Notes: generated by a model not told the origin, from the letters alone. 38,741 nucleotides of DNA from an uncultured Deferribacteres bacterium (GCA_964014485.1 CAXHAT010000063.1:1-38741), one strand, 5' to 3'. Shown: positions 1-38,741, numbered from the stretch's first letter. Made by a program: numbers and translations.

Positions 1-58
1 CCGGTTTTCATAGAATACCGGCGCTCAAACATCCGCCAATTGGTTCAGCGAGACGCGC

Positions 59-182
59 AAGGAGTGCAAGGCTTGCCTTGCTTTTCAATGGCAGGCTTAT
101 TCTGAATCGCGCATTTCATTTCAGCTTTTGCCGGTTCGTTCGATTGAGCCGGACAATAGGCAAAGCAAGCTTCGCACTCCTT
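59..182. repeat. REP-like inverted doublet (GGAGTGC...GCACTCC type)
   Basis: 59-81 AAGGAGTGCAAGGCTTGCCTTGC and 160-182 GCAAAGCAAGCTTCGCACTCCTT are inverted repeats (20/23) in intergenic DNA. Confidence 0.65.
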
Positions 183-271
183 CAGTTCTTCCGCTATTCG
201 GCCCCGATCGAGCGGAAAAATCAAGTGTGACAAAGCATTAGACCAAGAGCACACAAACTATCCTTTGGATT

Positions 272-751
272 ATGCCTTCTCGCAAGTATCACAGTTTAAC
301 AATTCGAATCATCGGCGAATCGCTGCCGGGGATCAGGTTTGTTGATTGTTATTACGATCCGGCGGGAATGCGGGAGCCGGTTTACATCGGCATACAGAAA
401 AAGCAGGAGACAATTGATTTGCAGCGCGGCGACAGTAAACGGGTGGTTTTCGAAGCGGAATTCAGAATTGGCGAGCGCAAGGACGGCGGGCCGAATTTTC
501 TGGGGCCATACGCGCACGGTACGCCAAAACAGCGTTTTATCTATTTGGGCTGGGGCGTTTTAGAAGCGGAAGGTTCTTTCGAGATGTTTCGCCGTGCTAA
601 AATTCATCTTTCGCACATCAACTGGAAGCAGGTTGAGAAAGCCATTGAAAACGACGGCGTGATCATGGCCAGAATTCCGTTTCTCACCGATGCCAAGGGC
701 GGGCCGCTTTGCGCTTCGTTGAAGGATGATCAAATTGAATGGGATATTTAA
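272..751 (+). CDS. DUF5990-like hypothetical protein
   Basis: 159-aa ORF; motifs GPNFLGPYAHGTPKQRFIYLGWG and FRRAKIHL recalled for DUF5990. Confidence 0.7.
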   Translation: MPSRKYHSLTIRIIGESLPGIRFVDCYYDPAGMREPVYIGIQKKQETIDLQRGDSKRVVFEAEFRIGERKDGGPNFLGPYAHGTPKQRFIYLGWGVLEAEGSFEMFRRAKIHLSHINWKQVEKAIENDGVIMARIPFLTDAKGGPLCASLKDDQIEWDI

Positions 752-776
752 ACGTTGAGTTGAAGTTGCGCATTTT

Positions 777-1574
777 ATGACTTCATTTTTCGAAACTTAT
801 TTTTACGCCGTACCGTGGGTCGTCGGCTATGTCACGCTGATTTGGCTGCTCAGTCTGGCGTTAAAAGACGCCGGGATCATGGATATTTTTTGGGGGCTTG
901 GCTTTGTTTTGCTGGGGTTCGTTTATTACCTCGAAACGACGGGCGTGGAATGGCGAAGGCAATTGCTGCTTGCTTTGGTCTCCATTTGGGGCGTGCGATT
1001 GTCGCTGCACATTTTTTTGAGAAATCGCGGCGCAGGCGAGGATTATCGCTACCGAAAATGGCGCGACGAGGCGAGGAACGCGTTTTGGTGGCGGAGCTAT
1101 TTCAAGGTATTTCTTCTACAAGGCGCTATTTTGTGGATCATTTCTTCCCCGCTCCTTGTTGCTCAACGCTCTGCCGTGCCGCAGAACTTGACGTTTTTTG
1201 ATATTCTGGGAATCGCCTTTTGGAGCGTTGGTTTTTTGTTCGAAACGGTTGGAGATTTTCAGCTCGCCCGATTCAAAGGAATACCGGAGAATAGGAGGAA
1301 GGTTTTAGATTCGGGGCTTTGGCGATACACACGTCATCCCAATTATTTTGGCGATGCGATGGTTTGGTGGGGCTATTTTTTTATCGCTTGCTCAACCGAG
1401 CACGGTTTTCATGCCGTCAGCAGCCCGATTTTAATGACTTGGCTTTTGATAAAAATTTCCGGCGTTGCGATGTTGGAGCGTAATTTAAAAAAGACCAAGC
1501 CTGGTTATACAGAATACCTTGAAACAACCAACGCATTTTTTCCCTGGGTTCCGAAAAAAGTACGACATGACTGA
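777..1574 (+). CDS. DUF1295 / steroid 5-alpha-reductase-like membrane protein
   Basis: Multi-TM; DIFWG, GEDYRY, GLWRYTRHPNYFGD motifs. Confidence 0.9.
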   Translation: MTSFFETYFYAVPWVVGYVTLIWLLSLALKDAGIMDIFWGLGFVLLGFVYYLETTGVEWRRQLLLALVSIWGVRLSLHIFLRNRGAGEDYRYRKWRDEARNAFWWRSYFKVFLLQGAILWIISSPLLVAQRSAVPQNLTFFDILGIAFWSVGFLFETVGDFQLARFKGIPENRRKVLDSGLWRYTRHPNYFGDAMVWWGYFFIACSTEHGFHAVSSPILMTWLLIKISGVAMLERNLKKTKPGYTEYLETTNAFFPWVPKKVRHD

Positions 1575-2004
1575 GCTGATTTTCCTTCTCCATTCTGCTG
1601 CAACGCTTCTGCTTACCGGCCTTATTTGGTTTGTTCAACTCGTTTTTTACCCGCTTTTTAAACACGTCGGCGTGGACGAATTCCCAAGCTACGCCCGGCG
1701 CTATTCCCGGCAAACGGCCTTTTACGTTGCTCCTCTGATGATTTTGGAGCTGGCGACAGGAATCAGCCTGTTCTTCTCCCGCCCGGAGCAATTCGAATTC
1801 GCTTTTGTCCTCGCCGGTTTCGGCCTGGTGGTGATTATCTGGCTCACCACAATTTTCGTGCTCGGTCCAAAGCATCGCGAACTGATGCACGGGTTTAACA
1901 TCGACATGCTGCGCGATTTGCAAAGAACGAATTGGGTAAGAACCGTTTGCTGGAGTTTACGCTCCGCTATTGTCATGCTTATTTTGCTCGAAATCGCCGT
2001 TTGA
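1567..2004 (+). CDS. Conserved 4-TM membrane protein (DUF1772/DUF4149-like)
   Basis: ATG at 1567 overlaps the upstream stop (ATGACTGA); GLIWFVQLVFYPLF and NWVRT motifs. Confidence 0.75.
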   Translation: MTELIFLLHSAATLLLTGLIWFVQLVFYPLFKHVGVDEFPSYARRYSRQTAFYVAPLMILELATGISLFFSRPEQFEFAFVLAGFGLVVIIWLTTIFVLGPKHRELMHGFNIDMLRDLQRTNWVRTVCWSLRSAIVMLILLEIAV

Positions 2005-3967
2005 AAAACAGCCAGGCAAGCAGAAGAATCCCTGTAATAAATGCAAGACCTACCGCTCCCGTCGTCCAGGTCACCCAAGTTGCGTTTTTCACCATGAGAG
2101 ACGGCTCCCAGCTATCGACCGCAACCATCCGCCCCTGAGGCTTGCGGTATTTTTCGGGAATGTTCGGCACGCCGTCGCCGTCGGAATCCGGCAATTGCTG
2201 GAGATATTCCAGAAAAACCGCCCACTCTTTTAATTCCTGAACGCCTTCCTTTCCCCGATCCCGATCGATAATCGCGGATTTAATGTCGGGCAATGGATTG
2301 CCGTGCTTGTCTTTCGGGACAATATCCAAAATGTTGTAGGTGAACCCGCCGATAATTTTGATGAATGATGCGACGTAAAAGGTGGCGCAAACACTGTAAA
2401 GCTTTTCGTTGTCACTGGATAGATCAAGCGGCGTGAATGAACCGTCGTCATTTTCGGTTTCGACTTCAACGACGCGGTCGAAAAGCATTCTGTTCGGGTT
2501 GTAGCGGAAACGCAAGCCAGAGATTTGGAGGGTATAAATCGGGCTTTTCAGCGGCGCGAGCGTGGTCGAGACTTCCAGAGCTTTTTTGATTTCCTCAGCG
2601 GTCAGGTAGATTTTCACAAGCGGGTAGCCGGGGACGTCTTCCATAATTCCGGGGCCAAGCCCGACGACGCGAAAAAGGTCGGCCACTTGTTGGCGCCCTG
2701 TCCGCCCCTTCAAAATATTGTCGCGGATTTGTCCGTTGGCTTCTACGGCAAAATCCAGCTTTTCATCGCCGCTAAAATCCGGGTCATAGTGATTCACGCC
2801 CCAGCGCAGTGCGTCCGCGACAAGATCGCCCAGGTTTGACTCCTTTCTGTTTTCGAGGAGATCAAATTCCGTTTCAGCCAAGACTTGGTCGAATGCAAAT
2901 CCATACTCGCTGAGCACGTTTTCCGTCACCAACTGCTTATAGCGCTCAATTTCCGCCTGAATTTCTACATCAGCGGGAATGCTGTCGTCGATGGTGATGA
3001 CTTGGTAGTTGCTCACCGTCAAAGCGCCGTTTTCGATTTCAACGTCGAGGACGCCGACGTATTGGCCCTCCGCTCCGGCCTGGACGACGGGCGCGCCGTT
3101 GTAAATTAGCGGCTCGGGGATTAAGCGGTGCGAATGGCCGCTGACAATGAGATCGATTTCGTCAACGGACTCAGCTAAAATCCGGTCGTCCCCAGACCAT
3201 TCGTCACCTTGCTCATCAGGCTTGACGCCGCCGTGAGAAAGCGCGATAATCAGCTCTGCACCCCGTTCCCGCAAAGATTTCGCAACAGTTCTTGCCGATT
3301 CAACGGGATCGCCGAACTTTAACGGCGCCGCCAATGGAGCTGCAACTTCCGCCGCTTCCGTTCCCATCAAACCGAAAAGGCCGATTTTCATTCCGTTGGA
3401 TTCGATAATCGTGTCTTGCCTGACCAAGCCGGTTTGGTAAAGTTCTTCGAAAGCGTCATCTCCTGCGTCATTTGGGTCGAAAATCGGATTGGCGAGCAGC
3501 AATGTGGGCGCACCCCCGTGTTGTTCAGCGGCTTTCAGTATTTTGACCAACCCGCCCGGACGAAAGTCAAATTCGTGGTTTCCCAGGACGGCTGCATCAT
3601 AACCGATCTTATGCATCAGCCGGAGTTCCGCGGCATGTTCTTTGGCGATAGTGTGGAAAAGCGATCCCATCATCATGTCGCCGCCGTCGAGAATGAGCGT
3701 TTTTTCCGGCGCCTCTGACTTGTACTTTTTGATGGCTGTAGCGACGCGCGAAATTCCGCCGACCGTCTGGTCGTCATTCAGCGAATAGGGCGTGAACTCG
3801 GCGTTCGGACCGAAGCCCAACATGCGGGATTGAATGTCGTTGGTGTGGATGATACGCAGCAATTTTTTTTCAGCGGTTGCCGTTGCTGCAAGGACAAGAA
3901 TTGCCAGCCCTGCCGAAAATAGAATAACCGCAGGGCGGGCGTTCTTTTTACATTGTCGATTTTTCAT
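1979..3967 (-). CDS. 5'-nucleotidase / UDP-sugar hydrolase family metallophosphoesterase with signal peptide and C-terminal TM anchor
   Basis: HTND, DGGD, GNHEFD, GHSH motifs, then a 5'-nucleotidase C domain (ESNLGDLVADA, NGQIR); start set at ATG 3967 before the signal peptide; 3' end overlaps the convergent gene by 26 bp. Confidence 0.9.
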   Translation of the reverse strand: MKNRQCKKNARPAVILFSAGLAILVLAATATAEKKLLRIIHTNDIQSRMLGFGPNAEFTPYSLNDDQTVGGISRVATAIKKYKSEAPEKTLILDGGDMMMGSLFHTIAKEHAAELRLMHKIGYDAAVLGNHEFDFRPGGLVKILKAAEQHGGAPTLLLANPIFDPNDAGDDAFEELYQTGLVRQDTIIESNGMKIGLFGLMGTEAAEVAAPLAAPLKFGDPVESARTVAKSLRERGAELIIALSHGGVKPDEQGDEWSGDDRILAESVDEIDLIVSGHSHRLIPEPLIYNGAPVVQAGAEGQYVGVLDVEIENGALTVSNYQVITIDDSIPADVEIQAEIERYKQLVTENVLSEYGFAFDQVLAETEFDLLENRKESNLGDLVADALRWGVNHYDPDFSGDEKLDFAVEANGQIRDNILKGRTGRQQVADLFRVVGLGPGIMEDVPGYPLVKIYLTAEEIKKALEVSTTLAPLKSPIYTLQISGLRFRYNPNRMLFDRVVEVETENDDGSFTPLDLSSDNEKLYSVCATFYVASFIKIIGGFTYNILDIVPKDKHGNPLPDIKSAIIDRDRGKEGVQELKEWAVFLEYLQQLPDSDGDGVPNIPEKYRKPQGRMVAVDSWEPSLMVKNATWVTWTTGAVGLAFITGILLLAWLFFKRRFRAK

Positions 3968-4010
3968 CAAATTGCTCAACTGTTTTTTCCCGACCGTTTC
4001 GATGGTTTTC

Positions 4011-4853
4011 CTATTTAACCCGTTCAGGGCGTGAGTAAATATTGAAACGCCCGGAACGTACAAAACCGATCAGCGTTATCCCGGCCTTTTTTGCGAGCTC
4101 TACCGCTAAACTCGACGGCGCGCTAACGCTAGCGACGACTGGAATGTTCGCGGCCGCCGCTTTTTGCACCATTTCAAATCCGGCTCTTCCGCTCAAAAAA
4201 AGAATACTTTTCTGAAAGGAATCGCTGTTTTTATATAAGATTGCGCCGAGCAGTTTGTCCAATGCGTTGTGGCGGCCTATGTCTTCGCGAAGTTCAAGCA
4301 GCTTGCCTGCCGCGCTGAAGAGCGCCGCCGCGTGCAACCCGCCGGTATAGCCAAAAACCGTTTGAGCGCTGCGCAAAGTTTTGGGAAGCGCATCAATGAC
4401 CTCCGCGGAAGTTTCTACAGACGCGCTCGTTTGCAGGCGACGTAGATTTGAAAAAACGGCTTCAATTGAAGATTTCCCGCAAACGCCGCAACTCGAATTC
4501 GCAAGGGATCGATGCTGGACATCTTCCAAATTTACTTTTAGAGACGGCGACAGCTCGACCATGAGAATATTGCCGCTTTCTTGCGATTGGCCGCTTCTGC
4601 AATGGTGCATTGCCAGTACATCTTCCGGTGAATCAATGACGCCTTCGGCGAGAAGAAATCCGGCGGCCAACTCAAAATCGTTTCCAGGCGTGCGCATTGT
4701 CACGATGAATTTTTTGCGCGTGCGAGTGCTGGCCTCGCCGTATGCAAGCCGAATTTCCAAAGGTTCCTCGACGGCGAGCAAATCTTCCTTTTCTTTGCGA
4801 GATTTATCGGTAACGGCGTTTAGCGTTATGGCGGCAACGGTGCTAGACGACAT
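4011..4853 (-). CDS. fdhD: Formate dehydrogenase accessory sulfurtransferase FdhD
   Basis: VEEPLEI, TMRTPG, SSCGVCGK, TGGLHAAALF, EDIGRHNALDK motifs. Confidence 0.95.
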   Translation of the reverse strand: MSSSTVAAITLNAVTDKSRKEKEDLLAVEEPLEIRLAYGEASTRTRKKFIVTMRTPGNDFELAAGFLLAEGVIDSPEDVLAMHHCRSGQSQESGNILMVELSPSLKVNLEDVQHRSLANSSCGVCGKSSIEAVFSNLRRLQTSASVETSAEVIDALPKTLRSAQTVFGYTGGLHAAALFSAAGKLLELREDIGRHNALDKLLGAILYKNSDSFQKSILFLSGRAGFEMVQKAAAANIPVVASVSAPSSLAVELAKKAGITLIGFVRSGRFNIYSRPERVK

Positions 4854-4901
4854 TGCAACTCCCGAGTTTTGGCGACCTTATGTTTTATTCAATCTCAAAA
4901 T

Positions 4902-5357
4902 TCATGGAGCTGCGTCTTGACAGACTTTGTTTCCCTTGTCGAAAACGATGCGCCACGCGTCTGGCGATTCAAGTTTCCAGATCGATGTGTAGAATGATAT
5001 TAATTTGCCGTCGGTGTTGTAAACGGGGCCTGTGCTGAGCGCAAGTTTTCCTGAGTCGAGCACTTCCACAGTTTCAGGCCTCCACGAAAAAGGCGCTTCC
5101 GTTTCATCAAAATATTTTTGCCAGCGTTCGGCAACTTGAGATTTGCCGCGCTGACGAATATTGCCGGATAAGAAAACGGCTTCTTCAGACAGAAATGATT
5201 TGAAGGCTTCGAAATCCCGGTCCGCCATTGTTTTCGCAAATGCTTTTTCCGTCTCGAACACCTGCTCTCGGAGCTCTTCCAGGTTCGGTTCTTGGGCGCA
5301 ATTGATACAAATTGTAAGAGAAGTTACCAAGAGCAAGAAATGAAATGGTTTGCGCAT
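4902..5357 (-). CDS. Secreted NTF2-like (DUF4440/SnoaL) protein
   Basis: Signal peptide; EKAFAKTMADRD, LALSTGPV, WRIVFDKG; AGGAAGG RBS before ATG 5357. Confidence 0.8.
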   Translation of the reverse strand: MRKPFHFLLLVTSLTICINCAQEPNLEELREQVFETEKAFAKTMADRDFEAFKSFLSEEAVFLSGNIRQRGKSQVAERWQKYFDETEAPFSWRPETVEVLDSGKLALSTGPVYNTDGKLISFYTSIWKLESPDAWRIVFDKGNKVCQDAAP

Positions 5358-5483
5358 GAGAGACGCCTTCCTAACAAAAATGAGACGGTTTTTGACAAAA
5401 GCTTGCCGGCTTAGGCGAAAAATAAGTGTATATAAATGGGCGGGAGGTCGCAAGAAAAAAGCGGGCGTTCATATTTTGAAGGC

Positions 5484-5522
5484 AAAAAAAGAAAAAGCGC
5501 CTTTGGTTTCAAAGACGCTTTT
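5484..5522 (-). terminator. Intrinsic terminator downstream of rnr
   Basis: Minus strand AAAAGCGTCTTTG-AAAC-CAAAGGCGCTTTT followed by TCTTTTTTT, about 30 bp after the rnr stop. Confidence 0.8.
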
Positions 5523-5554
5523 CCAAGCAAGGCCTCATTCTTGAATGGGGAGCG

Positions 5555-8086
5555 CTAACGCGTGCGTTTGTTGTGGCCTCCGATGTTTCTCACTCTTGGC
5601 TTTTTTCGCCCGGAGGATTGATTGTTGTGCGAACGCGTGTTACTGGTGTTCTGCTTGCGGGACGGCCCGCCTTTGCGGGCGCCGGTGTTCTTGCCTCTTC
5701 TGCGCCCGTCTCGCAATGTTGTGAAATAAACGCGGTCGTCATCCCCTCGAGTTAATGGACGGCGGACATTGCTCCTTTCGCGAACTTCCCCCTGGCCTTG
5801 GCTCTTCGAAGAGTCGCGCTTTCCATCTTGTGCGCCGGTGTTGGGTGAATGCTGTCTCTTCCTTTTATTCGCAGACGGCTTGGACTTCTGTGCGCCGTTT
5901 GGCGAGGCTTTGCTCGTATCGGTCACAGCCGCTGGTTTTGGGCGGTGTTTCGCATACTGCTTTTCGAACAGGAAGTCAATGACGCGTTCTTCCTTATCCA
6001 CGCGCACCAGCCGCACACGTACCTGATCGCCCAAGCGAAAGCGTTGACCGGTGGTTGTGCCTTCCAGCGTGAATAATTTTTCATCGAACGTATAAAAATC
6101 GTCGTGCAGATCGGAGATGTGAACCAAGCCTTCGATAAGGAAGTCGTTCAGTTCTACAAAGAAGCCGAATTCAACGACGCCGGAAATGACGGCGTCAAAT
6201 TCCTCGCCGACTTTGTTCTCCATAAACTGCACTTGCTTCATTTTGACCGAAGTGCGTTCAGCGTCTAACGCAACCAATTCCTGTTCGTTAGCTTGCGTTG
6301 CGATTGCGTCCAGTTTTTCGAGCATCGCCGCCTTGTCAAAGTGATCCGCATCATTAGCGGCATACTTTTTCAAAAGACGATGGACGATGAGATCGGGATA
6401 GCGTCGGATGGGTGAAGTAAAATGGGTATAGTGCCGGAAAGCCAAGCCAAAATGACCTAGACAAGTTGTGTCATACTTGGCTTTCATGAGAGAGCGCAAG
6501 GTAACGCGATTGATGATGTCTTTTTCATCCGTGTCGCTCACTTCCTGGAGAAACATGCTCAATTTCTTGCTGCTGATTCGCGAACTAAGATCGATTGCAT
6601 AGCCGAGACCGCTCAAGAGATCAGTCAGGGAAGACATTTTTTCGCGCGTCGGTTTCTCGTGAATTCGATATAAGAACGGAAGCGACTCATCGGCGTCCGT
6701 GCGCTGAGAATCAATATGTTGCGCGACGGTTTTGTTAGCCAAAAGCATAAATTCTTCGACCAGGTTCATACTTTCGAGCGTCTTTCGCCGGGTAATATCT
6801 ATTGGCGCTCCGTTCTCGTCAAGCGAGATTTTTGGCTCAGGCGTTTCGAATTGCAGACTTCCCTCATCATGGCGTTGCGCTTTTAACTTTTTCGCCAGCG
6901 CTCGCAAATCCGTCAGCGGCTCAGCCAGTTGCGGCGTCAATTTTTGTTCGCCGTCAAAAAAGGCCTGCACATCTTCGTAGGTAAATCGGCGTTTACTTTT
7001 GATGACGCTTTCGGCGATCTTGTAGTTTACGCGCTCGCCTTCTTCCGTCATTTCCATGATACAACTAAAAGTCAGACGGTTTGAGTTTGGCTTCAAACTG
7101 CAAAGTTCGTTGCTTAAATGTTCCGGCAGCATGGGAATAACGCGATCTACGAGATAGACGGAGGTCGCTCTCTGCATGGCTTCTTTGTCAACCAGACCGT
7201 CTTCATCGACAAAGTAGGAAACGTCTGCGATATGCACGCCAACTTCTAAATTCCCGTTGTCGAGTCGTCGGAGAGAAAGCGCGTCATCAAAATCCTTTGC
7301 GTCCGGCGGGTCAATGGTGAAACATATCTGGTCCCTGAGATCGAGCCTATTTTCAAGCAGCTTTTTGGTGACGCGAAATTTCTTCGCAGCCGCTTCTTTC
7401 TCAACTTTCTCGTCAAAACCTAACGGCATGTTGCGCGACGCGATGATCGAATTCACATCGACGCCGGCTTCATCTGGAAAACCTAGTATTTTGGCGACGT
7501 GCCCTTCCGGATTGAGCAATTCGTCTTCCCAATTGTCGATCTCCACGGCGACGATTTGGCCGTGCTTGGCGCCGCTTAATCCTTCCTTGTAAACGAAAAT
7601 GTCTCGCGAAATGCGTTGATCGTCCGGAACAAGAAAATAGTAATGCTTGCCTTTTTTGAGCTGGCCAACGATGTGCTTTCTCCCTCGCTCGATTACTTCT
7701 ACAACACGGCCTTCAGCGCGGGCGCCTTCTTTTCTGGCAAAAAGCTGGACTTTGACCGTGTCCCCGTCAAGCGCGATGCCCATATTTCGCATGTTTATGA
7801 AAACGTCTTCTTCACCTTCCGGCGTAAGAAGAAAACCGTAGCCGCGCGGTTTTACATGCAATTTGCCTGAAGCCACGGAAGACGGCTTGGGCGCGCAGTA
7901 GCGATTTCTTTTGTGCTTGATGATCTCTTCATTTTGATACATTTCATAGAGAAGAGATTTAAAGTATTTGTAGATTCTTGGGGGAAGTTTAAGATGTCTC
8001 GCCAGTTCTTTGGCTTTAAAATAGCGGTAGGGATGTGCTTCAAGCGCCTCTACAACGCGCTTTTTGAGTTCCTCATTGTTTTTCAT
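5555..8086 (-). CDS. rnr: Ribonuclease R
   Basis: N-terminal HTH/CSD, RNB motifs TIDPPDAKDFDDA, HIADVS, HFTSPIRRYPD, S1 domain, basic C-terminal tail. Confidence 0.97.
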   Translation of the reverse strand: MKNNEELKKRVVEALEAHPYRYFKAKELARHLKLPPRIYKYFKSLLYEMYQNEEIIKHKRNRYCAPKPSSVASGKLHVKPRGYGFLLTPEGEEDVFINMRNMGIALDGDTVKVQLFARKEGARAEGRVVEVIERGRKHIVGQLKKGKHYYFLVPDDQRISRDIFVYKEGLSGAKHGQIVAVEIDNWEDELLNPEGHVAKILGFPDEAGVDVNSIIASRNMPLGFDEKVEKEAAAKKFRVTKKLLENRLDLRDQICFTIDPPDAKDFDDALSLRRLDNGNLEVGVHIADVSYFVDEDGLVDKEAMQRATSVYLVDRVIPMLPEHLSNELCSLKPNSNRLTFSCIMEMTEEGERVNYKIAESVIKSKRRFTYEDVQAFFDGEQKLTPQLAEPLTDLRALAKKLKAQRHDEGSLQFETPEPKISLDENGAPIDITRRKTLESMNLVEEFMLLANKTVAQHIDSQRTDADESLPFLYRIHEKPTREKMSSLTDLLSGLGYAIDLSSRISSKKLSMFLQEVSDTDEKDIINRVTLRSLMKAKYDTTCLGHFGLAFRHYTHFTSPIRRYPDLIVHRLLKKYAANDADHFDKAAMLEKLDAIATQANEQELVALDAERTSVKMKQVQFMENKVGEEFDAVISGVVEFGFFVELNDFLIEGLVHISDLHDDFYTFDEKLFTLEGTTTGQRFRLGDQVRVRLVRVDKEERVIDFLFEKQYAKHRPKPAAVTDTSKASPNGAQKSKPSANKRKRQHSPNTGAQDGKRDSSKSQGQGEVRERSNVRRPLTRGDDDRVYFTTLRDGRRRGKNTGARKGGPSRKQNTSNTRSHNNQSSGRKKPRVRNIGGHNKRTR

Positions 8087-8119
8087 AATTTCTCAACATG
8101 GTAAATAATAAACTGTTAA

Positions 8120-8293
8120 TTAATGTTACGCACTCTTAAAAATTCCTCAAGCAGCACCAGAGAAGCGTCGTTTTTACGTCATTCCCGCGCAGGCGGGAAT
8201 CCAGGGGCTGCGCACGATTGACTGGGTTCCCGCCTGCGCGGGAATGACTTTAACAGGAGTTTCTTTGGCTTCATAGCTGGCGCGTAACATCAG
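8120..8293. mobile_element. MITE-like element copy A (CTGATGTTACGCG-type ends, 7-bp TSD)
   Basis: Left TTAATGTTACGCA (8120-8132), right CGCGTAACATCAG (8281-8293); direct repeat CTGTTAA at 8113-8119 and 8294-8300. Confidence 0.8.
8178..8248. repeat. GTCATTCCCGCG...GGGAATGAC palindromic element (dRS3/RPE-like) nested in MITE A
   Basis: GTCATTCCCGCGCAGGCGGGAATCC ... GGTTCCCGCCTGCGCGGGAATGAC; contains ATTCCC-N8-GGGAAT. Confidence 0.85.
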
Positions 8294-8851
8294 CTGTTAA
8301 TTTCAATTGACCAGAATTTCTCAGCCTGATCCGTCGTTCTGAAATGATCATTTTTGTCTTCTATCACTGAACTCTCGAACAAACCGGCGTTGCTTCCAGC
8401 ATGACAAGGTTCTGAACTGTTCTTTTCGGAGTGCGACGAACCATCGTCGCCCCGCTCCAGCGATCGTTCTCCAAATCAAACATAGAAGCGCTTGACTCGG
8501 CGATACTTGCCGGTAAAAGCCGCAAACACGGTTGGTTAGCTGGACGATCACGATTGGTCTTGCTTAATTGTATAAAACGACTTTTTAGGAAATAAACGAA
8601 AGTCCGTTCTAAAGGGCCCGAGACGGCCCGTTGTTCTGAGTTTGGCTTTGTGCGGCAGATTTGTATTTGCAGGAAGTAAACGGCCTGGATAATGCCGTGA
8701 TGCGCGTCGAACTGTGGCGTAAGTTCGTGACGGCGCTGTGTAAAGGCAACCCCTAATGGCTTTGTCACTTAGACACAGCACTCAACTGGTTGTATATAGC
8801 GGCTTTATCAGCATGTGGCGGAAAATAAAAGCCGCATCCATATCCCTGGCG

Positions 8852-10234
8852 TTAATAGCCGTAAAAATCCTCCGTACTAAATTTTACCTCCGGATAATCA
8901 TTTAGAATCTTCCTGAAAACAGCCACGATTTCGCGTAACTTTTCATCAGTTTTCGCTTCAAATCTGAGTACCAGTACGGGCTGTGTGTTGCTTGCTCGCA
9001 CCAAGCCCCAGCCATCGCCGAACATCACGCGCGCGCCGTCAATATCGACGACTTCATATTTTGATTTGAAATAATCCACCAGCGCCGTGACAACGCGAAA
9101 TTTGTGATTATCATCGCATTCCACGCGAATTTCCGGCGTGGATACAAATGCAGGAATTGCGTCATGAATTTCCGAAAGTTTCTTACCGCTTTTCGTGAGT
9201 ATTTCTAATAATCTTCCCGCGGAAAAAATACCGTCGTCGTAACCAAAATATCCGTCTGAGAAAAAAATGTGCCCGGACATTTCTCCAGCAAGCGGCGACT
9301 TCAACTCTTTCATCTTGGCTTTTAAAAGCGAGTGCCCCGTTTTGTACATCACAGGGTTTCCCCCGTTCTCTCGAATCATTTCCGGGAGCGCCTGAGAACA
9401 TTTTACATCAAAAATGATGTCGGCTCCGGGGTGACGCGTCAGGGTATCTTGCGCAAAAATGGCGACCAGCTTGTCCGCAAAAATAATTCTTCCCTTGTCG
9501 TCGATGACGCCCAACCTGTCGGAGTCGCCGTCAAAACCAATTCCCGCGTCGGCGTTGTGTTCAAGCACCTTCGCCTGAAGGTCTTTAACGTACTTGGGAA
9601 CCGTGGGGTCGGGGAGATGATTTGGGAAACGACCGTCGGGCTCACAATACAGTCGTATGACTTCACATCCTAATTCTTCAAAAAGCCGAGGCCCAAGCAC
9701 GCCGCCTGTTCCATTTCCGGCGTCAATAACGATTTTGAGTCTCTTGCTGATCTTGATTCGCGCCTTCAAAGCGCTCAAGTACTCGTCGTTTAAGTCTCGT
9801 TCTTTTACCTGGCCGTTGCCTGATTCAAAGTCGCTTGTTTCAATTAAACGCTTTATTTTTTGAATTTCATCCCCAAAAACCGCGCCATCGTTGCGCGTCA
9901 TTTTAAAACCATTGAAATCGATTGGATTGTGGCTTCCGGTGATCATGAAACCGCCGTCCAAACGAAGATGCTGGATGCCAAAATAATTGATCGGCGTTGG
10001 AACGACGCCAAGATCAGTAACGTCAATGCCTGCCGCAGTCAGCCCGCCTATGACGGCGTCTCTCAAACGCGGCGAAGAAAGTCTGACGTCTCGACCGATA
10101 ACAACGCTTTTCCGGCCGTCGCGAATAAAATGCGTGCCAAACGCACGGCCGATTGCCGTTGCAACCTCATCCGTCAAATCTCGGTCCGCAATTCCGCGAA
10201 TATCATACTCTCTGAAAATATTGTCGTTAAGCAT
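8852..10234 (-). CDS. Phosphomannomutase/phosphoglucomutase (AlgC-like)
   Basis: IFREYDIRG, TGSHNP phosphoserine loop, DGDSDR, GEMSGH, RASNTQP. Confidence 0.95.
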   Translation of the reverse strand: MLNDNIFREYDIRGIADRDLTDEVATAIGRAFGTHFIRDGRKSVVIGRDVRLSSPRLRDAVIGGLTAAGIDVTDLGVVPTPINYFGIQHLRLDGGFMITGSHNPIDFNGFKMTRNDGAVFGDEIQKIKRLIETSDFESGNGQVKERDLNDEYLSALKARIKISKRLKIVIDAGNGTGGVLGPRLFEELGCEVIRLYCEPDGRFPNHLPDPTVPKYVKDLQAKVLEHNADAGIGFDGDSDRLGVIDDKGRIIFADKLVAIFAQDTLTRHPGADIIFDVKCSQALPEMIRENGGNPVMYKTGHSLLKAKMKELKSPLAGEMSGHIFFSDGYFGYDDGIFSAGRLLEILTKSGKKLSEIHDAIPAFVSTPEIRVECDDNHKFRVVTALVDYFKSKYEVVDIDGARVMFGDGWGLVRASNTQPVLVLRFEAKTDEKLREIVAVFRKILNDYPEVKFSTEDFYGY

Positions 10235-11126
10235 GGCGCATCTCCTGTGCTGGTCGTTTTCCTGTGACTATTCTCGGTTTGTCGGCAAGGTCGATTACGG
10301 TTGAAACTTCACAAAGTCCGGCTTGCTGAAAGATTGCTGAAACGCTTTTTTCCAAGTTTGGGGAAATTTCACAAATCACACGCCCCGATTGCGACAGATT
10401 CGCTTGGGCAAAGTCGGCGATTGCCTTGTAGAACTGTAATGGTTCCTCCGCAAACAACGCATCCGCAGGCTCAAATTCTTTAACTTCAGGCTCGAGAGTA
10501 TTTTTTTCTTCAAAGGAGATGTATGGCGGATTCGAAACGATGAGATCGAACCCGGATTCAAAAATAGCCTCGTTTCCCCATTCCAAAAAATCTGACCGGT
10601 GGAAGTGAATGCGATTGTCAACTTTGTGACGCATCGCATTTTCGCGAGACGTTTCAATTGCACTTTTTGAAATGTCAACGGCTTGTATGGTCGCATTGTT
10701 AAAATGTACCGCCAAAGCGACCGTTATGGCTCCACTGCCGCAGCCTATATCAAGAATTGAAAGTTCCGCCGTTTTATCTTCGATTGAATCGATTGCCGTT
10801 TCAATCAGGATTTCCGTTTCGGGCCGAGGGATCAAGACGCCGGGACGGACGTTTAGCGATAAAGAATAAAACTCGGTTTCGCCCAGAATATATTGTAATG
10901 GTTCACGCTTGGCTCTGCGCAGCAATAGGGATTTGAACTCTTGTAACTCATCCTGTTTCAGCGGGCGATCGAAATTGATGTATAGCTTGACGCGATCGTA
11001 GTGCAAAACATGGGCGAGGAGCCTTTCAATGTTCAGTCTCGAATCTTCCACCCCCTTGCCCTCGAGATACTGAGTCGACCATTCTATCATTTCAAGAACA
11101 GTCCAGGTTTTTTGCTCATCACGCAT
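10227..11126 (-). CDS. prmC: Release factor glutamine methyltransferase
   Basis: EPLQYILG, VLIPRPETE, LDIGCGSG, SNPPY; directly downstream of prfA. Confidence 0.96.
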   Translation of the reverse strand: MRDEQKTWTVLEMIEWSTQYLEGKGVEDSRLNIERLLAHVLHYDRVKLYINFDRPLKQDELQEFKSLLLRRAKREPLQYILGETEFYSLSLNVRPGVLIPRPETEILIETAIDSIEDKTAELSILDIGCGSGAITVALAVHFNNATIQAVDISKSAIETSRENAMRHKVDNRIHFHRSDFLEWGNEAIFESGFDLIVSNPPYISFEEKNTLEPEVKEFEPADALFAEEPLQFYKAIADFAQANLSQSGRVICEISPNLEKSVSAIFQQAGLCEVSTVIDLADKPRIVTGKRPAQEMRHA

Positions 11127-11132
11127 TGTGGG

Positions 11133-12209
11133 TCATGCCGTCGTCGAAGCCGCCTTGAGAAGCTCGTTTTTGTCGTAAGCGGAAAGTTGTTCTACGAACT
11201 CGTCCAACCCTCCGTCCAACACGCTGTCGAGTTGGTAGAGCGTCAAATTGATGCGATGATCCGTAACGCGGCCTTGCGGAAAATTGTAGGTTCGAATCTT
11301 GGCGCTGCGGTCGCCGCTCCCTACCATTTGTCGACGATCTGCGGTGATTTTTTCTTGCTCTTCTCGTTGTTTAATCTCAAGCAGTCGCGAGCGAAGCACC
11401 TTGAGCGCCTTGGCTTTGTTTTTATGTTGGCTTTTCTCGTCCTGACAGGTGACCACTAAACCTGTCGGCACGTGTGTGATGCGAACGGCGGAATCGGTTG
11501 TGTTGACGCTTTGCCCCCCCGGCCCGCTGGACCTGTAAACGTCAATTCTTAAATCGTTATTCGCAATGTCCACGTCCACGTCTTCAGCTTCGGGCAAAAC
11601 AGCGACGGTTGCTGCACTTGTGTGAACGCGCCCGCTCGTTTCCGTTGCCGGCACGCGCTGAACGCGATGAACGCCGCCCTCGTACTTTAATTTGCCAAAA
11701 ACAGTGCCGCCCTTGACTAATGCAATAATTTCCTTGAACCCGCCAATGCCCTGAGGATTTGAGTTGAGAACTTCGATTTTCCAGCCTTGCCGCTCGGCGA
11801 ATCTACCGTACATTCGATAAATATCGCCCGCAAAGAGCCCGGCTTCATCGCCGCCCGCTCCGGCTCTGATTTCGAGAATCGCGTTACGATCATCGTTGGG
11901 ATCAGGAGGAACCAGCGCTTTTTTGAGTTGTTGCTCCAGGTCTTCAATTTTCGGTTCCAGCTCCGACAATTCTAACTCAGCTATTTCTACGAGCTCGGGA
12001 TCGTTGTTTTCCGCTAGAATAGCTCGATCATCATCGATAGATTGCTGTAATTCCTTGTAATCGCCAAACATCGAGACAATTGGCTGGAGGCGTGAATGCT
12101 CTTTTGAGACTTCACGTAATTTATTCGGATCGGTAATGATTTCAGAATCGGCAAGCTGCACTTCGAGCTGCTGAAACTGCTCTACGATCTCATTTAATTT
12201 TTCTAACAT
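11133..12209 (-). CDS. prfA: Peptide chain release factor 1
   Basis: GGQ motif, PAT (PxT) RF1 specificity motif, RTYNFPQGRVTDHR. Confidence 0.98.
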   Translation of the reverse strand: MLEKLNEIVEQFQQLEVQLADSEIITDPNKLREVSKEHSRLQPIVSMFGDYKELQQSIDDDRAILAENNDPELVEIAELELSELEPKIEDLEQQLKKALVPPDPNDDRNAILEIRAGAGGDEAGLFAGDIYRMYGRFAERQGWKIEVLNSNPQGIGGFKEIIALVKGGTVFGKLKYEGGVHRVQRVPATETSGRVHTSAATVAVLPEAEDVDVDIANNDLRIDVYRSSGPGGQSVNTTDSAVRITHVPTGLVVTCQDEKSQHKNKAKALKVLRSRLLEIKQREEQEKITADRRQMVGSGDRSAKIRTYNFPQGRVTDHRINLTLYQLDSVLDGGLDEFVEQLSAYDKNELLKAASTTA

Positions 12210-12382
12210 GCTAAAACGTCAAATCTTTATGGCAGGCAGAAGCGTGGGGAGTACTTTTGTTTTTAACAAAGCGTCGCTTCCTGAAATCTGCTTAACGAGA
12301 ACGATTCTCTTAAAATAAATCCAATTGCATGGAAGGCTATGGCTGATTATGGCGTGGGGCGACTGTATCATCTCCAGTCAAC

Positions 12383-12418
12383 TCAGAAGACGGGGTTTTG
12401 CAAGCTCCCGCCTTCTGA
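12383..12418 (-). terminator. Hairpin after rpmE (possible terminator or REP-like stem-loop)
   Basis: TCAGAAGACGGGG...CCCGCCTTCTGA inverted repeat 20 bp past the L31 stop; no clear U-tract. Confidence 0.35.
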
Positions 12419-12437
12419 AAACAACTTCACAAAAAGG

Positions 12438-12683
12438 CTATTTTTTGCCGTATTTCCGCATAAATTTTTCAACGCGACCGGCAGTGTCAACCAGCGTTTG
12501 TTTCCCGGTAAAGAATGGGTGCGATGCGCTGGAAATGTCCAAGGAGACCAGCGGATACTCTTTTCCGTCCGTCCATTCAATCGTTTCATTGCTTGTCATT
12601 GTGGATCGCGTCAAAAACGCGAAGTCTGCAGCTGCGTCCTTAAAGACGACGAATCCATATTCAGGATGAATTCCTTCTTTCAC
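12438..12683 (-). CDS. rpmE2: 50S ribosomal protein L31 type B (no Zn ribbon)
   Basis: GTG start; [27 protein letters not shown]; no CxxC. Confidence 0.95.
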
Positions 12684-12791
12684 TTTGCTTTATCTCCCGT
12701 TTGGGCTTGATTAAATCTATGTTTCCGGCAGGCTTTTTTCAAAGGCGACAAATATAATACAGGCCTATTTATAAAAGCAAGGACAAAGTTG

Positions 12792-14057
12792 TTACCTATT
12801 CATTGAATCCAGGAACTCTTTGTTCGTTTTTGTGCCGCGAATACGGTCCAATATAAATTCCATCGCTTCCACAGAAGAAAGCTCTGAGAGAAATTTGCGA
12901 AGAATCCACACGCGATTGAGTTCCATCGAATCGAAAAGTAGTTCTTCCTTCCGTGTGCCGGAGCGGTTAAGGTCAATTGCCGGGAACGTTCTGCGGTCAG
13001 CCAGGCGACGGTCGAGAACAAGCTCCATGTTGCCCGTCCCCTTAAATTCTTCAAAAATAACTTCATCCATGCGACTGCCCGTATCAATCAGCGCCGTTGC
13101 GATGATAGTCAAACTTCCGCCTTCTTCAATATTTCTGGCAGCGCCAAAAAAACGTTTCGGGCGTTCAAGCGCCGTTGCGTCCAAACCACCAGAAAGAATT
13201 TTGCCGCTGTGCGGGACAACAGCATTGTGAGCTCGCGCAAGACGCGTGATACTGTCGAGTAAAATAACAACATCTTGACCGTACTCGACCAGCCTTTTCG
13301 CTTTTTCCAAAACCATGTCCGCAACCTGGACGTGTCGTTCTTGCGGCTCGTCAAACGTCGAGCTGACGACTTCGGCTTTTACCGAACGCTGCATGTCCGT
13401 GACTTCTTCCGGACGCTCGTCGATCAGCAGAACGATCATTTTGACTTCCGGGTGGTTTTTGGAAACGCTGTTTGCGATTGTTTGGAGCAGCGTTGTTTTA
13501 CCCGTTTTCGGCTGCGCAACGATCAATCCACGCTGACCCTTGCCGAGCGGCGTGAGCATGTCCATGATTCGGGCAGAGTAGTTTTTGGGGAGGTTGGCAA
13601 GCTTGATGCGTTCGTCGGGATAAAGCGGAGTCAAGTTGTCAAACAAGATTTTGCCCTTCGCCGCGTCGGGGTTTTCAAAGTTTACGGCCTCGACTTTTAG
13701 CAAGGCAAAGAATCTTTCGTTTTCTTTTGGCGGCCGGATCTGCCCTGAAATCGTATCGCCGGTTCTTAGGCCAAAACGTTTGATCTGGCTAGGGGATACG
13801 TAAATATCATCCGGGCCAGGCAGATAGTTGTAGTCAGGGCTTCGCAAAAAGCCATATCCGTCCGGCAACACTTCTAAAACGCCTTCGGCGAAAATCAAAC
13901 CCTCTTTCTTGGTCTGCTCTTCGAGAATTCGAAAAATGAGTTCTTGCTTTTTTAAACCGGTGATTCCCTGGACATTCAAATCTTGAGCGACTTGGCTCAA
14001 TTGTGCGATTTTTAAAGTTTTAAGTTCAGAAATGTCCATCTGGTCGCTTTTCTTCAT
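12792..14057 (-). CDS. rho: Transcription termination factor Rho
   Basis: [42 protein letters not shown]; start moved to ATG 14057 (AAGGA RBS). Confidence 0.98.
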
Positions 14058-14339
14058 TTCAATTCCTTGTGTGATTTGTGTAAAATTGTTTTCAGTTGCC
14101 AGCGTCATTCGCGTGCAAGTCTACGCGGAAAAACGTTCCGGTTGTTCTAACAATGTCTCGAGAAAGCCGCTGTTCTCGTAGGCAAAAGCCCAAACGCCGC
14201 ACTCTCAATTTCAGGCGCGCTTTTGGCGCGCCGACGTATACAAAGCTAAATTTATGATAAAATGGTGTGTAAGAATATGGTCTTTCCGTTTGGCAAGATT
14301 GCGGGGTCGCTCGTTCCCAATTTGGTTGATATATAGAAT

Positions 14340-15443
14340 CTAATGTAAGAGAGATTGTTCATTTTGCGGGTCAAAAAAGTGGGCTTTGCTCATATCAAAA
14401 AGCACTTTCTTCTCAATGCCGACCTGCGGCGTTTCCCTGGACGACATGCGTGCAATCAGAGAATGAGTTTTTGTTGCAAGGTAGACGAAAACTTCATTGC
14501 CCATGGGTTCAACGACTTCAACAGTCATGGCCCCTTCAGCAGAGTCTTCAATCGAAACGTTATCTTCCACATCATAAATGTCTTCAGGGCGGACGCCAAG
14601 AATGACGCCTTGATCTATGTAACCTTCAACATTCCCCCCAAGTCTTGCCGGAATTTTGAGCTTCAATCCATCCGCTCTAAAATAGAGGTTCTCGCTGTTT
14701 TCTATCTTTCCCGACACAAAATTCATAGCTGGCGAACCAATGAATCCGGCTACGAACTTATTCGCAGGCTTGTTGTAAAGATGAAGCGGGCTGGCAATTT
14801 GCTGGATATCGCCGTCTTTCATCACAACAATTCTATCACCCATAGTCATAGCTTCGACTTGATCATGCGTCACATAGATCATCGTCGTCTCAAGCTGGTT
14901 GTGGAGTCGGGAGATTTCCGTTCGCATTTGAACGCGCAGTTTGGCGTCAAGATTGGAAAGCGGTTCATCGAAAAGGAATACGGCGGGTTTTCTAACAATG
15001 GCCCGACCAACGGCTACGCGCTGCCTTTGCCCTCCAGACAACGCTTTCGGCTTTCTGTTTAATAAATCTGACAATCCCAGAATTCTTGCGGCTTCCTTGA
15101 CTCGGCTGTCAATTTCGGCCTTCGAATACTTTCGCAGCTTTAAGCCAAAAGCCATATTTTCATATACCGACATGTGAGGATATAGCGCATAATTTTGAAA
15201 AACCATCGCAATATCCCTGTCCTTTGGCGGCACGTCATTCACCAAACGGTCGCCGATATAAATTTCACCGTCGGTGATTTCTTCTAATCCGGCCACCATG
15301 CGCAAAGTCGTAGACTTGCCGCAACCCGATGGCCCCACAAGTACGACAAATTCTTTATCTTCAATGTTAATATTGGCTTTGTTAACAGCGACGACGTCTT
15401 TGTCGTAAATCTTTATAACGTCTCTGAGGAGTACTTGAGCCAT
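14340..15443 (-). CDS. Carbohydrate ABC transporter ATPase (MalK/MsmX/UgpC family)
   Basis: [42 protein letters not shown] domain; no permease nearby. Confidence 0.95.
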
Positions 15444-15557
15444 TCGGTGAATGTAGAGTGAAGGTGAAGAAAATCAGGATTGTGTAATGAGTGCGCGGTT
15501 GGATTTTTTGGCGTCTTTTTGAGTCGGCGGTCAAGATAGAAAAATTCCATTCTATTG

Positions 15558-16832
15558 TCAAGAAATTTTAGATTCGTACAATTTCAAGAACTCTCCGACC
15601 ACGTAATGAGAACCTGTGATAACAAGAAGGTCTTGAGAAGTCAATACGTTCAGCGCATGCTGGTATGCTGCTTCAAGCGTTTTAAACGAACTAGACTCAA
15701 CCGCCAAATTGCAAGCGGCTTGGTCGAGTGAATCCGCCGGGAGGGAACGTGACGATTTCGGCGTCACACAGAACAATTCATGAATTACCGGCTTGAGAAA
15801 AGAGAGCATCGTAACATAGTCTTTGTCTGCAAGTACGCCGGCAATAACAAAAATCCGTCGATCTCGATAATAATTTTGTAGATATTCTATTAAAACGAGC
15901 ACGCTGTCAGGATTGTGCGCCACATCAATCAGAATGGGAGGGCTATGAGAGACTATTTCCAGGCGCGCTTTGGTTTTAAGCTTCATGAGCCCGGCTTGAA
16001 TGCATTTTTTTAATCCGGGCTTGCTCATGAACAATTTGGCGCAGCCAAAAGCTGTGATAAAATTTTCAAGTTGCCGCTGTCCGGGCAAGGGCAGTGAAAC
16101 AGAGCCGTAATCATCACCTTTGTATTCAAATCGAAACGTCTGAGAGTTTGCGCTCTGCGAAAGGTGCGTTGTCTTGGCGTTTGCGTGCGGAGTAAGCCAA
16201 ACCGAACCTTCCCGGCGGCAGATGGCCGTCAGCACTTCTCTCGCTTCTTCTTTGAGCTTTCCAAAAACGACCGGAGCGCCGGGCTTGATAATGCCTCCTT
16301 TCTCGGCGGCAATTTTTGCAATTGTATCACCCAAGATCGCTTCGTGTTCCAGGGAAATCGTCGTGATAATTGTACAATCCGGCGAAACGATATTTGTTGC
16401 ATCCAACCTGCCCCCAAGTCCCGTTTCGACAATAGCGAGATCGACTTCGCATCTCTGGAAAATAAAAAATGCAGTCGCCGTCATCACCTCAAAGTACGTG
16501 GCTTCGTTTGCGTCAAAAATCGGTTTCAGTTCGCGAATCGCACTCTCAAACTCCGAGCTTGTAACGTCAAGACCATCGATGCGAATTCTTTCACAAGGCG
16601 AAATTAAATGAGGCGAAGTATAAACGCCGACCTTCTTTCCGCTTGCTGTGAAAATCGATTCTAATATCCCTGCCGTCGATCCTTTTCCATTACTTCCGGC
16701 AATGTGAATGACTTGGTAATCCAGCTCAGGGTTGCCCATGGCAGAAGCTATTTCGTGCATCCTGCCAAGCCCCAATTTCCAGCCAAACATGCCGAGGCTA
16801 TCGAGATATTCTTCTATTTCTTTGGAAAGCAT
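15558..16832 (-). CDS. folC: Folylpolyglutamate synthase / dihydrofolate synthase
   Basis: HIAGSNGKGST, YTSPHL, ETGLGGRLDATN, DVAHNP, TGSHY. Confidence 0.95.
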   Translation of the reverse strand: MLSKEIEEYLDSLGMFGWKLGLGRMHEIASAMGNPELDYQVIHIAGSNGKGSTAGILESIFTASGKKVGVYTSPHLISPCERIRIDGLDVTSSEFESAIRELKPIFDANEATYFEVMTATAFFIFQRCEVDLAIVETGLGGRLDATNIVSPDCTIITTISLEHEAILGDTIAKIAAEKGGIIKPGAPVVFGKLKEEAREVLTAICRREGSVWLTPHANAKTTHLSQSANSQTFRFEYKGDDYGSVSLPLPGQRQLENFITAFGCAKLFMSKPGLKKCIQAGLMKLKTKARLEIVSHSPPILIDVAHNPDSVLVLIEYLQNYYRDRRIFVIAGVLADKDYVTMLSFLKPVIHELFCVTPKSSRSLPADSLDQAACNLAVESSSFKTLEAAYQHALNVLTSQDLLVITGSHYVVGEFLKLYESKIS

Positions 16833-16879
16833 GATGAATTTCTGGCGACTTAAAATTTACTCTGCATAGAGCGTTATGC

Positions 16880-16952
16880 GATGTAATAGTTTGTGAGATT
16901 CTTCCGAGCAAATGCAACAATATCACAAAATTGCTATGCAAATTATTACATC
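16880..16952. promoter_or_regulatory. Candidate activator (bEBP) binding region
   Basis: GATGTAATAGTTTG (16880-16893) and CAAATTATTACATC (16939-16952) are a 13/14 inverted repeat, with an inner TTTGTGA/TCACAAA pair, 170-240 bp upstream of a sigma-54 motif. Confidence 0.4.
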
Positions 16953-17121
16953 TTGCAAGGAAACAATTTGCACAAGCAAGGTAAAGATAGCAATTTTCTT
17001 GCTCTCGAAGACGTCTTTCAAGCCAAGTTGCGGCTAAAATCGAAGCGTTTTTAACTTGAAAATTCGTTTAAACCGCACGTTGCGTTTATTTCCTGAAATT
17101 GCAGCTTGAAAAGTCTGAAAG

Positions 17122-17136
17122 TGGCATATTACTTGC
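17122..17136 (+). promoter_or_regulatory. Sigma-54 (-24/-12) promoter
   Basis: TGGCATATTACTTGC: GG-N10-GC with TGGCA and TTGC consensus, about 70 bp upstream of the TonB receptor ATG. Confidence 0.7.
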
Positions 17137-17207
17137 GCTTAACCCTGAGTAAATTTTCGCCGTTCTTCATGTCGGCGGGCGATTTCCAGTTTTCCACCTG
17201 AAAACCC

Positions 17208-19703
17208 ATGAATGTCTTTAACGCCCCTGTAAAACTTCGGAGCATTTTACTGCTCGCCTTCTTCGTCTCCAAATCTGCCGTGGCCGGCGTAACGGGCGGT
17301 TTGGACGGGCATGTTAAAGACGCTGTCAGCGGCGGAGCTTTAAGAGGTGCGGAAATCAGCATTCTCGAATTGGGCAAACAGAGCGTTACTGACAAGGACG
17401 GCTTCTACGTTTTTACAGCGCTTCCGCCAGGCAAATATACGCTGCTTGTCAATTTCGTCGGTTATGCCATGGTCACCCCGGTCAATGTCACCATCAAGAC
17501 CGACGCCACGGCTCATATCGATATAAACATGGCTTTGCGCGCCATTCTCGCCGATACATCCATTGTTATCGAACGCAGCAGAACCCCGCTGCCCTATGAA
17601 ATTCCATCGACAACGCACTACGTTAATGACAGCGATTTCAGTCTCTCACTGCCGGTAGACAATTACATCGAAAGCTTCAAGCTCATGCCCGGAATTTTCT
17701 CAAACCACTTTCGCGGCGGTCGCTTGGGGGATGTGATTTATCTTATCGACGGCGTTCCGATGATCAGCGCGATGTCAAGAAATGTGGCTTTCAATCTTCC
17801 CACCAGCGCAGTGGAAGAAATAGTTGTCCAAACAGGCGGTTTTAGTGCTGAGTATGGCAATGGAAACGCCGGCGTCGTCAACATTATTCGAAAGCGCGCC
17901 AGAGATAAATTTCAATTCAACGCACGATCCTATTCCGACAATGTCGGAAAGTTGAACGAAGAGTTCGACAATCTTCGCAGCGTTGAAGCCGGATTCGGCG
18001 GGCCAATGGCAATCAGCTTTGGCGGGCCAGTTCTTGACGCGAATTATTATATTAGTGGAAATTACACAACAACAGACACGCCGTTTAGAGAACAATTCAA
18101 ATCTCAATTCAACGACCCGATCCAACGAAACGGCAACCTGTCCGCCATTGTCGATTTAAAACTAACGCAAGACCTTCATCTTTCTCTGCAATCAGCCGTT
18201 TCTCAATGGCGCTGGCGAACATTGGATGATCTCGGCAATGACCCGATCTCAGCTTTGCCACTGCATGCGAACAACCGCCTAAACACTGCCGTGCATCTGA
18301 CGCATACATTGTCGCCATCGATGTACTATCGACTTTCTCTCGGCTATAACAAAATTCGAGATCGTGTATCGGGCAGCGTGATCGACACCTTGCAGTCCGT
18401 TATTCTTTCCAACAACCTTTCTCCGACGCTGGAATTAGGCCTTGATGAATCCCCCTGGCGACAAAGCGTTCAAGAAGATATTTATTATCTGCGTGCAAAT
18501 TTCCTGAAGCAACTCAGCAGCAAAATCCAGGTGCGTGCAGGATTATCCAGCGAATATTATGATGTGGCCATGGACGGGCAAAAGCTTGTGGTTCAGCCAT
18601 ATCGACTTAGCGAGCCGAAAGTCGCCTATAGCTACAATAAATTCGTAAATGAATTTCAGGAATCGCCTTATACTATTGCGGGATATGTCGAATCGAGGGT
18701 GCGCCTGCCGCTTCAAATGATCGCGCAGGTCGGTCTCCGCATGGATTATTTTCATCCAAATGCAAGATCGCCTCAGAATGCTGATACAACTTTACACGAT
18801 CCTGCGGCTATTCTTGCATCGCCTAAAATCGTACCAAGTCCGCGAATTGGCGTTTCCGTTCCAATCACTGCGGTTGACTATTTTTATGCGAATTACGGCG
18901 TTTACGCACAAATACCTTCACTCTATCATTTATATGCCGGAACCGGCACGGCGAGCGATGTATTCATCCCATTGCAAGGCAATCCGGATTTGCACTTGGA
19001 GCAGAGTCGAAATCTTGAGTTCTCTTATCATCGGAGCCTGCCGAACGCATCGAGTTTTCATGCGACAGCATTTTATCGAGAATATCACAATTTAGTGGAC
19101 TCGGAAATTCTTGCGTCATCCAATTCGGCTCTTGCTCTGGAAGATCAGATTCGCTATACGCAAGGCAGGTTTTCAAACAGCGCGTTTGGGCGCGCGCGCG
19201 GAGTGGAGCTTCTTTTTAATTATAATCTCGTCAATGGCTTAAATAGCCGTTTCGGCTATACTTACATGCTCTCCACCGGCACGGCGAACAACCCTGAAGA
19301 ATATTATAATTTGTTTGTGCGAAACGGAAATGCGTCGAGTAAATTTGAGGACAATTTGAAGTGGGATCAACGCCACAGCTACTTGATTGCCGTGAAGCTT
19401 GACACGCGTGATATGGAAATTGGCTTCATTTCGCGACTCTTCAGTTCAAGGGAATGGCTCGACGAATCGACAACGGGCACATTGCAAAAAAAGCTTCCCG
19501 TGCGTAACCTGCTCGACTTCAAATTTGCTTACAAAGGCCGGATCGGCAAACACAAACTGTTGCCGTTTTTTGAAATACGAAATTTCTTTGACGTTCGGTT
19601 TGAAGAAATTCGCGAAAATTCACTCTTCTTTAACGACCAACCGCTTGTCTTTTCACAAGACTATCTCGGCCGCCGGTACCGGATCGGCTTTCAAATCAAT
19701 TAG
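17208..19703 (+). CDS. TonB-dependent receptor with N-terminal carboxypeptidase-regulatory-like domain
   Basis: Signal peptide; TDKDGFY..LPPGKYTL; plug motifs FRGGR..YLIDGVP and TGGFSAEYG; GNPDL and amphipathic beta-strands. Confidence 0.88.
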   Translation: MNVFNAPVKLRSILLLAFFVSKSAVAGVTGGLDGHVKDAVSGGALRGAEISILELGKQSVTDKDGFYVFTALPPGKYTLLVNFVGYAMVTPVNVTIKTDATAHIDINMALRAILADTSIVIERSRTPLPYEIPSTTHYVNDSDFSLSLPVDNYIESFKLMPGIFSNHFRGGRLGDVIYLIDGVPMISAMSRNVAFNLPTSAVEEIVVQTGGFSAEYGNGNAGVVNIIRKRARDKFQFNARSYSDNVGKLNEEFDNLRSVEAGFGGPMAISFGGPVLDANYYISGNYTTTDTPFREQFKSQFNDPIQRNGNLSAIVDLKLTQDLHLSLQSAVSQWRWRTLDDLGNDPISALPLHANNRLNTAVHLTHTLSPSMYYRLSLGYNKIRDRVSGSVIDTLQSVILSNNLSPTLELGLDESPWRQSVQEDIYYLRANFLKQLSSKIQVRAGLSSEYYDVAMDGQKLVVQPYRLSEPKVAYSYNKFVNEFQESPYTIAGYVESRVRLPLQMIAQVGLRMDYFHPNARSPQNADTTLHDPAAILASPKIVPSPRIGVSVPITAVDYFYANYGVYAQIPSLYHLYAGTGTASDVFIPLQGNPDLHLEQSRNLEFSYHRSLPNASSFHATAFYREYHNLVDSEILASSNSALALEDQIRYTQGRFSNSAFGRARGVELLFNYNLVNGLNSRFGYTYMLSTGTANNPEEYYNLFVRNGNASSKFEDNLKWDQRHSYLIAVKLDTRDMEIGFISRLFSSREWLDESTTGTLQKKLPVRNLLDFKFAYKGRIGKHKLLPFFEIRNFFDVRFEEIRENSLFFNDQPLVFSQDYLGRRYRIGFQIN

Positions 19704-19711
19704 AACATATT

Positions 19712-19739
19712 GTAGAGACGCGATGAATCGCGTCTCTAC
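19712..19739. repeat. GTAG-type REP palindrome
   Basis: GTAGAGACGCGATGAATCGCGTCTCTAC between convergent genes; 27/28 identical to 28390-28417. Confidence 0.85.
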
Positions 19740-19770
19740 GTTCCTTCAGATGACTTTAAGTCGTACTGCT

Positions 19771-21630
19771 CTAAGCAGTCGCTTTTTCCATGATCTCCGT
19801 CATCCGCTGTACGAAGTCTGACGGCGAGGCCAAACTTCCTTCAATCAAAGACGCGCCTTCATACAATTGAACAATGCAATTTCGCAAAACCGGATCCGTG
19901 CTGTCGGCGATGTTTAGGCGCGACAAATTGCGAACAAGCGGGTGAGACGTGTTGATCTCGAGAATTTTTTTCGCGCCCGCATAATCCTTGTTCATCATTT
20001 TCATCATCTTTTCCATTTGCGGATCAACGCCGTCTTTGCTGACAACCAAAGTCGCCGCCGAATCCACCAAACGTTTCGATTCGACCACGTCTTCAACCTT
20101 ATCGCCAAGCGCATCCTTGAAAACGGCAATTAACGAACTGCTCAAGTCCTGGTTCAGCGCTTCCTCGTCAGGCTTCTCGTCTTTTTTCAAATCGATGTCT
20201 GCCTGCTCGATTGACTTCAGTTTTTTCTTGTCATATTCTCCGACTTGCGGCAGCGTAAAAACATCCACAGGCTCAGTCAAAAGGAGCACTTCAATTTCGT
20301 TCTTGCGAAAATATTCAAGGTTTGGGTTGCGTTGAATTGTCTCCTTCGCTTCTCCCGTCAGGTAATAAATCTCTTCCTGCTCTTCACTCATCCGCCCAAC
20401 ATAGTCTTTGAACGATGCAAGTTCGTCTTTTTCCGTCTTCGTCGTTTCAAAGCGGATGAGTTCGATCACTTTGTCACGATTGGAAAAGTCTGAACTCACG
20501 CCAGTGATAAAAAGCGGACCGAAATTTTTGTAAAAAGTTTTGAATTTTTCCGGTTCCTTTTTGTTCATCTCTTCCAACCAGCCTAAAACCTTACCTGTCA
20601 AAACGTTGCGGATTTTGACCATCACCGGGCTGTTTTGCGTGACTTCCCGCGAAACATTGAGCGGCAAATCGGAAGTATCGACCACGCCTTTGATGAAGCG
20701 TAAATATTCCGGCAGCAAGTCCTTACAATCGTCCTGAATAAAGATTTTGTTCGAATAAAGATGGATCGATTTGTCCGTTTCTTCCTTCATAAACAAATTC
20801 GCGGGCGCATTTTTCGGGATAAACAAAAGCGCTTTGAATTCGACGACGCCTTCGATGGACAATGCAAGATGGTCAAGCGGCGGCTCGAAATCAGTTGAAA
20901 TAAATTTGTAGAATTCCGTGAGCTCTTCTTCGCTCTGGTCATCTTTCGATTTCTGCCACAAAGCGCTCACGACGTTGATTTTCTCATCACCGACAAAAAT
21001 CGGAAAATCGACAAAGTTCGAGTATTTCTTGATGGTGTTTTTAACCTGCCATTCGTCGGAAAAACCCTTGTGATCGTCCTTCAATTTGAAAGTGATTTTC
21101 GTGCCGCGCGTTTCTTTCTCAATTTCTTCAATCGTGAAAGTGCCCTCACCTTTCGATTTCCAGCGATAGCCCTGCGAATCGGTGTCCGCATGGCGCGTTT
21201 CGACGACGATTTCATCGGTTACCATAAACGCGGAGTAGAACCCAACGCCGAACTGACCAATCATGCTGGCGTCGAACTCTTTATCTTCTTTTTGCATTTG
21301 CTCGATAAACTGCATGGTGCCAGAGCTGGCCACGCTGCCGATGCGCTTGACCAGGTCGTCTTTTGTCATCCCCACGCCCGCGTCTTCGATAGAAAATGTC
21401 TGGTTGTCTTTATCCAATTCAATTTTTACTTGCAGTTCAGCGTCCGGAGAAACGACATCGCGATCCGTCAGCATTCTGAAGCGCACTTTATTGAGCGCAT
21501 CCGAGGCGTTTGAAATCAATTCGCGCAGAAAAACTTCAGGGTGTGTGTAAAGCGAATGCACGATGAGATGGAGCAATTGCTTCATCTCCGCTTTGTACTT
21601 GTAACGACTAACTTTGCTTTTCTCAGCCAT
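19771..21630 (-). CDS. htpG: Chaperone HtpG (Hsp90)
   Basis: FLRELISNASDA, IGQFGVGFYSAF, LPLNVSRE, LEINTSHPL. Confidence 0.97.
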   Translation of the reverse strand: MAEKSKVSRYKYKAEMKQLLHLIVHSLYTHPEVFLRELISNASDALNKVRFRMLTDRDVVSPDAELQVKIELDKDNQTFSIEDAGVGMTKDDLVKRIGSVASSGTMQFIEQMQKEDKEFDASMIGQFGVGFYSAFMVTDEIVVETRHADTDSQGYRWKSKGEGTFTIEEIEKETRGTKITFKLKDDHKGFSDEWQVKNTIKKYSNFVDFPIFVGDEKINVVSALWQKSKDDQSEEELTEFYKFISTDFEPPLDHLALSIEGVVEFKALLFIPKNAPANLFMKEETDKSIHLYSNKIFIQDDCKDLLPEYLRFIKGVVDTSDLPLNVSREVTQNSPVMVKIRNVLTGKVLGWLEEMNKKEPEKFKTFYKNFGPLFITGVSSDFSNRDKVIELIRFETTKTEKDELASFKDYVGRMSEEQEEIYYLTGEAKETIQRNPNLEYFRKNEIEVLLLTEPVDVFTLPQVGEYDKKKLKSIEQADIDLKKDEKPDEEALNQDLSSSLIAVFKDALGDKVEDVVESKRLVDSAATLVVSKDGVDPQMEKMMKMMNKDYAGAKKILEINTSHPLVRNLSRLNIADSTDPVLRNCIVQLYEGASLIEGSLASPSDFVQRMTEIMEKATA

Positions 21631-21917
21631 GTCTAAAATCTCCTGTGACCTATTTTCTCAATATGTAATGAAAACGTGGGGTTATTTTTTAGAACGTTGA
21701 AATACGATGCAGCGAATCTACGACAATATAGTGTTCCACTGTTCTCTGCTTCCGCATAAAACGGATGATGCGATATTCTCTAAATTTTTGTTTTGAGTCA
21801 ATTCGCCGTCATCGCCGGCGCTAAAGGTTGGTTTGAACAGCGTAGAATATAAGTGAAGACAGGCTAAAAAAGCAAGTTCGTCTTTAAAAGTTGGCAGGAA
21901 AATGCTTCCGCTCTAAA

Positions 21918-22341
21918 TCAGATGACTTCTAAGCCGGCCTCGATGAAGAATTTTTTCAGCAAGCTGTCGAAAGTAGAATACATGCATTCTTTTTCTTGCA
22001 ATGATAAAGCAGAAGCAAGTTGTAAGGAATCGAGACTGCGCAAACCATCCTGACCATATCTCATCAAAAGTCTGGTCGCAGATTCGATGATTTCTCTATC
22101 AATTTCTATCCAAAGAAAATGATGAGCATCATGCTCAAAATAACTGATTGCCGCTGTAGCCGCTTCTGGAGTTAGTTCATTCGTTCGAACTTTTTTCCAA
22201 ATTGCCGATCTCATCTCAAGTTGAGCAATTTGAGAAGCATAAATGGCCGCAACATTCTTTGAGATCAGATTTTGAACTTCTTCGGTTCCCGGCTCTTCGT
22301 GATAGAGTTTAAGCAAAGACGAAGTATCCAGAAACGATCAC
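21918..22341 (-). pseudogene. VapC-like PIN-domain toxin with out-of-frame start
   Basis: In-frame FLDTSSLLKLY, LEMRSA, LRSLDSLQLASA, TFD; the GTG at 22341 (GGAG RBS, overlapping the antitoxin stop) is out of frame; first in-frame start TTG 22316 lies after the first Asp. Confidence 0.65.
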
Positions 22342-22568
22342 AAGCTGGCTCTCCGTTCTTCAATAAGTGTATCACTGAGTGCGCTCTGCAAGCCTTTTAG
22401 AGCCTGGCGAGATTGCTGAAATGAGAATTGGCTAATATCTAAGCCGTCTCTATTGGATAAGCGGCTTTCTTCAAGAAAAGTAACAACGACCTTAAGAGGG
22501 TGAGAAATGTTGATTTTTTCGTCGAGAATAATCTGGCCGTCTTTGTAAACGCCTGTGACTGCTAACAT
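22338..22568 (-). CDS. Putative antitoxin (AF2212/DUF104-like)
   Basis: 76 aa, MLAVTGVYKDGQI..VVVTFLE, SDTLIEER; GGAGG RBS; directly upstream of the PIN gene. Confidence 0.75.
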   Translation of the reverse strand: MLAVTGVYKDGQIILDEKINISHPLKVVVTFLEESRLSNRDGLDISQFSFQQSRQALKGLQSALSDTLIEERRASL

Positions 22569-22964
22569 AAAATTTCCTCCGCTTTCTTGACATTCAAATT
22601 AGGTCGCATTGTTTCAAAACGCAACGAAATATTGCAAGAGTATCTTGACTTTCGCAAAACTTTAGTTGTGTCTGGGTGAATAAGCGAGGAAATGTTTGGC
22701 TAAATCCGGTTAGAATCACCGTTGCTTCCTCTGAAAACGAAGCCGGTGCAGGCTTCTCGAGCATTTGGCCTTTAGGAAAACTCGGTTGCGAACATCGACG
22801 CCAAATTTGAGCCATCCAACCAAGCGGCAAGAGTGCAACTCTTGCTTTGGATGTTTGTGGTATGAGTACAAAAACCGGAAAACGATTCTGTCAACTTCGG
22901 GCTAAGGAGAAAGCTCGCAAAAATCCAATCATCGTTTGCACGCTTCCTCGCTTTTTGTGTAGAA

Positions 22965-25175
22965 TTACTGCCCCGGAAACCATGCGCCGGGCGAAGTTTC
23001 GTGGAGTTTTTTGAGATCGAGGGGCTTGCCGTTGAGGTAGACGCCGCTAATTCGATGATAGGCGCGCACGTCTTTTGTCGGATCGCCGTCAAGGACGACG
23101 ACGTCCGCGAGCGCATTTGATGCAAGGCGGCCAAGATTGTCTTTTCCCAAGCTCAAAGCGGCGAGGCTGGTCGCGCTGATGAGCGCTTCTTCCGGGTGCA
23201 TTCCGGCTTTGCTGACCAACAGCTCAAGCTCGCGAATCAAGCCGGGGCCGTGAAATGTCGCCGCGTTGCCTGCATCGCTGCCGGCCACGATTTTGACGCC
23301 GCCGTCAATAGCGCGTTTTGTCGCGGCAATCGCGTTTGCCAGGCGATTTTCGAAAGATTTGACCGCGAATGGATTCTTTCTTAAATTCGCCAACCATGAT
23401 TGGGGCGAGCTGATGGACGCGAGCACTTCTTTTTTGACGAGACCGGCGTACTGCACTTCATTAAGTTTTTCACTAACGAGTGCATTCAAATAGCCTTCAT
23501 AAACGGCCAGCGTCGGCGTAATCGTCACGCCTTTTTCGACCATCAGTGCTATCGTTTCTTCGCTCAAATCCTCCGGGATGTGTTGCAAGCCATTAGCGCC
23601 TGCTTGTATGGCAAACTGCGCGCTTTCGTCTGTGTCGACGTGGACGGTTGTGCGCAAACCGGCGCTGCGCGAAGCGACCATTGCGGCGAGAAAGGCTTCT
23701 TTTGAGAGCTTGGGCAGTTTTCCGCCTGCGTTGCCGCCTTCCAACACCAGTTTGATCAAATCAACTTTGTAACCGTCAAGCTCTTCGATAGCTTCTTGCG
23801 CCTCTGCTGCGGTAGAAACCTGCCGTGTTAGTTGCTCGGCTAACCCGGGCAACCCTTGATTAAAACGCGCCGCAGGATGACCGTCCGGCGCCGTGATAGA
23901 CGGCCCGGCGAAAAACATGCGCGGCGCTCGCATCTCTCCTTTTTCCACGGCTTCCCGCAACCGGGAAAGATCGCGATGATTGTCCGTCAACGAAACGACT
24001 GAAGTGACGCCGCAGGCAAGGTATGATTGCAAATCGTGAACCTGGCGGTCTGGCATGTATTCCGCCATCGAAGCGTTGCCGCCCGCAGAACCGCCGATGT
24101 GAATGTGTGAATCGAACAGTCCTGGAATGAGAAATTTGCCGGTGAGCGTATCGACCGTGGCGTTTTCAGGCAACGCGCCGCCGTCTTCCTCGCCGACGGA
24201 CGTAATTTTATTGTCCGAAATAACGACGCGCGCATTTTCAATTCTGCCGCCAAGTCCGTCGAGTACAGTCGCGCCTGTGAGCACACGGACGTGCTTGGGC
24301 GCATCGTTCGAAGCTTGCTCCGAACGACCTGGGCGTTCAGCCATTTTGAAAGCCGGGACGAGCAGCGCCGCGATCAAGTAAACGCCCGCCAAACCGGAAA
24401 GCGCGACGGCGAGATTTTTTTTGTTAACCGGCTGCTCGCTCTCCCAGCGGAAAAGCAGCGAATTAAGAGCAAAGGCAGTGACTCCGGAAACCAAAAGCAC
24501 CGCAATTGGGATCGTTAAATCACCAAGGCTTTCGCCGCGTACAATCACGCCTTGAAATGCATCGACCAAGTAGGTGGCGGGCAGGAACTTGGCCGCCGTC
24601 TGAATATACGGCGGCAACATAAAAAAGGGCACGGCGGCGCCGGAAAGAAACATCATCGGAAAGAAAAGCAGGTTGGAAATCGCCGGAGCGGTTTTCATGT
24701 TTTTCGCCACGGCACCGATGATCAAACCAAGCGGAATAAAGGCGAAAAAGCCGATCAGCGCCATGACAATGAACGTAAGCCAAGCCCCCTTCACCGGCAT
24801 ATCAAACAGCAAAATTGCGCCAATGACTTGCAGTGTGATCGACAAACAAAGGTTAAATAAGGCCACCGCCGCATGTGCGGTGACAACCACCGTCGGGCTG
24901 ACAGGCGTCACGCGGTAGCGCCGAAAAACGCCGCTTTCCCGCTGCGTCACCATCTGCATGGCCACGCCAAAAAACGAGGCTGAAATGACAGTGATAACCA
25001 GCAGCCCCGGGACGACAATCGCCACGCGCGGCCCTTCGCCGCGACCAAAAATGTAACCGAAAACCAGTAAAAAAAGCATGGGAAAGGCCAGGTTCCAAAA
25101 TAACGCCGTCTTTGACCGCATCGTCATTTTCAAATAAGCCGCTGATAAAGCCCCCAAGCCGCGAAATGTATTCAT
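22965..25175 (-). CDS. ABC-2 type permease fused to a metal-dependent amidohydrolase
   Basis: Six TMs with RESGVFRRYRVTP and FLSG..P ending FRWE, a 7th TM, then PGLFDSHIH, GVTSV, IKL, TVH, QH, GSDAG, ADVVVLDGDP; start at ATG 25175 (AGGAG RBS). Confidence 0.88.
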   Translation of the reverse strand: MNTFRGLGALSAAYLKMTMRSKTALFWNLAFPMLFLLVFGYIFGRGEGPRVAIVVPGLLVITVISASFFGVAMQMVTQRESGVFRRYRVTPVSPTVVVTAHAAVALFNLCLSITLQVIGAILLFDMPVKGAWLTFIVMALIGFFAFIPLGLIIGAVAKNMKTAPAISNLLFFPMMFLSGAAVPFFMLPPYIQTAAKFLPATYLVDAFQGVIVRGESLGDLTIPIAVLLVSGVTAFALNSLLFRWESEQPVNKKNLAVALSGLAGVYLIAALLVPAFKMAERPGRSEQASNDAPKHVRVLTGATVLDGLGGRIENARVVISDNKITSVGEEDGGALPENATVDTLTGKFLIPGLFDSHIHIGGSAGGNASMAEYMPDRQVHDLQSYLACGVTSVVSLTDNHRDLSRLREAVEKGEMRAPRMFFAGPSITAPDGHPAARFNQGLPGLAEQLTRQVSTAAEAQEAIEELDGYKVDLIKLVLEGGNAGGKLPKLSKEAFLAAMVASRSAGLRTTVHVDTDESAQFAIQAGANGLQHIPEDLSEETIALMVEKGVTITPTLAVYEGYLNALVSEKLNEVQYAGLVKKEVLASISSPQSWLANLRKNPFAVKSFENRLANAIAATKRAIDGGVKIVAGSDAGNAATFHGPGLIRELELLVSKAGMHPEEALISATSLAALSLGKDNLGRLASNALADVVVLDGDPTKDVRAYHRISGVYLNGKPLDLKKLHETSPGAWFPGQ

Positions 25176-25230
25176 TGATTTGATTCTCCTCTTTTTCAGT
25201 GATAAGTGATTAGTAAATACTAAATAGTCA

Positions 25231-26142
25231 TCACTGATTACTACCCACATCCCCTACAAGCTCTAAATAAACGTCTTCCAGAGTCGGCCTTTTCAGACGC
25301 AAGTCCGTCAGCGTAACATTCTGCGTTTTCAATGTCTCGCCTAACGCAATGACTGCTTCGGCAGGGGACGTTGTGCTGAATTTATAATGTCCGCCTTCGC
25401 GACCTTGCGGCTCGAGTCCGGATTGCACCAGCGCCGTCGGATCGAACTCGCCTTCTACGTCGATCCAAAGCGTGGAAGCGCCGCCTGAGCGTCCCAAAAG
25501 TTCAAACGGCGTTCCGTCAGCGACGATCTGTCCAGCCTTAATCATGATAACGCGGTCGCACAATTTCTCCGCTTCTTCGATGTAATGCGTCGTGAGCAAA
25601 ACGGTGCGTCCTTGCTCGCGGAAGCCTGAGACGATTTTATGAACGCCCCGCCGCGCAACAGGATCGAGACCCGTCGTCGGCTCGTCAAGAATAATCAATT
25701 CAGGATCATTTATCAGAGCCAGTCCGATGGCCAAGCGCTGCTTTTGCCCGCCGGACAAGCTGTCTACGCGAGCGTCGGCTTTTTCTTCCAGCGTCACGCG
25801 TGACAGCGCTTCCTCGGGAGCAACGGACTTTTCGAAGAATGCGCTGTATGTGCTTAACACTTCCGTCGCGGTCAATTCGGGCGGCAGTTCGGTGTGTTGC
25901 AGCAAAACGCCTAATTTTTCTTTAAGCGCCTTCGCTTGTTTGGCGGGATCAAGCCCGAGCACGTTTAAACGCCCCGCGGACGGATCGCGCAGGCCTTCTA
26001 TCGTTTCGACAAGCGTGGTTTTTCCGGCTCCGTTCGGGCCGAGCAGCCCAACAACGCCGCCCCCGGCAATATTGAGATCAACGCCGCGAAGTGCGTGAAC
26101 GTCGCCGTAGTTTTTTTTCAGATTTTCCGTTTGGATAACCAT
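25231..26142 (-). CDS. ABC-2 exporter ATP-binding subunit
   Basis: GPNGAGKTT, LSGGQKQR, LDEPTTGLD, TTHYIEEA, C-terminal PTLEDVYL. Confidence 0.95.
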   Translation of the reverse strand: MVIQTENLKKNYGDVHALRGVDLNIAGGGVVGLLGPNGAGKTTLVETIEGLRDPSAGRLNVLGLDPAKQAKALKEKLGVLLQHTELPPELTATEVLSTYSAFFEKSVAPEEALSRVTLEEKADARVDSLSGGQKQRLAIGLALINDPELIILDEPTTGLDPVARRGVHKIVSGFREQGRTVLLTTHYIEEAEKLCDRVIMIKAGQIVADGTPFELLGRSGGASTLWIDVEGEFDPTALVQSGLEPQGREGGHYKFSTTSPAEAVIALGETLKTQNVTLTDLRLKRPTLEDVYLELVGDVGSNQ

Positions 26143-26282
26143 GTGTATTCCTGGATTCGTGAGTTGCGTCTTGTTGGCGGGAAAAGTACGGCGGGCGCCC
26201 CCGAAAGCAACGTCGTTTCAGACAAACAACGGCAAGCGCGGACAAAAAACAGAATTTGTACGACGAGATTCGGACGGTACGT

Positions 26283-26489
26283 TTATTCCGGGAGGCGCTT
26301 GTTGAACAATCTTGTTAGGTCAACGCCGAAATAACGCAGGCACATCAAAAGCAGGGTTGCAGCTCCCGCTTCGTCGAGGTTGCCGACCAAGGGAATGTTG
26401 TCAGGAATCAATTCGATGACCCCGACCCCGATATTCAGAAGGTAGAGAATGGAGATTATGGCGAGACAAAAAACGATGAATCCCTTCAT
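26283..26489 (-). CDS. DUF1232 (YkvA-like) small membrane protein
   Basis: ELIPDNIPLVGNLDE motif between hydrophobic segments. Confidence 0.8.
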   Translation of the reverse strand: MKGFIVFCLAIISILYLLNIGVGVIELIPDNIPLVGNLDEAGAATLLLMCLRYFGVDLTRLFNKRLPE

Positions 26490-26526
26490 GATTCAAAACT
26501 TGGCTTTGGCGTCGTTTGAGGGCTTT

Positions 26527-27063
26527 TCAATCATCTAATGCGTTTAACTCATCTTCCAAACGCTTGGCGTACGGCGACTCAGAGACGTTTTTATCAGAAA
26601 CGTTTTTTTGCGGCGTCGCGGCGACTGCAGCGGCGCGTCTGCGGCTGTTGATGAACATCGACGCGGCGAGTATTCCGGCAAACAAAATGATAAAAGGCAG
26701 CACCCACAGCAAAATATTCAATCCTTTGGCTTCCGGTCGGGACAAGATTCGCTCGCCGTAAACTTCGGCGAACCCCGCAAGAATTTCATCATCGCTGAAT
26801 CCCCCGGCTATGCCGATTTTGATCTGATCCTTGACTTGGTGCGCCGCCCCGGATTGATCTTCGTAAGCCGTTTTCGAATAGCAGCACGGGGCCATGAGCA
26901 ACTGCGACAAATCGCGCGCTCGCACCTGCTGCTCGGGCTCGAGGTGAACGCCTTCGGTTTCGTCGTGGCTGTGCTCGGTCGAAGGGACAAACTTCTTTTC
27001 TTGCGCCAAAGCTTGCGCGGCGAACAGCAGCAAGACCGCGAAAGAAAGAAGCGTTTTACTCAT
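26527..27063 (-). CDS. Cytochrome c biogenesis CcmH/NrfF-like protein
   Basis: Signal peptide, LMAPCC, YGERILSRP, LLWVLP TM helix; start may be ATG 27063 or 27072. Confidence 0.8.
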   Translation of the reverse strand: MSKTLLSFAVLLLFAAQALAQEKKFVPSTEHSHDETEGVHLEPEQQVRARDLSQLLMAPCCYSKTAYEDQSGAAHQVKDQIKIGIAGGFSDDEILAGFAEVYGERILSRPEAKGLNILLWVLPFIILFAGILAASMFINSRRRAAAVAATPQKNVSDKNVSESPYAKRLEDELNALDD

Positions 27064-27112
27064 TTTGTGCATTTTAATTGCCGCAATTACAATTTTGATT
27101 TTGAGAACCTTA

Positions 27113-27382
27113 TCACTCAGCCGCACTCAATAATGGCGCCGGGATGCTTTGCTCGACAAGCATGATTGGGATATCGTCATCCACGCGATAGACCCGGTCG
27201 CCGGATTCGGTAATGAGCCCTTCTTGCAGCGGTTGGTCCACTGCATTGCCGTCGGCGTACTTAACGTTCCCTGCGGCAATCTGGCCGTTGAGTCCCTCAA
27301 CTTCGCCCGGCTCCATCATGCGCAGCGTCTGTTTTGTCTCGGGGCAGCAAAGTATTTCGAGAAGTTCTTTGTTTACAGGCAT
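27113..27382 (-). CDS. Trm112-like protein
   Basis: ELLEILCCPETK and YRVDDDIPIML; start set at ATG 27382. Confidence 0.85.
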   Translation of the reverse strand: MPVNKELLEILCCPETKQTLRMMEPGEVEGLNGQIAAGNVKYADGNAVDQPLQEGLITESGDRVYRVDDDIPIMLVEQSIPAPLLSAAE

Positions 27383-27416
27383 TTGTCGATCTGAATATGA
27401 ATTTGTTTCGTGAGAC

Positions 27417-27508
27417 CGGGTCGTCTCAAACCACGCCATTTCCGCCGGAATCTATCCTCGGGCAGGCGGGCATGACAAGAGAGTTTTGAATTTATTTGAG
27501 ACAACCCT
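27417..27508. mobile_element. Small MITE-like element with GGGTTGTCTCAAA ends
   Basis: GGGTCGTCTCAAA (27418-27430) and TTTGAGACAACCC (27495-27507), 12/13 inverted repeat; GAC(C) repeated on both flanks; degenerate palindrome remnant inside. Confidence 0.55.
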
Positions 27509-27524
27509 GACCTGGATTTCTTGA

Positions 27525-28196
27525 CTATCTGTACACTTCGATGGTTTTAATCCGCACTTCCTGCTTCGGCAGATCGCCGGGGCCGGTTTCAACTTCGGCG
27601 ATTTTGTTTACAACATCCATGCCCTTGGTCACCTTGCCAAAAGCCGTGTATTGACGGTCGAGGTGCGGCGCCGAGCCGTGCATAATGAAAAACTGACACC
27701 CCGCTCCCATGCGTACGTCGGAAACGCGCGCCATGGAAAGTATGCCCGGTTCGTGGCGCGTATCGTTAAATTCGTGAGGAATCATCGTCAGCGGCCCGCC
27801 TTGACCGTACGACGACTTATCATCCGTTTTCGAATTTGGATCGCCGCCTTGAATCATAAAAGTCTTCATAATGCGGTGAAATTGCGTGTTATCGTAAAAG
27901 CCGCCTTCGGCGCGGGTAATGAAATTAAAACAGTGGATCGGCGCCTTGTCTGGATAGAAACCGACTTCGATGTCGCCGTGATTGGTGATGATTTTGGCCT
28001 TAACGCCTTCCAGTTGCGCCGCGAGGAATTGTAATCTTTGACTGCTGTCTTGCATCTTCTTAATCTTGGTTTTGAGTACGCGAACTTGCTCTTGCAGCTC
28101 GTTATTCCGTTTACTTAATCGAGTCACTTTTTCATTGTCGCCACAGGAATACAGCATAGCGGCTGCCGACAAGAAAACCAGCCACTGACGTGTCAT
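27525..28196 (-). CDS. Cyclophilin-type peptidyl-prolyl isomerase, lipoprotein with coiled coil
   Basis: Lipobox LYSC; FYDNTQFHRI, FMIQGGDP, SMAR, QFFI, HLDRQYTAFGKV. Confidence 0.92.
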   Translation of the reverse strand: MTRQWLVFLSAAAMLYSCGDNEKVTRLSKRNNELQEQVRVLKTKIKKMQDSSQRLQFLAAQLEGVKAKIITNHGDIEVGFYPDKAPIHCFNFITRAEGGFYDNTQFHRIMKTFMIQGGDPNSKTDDKSSYGQGGPLTMIPHEFNDTRHEPGILSMARVSDVRMGAGCQFFIMHGSAPHLDRQYTAFGKVTKGMDVVNKIAEVETGPGDLPKQEVRIKTIEVYR

Positions 28197-28389
28197 TCTA
28201 AATATTTCTCCAGTTAATTGTCTATTTGGCAAATGGTTCGCAAGATAGGCGCTGAACCGCAAAAATGCAAGCGGTTCAAAGCTGTTGTTTTTCGCCGATT
28301 CCAGACATATGTTTAAGGATAGAAACGAATGAACGCACAGCGTTCCAGGCAGGTCTCAACTGACGACGAAGGTTGCATTTGTTAGTTTA

Positions 28390-28417
28390 GTAGAGACGCG
28401 ATGCATCGCGTCTCTAC
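28390..28417. repeat. GTAG-type REP palindrome (second copy)
   Basis: Perfect palindrome GTAGAGACGCGATGCATCGCGTCTCTAC. Confidence 0.85.
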
Positions 28418-28433
28418 CATGACAAAAATTTCA

Positions 28434-28674
28434 CTGATGTTACGCGCGATAGCGCATATGCTGAGTCTTGGAGCAGATCTCGTCTCATTAGCGCCGGGCT
28501 TCAACCCGGTGACGCACAAAATGCCCATTTTCATCTCCTCCGCCGCGCTGGCGCGGCGGAGGGGATGAATGGTCGTCTTCAAGGATCTCCGCTCTGAAGA
28601 GCGGAGCTAATGAGAATCAAAAGTTGCCTGCTGACTTTGATCGCGCGTGTCAAACGACGCGTTTGTAACATCAG
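28434..28674. mobile_element. MITE-like element copy B
   Basis: Left CTGATGTTACGCG, right GTAACATCAG; direct repeat AATTTCA at 28427-28433 and 28675-28681. Confidence 0.8.
28483..28615. repeat. TCTCATTAGC...GCTAATGAGA REP doublet with central hairpin, nested in MITE B
   Basis: Perfect 10-bp outer IR, two arm hairpins, central 40-bp hairpin at 28530-28569. Confidence 0.75.
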
Positions 28675-28722
28675 AATTTCATTCATTTTTTGCCGCCTTG
28701 AACAAAACGCAAGGGTGACTGT

Positions 28723-30006
28723 ATGAAAAGCTCCAAGCTTCTATTTATCCTAAGAATTTCCGTATGCGCTGCATTCATCTCTGCCGCAGCGCCGTCTGAA
28801 GATTGGCCCAACTGGCGCGGGCCGGACAATAACGGCGTCAGCGATGAGAAAGGCGTGACCGCCACGTGGAGCGCGACGGAAAACGTCAAATGGAGACTGG
28901 CGCTTCCCGGCACGAGCCCGGCAACCCCCGCGATTGCGAAAGACCACATTTTTTTCACATCCCTTGAAGACGGCCAGTTGTACCTGTACGCCGTGAGCAC
29001 AGAAGGCAAACAGCTTTGGAAAAAACATTTGGGAAAAGCCAAGACCAATTTTCGCATCCCTGAGAGCCATTCCGGTTCGCCCTCACCGAACACAGACGGC
29101 AAACATGTGTGGATTTTTACAGGCACGGGAACCTTGGCGTGCTTCGATTTCTCCGGCAATGAAATTTGGAAAATCGACGTTCAGGAAAAATACGGCGCCT
29201 TTCGCATGTACCACGGCATGTCAACTTCAACATTGCTAGACGGTGACCGATTGTATTTGGCGCTTATGCACGACAATGCCCAAGCTGTTATCGCTTTTGA
29301 AGCCAAGACCGGCAAGGAAATCTGGAATCACAAACGCGCCACCAAGGCGGTGATGGAAAACCTCCATTCCTACGCCTCTCCGATCATGTATGAGTACAAC
29401 GACGAAAAATATTTGCTCACTCACGGCTCCGACGTCATCTCCGCGCATTCGCTGAAAGACGGCTCCGAACTTTGGCGCAGCGGCGGTCTGCAATATCCCG
29501 ATAACTACAACAATTTCCTGCGCTTCGTCGCCACGCCGGTGACGAGCAACGGACTCATCATCGCGCCTTCCGCCAAAGCGGGGCCTGTGCTTGCCATCAA
29601 GCCGAAAAAGGGCGCACGCGGCGACATAACCCACGATGAGAGCCAGTTTGTCTGGAAGCTCAACGCGGGTTCGACAGACGTTCCTTCGCCCGTTATTCAC
29701 GATGGCCTCGTTTACATGGTTCGTCACGACGGCATTCTCGTTTGCATTGATGCGGAAAGCGGAGAGGAAGTGTACAAGGAAAGCGTTTATCGCCGCCGTC
29801 ACCGCGCTTCCCCGGTCATTGCGGACGGCAAGCTTTACATGCAAGCGACGGACGGCGTGGTCAACGTCATCAAAACCGGACAAAGGTATGAATTGCTGGC
29901 CACGAACAAAATCGAAGAGCAAATGTACTCGTCGCTCGCCATCGTCGACGGCGTGATTTATCTGCGGACATTCGACGCGCTTTATGCGATTCAAGAAAAC
30001 CAATAA
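28723..30006 (+). CDS. PQQ-like beta-propeller repeat protein (BamB-like family)
   Basis: Signal peptide, DWPNWRGP, repeated A.TGKEIW / DGSELW motifs, ASPVIADGKLY, DGVIYLRT. Confidence 0.88.
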   Translation: MKSSKLLFILRISVCAAFISAAAPSEDWPNWRGPDNNGVSDEKGVTATWSATENVKWRLALPGTSPATPAIAKDHIFFTSLEDGQLYLYAVSTEGKQLWKKHLGKAKTNFRIPESHSGSPSPNTDGKHVWIFTGTGTLACFDFSGNEIWKIDVQEKYGAFRMYHGMSTSTLLDGDRLYLALMHDNAQAVIAFEAKTGKEIWNHKRATKAVMENLHSYASPIMYEYNDEKYLLTHGSDVISAHSLKDGSELWRSGGLQYPDNYNNFLRFVATPVTSNGLIIAPSAKAGPVLAIKPKKGARGDITHDESQFVWKLNAGSTDVPSPVIHDGLVYMVRHDGILVCIDAESGEEVYKESVYRRRHRASPVIADGKLYMQATDGVVNVIKTGQRYELLATNKIEEQMYSSLAIVDGVIYLRTFDALYAIQENQ

Positions 30007-30095
30007 CTGACGTTACGCGTTTCGCTCCAAAACATATCCCCTGCGTCATACCTGCGGAATCGGGTCTGTATTTTAGAGCCGGCGCGTAACATCAG
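30007..30095. mobile_element. MITE-like element copy C
   Basis: Left CTGACGTTACGCG, right CGCGTAACATCAG; flanks CCAATAA (30000-30006) and CTAATAA (30096-30102), 6/7 match. Confidence 0.75.
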
Positions 30096-30125
30096 CTAAT
30101 AAAATTAGCAAAGCTGTTTTTGTAA

Positions 30126-30180
30126 GACAGGATGACAAGATATTAGGGAGAGCTTATCCTGAAAATCCTGTAATCCGGTC
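30126..30180. repeat. Degenerate ACAGGAT.../...ATCCTGT inverted short-repeat element
   Basis: GACAGGATGACAAGAT ... ATCCTGAAAATCCTGTAATCCGGTC. Confidence 0.5.
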
Positions 30181-30320
30181 AAATGTTTCGTCAATTTTCT
30201 GCAACTGATGAAAACGCGGGTTATGGGTTATTGAATGAATTTCAATAATCCACTATTCCAGCACTCTAAACTGTCCAAAAAATTGACGTTCATTACCTGC
30301 TCTTAAACTGTCTGGACTTT

Positions 30321-31100
30321 ATGAGACGTATAGTTCTAAAAATCATCGTCTTACTCGCGACCATCGGCGCGTTCGCATCTAGCGACGCAGCCTTCGCACA
30401 GCTCGGCAACGATGACATTGGGCGTCTCATTGAAGCCGGGGAGATTGAGAAAGCCAAAAACAAACTCAAGAAACGAAGATCCGTCCAAAAGCTGTACTAC
30501 TCCGCACTTCTCGAAGAAAACGCGGAAAGCGCCTTCAAAAGTTATAACGACGTTGTTCTCAAGTACAAAAAATCAAAGTACGCCCCGCTGGCTCTCTACA
30601 AAATCGCACAATATTACGTCGCCAAGAAATACGTTTTCGCCGCTCAAAAACGCCTGGAAGAACTTATGTCAAAATATCCTGAGGCGGAAATTGTCGACCG
30701 AGCGAGGGAACTTCTTGTGCTTTGCCAAAAACAGACGGGCGGGCGAGTAACCGGCATAGAGCCGCATGACGCACGTGGCAAAAAATCAAATTCGTCTCGT
30801 CCCGCCGCCAAACCCAAAGTTGAAATTGTTCAAGAAACCTCACGCAGAAATACCGGCGCAGGCCAAGGCGAATTCCGCGTACAAATTGGCGCCTACCGCA
30901 ATATTGAAAACGCGCAAAGCCAGAAAAAATACTACGCCCTGCTTGGCTATCCCATCGACATCATCAAAGTCGGGGCTGGAAGAACGGCGCTTTACAAAGT
31001 TTATATCGGCAAATTCGCGACGCGCAAAGAGGCCGAACGCTTCGGGCAAGAATTCACCGACCGCTTCAAAATTCAATACCACATCGTCGAAGTTAAATGA
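30321..31100 (+). CDS. Periplasmic TPR + SPOR domain protein
   Basis: Signal peptide; YKKSKYAPLALYKIA and KYPEAE TPR-like segment; C-terminal FRVQIGAY..NA..YKVYIGKF SPOR motif. Confidence 0.85.
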   Translation: MRRIVLKIIVLLATIGAFASSDAAFAQLGNDDIGRLIEAGEIEKAKNKLKKRRSVQKLYYSALLEENAESAFKSYNDVVLKYKKSKYAPLALYKIAQYYVAKKYVFAAQKRLEELMSKYPEAEIVDRARELLVLCQKQTGGRVTGIEPHDARGKKSNSSRPAAKPKVEIVQETSRRNTGAGQGEFRVQIGAYRNIENAQSQKKYYALLGYPIDIIKVGAGRTALYKVYIGKFATRKEAERFGQEFTDRFKIQYHIVEVK

Positions 31101-31137
31101 GCACATCTATCAAGATTGACGAAAAAGCGTCAAGTAA

Positions 31138-31248
31138 TGTCATTCTGAAAAGCCGAAAGGCCGGCGAAGCAAAATCTTTGTTATCGCCCGGCACAAATTA
31201 CGCTCAAAATTCAAAACTTAGGCCCCAGAAGACGTTTTCAGTATGACA
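31138..31248. repeat. TGTCATTCTGA...ATGACA palindromic element, copy 1
   Basis: Terminal IR TGTCATTCTGAAAA / TTTTCAGTATGACA; shares AATCTTTGTTATCGCCCGGCACA with 33727-33817; overlaps the moeA ATG. Confidence 0.8.
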
Positions 31249-32490
31249 ATTCCAAACATCGCAAACAGCCTCATCAGCGTTGATCGCGCCATTGAAATCA
31301 CGCTTGAAAACGTTTCGCGCCTTCCCGCAAATTCAACCCCGCTTGCGGACGCTGTCGGTTGTGTTCTGGCGGAAGAAATTTTTTCGGATTTAGACATGCC
31401 GCCCTTCGACCGCAGCATGATGGACGGCTATGCCTTGCGTGCCGAAGACGTAGCCGAAGCGCCGACTCAACTCAAGACCGTCGGCGAAATTCCTGCGGGC
31501 GTTTTTCCAGACTTTGTGATTCAAAAAGGACAGACTGCGAAAATCATGACTGGCGCGCCGCTGCCGAAAGGCGCCGACGCCGTTCGGCAGGTTGAGTTGA
31601 CGCGCCCTTTGGATGATCCGCAGTTCGTGGAAATTTCTGAGCCTGTTTTTGCAGGGCAAAACGTCGTGCCGCGCGCGGCGGAAATTCAAGTCGGCGCGCA
31701 AGTGCTTTCCCCCGGCGCGTATATTTCTCCAGCCATGATCGGCGTTTTGGCCACCATGGGCAAGACGCAAGTTCAAGTCTATCGCAAACCGGAAATTGCA
31801 ATCCTTTCCACCGGCGATGAGTTGGTTGAGCCTGACAAGAAGCCGTCCAAAGGCAAAATTCGCAATTCGAACAGCTACGTTTTGCAGGCGTTCTGCAACT
31901 CGCTGGGGCTGAAATCCCAACTGCTCGGCATTGCACGGGACGAGAAAAAAGCTATTCGTGAAAAAATCTTGGCCGGGCTGGAAAAAGACGTTTTGCTCAT
32001 CACCGGCGGCGTGTCGATGGGCGACTACGATTTTGTCGACGACGTTTTCGAAGAGCTGGGCTTGAACATTTTTTATGAAAAAGTCGCGATCAAGCCGGGC
32101 AAGCCAACGGTTTTTGCCAAGAATGATGATAAAGTCGTCTTTGGGCTCCCAGGCAATCCCGTCTCCGGCGCGACGGTTTTTGAAATTATCGTCAAGCCTG
32201 CGCTGCGAAAAATGGCGGGGCTAAAAACGTTGCACAATCCGCGCATCAAAGCGACGCTGGCGACGGATTTCCTTAACAAAACCAAGCGCGAGAATTATCA
32301 CCCGTGTCTGACAACCTATGAAAACGGCGCTTTCGTTTGTCAGCCGCTCAAAACGCGTGGCAGCGGCGACGTGCTCGGCTACGGACGCAACAACTCCTAC
32401 TTAAAATGCCCGCAAGACACGCAAAAAATCGCCGCCGGAGATCAGATCGAAGTCATCCTCCGCGACGATTTTTACCTGACGCATTCCTAA
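31243..32490 (+). CDS. moeA: Molybdopterin molybdotransferase MoeA
   Basis: PPFDRSMMDGYA, IMTGAPLP, STGDEL, TGGVSMGDYD, KPGKP, GLPGNPVS. Confidence 0.96.
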   Translation: MTIPNIANSLISVDRAIEITLENVSRLPANSTPLADAVGCVLAEEIFSDLDMPPFDRSMMDGYALRAEDVAEAPTQLKTVGEIPAGVFPDFVIQKGQTAKIMTGAPLPKGADAVRQVELTRPLDDPQFVEISEPVFAGQNVVPRAAEIQVGAQVLSPGAYISPAMIGVLATMGKTQVQVYRKPEIAILSTGDELVEPDKKPSKGKIRNSNSYVLQAFCNSLGLKSQLLGIARDEKKAIREKILAGLEKDVLLITGGVSMGDYDFVDDVFEELGLNIFYEKVAIKPGKPTVFAKNDDKVVFGLPGNPVSGATVFEIIVKPALRKMAGLKTLHNPRIKATLATDFLNKTKRENYHPCLTTYENGAFVCQPLKTRGSGDVLGYGRNNSYLKCPQDTQKIAAGDQIEVILRDDFYLTHS

Positions 32491-32511
32491 CCCGGACAAC
32501 CCTTCCCAAAA

Positions 32512-32530
32512 TGTCATTCTGAAAGAATCT
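32512..32530. repeat. Truncated left arm of the TGTCATTCTGA element
   Basis: TGTCATTCTGAAAGAATCT identical to 33727-33745. Confidence 0.6.
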
Positions 32531-32653
32531 ATTTTGAACACGAGTGAAAAAACGGCCATTTGCGCATCGATTGCGACGAGGAAAAAACGCGGCTTTTCTT
32601 GTCAAGCAACACCGCCGGATTCGCTGTGCTTAACCTTGCCTGCGTCAAAGGCT

Positions 32654-34534
32654 ATGCTTTTCTGTTTTTTCCTGCTTATTCTTGCCACAACCTGCCTCGC
32701 CAATAGTAGCGTCACCCTCGACGTTGTTTATCCCCGAAATCACGCCCGCGTCAACGTGGACAAAGACGTTTTTGTCTACGGCAACGTCCGTCCCTTCAAC
32801 GCCGCCGTTTTTGTACAGGGGAAAAAAGCGCGGAAATACGCGGAAGGCGTTTTTCTCGTGCGCATCCCTGCCAAACCTGGCGCCATGACGGTCAAAATCA
32901 GTGCGATCTCCGGCAAAGACACGACGACGGTTGAGCGTGAAATCTTCGTGCCTGAATTCCGCTTCGAGACGGTTGGGCGAACGGCGCAACTGGACGAAAA
33001 TTTTGCCTTCCCGGCGTACGATTTTTCCGTCCCTCCCGGCGACAAAATTCTTCTGCTCGTGAAAGGAACGCCGCTCAGTCGCGCCACTTTTGAAATCCCC
33101 GGCTTGACCCAGCCGACCGCCATACGTGAATTGCGGCGCCCTCGTAATTTCAAAATGGACGATTTGATTTTTTCTGAAAATCGTCTGCCTGCCTTACCCA
33201 ATGTTCGCGGGATTTACGCCGCTCAACTCACCGTACCGGCGGACAATTCCGGCAAAGACCACGAAATTATTTTCCGCCTGCAAGCCCGCGACGGTACGCA
33301 ACAAACGCTGACAGCGCCCGGACGTTTGAGGGTTCAAAAGCCTGAAGAACGGCCAACTTTTTTCGTGGAGCAGCGCCAAATTTTTCCTGACCACACGCTC
33401 GAAACCGGCGGCCTGCTCGTTCTGCCGGAAAACAGCCGCGTTTTTTCAAATCGTTACGCTGGAGATTTTGTCAGCTTTGGAGATGACGCTCAGGATCAAG
33501 TCTGGATTCCGACGATTGAAACTTTCAGCGACAGCCTGGCTCGGCAGCTCAAACAAACCCGCATTCTCGACGCGCAGGTGCGTTCATACGCTGACTTTGT
33601 GCAAATCAAAATAGCACTCAGCCAAAGAACCGGCTACAAGATTGAGCAAGACGTCAATTCGCTTTCCACCCAAGTCACGCTTCTAAATATAGAACCTGCT
33701 GAGACCTTTGAAAAGGCCCCGCAAATTGTCATTCTGAAAGAATCTTTGTTATCGCCCGGCACAGAACATGCTCAAAGTTCCGGGCGTGGATCAGAAAAAG
33801 ATGCTTACAGCATGACAATTTTAGATTCAATCAAGATTTCGCAGAGCGAAGGCGAGAATACTGTTTTGGATTTGCAATTTTCAGGGAAAAGACTATGGGG
33901 CTACAAAGCATTTTTTGAAGAAACAACGCTGGTGCTGGAATTCCGCCGCGCGCCCCAATTCTCGCCCGATGAGGCCAAGCCGCTAAAGAATCTTATCATT
34001 TGTCTCGACCCTGGGCACGGGCCGGCAACCGGGTCGGTCGGCCCTTCGCGTTTGGCGGAGCGCGACATGACGATGGAGTATAGTTTAACGCTAAAAAAAA
34101 TGCTGGAAGCGCGCGGCGCAACGGTTGTTTTAACGCGGCAAAAAAACACGGGGATCAACATTTACTCCCGCGCGGCGTTGGCGGAATTCATTGACGCGGA
34201 CTTGTTTCTCAGCCTGCATTTTAACGCCCTGCCGGATAACGCCAGCCCGTTTCGCGTGCGCGGCAGCGGGACGTATTTTTACCACGACCAAAGCGCGCCG
34301 CTCGCCGAAGCCGTGCAAAAACAGCTTGGCAGACGCTCCGGCCTGCCGAATTTTGGCGTACGGCGCGGCAATTTCGCCGTTTGCCGCACCACCGCCATGC
34401 CCGCAATTTTGATTGAAACCGCGTTTATCGTGCAACCCCTCGAAGAGCAAAGAATCAAATCCCCGCAATTTCAACAAACCGCCTGCCGCGCCATCGCAGA
34501 CGGCGTGGTCGATTTTATCCGCCAGAGCAGGTAG
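32654..34534 (+). CDS. N-acetylmuramoyl-L-alanine amidase (Amidase_3) with long N-terminal region
   Basis: C-terminal LDPGHG, E, SLHFNA, ILIETAF; start tentatively ATG 32654 before a signal peptide. Confidence 0.9.
   Translation: MLFCFFLLILATTCLANSSVTLDVVYPRNHARVNVDKDVFVYGNVRPFNAAVFVQGKKARKYAEGVFLVRIPAKPGAMTVKISAISGKDTTTVEREIFVPEFRFETVGRTAQLDENFAFPAYDFSVPPGDKILLLVKGTPLSRATFEIPGLTQPTAIRELRRPRNFKMDDLIFSENRLPALPNVRGIYAAQLTVPADNSGKDHEIIFRLQARDGTQQTLTAPGRLRVQKPEERPTFFVEQRQIFPDHTLETGGLLVLPENSRVFSNRYAGDFVSFGDDAQDQVWIPTIETFSDSLARQLKQTRILDAQVRSYADFVQIKIALSQRTGYKIEQDVNSLSTQVTLLNIEPAETFEKAPQIVILKESLLSPGTEHAQSSGRGSEKDAYSMTILDSIKISQSEGENTVLDLQFSGKRLWGYKAFFEETTLVLEFRRAPQFSPDEAKPLKNLIICLDPGHGPATGSVGPSRLAERDMTMEYSLTLKKMLEARGATVVLTRQKNTGINIYSRAALAEFIDADLFLSLHFNALPDNASPFRVRGSGTYFYHDQSAPLAEAVQKQLGRRSGLPNFGVRRGNFAVCRTTAMPAILIETAFIVQPLEEQRIKSPQFQQTACRAIADGVVDFIRQSR
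33728..33820. repeat. TGTCATTCTGA element copy 2, in frame inside the amidase gene
   Basis: AATT-GTCATTCTG...CAGCATGAC-AATT; 93 bp = 31 codons; homologous to 31138-31248. Confidence 0.8.
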
Positions 34535-34563
34535 CGGCACAGCAAGCTGTCCAAAATATTCTT

Positions 34564-36231
34564 CTACTTTTCACCAAACAACGCCCGCGCCTGCGCCAGA
34601 AACGCCTCGATACCTTTCGGCGGCTTGGGCGCGGAGGCCAAGAATTTCCAATCTATGAATCGTAAGATTTTCATTTCATCTGGAATATTACTTTTGATGG
34701 CCTTAAGGATTTCAGTAGCCTCGTCGATGCTTCCTATTCCGAGCAAAGGTACAATTTTGTCAACAAGCTCTTTTTCTAAAATCTCACGCTTTTCTTTTAA
34801 AACATTCTTGAACAATTTTTGGGCTTCCGTCCGACTCCCTTGAACAAACAATATGATTCCAGAATTAATTATAGGCAAAGGTTCATCTGGCGCAAGTGTA
34901 TTAGCTTTCATAAAAGTAGAGAGTGCATCATCATATTTTTTTAACCGTGTCATTTGCCATGCAGCATTGTTATGATACGACCACTTTTCAGGATTAATCT
35001 CTAATAATTTCTGATATGCTCTTAAAGCCTCTTCATACATCTGCAACAGGCACAATCTGTAACCTAAATTATAATAGGCTGAAGAATAGTTTGGATCGAG
35101 TTCAATCGCTTTTCGGTATTTTTCAATCGCTTTTTCATGACGGCCTAAAGCGCCCAGACTCCAACCCCAATTGTGGTACACCTCTGCGTATTTCGGGTCA
35201 AGATCGATTGCTTTTTGGTATTTTTCAATCGTTTCTTCGTGACGGTTCAAAGTACTAAGACTAATACCCCAATTATTAAATATTGCTGCAGATTTCGGAT
35301 CTAACTCGCTTGCTTTTTGATATTTTTCAATTGCTTCTTTATTGTGCCCCAAGGTACCGAGACTAATACCCCAACCATTGCATGCCGCCGCAGATTTTGG
35401 ATCAAGTTCAAGAGTTCGTTGGTATCTTTCGATCGCTTCTTCGTGGCGGCCCAAAGCGCGCAATCGGTTGCCCCAATTGTTGTATGCAGCAGCATTTGTT
35501 GGATCGAGTTCGATCATTTTTCGGTATTTCTCAATCGCTTCTTCATGACGGCCTAAAGCCCCCAGACTCCAGCCCCAATTGTTATAAGCTAGCACATATT
35601 TCGGGTCAAGCTCGATTGCTTTTTGGTATTTCTCAATCGCTTCTTCCAGACGGCCTAATGCGCCTAGACGATTGCCCCAATTCCGATACGCTTTCGCATA
35701 TTTCGGATTGAGTTCGACTGCCTTTTGATATTTTTCTATTGCTTCATTGTGGCGACCCAATTCTCCCAAGCTAATGGCCCAATTGTAATATATCCATGAT
35801 AACATAGGCAAGAGTTGAGATGATTTCTCATAATATGCTGCTGCCAAGAGGTGATTTTTTAATTCGCCTTCGATCAATGCGATGTGAAAATATAAACGGC
35901 CTAAATTTTCTTGTGTCAGAAAATCGGCATTGAGCAAAGACAAAAGCTTGCCTTTTTGTGCTGAGTTCTTTGCGGCATCCCATTTATTGTAACCACGCCA
36001 AAATTCCATCCAATCTTTTGTTGCCGGGCCGATCCTGAAAATGCCTTCTTCACGAATTTCATCGATTTGATAGTAGAGCTTGCTCAAAAAAGCCGGGCGT
36101 TCGAATTGACTTTCCAGTACAAGATTGAGAAACAGATGCAAGCCGTCATCTTCCGAAGCAGCAAAGGCGTAGTAGAGCGCGTCCAGGGTGTACTCTTCCC
36201 AGGATTTCTTTTCAGTTTTGCCGTTGTTCAT
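34564..36231 (-). CDS. Tetratricopeptide repeat protein (about 10-11 TPRs)
   Basis: 34-aa units AYNNWG..L.ALGRHEEAIEKYQKAIELDP; ATG overlaps the upstream TGA. Confidence 0.9.
   Translation of the reverse strand: MNNGKTEKKSWEEYTLDALYYAFAASEDDGLHLFLNLVLESQFERPAFLSKLYYQIDEIREEGIFRIGPATKDWMEFWRGYNKWDAAKNSAQKGKLLSLLNADFLTQENLGRLYFHIALIEGELKNHLLAAAYYEKSSQLLPMLSWIYYNWAISLGELGRHNEAIEKYQKAVELNPKYAKAYRNWGNRLGALGRLEEAIEKYQKAIELDPKYVLAYNNWGWSLGALGRHEEAIEKYRKMIELDPTNAAAYNNWGNRLRALGRHEEAIERYQRTLELDPKSAAACNGWGISLGTLGHNKEAIEKYQKASELDPKSAAIFNNWGISLSTLNRHEETIEKYQKAIDLDPKYAEVYHNWGWSLGALGRHEKAIEKYRKAIELDPNYSSAYYNLGYRLCLLQMYEEALRAYQKLLEINPEKWSYHNNAAWQMTRLKKYDDALSTFMKANTLAPDEPLPIINSGIILFVQGSRTEAQKLFKNVLKEKREILEKELVDKIVPLLGIGSIDEATEILKAIKSNIPDEMKILRFIDWKFLASAPKPPKGIEAFLAQARALFGEK
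35086..35799 (-). repeat. Seven tandem 102-bp TPR-coding repeats
   Basis: DNA-level 102-bp periodicity (CCCCAA.. and TCAATCGCTT recur). Confidence 0.85.
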
Positions 36232-37634
36232 CAGTACGTTCCCCCTTCCGCTTGCTCAGACATACGCTGGGAAAAGTCTCTCATTTCCAGGGAGATTTGA
36301 CGCACCCAGGTCGGGTCTCGCCGCTGTAAATGGCGTAAAATGAAATCGCGCGCTGTTTCGTGCATGGTCCATTCAATGCAATCGATAAAACTGTATTGTT
36401 GCGAGAGTCCGCGCAGCGCTTCTTCCACCTGCGGGAAGGTCATGTCGCTCTTATCAAAAATATAGGCCACCGCCTCCTTGCTGATTTTGCCCTTCCTGCA
36501 GCAGATTGCCAGCTTGTAAACCGTGTCGCGGCTGCGCGCGTCGGCAGCGTTGTCGAGAAACCAGTTGATCGATTGCTCGAGGATGTCGGTCTCCTTTTCG
36601 AGAATGTCCTCGCGAATGGTTTGCAGCGCGTCTTCACTCGTCGTCGCGCGCAAATGATCATTCACCAATCCGACCGCCACCGGGAAACCCAGCGTTTTTT
36701 CAACCATCAGGCGGATGAATGCCTGGTATTGCTCCATTTGCTTTTGCAACAGGTGCATTTTGCCGAGAATCTTGGCGATATCCTTTTCTTCAAAGTTTTT
36801 CAATGTGAAAGCTTGCACGTTGTGGTTTTGTAGTCGAACGCGATAGTCGGCCTGAAATTCTATGCGCCCGCCCTGCACCAAAAGCACGTCGCCGGAGAGC
36901 CGGTTGACAAAGTCGTCGCGCCAGTATTCGTAGAAAGTTTTGTCCGAGCGCGTGTTCGGGGTTGTCGCCAGTTTTTCGAAGCGGTCGACGAAGAGAACGA
37001 GCTTTTGTTTTTTGGCGATGCCGTTGAGAATGGCGGCGAGTTTTTTCGCCTGCTCGCTTTGCAAGTCTTTTAAAAACAGTCGTAATTTCTCTTTCTTGAG
37101 TTTTTTCCTGGCAAATTTGTGCCGCAGTGAAGTAATGCTGTTGGCCAAACCGCCGACCGCCAGCTTCACACTCTTGTCGATGTTTTGCTCGCCGAAGAAT
37201 GCGGCGGCGCCGGGCACGGAGGCGGTTACGGCTTTGCTCGCCAGCGAAGAGATCAGGCCGGCGGCTTCCTGCGCGTTTTCCTGCGTCTTGTGCGCTTCCT
37301 GATCCACCTCGCTTTCCAAATCTTCAACCTGCTCCAGAAATTCGATGTATTTGTCGAAAGCGTCGGTGAAATCGGATTCCAGTTGGGTGTGAATGTCGTT
37401 GAACAGCACTTCCAGGGTCATGTCGGTGCGGTTGCAATCGACGAACAAAGTGTGCGTTTTGCGCTCGTCCTGCGCCGCGATTTTACGGCATTTGTGCATG
37501 AGCCAGGATTTGCCCATGCCGTTGGCGCCGTGAAAAACGATCACCGGCGGGCGGTCTTTGGGAGCGTGCAGGGCATCTAACGCGTCACGGAACGCGGCGA
37601 CTTCCGCATCACGGTTGACGAAGTCATCGTGCAT
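36231..37634 (-). CDS. STAND/AAA_16-like P-loop NTPase
   Basis: FVNRDAE, Walker A GANGMGKS, Walker B LVLFVDRFE, GxP (TLGFPVAV), MHE..R winged-helix motif. Confidence 0.8.
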   Translation of the reverse strand: MHDDFVNRDAEVAAFRDALDALHAPKDRPPVIVFHGANGMGKSWLMHKCRKIAAQDERKTHTLFVDCNRTDMTLEVLFNDIHTQLESDFTDAFDKYIEFLEQVEDLESEVDQEAHKTQENAQEAAGLISSLASKAVTASVPGAAAFFGEQNIDKSVKLAVGGLANSITSLRHKFARKKLKKEKLRLFLKDLQSEQAKKLAAILNGIAKKQKLVLFVDRFEKLATTPNTRSDKTFYEYWRDDFVNRLSGDVLLVQGGRIEFQADYRVRLQNHNVQAFTLKNFEEKDIAKILGKMHLLQKQMEQYQAFIRLMVEKTLGFPVAVGLVNDHLRATTSEDALQTIREDILEKETDILEQSINWFLDNAADARSRDTVYKLAICCRKGKISKEAVAYIFDKSDMTFPQVEEALRGLSQQYSFIDCIEWTMHETARDFILRHLQRRDPTWVRQISLEMRDFSQRMSEQAEGGTY

Positions 37635-37785
37635 ATAAAAATCCCCAACAATTGATCGGGTTTCAGCGGATACGAAATTTTAGACGTATGTCCAATGTAT
37701 TCATTTGATCGCTTTTGGTGGAACTATGCTCTGTAAATGAATACTTTTCTTCAATCAAGACGCAATATAACCGAATCAGACAATA

Positions 37786-38741
37786 ATGAAAACCTCAAAT
37801 GAACCTGCGGCGAAGTTCAGCCTGCGCGAAGACTTCGCGCCGCACAGCTACGAAGCCTGGCGCGCCGCCGCCGAGAAGCTTTTGAAAGGCGCTTCTTTTG
37901 AAGATGTGTTGAAAACGCAAACCTACGAAGATTTGACCTTGTCGCCAATTTATTGGCCGCCTGAATCGTTGGAAGGTTTGCCGCAGTCCTTGCGCTCCGA
38001 GCGCGGCAATCGCTGGGATGTCACACAGGAGATTTTTGCTTCTGATCCAGCGGCGTTCAATCGCGAATTGCGCGACAATCTCAAGAAAGGGCAGACGGCG
38101 GTAAGACTGGATTTGTCGCGGGGACAGCAGTCTCCGAAGATTGAGTCCGCCGAAGATTTCGCCGTGATTTTTGAAAGCGTTGATTTGACGCAAACGCCGT
38201 TTTTTTTGCATTCCGGAAATTCAAACGCTGAGTGTGGCGAGTTCTTCAAAACGTTTTGCGCCGCCAAGAATATCGAAACGAAAAAACTCACTGGCGCATT
38301 ATCGGCAGATCCGCTTGGCGAGCTGGCGAAAAGCGGCGCTCTGCCGAAAACACTAGCAAATATTTTTGATGAAATTGCGAAATTCACTCGCTGGTCAACG
38401 ATGAATGCACCCGGCCTAAAAACGCTCCTGGTCAACGCAAGCTCTTATCACAAGGCCGGAGCAGACGCAGTGACAGAGCTCGCCGTTGCAATGGCGACGG
38501 CGGCGATTTATGTGCGCGAAATGTTGCAACGCGATTTTGAGATCGACGAAATCGCGCCGAAAATAATGTTCCAATTTTCCGTCGGCGGGCATTTTTTTGT
38601 GGAGATCGCGAAACTGCGTGCGGCGAAAGTTTTGTGGCACAAAATCGTTGAAGCATTTGGCGGAGAGGGTGGGGAAGATATTTTTATTCACGCAGAAACA
38701 TCGCAAATCAACAAATCTTTTCTTGATCCGCACGTGATCAT
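37786..38741 (+). CDS. Methylmalonyl-CoA mutase family protein (likely small/beta subunit), truncated by window end
   Basis: Own translation, absent from the ORF track: MKTSNEP..EAWRAAAEKLLKG..TYEDLTLSPIY..YHKAGADAVTELA..FFVEIAKLRAAKVLW..IHAETS; frame open to the edge. Confidence 0.88.
   Translation, partial: MKTSNEPAAKFSLREDFAPHSYEAWRAAAEKLLKGASFEDVLKTQTYEDLTLSPIYWPPESLEGLPQSLRSERGNRWDVTQEIFASDPAAFNRELRDNLKKGQTAVRLDLSRGQQSPKIESAEDFAVIFESVDLTQTPFFLHSGNSNAECGEFFKTFCAAKNIETKKLTGALSADPLGELAKSGALPKTLANIFDEIAKFTRWSTMNAPGLKTLLVNASSYHKAGADAVTELAVAMATAAIYVREMLQRDFEIDEIAPKIMFQFSVGGHFFVEIAKLRAAKVLWHKIVEAFGGEGGEDIFIHAETSQINKSFLDPHVI

Follow-up and report, generated by a model that had tools for sequence, protein, structure and literature searches.

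A permease and an amidohydrolase in one gene

The window, that is, the whole stretch of 38,741 nucleotides that was analysed, carries a single ORF without interruption on its minus strand (22965..25250, 761 amino acids). Two Pfam domains lie on this same chain, ABC2_membrane at residues 34-235 (90.3 bits against a cut-off of 26.9) and Amidohydro_1 at residues 373-742 (94.7 bits against 25), and the profile ABC2_membrane_3 also matches the fused protein (76.8 bits against 31.6). Directly upstream lies the gene of an ABC ATPase (ABC_tran, 111.6 bits). A preliminary description of this locus had proposed both the union of a permease, an extra helix and an amidohydrolase in one ORF and the adjoining ATPase gene, and both are borne out by these matches. 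In close relatives, fused and short-form alike, an ATPase orthologue (52-66% identical) comes before the permease wherever the sequence of the locus extends far enough. Scores against the NCBIfam pair TIGR01188/TIGR01247 fell under the cut-offs for the ATPase (drrA, 235.2 bits; cut-off 312.45) as well as for the permease (drrB, 52.4 bits; cut-off 223.05), and membership in the DrrAB daunorubicin-resistance subfamily was rejected.

The 761-residue start at 25250 was dropped in favour of the ATG at 25175, since a Shine-Dalgarno sequence precedes the latter and homologues start at an equivalent MxxxRGL. Motifs, helix 7 and metal ligands are therefore numbered here on the 736-residue protein (Table 1), which differs from the database cluster representative P0001 at a single residue (L674V). 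A scan of positions 22200-26700 was uninformative, with one promoter-like site against 2.6 expected and eight terminator-like sites against 7.4 expected.

Table 1. Positions of the genes, domains and motifs of the module, counted from the first letter of the window.
Feature	Position	Strand	Basis
ABC transporter ATP-binding subunit, DrrA/NodI-like, 303 aa	25231..26142	-	Pfam ABC_tran
Shine-Dalgarno AGGAG, 10 nt ahead of the ATG at 25175	25186..25190	-	Read from the sequence
Fused gene (permease, helix 7, linker, amidohydrolase), 736 aa plus stop	22965..25175	-	ORF, Pfam, homologues, start site
ABC-2 / type V exporter permease core, residues 1-245 (interface helix, TM1-TM6, ending in FRWE)	24441..25175	-	Pfam ABC2_membrane, AlphaFold2, Foldseek
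FRWE motif (242-245), TM6-TM7 loop, assigned cytoplasmic	24441..24452	-	Alignments
Seventh transmembrane helix, residues 255-276, LAVALSGLAGVYLIAALLVPAF	24348..24413	-	Hydropathy, models, homologues
Post-TM7 segment: conserved PAF(K/R)M..P motif, then variable linker	24291..24347	-	Models, alignment
Amidohydrolase domain, residues 296-736, COG1228 / Cc2672-like, predicted periplasmic	22968..24290	-	Pfam Amidohydro_1, 3mtw matches
HxH metal ligands H357, H359	24099..24107	-	Aligned to Cc2672; 50/50 homologues
K475, predicted carboxylated bridging lysine	23751..23753	-	Aligns with the lysine of Cc2672 'viKicatGG'; 49/50
H512, metal ligand	23640..23642	-	Aligned to Cc2672; 49/50
H532, metal ligand	23580..23582	-	Aligned to Cc2672; 49/50
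D634, metal ligand / general base	23274..23276	-	Aligned to Cc2672; 49/50

The permease part was modelled on its own; Foldseek searches with the whole chain were saturated by amidohydrolase matches. The AlphaFold2 model of residues 1-295 (pLDDT 95.4, pTM 0.91) matches KpsM (8tsh_C, TMt 0.70), ABCH-9C, Wzm, ABCG, TarG and NosY, and on this model the permease is a six-helix type V ABC exporter fold. The profile, the type V fold and the adjacent cognate ATPase gene that mark the PF01061 family are all present. The chain does not stop after TM6 in the cytoplasm, as in that family, but goes on into helix 7 and a 440-residue domain, which makes it a variant architecture of the ABC-2 permease. Pfam detected only ABC-2 families in the permease, with no match to an FtsX or MacB domain, and the Foldseek matches to the type V fold agree.

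FRWE is invariant in all 50 fused homologues aligned and in all 40 rows of the short-form alignment. Helix 7 has a hydropathy peak of 2.42, is modelled as a helix over residues 252-272 both in the whole-chain model and in that of residues 1-295, and recurs as a hydrophobic stretch of 21-22 residues in 50 of 50 fused homologues, judged by eye. The linker that follows varies between 17 and 41 residues (median 20, 50 homologues), and on visual inspection several homologues have one with much Pro, Ala, Ser, Gly or Gln. Residues 284-291 have a pLDDT below 50, and the pTM of the whole-chain model is only 0.65.

The enzyme half matches PDB entry 3mtw by sequence (E 1.5e-28) and by fold (Foldseek TMt 0.85). 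Its nearest solved relatives, by PDB sequence search and Foldseek, are Cc2672, ADH3, ochratoxinase and the Sgx prolidases, although identity to the solved COG1228 enzymes is only 22-26%. The ligand set HxH, K, H, H and D, which the preliminary description had listed, aligns in full with Cc2672, with conservation counted, as for FRWE, over the alignment of 50 fused homologues. By profile, fold and ligands the domain is thus placed in the COG1228 clade of the amidohydrolase superfamily, binuclear subtype I; its active site is intact as read from the alignment, and its activity is predicted. In one fused lineage, P0079, eight active-site positions were checked and five are lost, including four metal ligands. 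Characterised COG1228 members split off the C-terminal amino acid of dipeptides, N-acyl amino acids or ochratoxin A, and the available part of the source describes Cc2672, ADH3, ochratoxinase and the Sgx relatives as carboxypeptidases or amidases (PMC11342369). The domain scored 146.5 bits against the Xaa-Pro dipeptidase equivalog NF051886, far under its cut-off of 500, so this dipeptidase specificity is not transferable. Pfam found neither a PF00144 beta-lactamase-superfamily domain nor a C39 domain in the fused protein.

Distribution, short forms and gene context

At E<=1e-50, the permease part matches 228 protein clusters with lengths of 404-1288 aa, and the amidohydrolase Pfam domain is present in 116 of 120 among the matches listed. 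The fusion is conserved in hundreds of environmental bacteria and is widespread in Acidobacteriota and in KSB1-like bacteria of soil and sediment. The closest homologues are about 50% identical, some of them labelled Acidobacteriota; within the phylum itself, only 4 of 167 genomes gave a match, all four in one family. The preliminary description had asked whether homologues are always two genes, and they are mostly one. The 228 clusters show that the fusion is not an artefact, and misassembly or chance stop loss was rejected as its cause because orthologues at 46-61% identity are each a single uninterrupted gene.

We also observed, as a new finding of this analysis, short forms of the same pump: in 122 clusters of close homologues the chain stops shortly after helix 7, and the enzyme is missing. 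Helix 7 is kept in 25 short forms, and the earlier reading of it has to be widened, as it is more than an enzyme adaptor. A tree of fused and short forms requires at least three switches between them, which probably reflect repeated loss of the enzyme from a pump that kept its helix 7. For this tree and for that of the enzyme a quick LG+G4 search was run, with SH-aLRT as the only support; the fused rows of the former come from a length-restricted search, its short rows from one phylum sample. The 122 clusters indicate that the pump can function, or at any rate survive, in the absence of the hydrolase. Together with the degraded active site of P0079, the repeated loss suggests that hydrolysis is not essential to the pump. 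Sister short-form pumps lie in cassettes with a LytS-type kinase, a LytTR regulator, a CPBP (Rce1-like) protease and an S51 peptidase, which we read as a peptide- or envelope-response context.

A generic amidohydrolase motif search of genome contigs returned 80 loci, mostly stand-alone enzymes. Two of the 80, both from Gammaproteobacteria, hold an ATPase, a permease and an enzyme in a row: L010 in a Steroidobacteraceae MAG and L059 in an Alteromonadaceae MAG. These split operons resemble the fused module in joining an ATPase, an ABC-2 permease and a membrane-anchored COG1228 amidohydrolase, but do so as three genes, with a six-helix permease that ends in the cytoplasm and an amidohydrolase that carries its own N-terminal membrane helix. 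L010 also has a HisKA_3-like kinase and a NarL/LuxR-like regulator, named from reading their translations. In the enzyme tree the main fused clade is monophyletic (18 of 18), a second fused pair, distant from it, clusters with a stand-alone enzyme that is ABC-adjacent, and those of L010 and L059 fall in another clade. This arrangement suggests that COG1228-clade enzymes have been linked to ABC-2 pumps recurrently, in the fused clade, the distant fused pair and the split pair.

The gene context of the module varies. As the preliminary description had it, there is no biosynthetic cluster nearby: none of the 30 ORFs chosen across the window belongs to a biosynthetic family in Pfam, each being housekeeping or without a match. 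No NRPS, PKS, RiPP precursor or other biosynthetic gene lies beside the module in the window or in the related loci L130 to L134 and L140. No neighbour is shared among the window, G002/G005, G419, G450, G351 and G335 (L138, from G210, was left out of this count), and among the fused loci compared there is no conserved neighbour or regulator that hints at a substrate. The window has cell-wall genes (SPOR, Amidase_3) about 4-7 kb from the module, which are not among the neighbours of its relatives.

A predicted periplasmic enzyme and its proposed mode of action

In type V exporters the six-helix core is taken to begin and end in the cytoplasm, and a seventh helix would carry the C-terminus across the membrane. 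Loop charges are consistent with this: over the 50 homologues, K+R averages 12.7 for the loops assigned as cytoplasmic, among them the FRWE loop ahead of helix 7, against 4.9 for those assigned as periplasmic; the linker after helix 7 has an average net charge of +0.8. Of 75 stand-alone relatives of the enzyme, 61 begin with a hydrophobic N-terminal signal and 14 have none. Neither the loop charges, nor the fold class, nor the N-termini of the relatives gives any sign of a cytoplasmic location. We infer strongly from these three lines that the tethered enzyme is most likely periplasmic; the placement by TM7 that had been put forward earlier is thus supported but not proven.

We give roughly even chances to the fused gene and its ATPase gene forming a self-contained two-gene module that exports and hydrolyses, with amphipathic amides or peptides as the inferred substrate class. 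A DrrA-like ATPase would power the ABC-2 (type V) exporter, which, by analogy with solved type V exporters, is probably assembled from a permease dimer and two ATPases. Helix 7 of each permease chain would take the C-terminus to the periplasmic side, where a flexible tether of 17-41 residues would hold the predicted-active binuclear-metal amidohydrolase. The pump may expel an amphipathic amide-containing compound from the cytoplasm or the membrane, the candidates being a peptide, a lipo-amino acid or lipopeptide, or an amide antibiotic or toxin, and the tethered enzyme would then cleave it at the membrane surface. In the solved cases, type V exporters handle lipids and lipid-linked polymers. 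The module could serve to detoxify, to confer resistance or to turn over the envelope; the maturation of a self-made product is a less likely purpose. Neither the whole-chain model, with its low confidence in the linker, nor the alignment, where the linker varies, gives any sign of a fixed path from channel to active site, and the functional coupling may therefore be by proximity only.

Such looseness would also suit an unlikely alternative, in which the permease just tethers a periplasmic scavenging carboxypeptidase or dipeptidase, and the molecules it transports have nothing to do with those that the enzyme hydrolyses. Stand-alone relatives are for the most part ordinary secreted enzymes (61 of 75 carry signals), the tether is flexible, and 122 clusters have kept the pump but not the enzyme. 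However, a single signal peptide or lipobox suffices for anchoring, and the relatives use those. The link to ABC-2 pumps recurs in the fused clade, the second distant fused pair and the split operons, and the fused form is kept across the 228-cluster set (enzyme in 116 of 120 among the matches listed), all of which argues for more than an anchor.

The maturation of a pro-form, an option raised in the preliminary description, seems less probable again. Here a self-made precursor, a peptide or hybrid natural product, would be exported and activated by removal of a C-terminal 'auxiliary' residue by the tethered enzyme, comparable to ClbP/ZmaM-type processing or to the CaeD/ColD step in bipyridine antibiotic synthesis. 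There are precedents: ZmaM-like peptidases are fused to ABC half-transporters, in the available part of PMC9889268, and the Cc2672-like CaeD and ColD remove leucine in caerulomycin and collismycin biosynthesis, according to the accessible text of PMC5636949. The latter are, like the domain described here, Cc2672-like amidohydrolases; they are zinc enzymes that act on a specific small-molecule amide and not on bulk peptides. They differ in being encoded in their own antibiotic clusters and in not being fused to a transporter, and that text holds no membrane or signal-peptide terms (PMC5636949). Gene context gives the maturation reading no support in any locus examined: biosynthetic genes are missing beside the module in the window, L130-L134 and L140, and the neighbouring genes differ in each lineage examined.

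An FtsEX-like mechanotransmission, in which ATP hydrolysis would switch a periplasmic hydrolase, for example for the trimming of cell-wall peptides, without substrate transport, is very unlikely. FtsEX provides the precedent of an ABC system that controls a hydrolase, and the fused protein falls outside the FtsEX/MacB type VII mechanotransmitters, its permease having the type V exporter fold and not that of FtsX or MacB. The Cc2672-like Rv0074 is reported to cleave peptidoglycan in vitro (PMC6347829, in the part available). Against a switch of this kind, a linker of 17-41 residues that is partly of low confidence, and in several homologues rich in Pro, Ala, Ser, Gly or Gln, would be a poor force transmitter, and the SPOR and Amidase_3 genes of the window are absent from the neighbours seen in relatives. 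Least probable of all is an inverted or cytoplasmic topology, with helix 7 not spanning or the core flipped and the enzyme acting before export as C39 does in PCATs, which the 14 of 75 relatives without a signal (possibly cytoplasmic) and the net positive linker would allow, but which is at odds with a hydrophobic helix of 21-22 residues in 50 of 50 homologues and both models, with a K/R distribution that fits N-in, C-out, and with the membrane helix on the split-operon enzymes.

Relation to known exporter-hydrolase systems

The covalent union of an exporter and a processing enzyme is known in two designs, the C39-type peptidase transporters and the ZmaM-type prodrug activators. PCATs hold an ABC exporter and a cargo-processing hydrolase in one polypeptide; their C39 domain is a cytoplasmic, N-terminal cysteine protease, and the exporter is of another type. 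The architecture described here is an uncharacterised variant of these exporter-hydrolase fusions, as literature searches found no characterisation of it, in line with the earlier statement that no characterised example was known. If the export-and-hydrolyse reading is true, it would be a third such design, with another pump class (type V) and another enzyme class (metallo-amidohydrolase).

As far as the available part of PMC9889268 goes, ZmaM, EdeA and PamJ (with their unfused kin ClbP and XcnG) likewise carry a periplasm-facing hydrolase covalently on an ABC exporter, so that export and cleavage take place at one site. They differ in that a PF00144 peptidase lies N-terminal to an ABC half-transporter and in having been identified within biosynthetic gene clusters (PMC9889268), whereas the protein described here has a metallo-amidohydrolase C-terminal to an ABC-2 permease, a separate ATPase gene and no biosynthetic cluster. 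Without a PF00144 domain, and outside any biosynthetic cluster in the window and related loci, it does not belong to the ClbP/XcnG/ZmaM group.

On the permease side, KpsMT, Wzm-Wzt, TarGH, ABCG, ABCH-9C and DrrAB share the six-helix core, the interface helix, the external helices between TM5 and TM6 and a separate or fused nucleotide-binding domain. The matched solved bacterial type V permeases differ in length, at 246-270 residues, and thus leave no room for helix 7 and an enzyme domain. On the enzyme side, Cc2672, Sgx9260/9359/9355, ochratoxinase and ADH3 have the same fold and the same HxH/K/H/H/D centre; these solved COG1228 enzymes are soluble and several are octameric (8 chains per entry), whereas the enzyme described here is tethered to a permease. 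A literature search found no paper on an architecture that would be parallel, the 'ABC transporter permease/M1 family aminopeptidase' of database product names.

A bolder reading, which we hold tentatively and consider doubtful, is that the fused protein represents the first enzyme-bearing type V ABC exporter and a portable two-gene 'expel-and-destroy' machine. In it, the pump would lift an amphipathic amide (a lipo-amino acid, lipopeptide or amide antibiotic) from the membrane to a tethered periplasmic metallo-carboxypeptidase. The pairing of enzyme and ABC-2 pump may have arisen more than once, as the fusion, the second distant fusion and the split operon, and the enzyme would then have been shed repeatedly, leaving a family of permeases with a seven-helix 'scar'. 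Given its wide spread, the fusion may be a frequent and so far overlooked means by which bacteria resist or turn over amide compounds. Comparing the pump in its fused, split and enzyme-less forms would be a natural experiment on what an exporter gains from a tethered enzyme. The soluble domain lends itself to substrate screening, and the COG1228 clade already yields mycotoxin-degrading enzymes.

Architecture and reality of the fusion

On the minus strand (22965-26142), two co-directional genes encode a cognate ATPase and a conserved fusion protein that joins a type V exporter permease to an intact amidohydrolase of carboxypeptidase type. The best NCBIfam matches of the ATPase are DrrA and NodI, each under its curated cut-off. 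The preliminary description had read the downstream gene as one uninterrupted permease-helix-amidohydrolase ORF with the ATPase upstream; the architecture and the metal ligands hold in Pfam and in alignment to Cc2672 (3mtw), a solved COG1228 amidohydrolase, but the start codon had to be moved. The frame is open from 25250 (761 codons), and we place the start at the ATG at 25175, giving 736 rather than 761 aa, because AGGAG lies 10 nt 5' of it and it is equivalent to the MxxxRGL start common to all homologues. This protein differs by one residue from the database cluster representative P0001.

Features of the module and of the related loci (residue numbers refer to the 736-aa protein)
Feature	Location	Strand	Remarks
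ABC ATPase gene	25231..26142	-	303 aa; upstream gene; Pfam ABC_tran 111.6 bits
Fused gene	22965..25175	-	736 aa; AGGAG and homologue starts
Interface helix and TM1-TM6	end at FRWE, residues 242-245		
Seventh hydrophobic helix	residues 255-276		
Linker	between helix 7 and amidohydrolase domain		low-confidence
Amidohydrolase domain	residues about 296-736		ligands H357/H359, K475, H512, H532, D634
PIN-domain ORF	21918..22316	-	Pfam PIN E 1.7e-5
Putative antitoxin ORF	22338..22568	-	76 aa; precedes PIN ORF
Separate enzyme and pump, G231	L135:4740-8712		amidohydrolase (39% identical to fused domain, C-terminal CIA30), then ABC ATPase, then 401-aa ABC2_membrane_3 permease
Amidohydrolase-family genes, G351	L132:11531-16007		three in a row
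Amidohydrolase and two-component genes	L010:8026-9737		
Fused gene, G335	L098 / L140:9526-11598		frameshifted

Both Pfam domains, ABC2_membrane and Amidohydro_1, lie in one chain well over their cut-offs, and each of the six predicted metal ligands has its aligned counterpart in Cc2672. Across 50 aligned fused homologues, in which the linker spans 17-41 residues, FRWE, H357 and H359 are invariant, and K475, H512, H532 and D634 are each kept in 49. The exception is P0079, a fused 760-aa homologue that retains the whole domain and has lost five of eight checked active-site positions, four of them metal ligands (HHFLNNFH vs HHKHHDHH); it is probably a pseudo-enzyme.

The fusion is not an artefact, since both domains share one chain across many homologue clusters. 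A protein search limited to 418-1332 aa returned 363 matches, the best 120 of which all carry both domains (715-768 aa). With the permease part alone (residues 1-290, E<=1e-50), 228 clusters of 404-1288 aa were retrieved; among the 120 listed, 116 contain the amidohydrolase Pfam domain and the remaining four (435-468 aa) have ABC-2 domains only. Source names on some matches are candidate division KSB1, Thermoanaerobaculia, Vicinamibacteria/Vicinamibacterales and Acidobacteria. The fused gene of G335 is split between frames (residues 4-638 and 656-734), reflecting either assembly error or recent decay, and the near-identical P0059 runs unbroken for 741 aa.

Of 167 genomes from the window's phylum, just 4 have a match at E<=1e-60, and these all belong to one family. 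The GC content of the module (0.53-0.555) is about 10 points above the left flank (0.43-0.45; 23001-26000 vs 20001-23000) and near the value on the right (0.50-0.52). Because of this excess over the left flank, and because relatives about 50% identical include some named Acidobacteriota, the module may be a mobile, self-sufficient two-gene unit; GC and patchy distribution together hint at its horizontal acquisition.

Short, split and second fused versions

Helix 7 also occurs without the enzyme. In the window's own family, a 57% identical orthologue of 299 aa (G001) comprises permease, FRWE and helix 7 and stops 25 residues further on, with the ATPase gene still upstream. Among 401 Acidobacteriota genomes, 29 have a match at E<=1e-60: two close fused forms (G419 and the frameshifted G335), two distant ones at 30-33% identity (G450, G351), 24 short forms, and G231, whose separate amidohydrolase with a CIA30 extension adjoins a different ABC-2 pump and is another arrangement joining this enzyme clade to such a pump. 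In the short forms the ATPase is 51-64% identical where its gene is in view (at one locus, the 3' end only), and the permease, 41-54% identical, ends right after helix 7 or after PAFxMxxxPG. At E<=1e-50 a large protein database contains 122 short clusters, of which some are possibly contig-end fragments and many come from contigs of 0.1-4 Mb.

The permease part was placed in a rapidly searched maximum-likelihood tree of 86 rows with SH-aLRT support only, rooted on six ordinary six-helix permeases, one from the unpublished genome G016; its fused rows were drawn from a length-restricted search and its short rows from one phylum sample plus G001. Fused forms are basal in the seven-helix clade, G001 is nested in a fused clade (starred sets at 96 and 99), and the other 24 short forms fall in a clade that also holds the fused P0059/G335 pair, requiring at least three switches between fused and short. 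The simplest reading of this topology is that the fusion is ancestral and that the enzyme was later lost repeatedly, apparently three or more times, while helix 7 was kept.

A split version was found in gammaproteobacterial MAGs (L010, Steroidobacteraceae; L059, Alteromonadaceae), where ATPase, permease and COG1228 amidohydrolase are three genes in a row, an order present in only these 2 of 80 stand-alone loci. The permease has six helices and a cytoplasmic end, and the amidohydrolase begins with its own membrane helix (GL.A.A.FF.ALP.P). At L010 a two-component kinase and a response regulator come after the amidohydrolase gene and were read from their translations as HisKA_3-type and NarL/LuxR-type; a HisKA_3 kinase (Pfam) also lies 3' of the fused gene in G419.

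When 98 enzyme domains were placed in a tree, all 18 members of the main fused group formed a single clade (support 100), the distant fused pair joined the ABC-adjacent G231 enzyme (support 82), and the split pair fell in a different well-supported clade amid stand-alone enzymes. Since these three sets lie apart, the enzyme clade may have become linked to ABC-2 pumps on more than one occasion; one ancient origin is also possible, as the backbone lacks resolution.

Predicted fold, reaction type and topology

AlphaFold2 modelled the whole chain (50-row alignment) with a mean pLDDT of 93.3 and pTM of 0.65, falling below pLDDT 50 only at residues 284-291. The permease part (1-295), modelled apart from an alignment with 39 short-form homologues, reached pLDDT 95.4 and pTM 0.91, and Foldseek matched it to type V exporters (insect ABCH-9C, KpsM at TMt 0.70, Wzm, TarG, NosY and ABCG proteins), a likeness also found at sequence level. 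For the enzyme part, Foldseek returned Cc2672 (TMt 0.85), ADH3, Sgx prolidases/carboxypeptidases and ochratoxinase, then, more distantly, molinate and phenylurea hydrolases, in agreement with sequence search.

As to sidedness, the core has the fold of type V exporters, a class in which the six-helix core is regarded as having its two ends in the cytoplasm. Over the 50 homologues, loops placed on the cytoplasmic side (N-terminus, TM2-3, TM4-5 and the FRWE loop) average 12.7 K+R (minimum 10), and those placed on the periplasmic side 4.9 (maximum 8). By eye, helix 7 looks hydrophobic in each of the 50 sequences, and both models predict a helix there. Among 75 stand-alone relatives (80 loci minus three cut by contig ends and the two split operons), a crude hydropathy criterion finds a hydrophobic N-terminal segment ahead of the domain in 61, many resembling classical signal peptides or lipoboxes by eye; 14 have no such segment, one of them with a Tat-like RRDFI motif. 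Given the fold, loop charges, helix 7 and the relatives' N-terminal segments, the enzyme domain is very probably periplasmic, in line with the earlier proposal that TM7 puts it there.

Passages of PMC11342369 describe the characterised enzyme relatives as carboxypeptidases/amidases that release a C-terminal residue, from L-Xaa-L-Arg/Lys, Xaa-hydrophobic, Gly/Ala/N-acyl-Pro and ochratoxin A. Against the NCBIfam Xaa-Pro dipeptidase equivalog the domain scores 146.5, far short of the cut-off of 500. Only the reaction type, not the substrate, can be predicted from these relatives.

Gene context and candidate roles

In keeping with the preliminary description, which saw no biosynthetic cluster nearby, no biosynthetic genes are present in the window, a housekeeping region with RNase R, phosphoglucomutase, PrmC, RF-1, Rho, a Mur-ligase-family gene, HtpG, a PIN gene, CcmH, cyclophilin, a BamB-like protein, a SPOR protein, MoeA and an Amidase_3 protein. 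Fused relatives have different neighbours: GH114, STAS, GGDEF and phytase genes (G002/G005), a HisKA_3 kinase and M14 carboxypeptidase (G419), a PEP-CTERM protein (G450), glycosyltransferases and a BlaI/BlaR1-like pair (G335), and three additional amidohydrolase genes side by side (G351), lying two genes 3' of the distant fused gene.

Short-form pumps lie in a recurring, seemingly uncharacterised cassette at seven Acidobacteriota loci (L126, L127, L128, L129, L136, L137, L139). A bactofilin-like membrane protein of ~430 aa is directly upstream of the ATPase in all seven and in fused G335, and is absent from the window, L131, L132, L133 and L134. A LytTR regulator lies upstream in six (the seventh sequence ends before that position), preceded by a LytS-type kinase wherever sequence reaches and, in two, by a SpoIIE phosphatase further upstream. 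Directly downstream, five of seven have an Rce1-like CPBP protease (~550 aa), and three an S51 peptidase next.

We strongly infer a periplasm-facing enzyme held by a flexible tether. The pump would expel an amphipathic amide-bearing compound, which the tethered enzyme would cleave at the membrane surface. A role in detoxification, resistance or turnover, to which we give about an even chance, is favoured over maturation of a self-made product because the module is autonomous, patchy and never adjoins biosynthetic genes, and because sister pumps come with sensor-regulator pairs and peptidases. Several points speak against the pump and enzyme being tightly coupled: the low-confidence linker, varying over 17-41 residues, the apparent repeated enzyme losses and the probably dead enzyme in one lineage. 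Pure anchoring is rather unlikely. Maturation is unlikely, given the module's autonomy and patchiness and its lack of biosynthetic neighbours at the loci examined. FtsEX-like mechanotransmission is quite improbable, and a cytoplasmic enzyme highly so.

The concept of an exporter-hydrolase fusion has precedents, the C39 peptidase-containing transporters being the second of two. The other, in a passage of PMC9889268, is that of ZmaM/EdeA/PamJ-type ClbP-like peptidases fused to ABC half-transporters; part of PMC5636949 presents CaeD and ColD as Cc2672-like enzymes able to act on specific natural-product amides. The permease-amidohydrolase version lacks the defining features of these families: its pump and its enzyme belong to other classes, its domains come in another order, and its context is different. 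Our full-text literature search found no paper describing this architecture, and database names are automatic only ('amidohydrolase family protein', 'imidazolonepropionase-like amidohydrolase/ABC-type multidrug transport system permease'). Experimental work stands to gain from both the seven-helix 'scar' family and the split operons.

The window's fused gene is followed, within a few hundred bases, by a VapBC-like toxin-antitoxin pair (21918-22568, minus strand) whose 76-aa member is a putative antitoxin.
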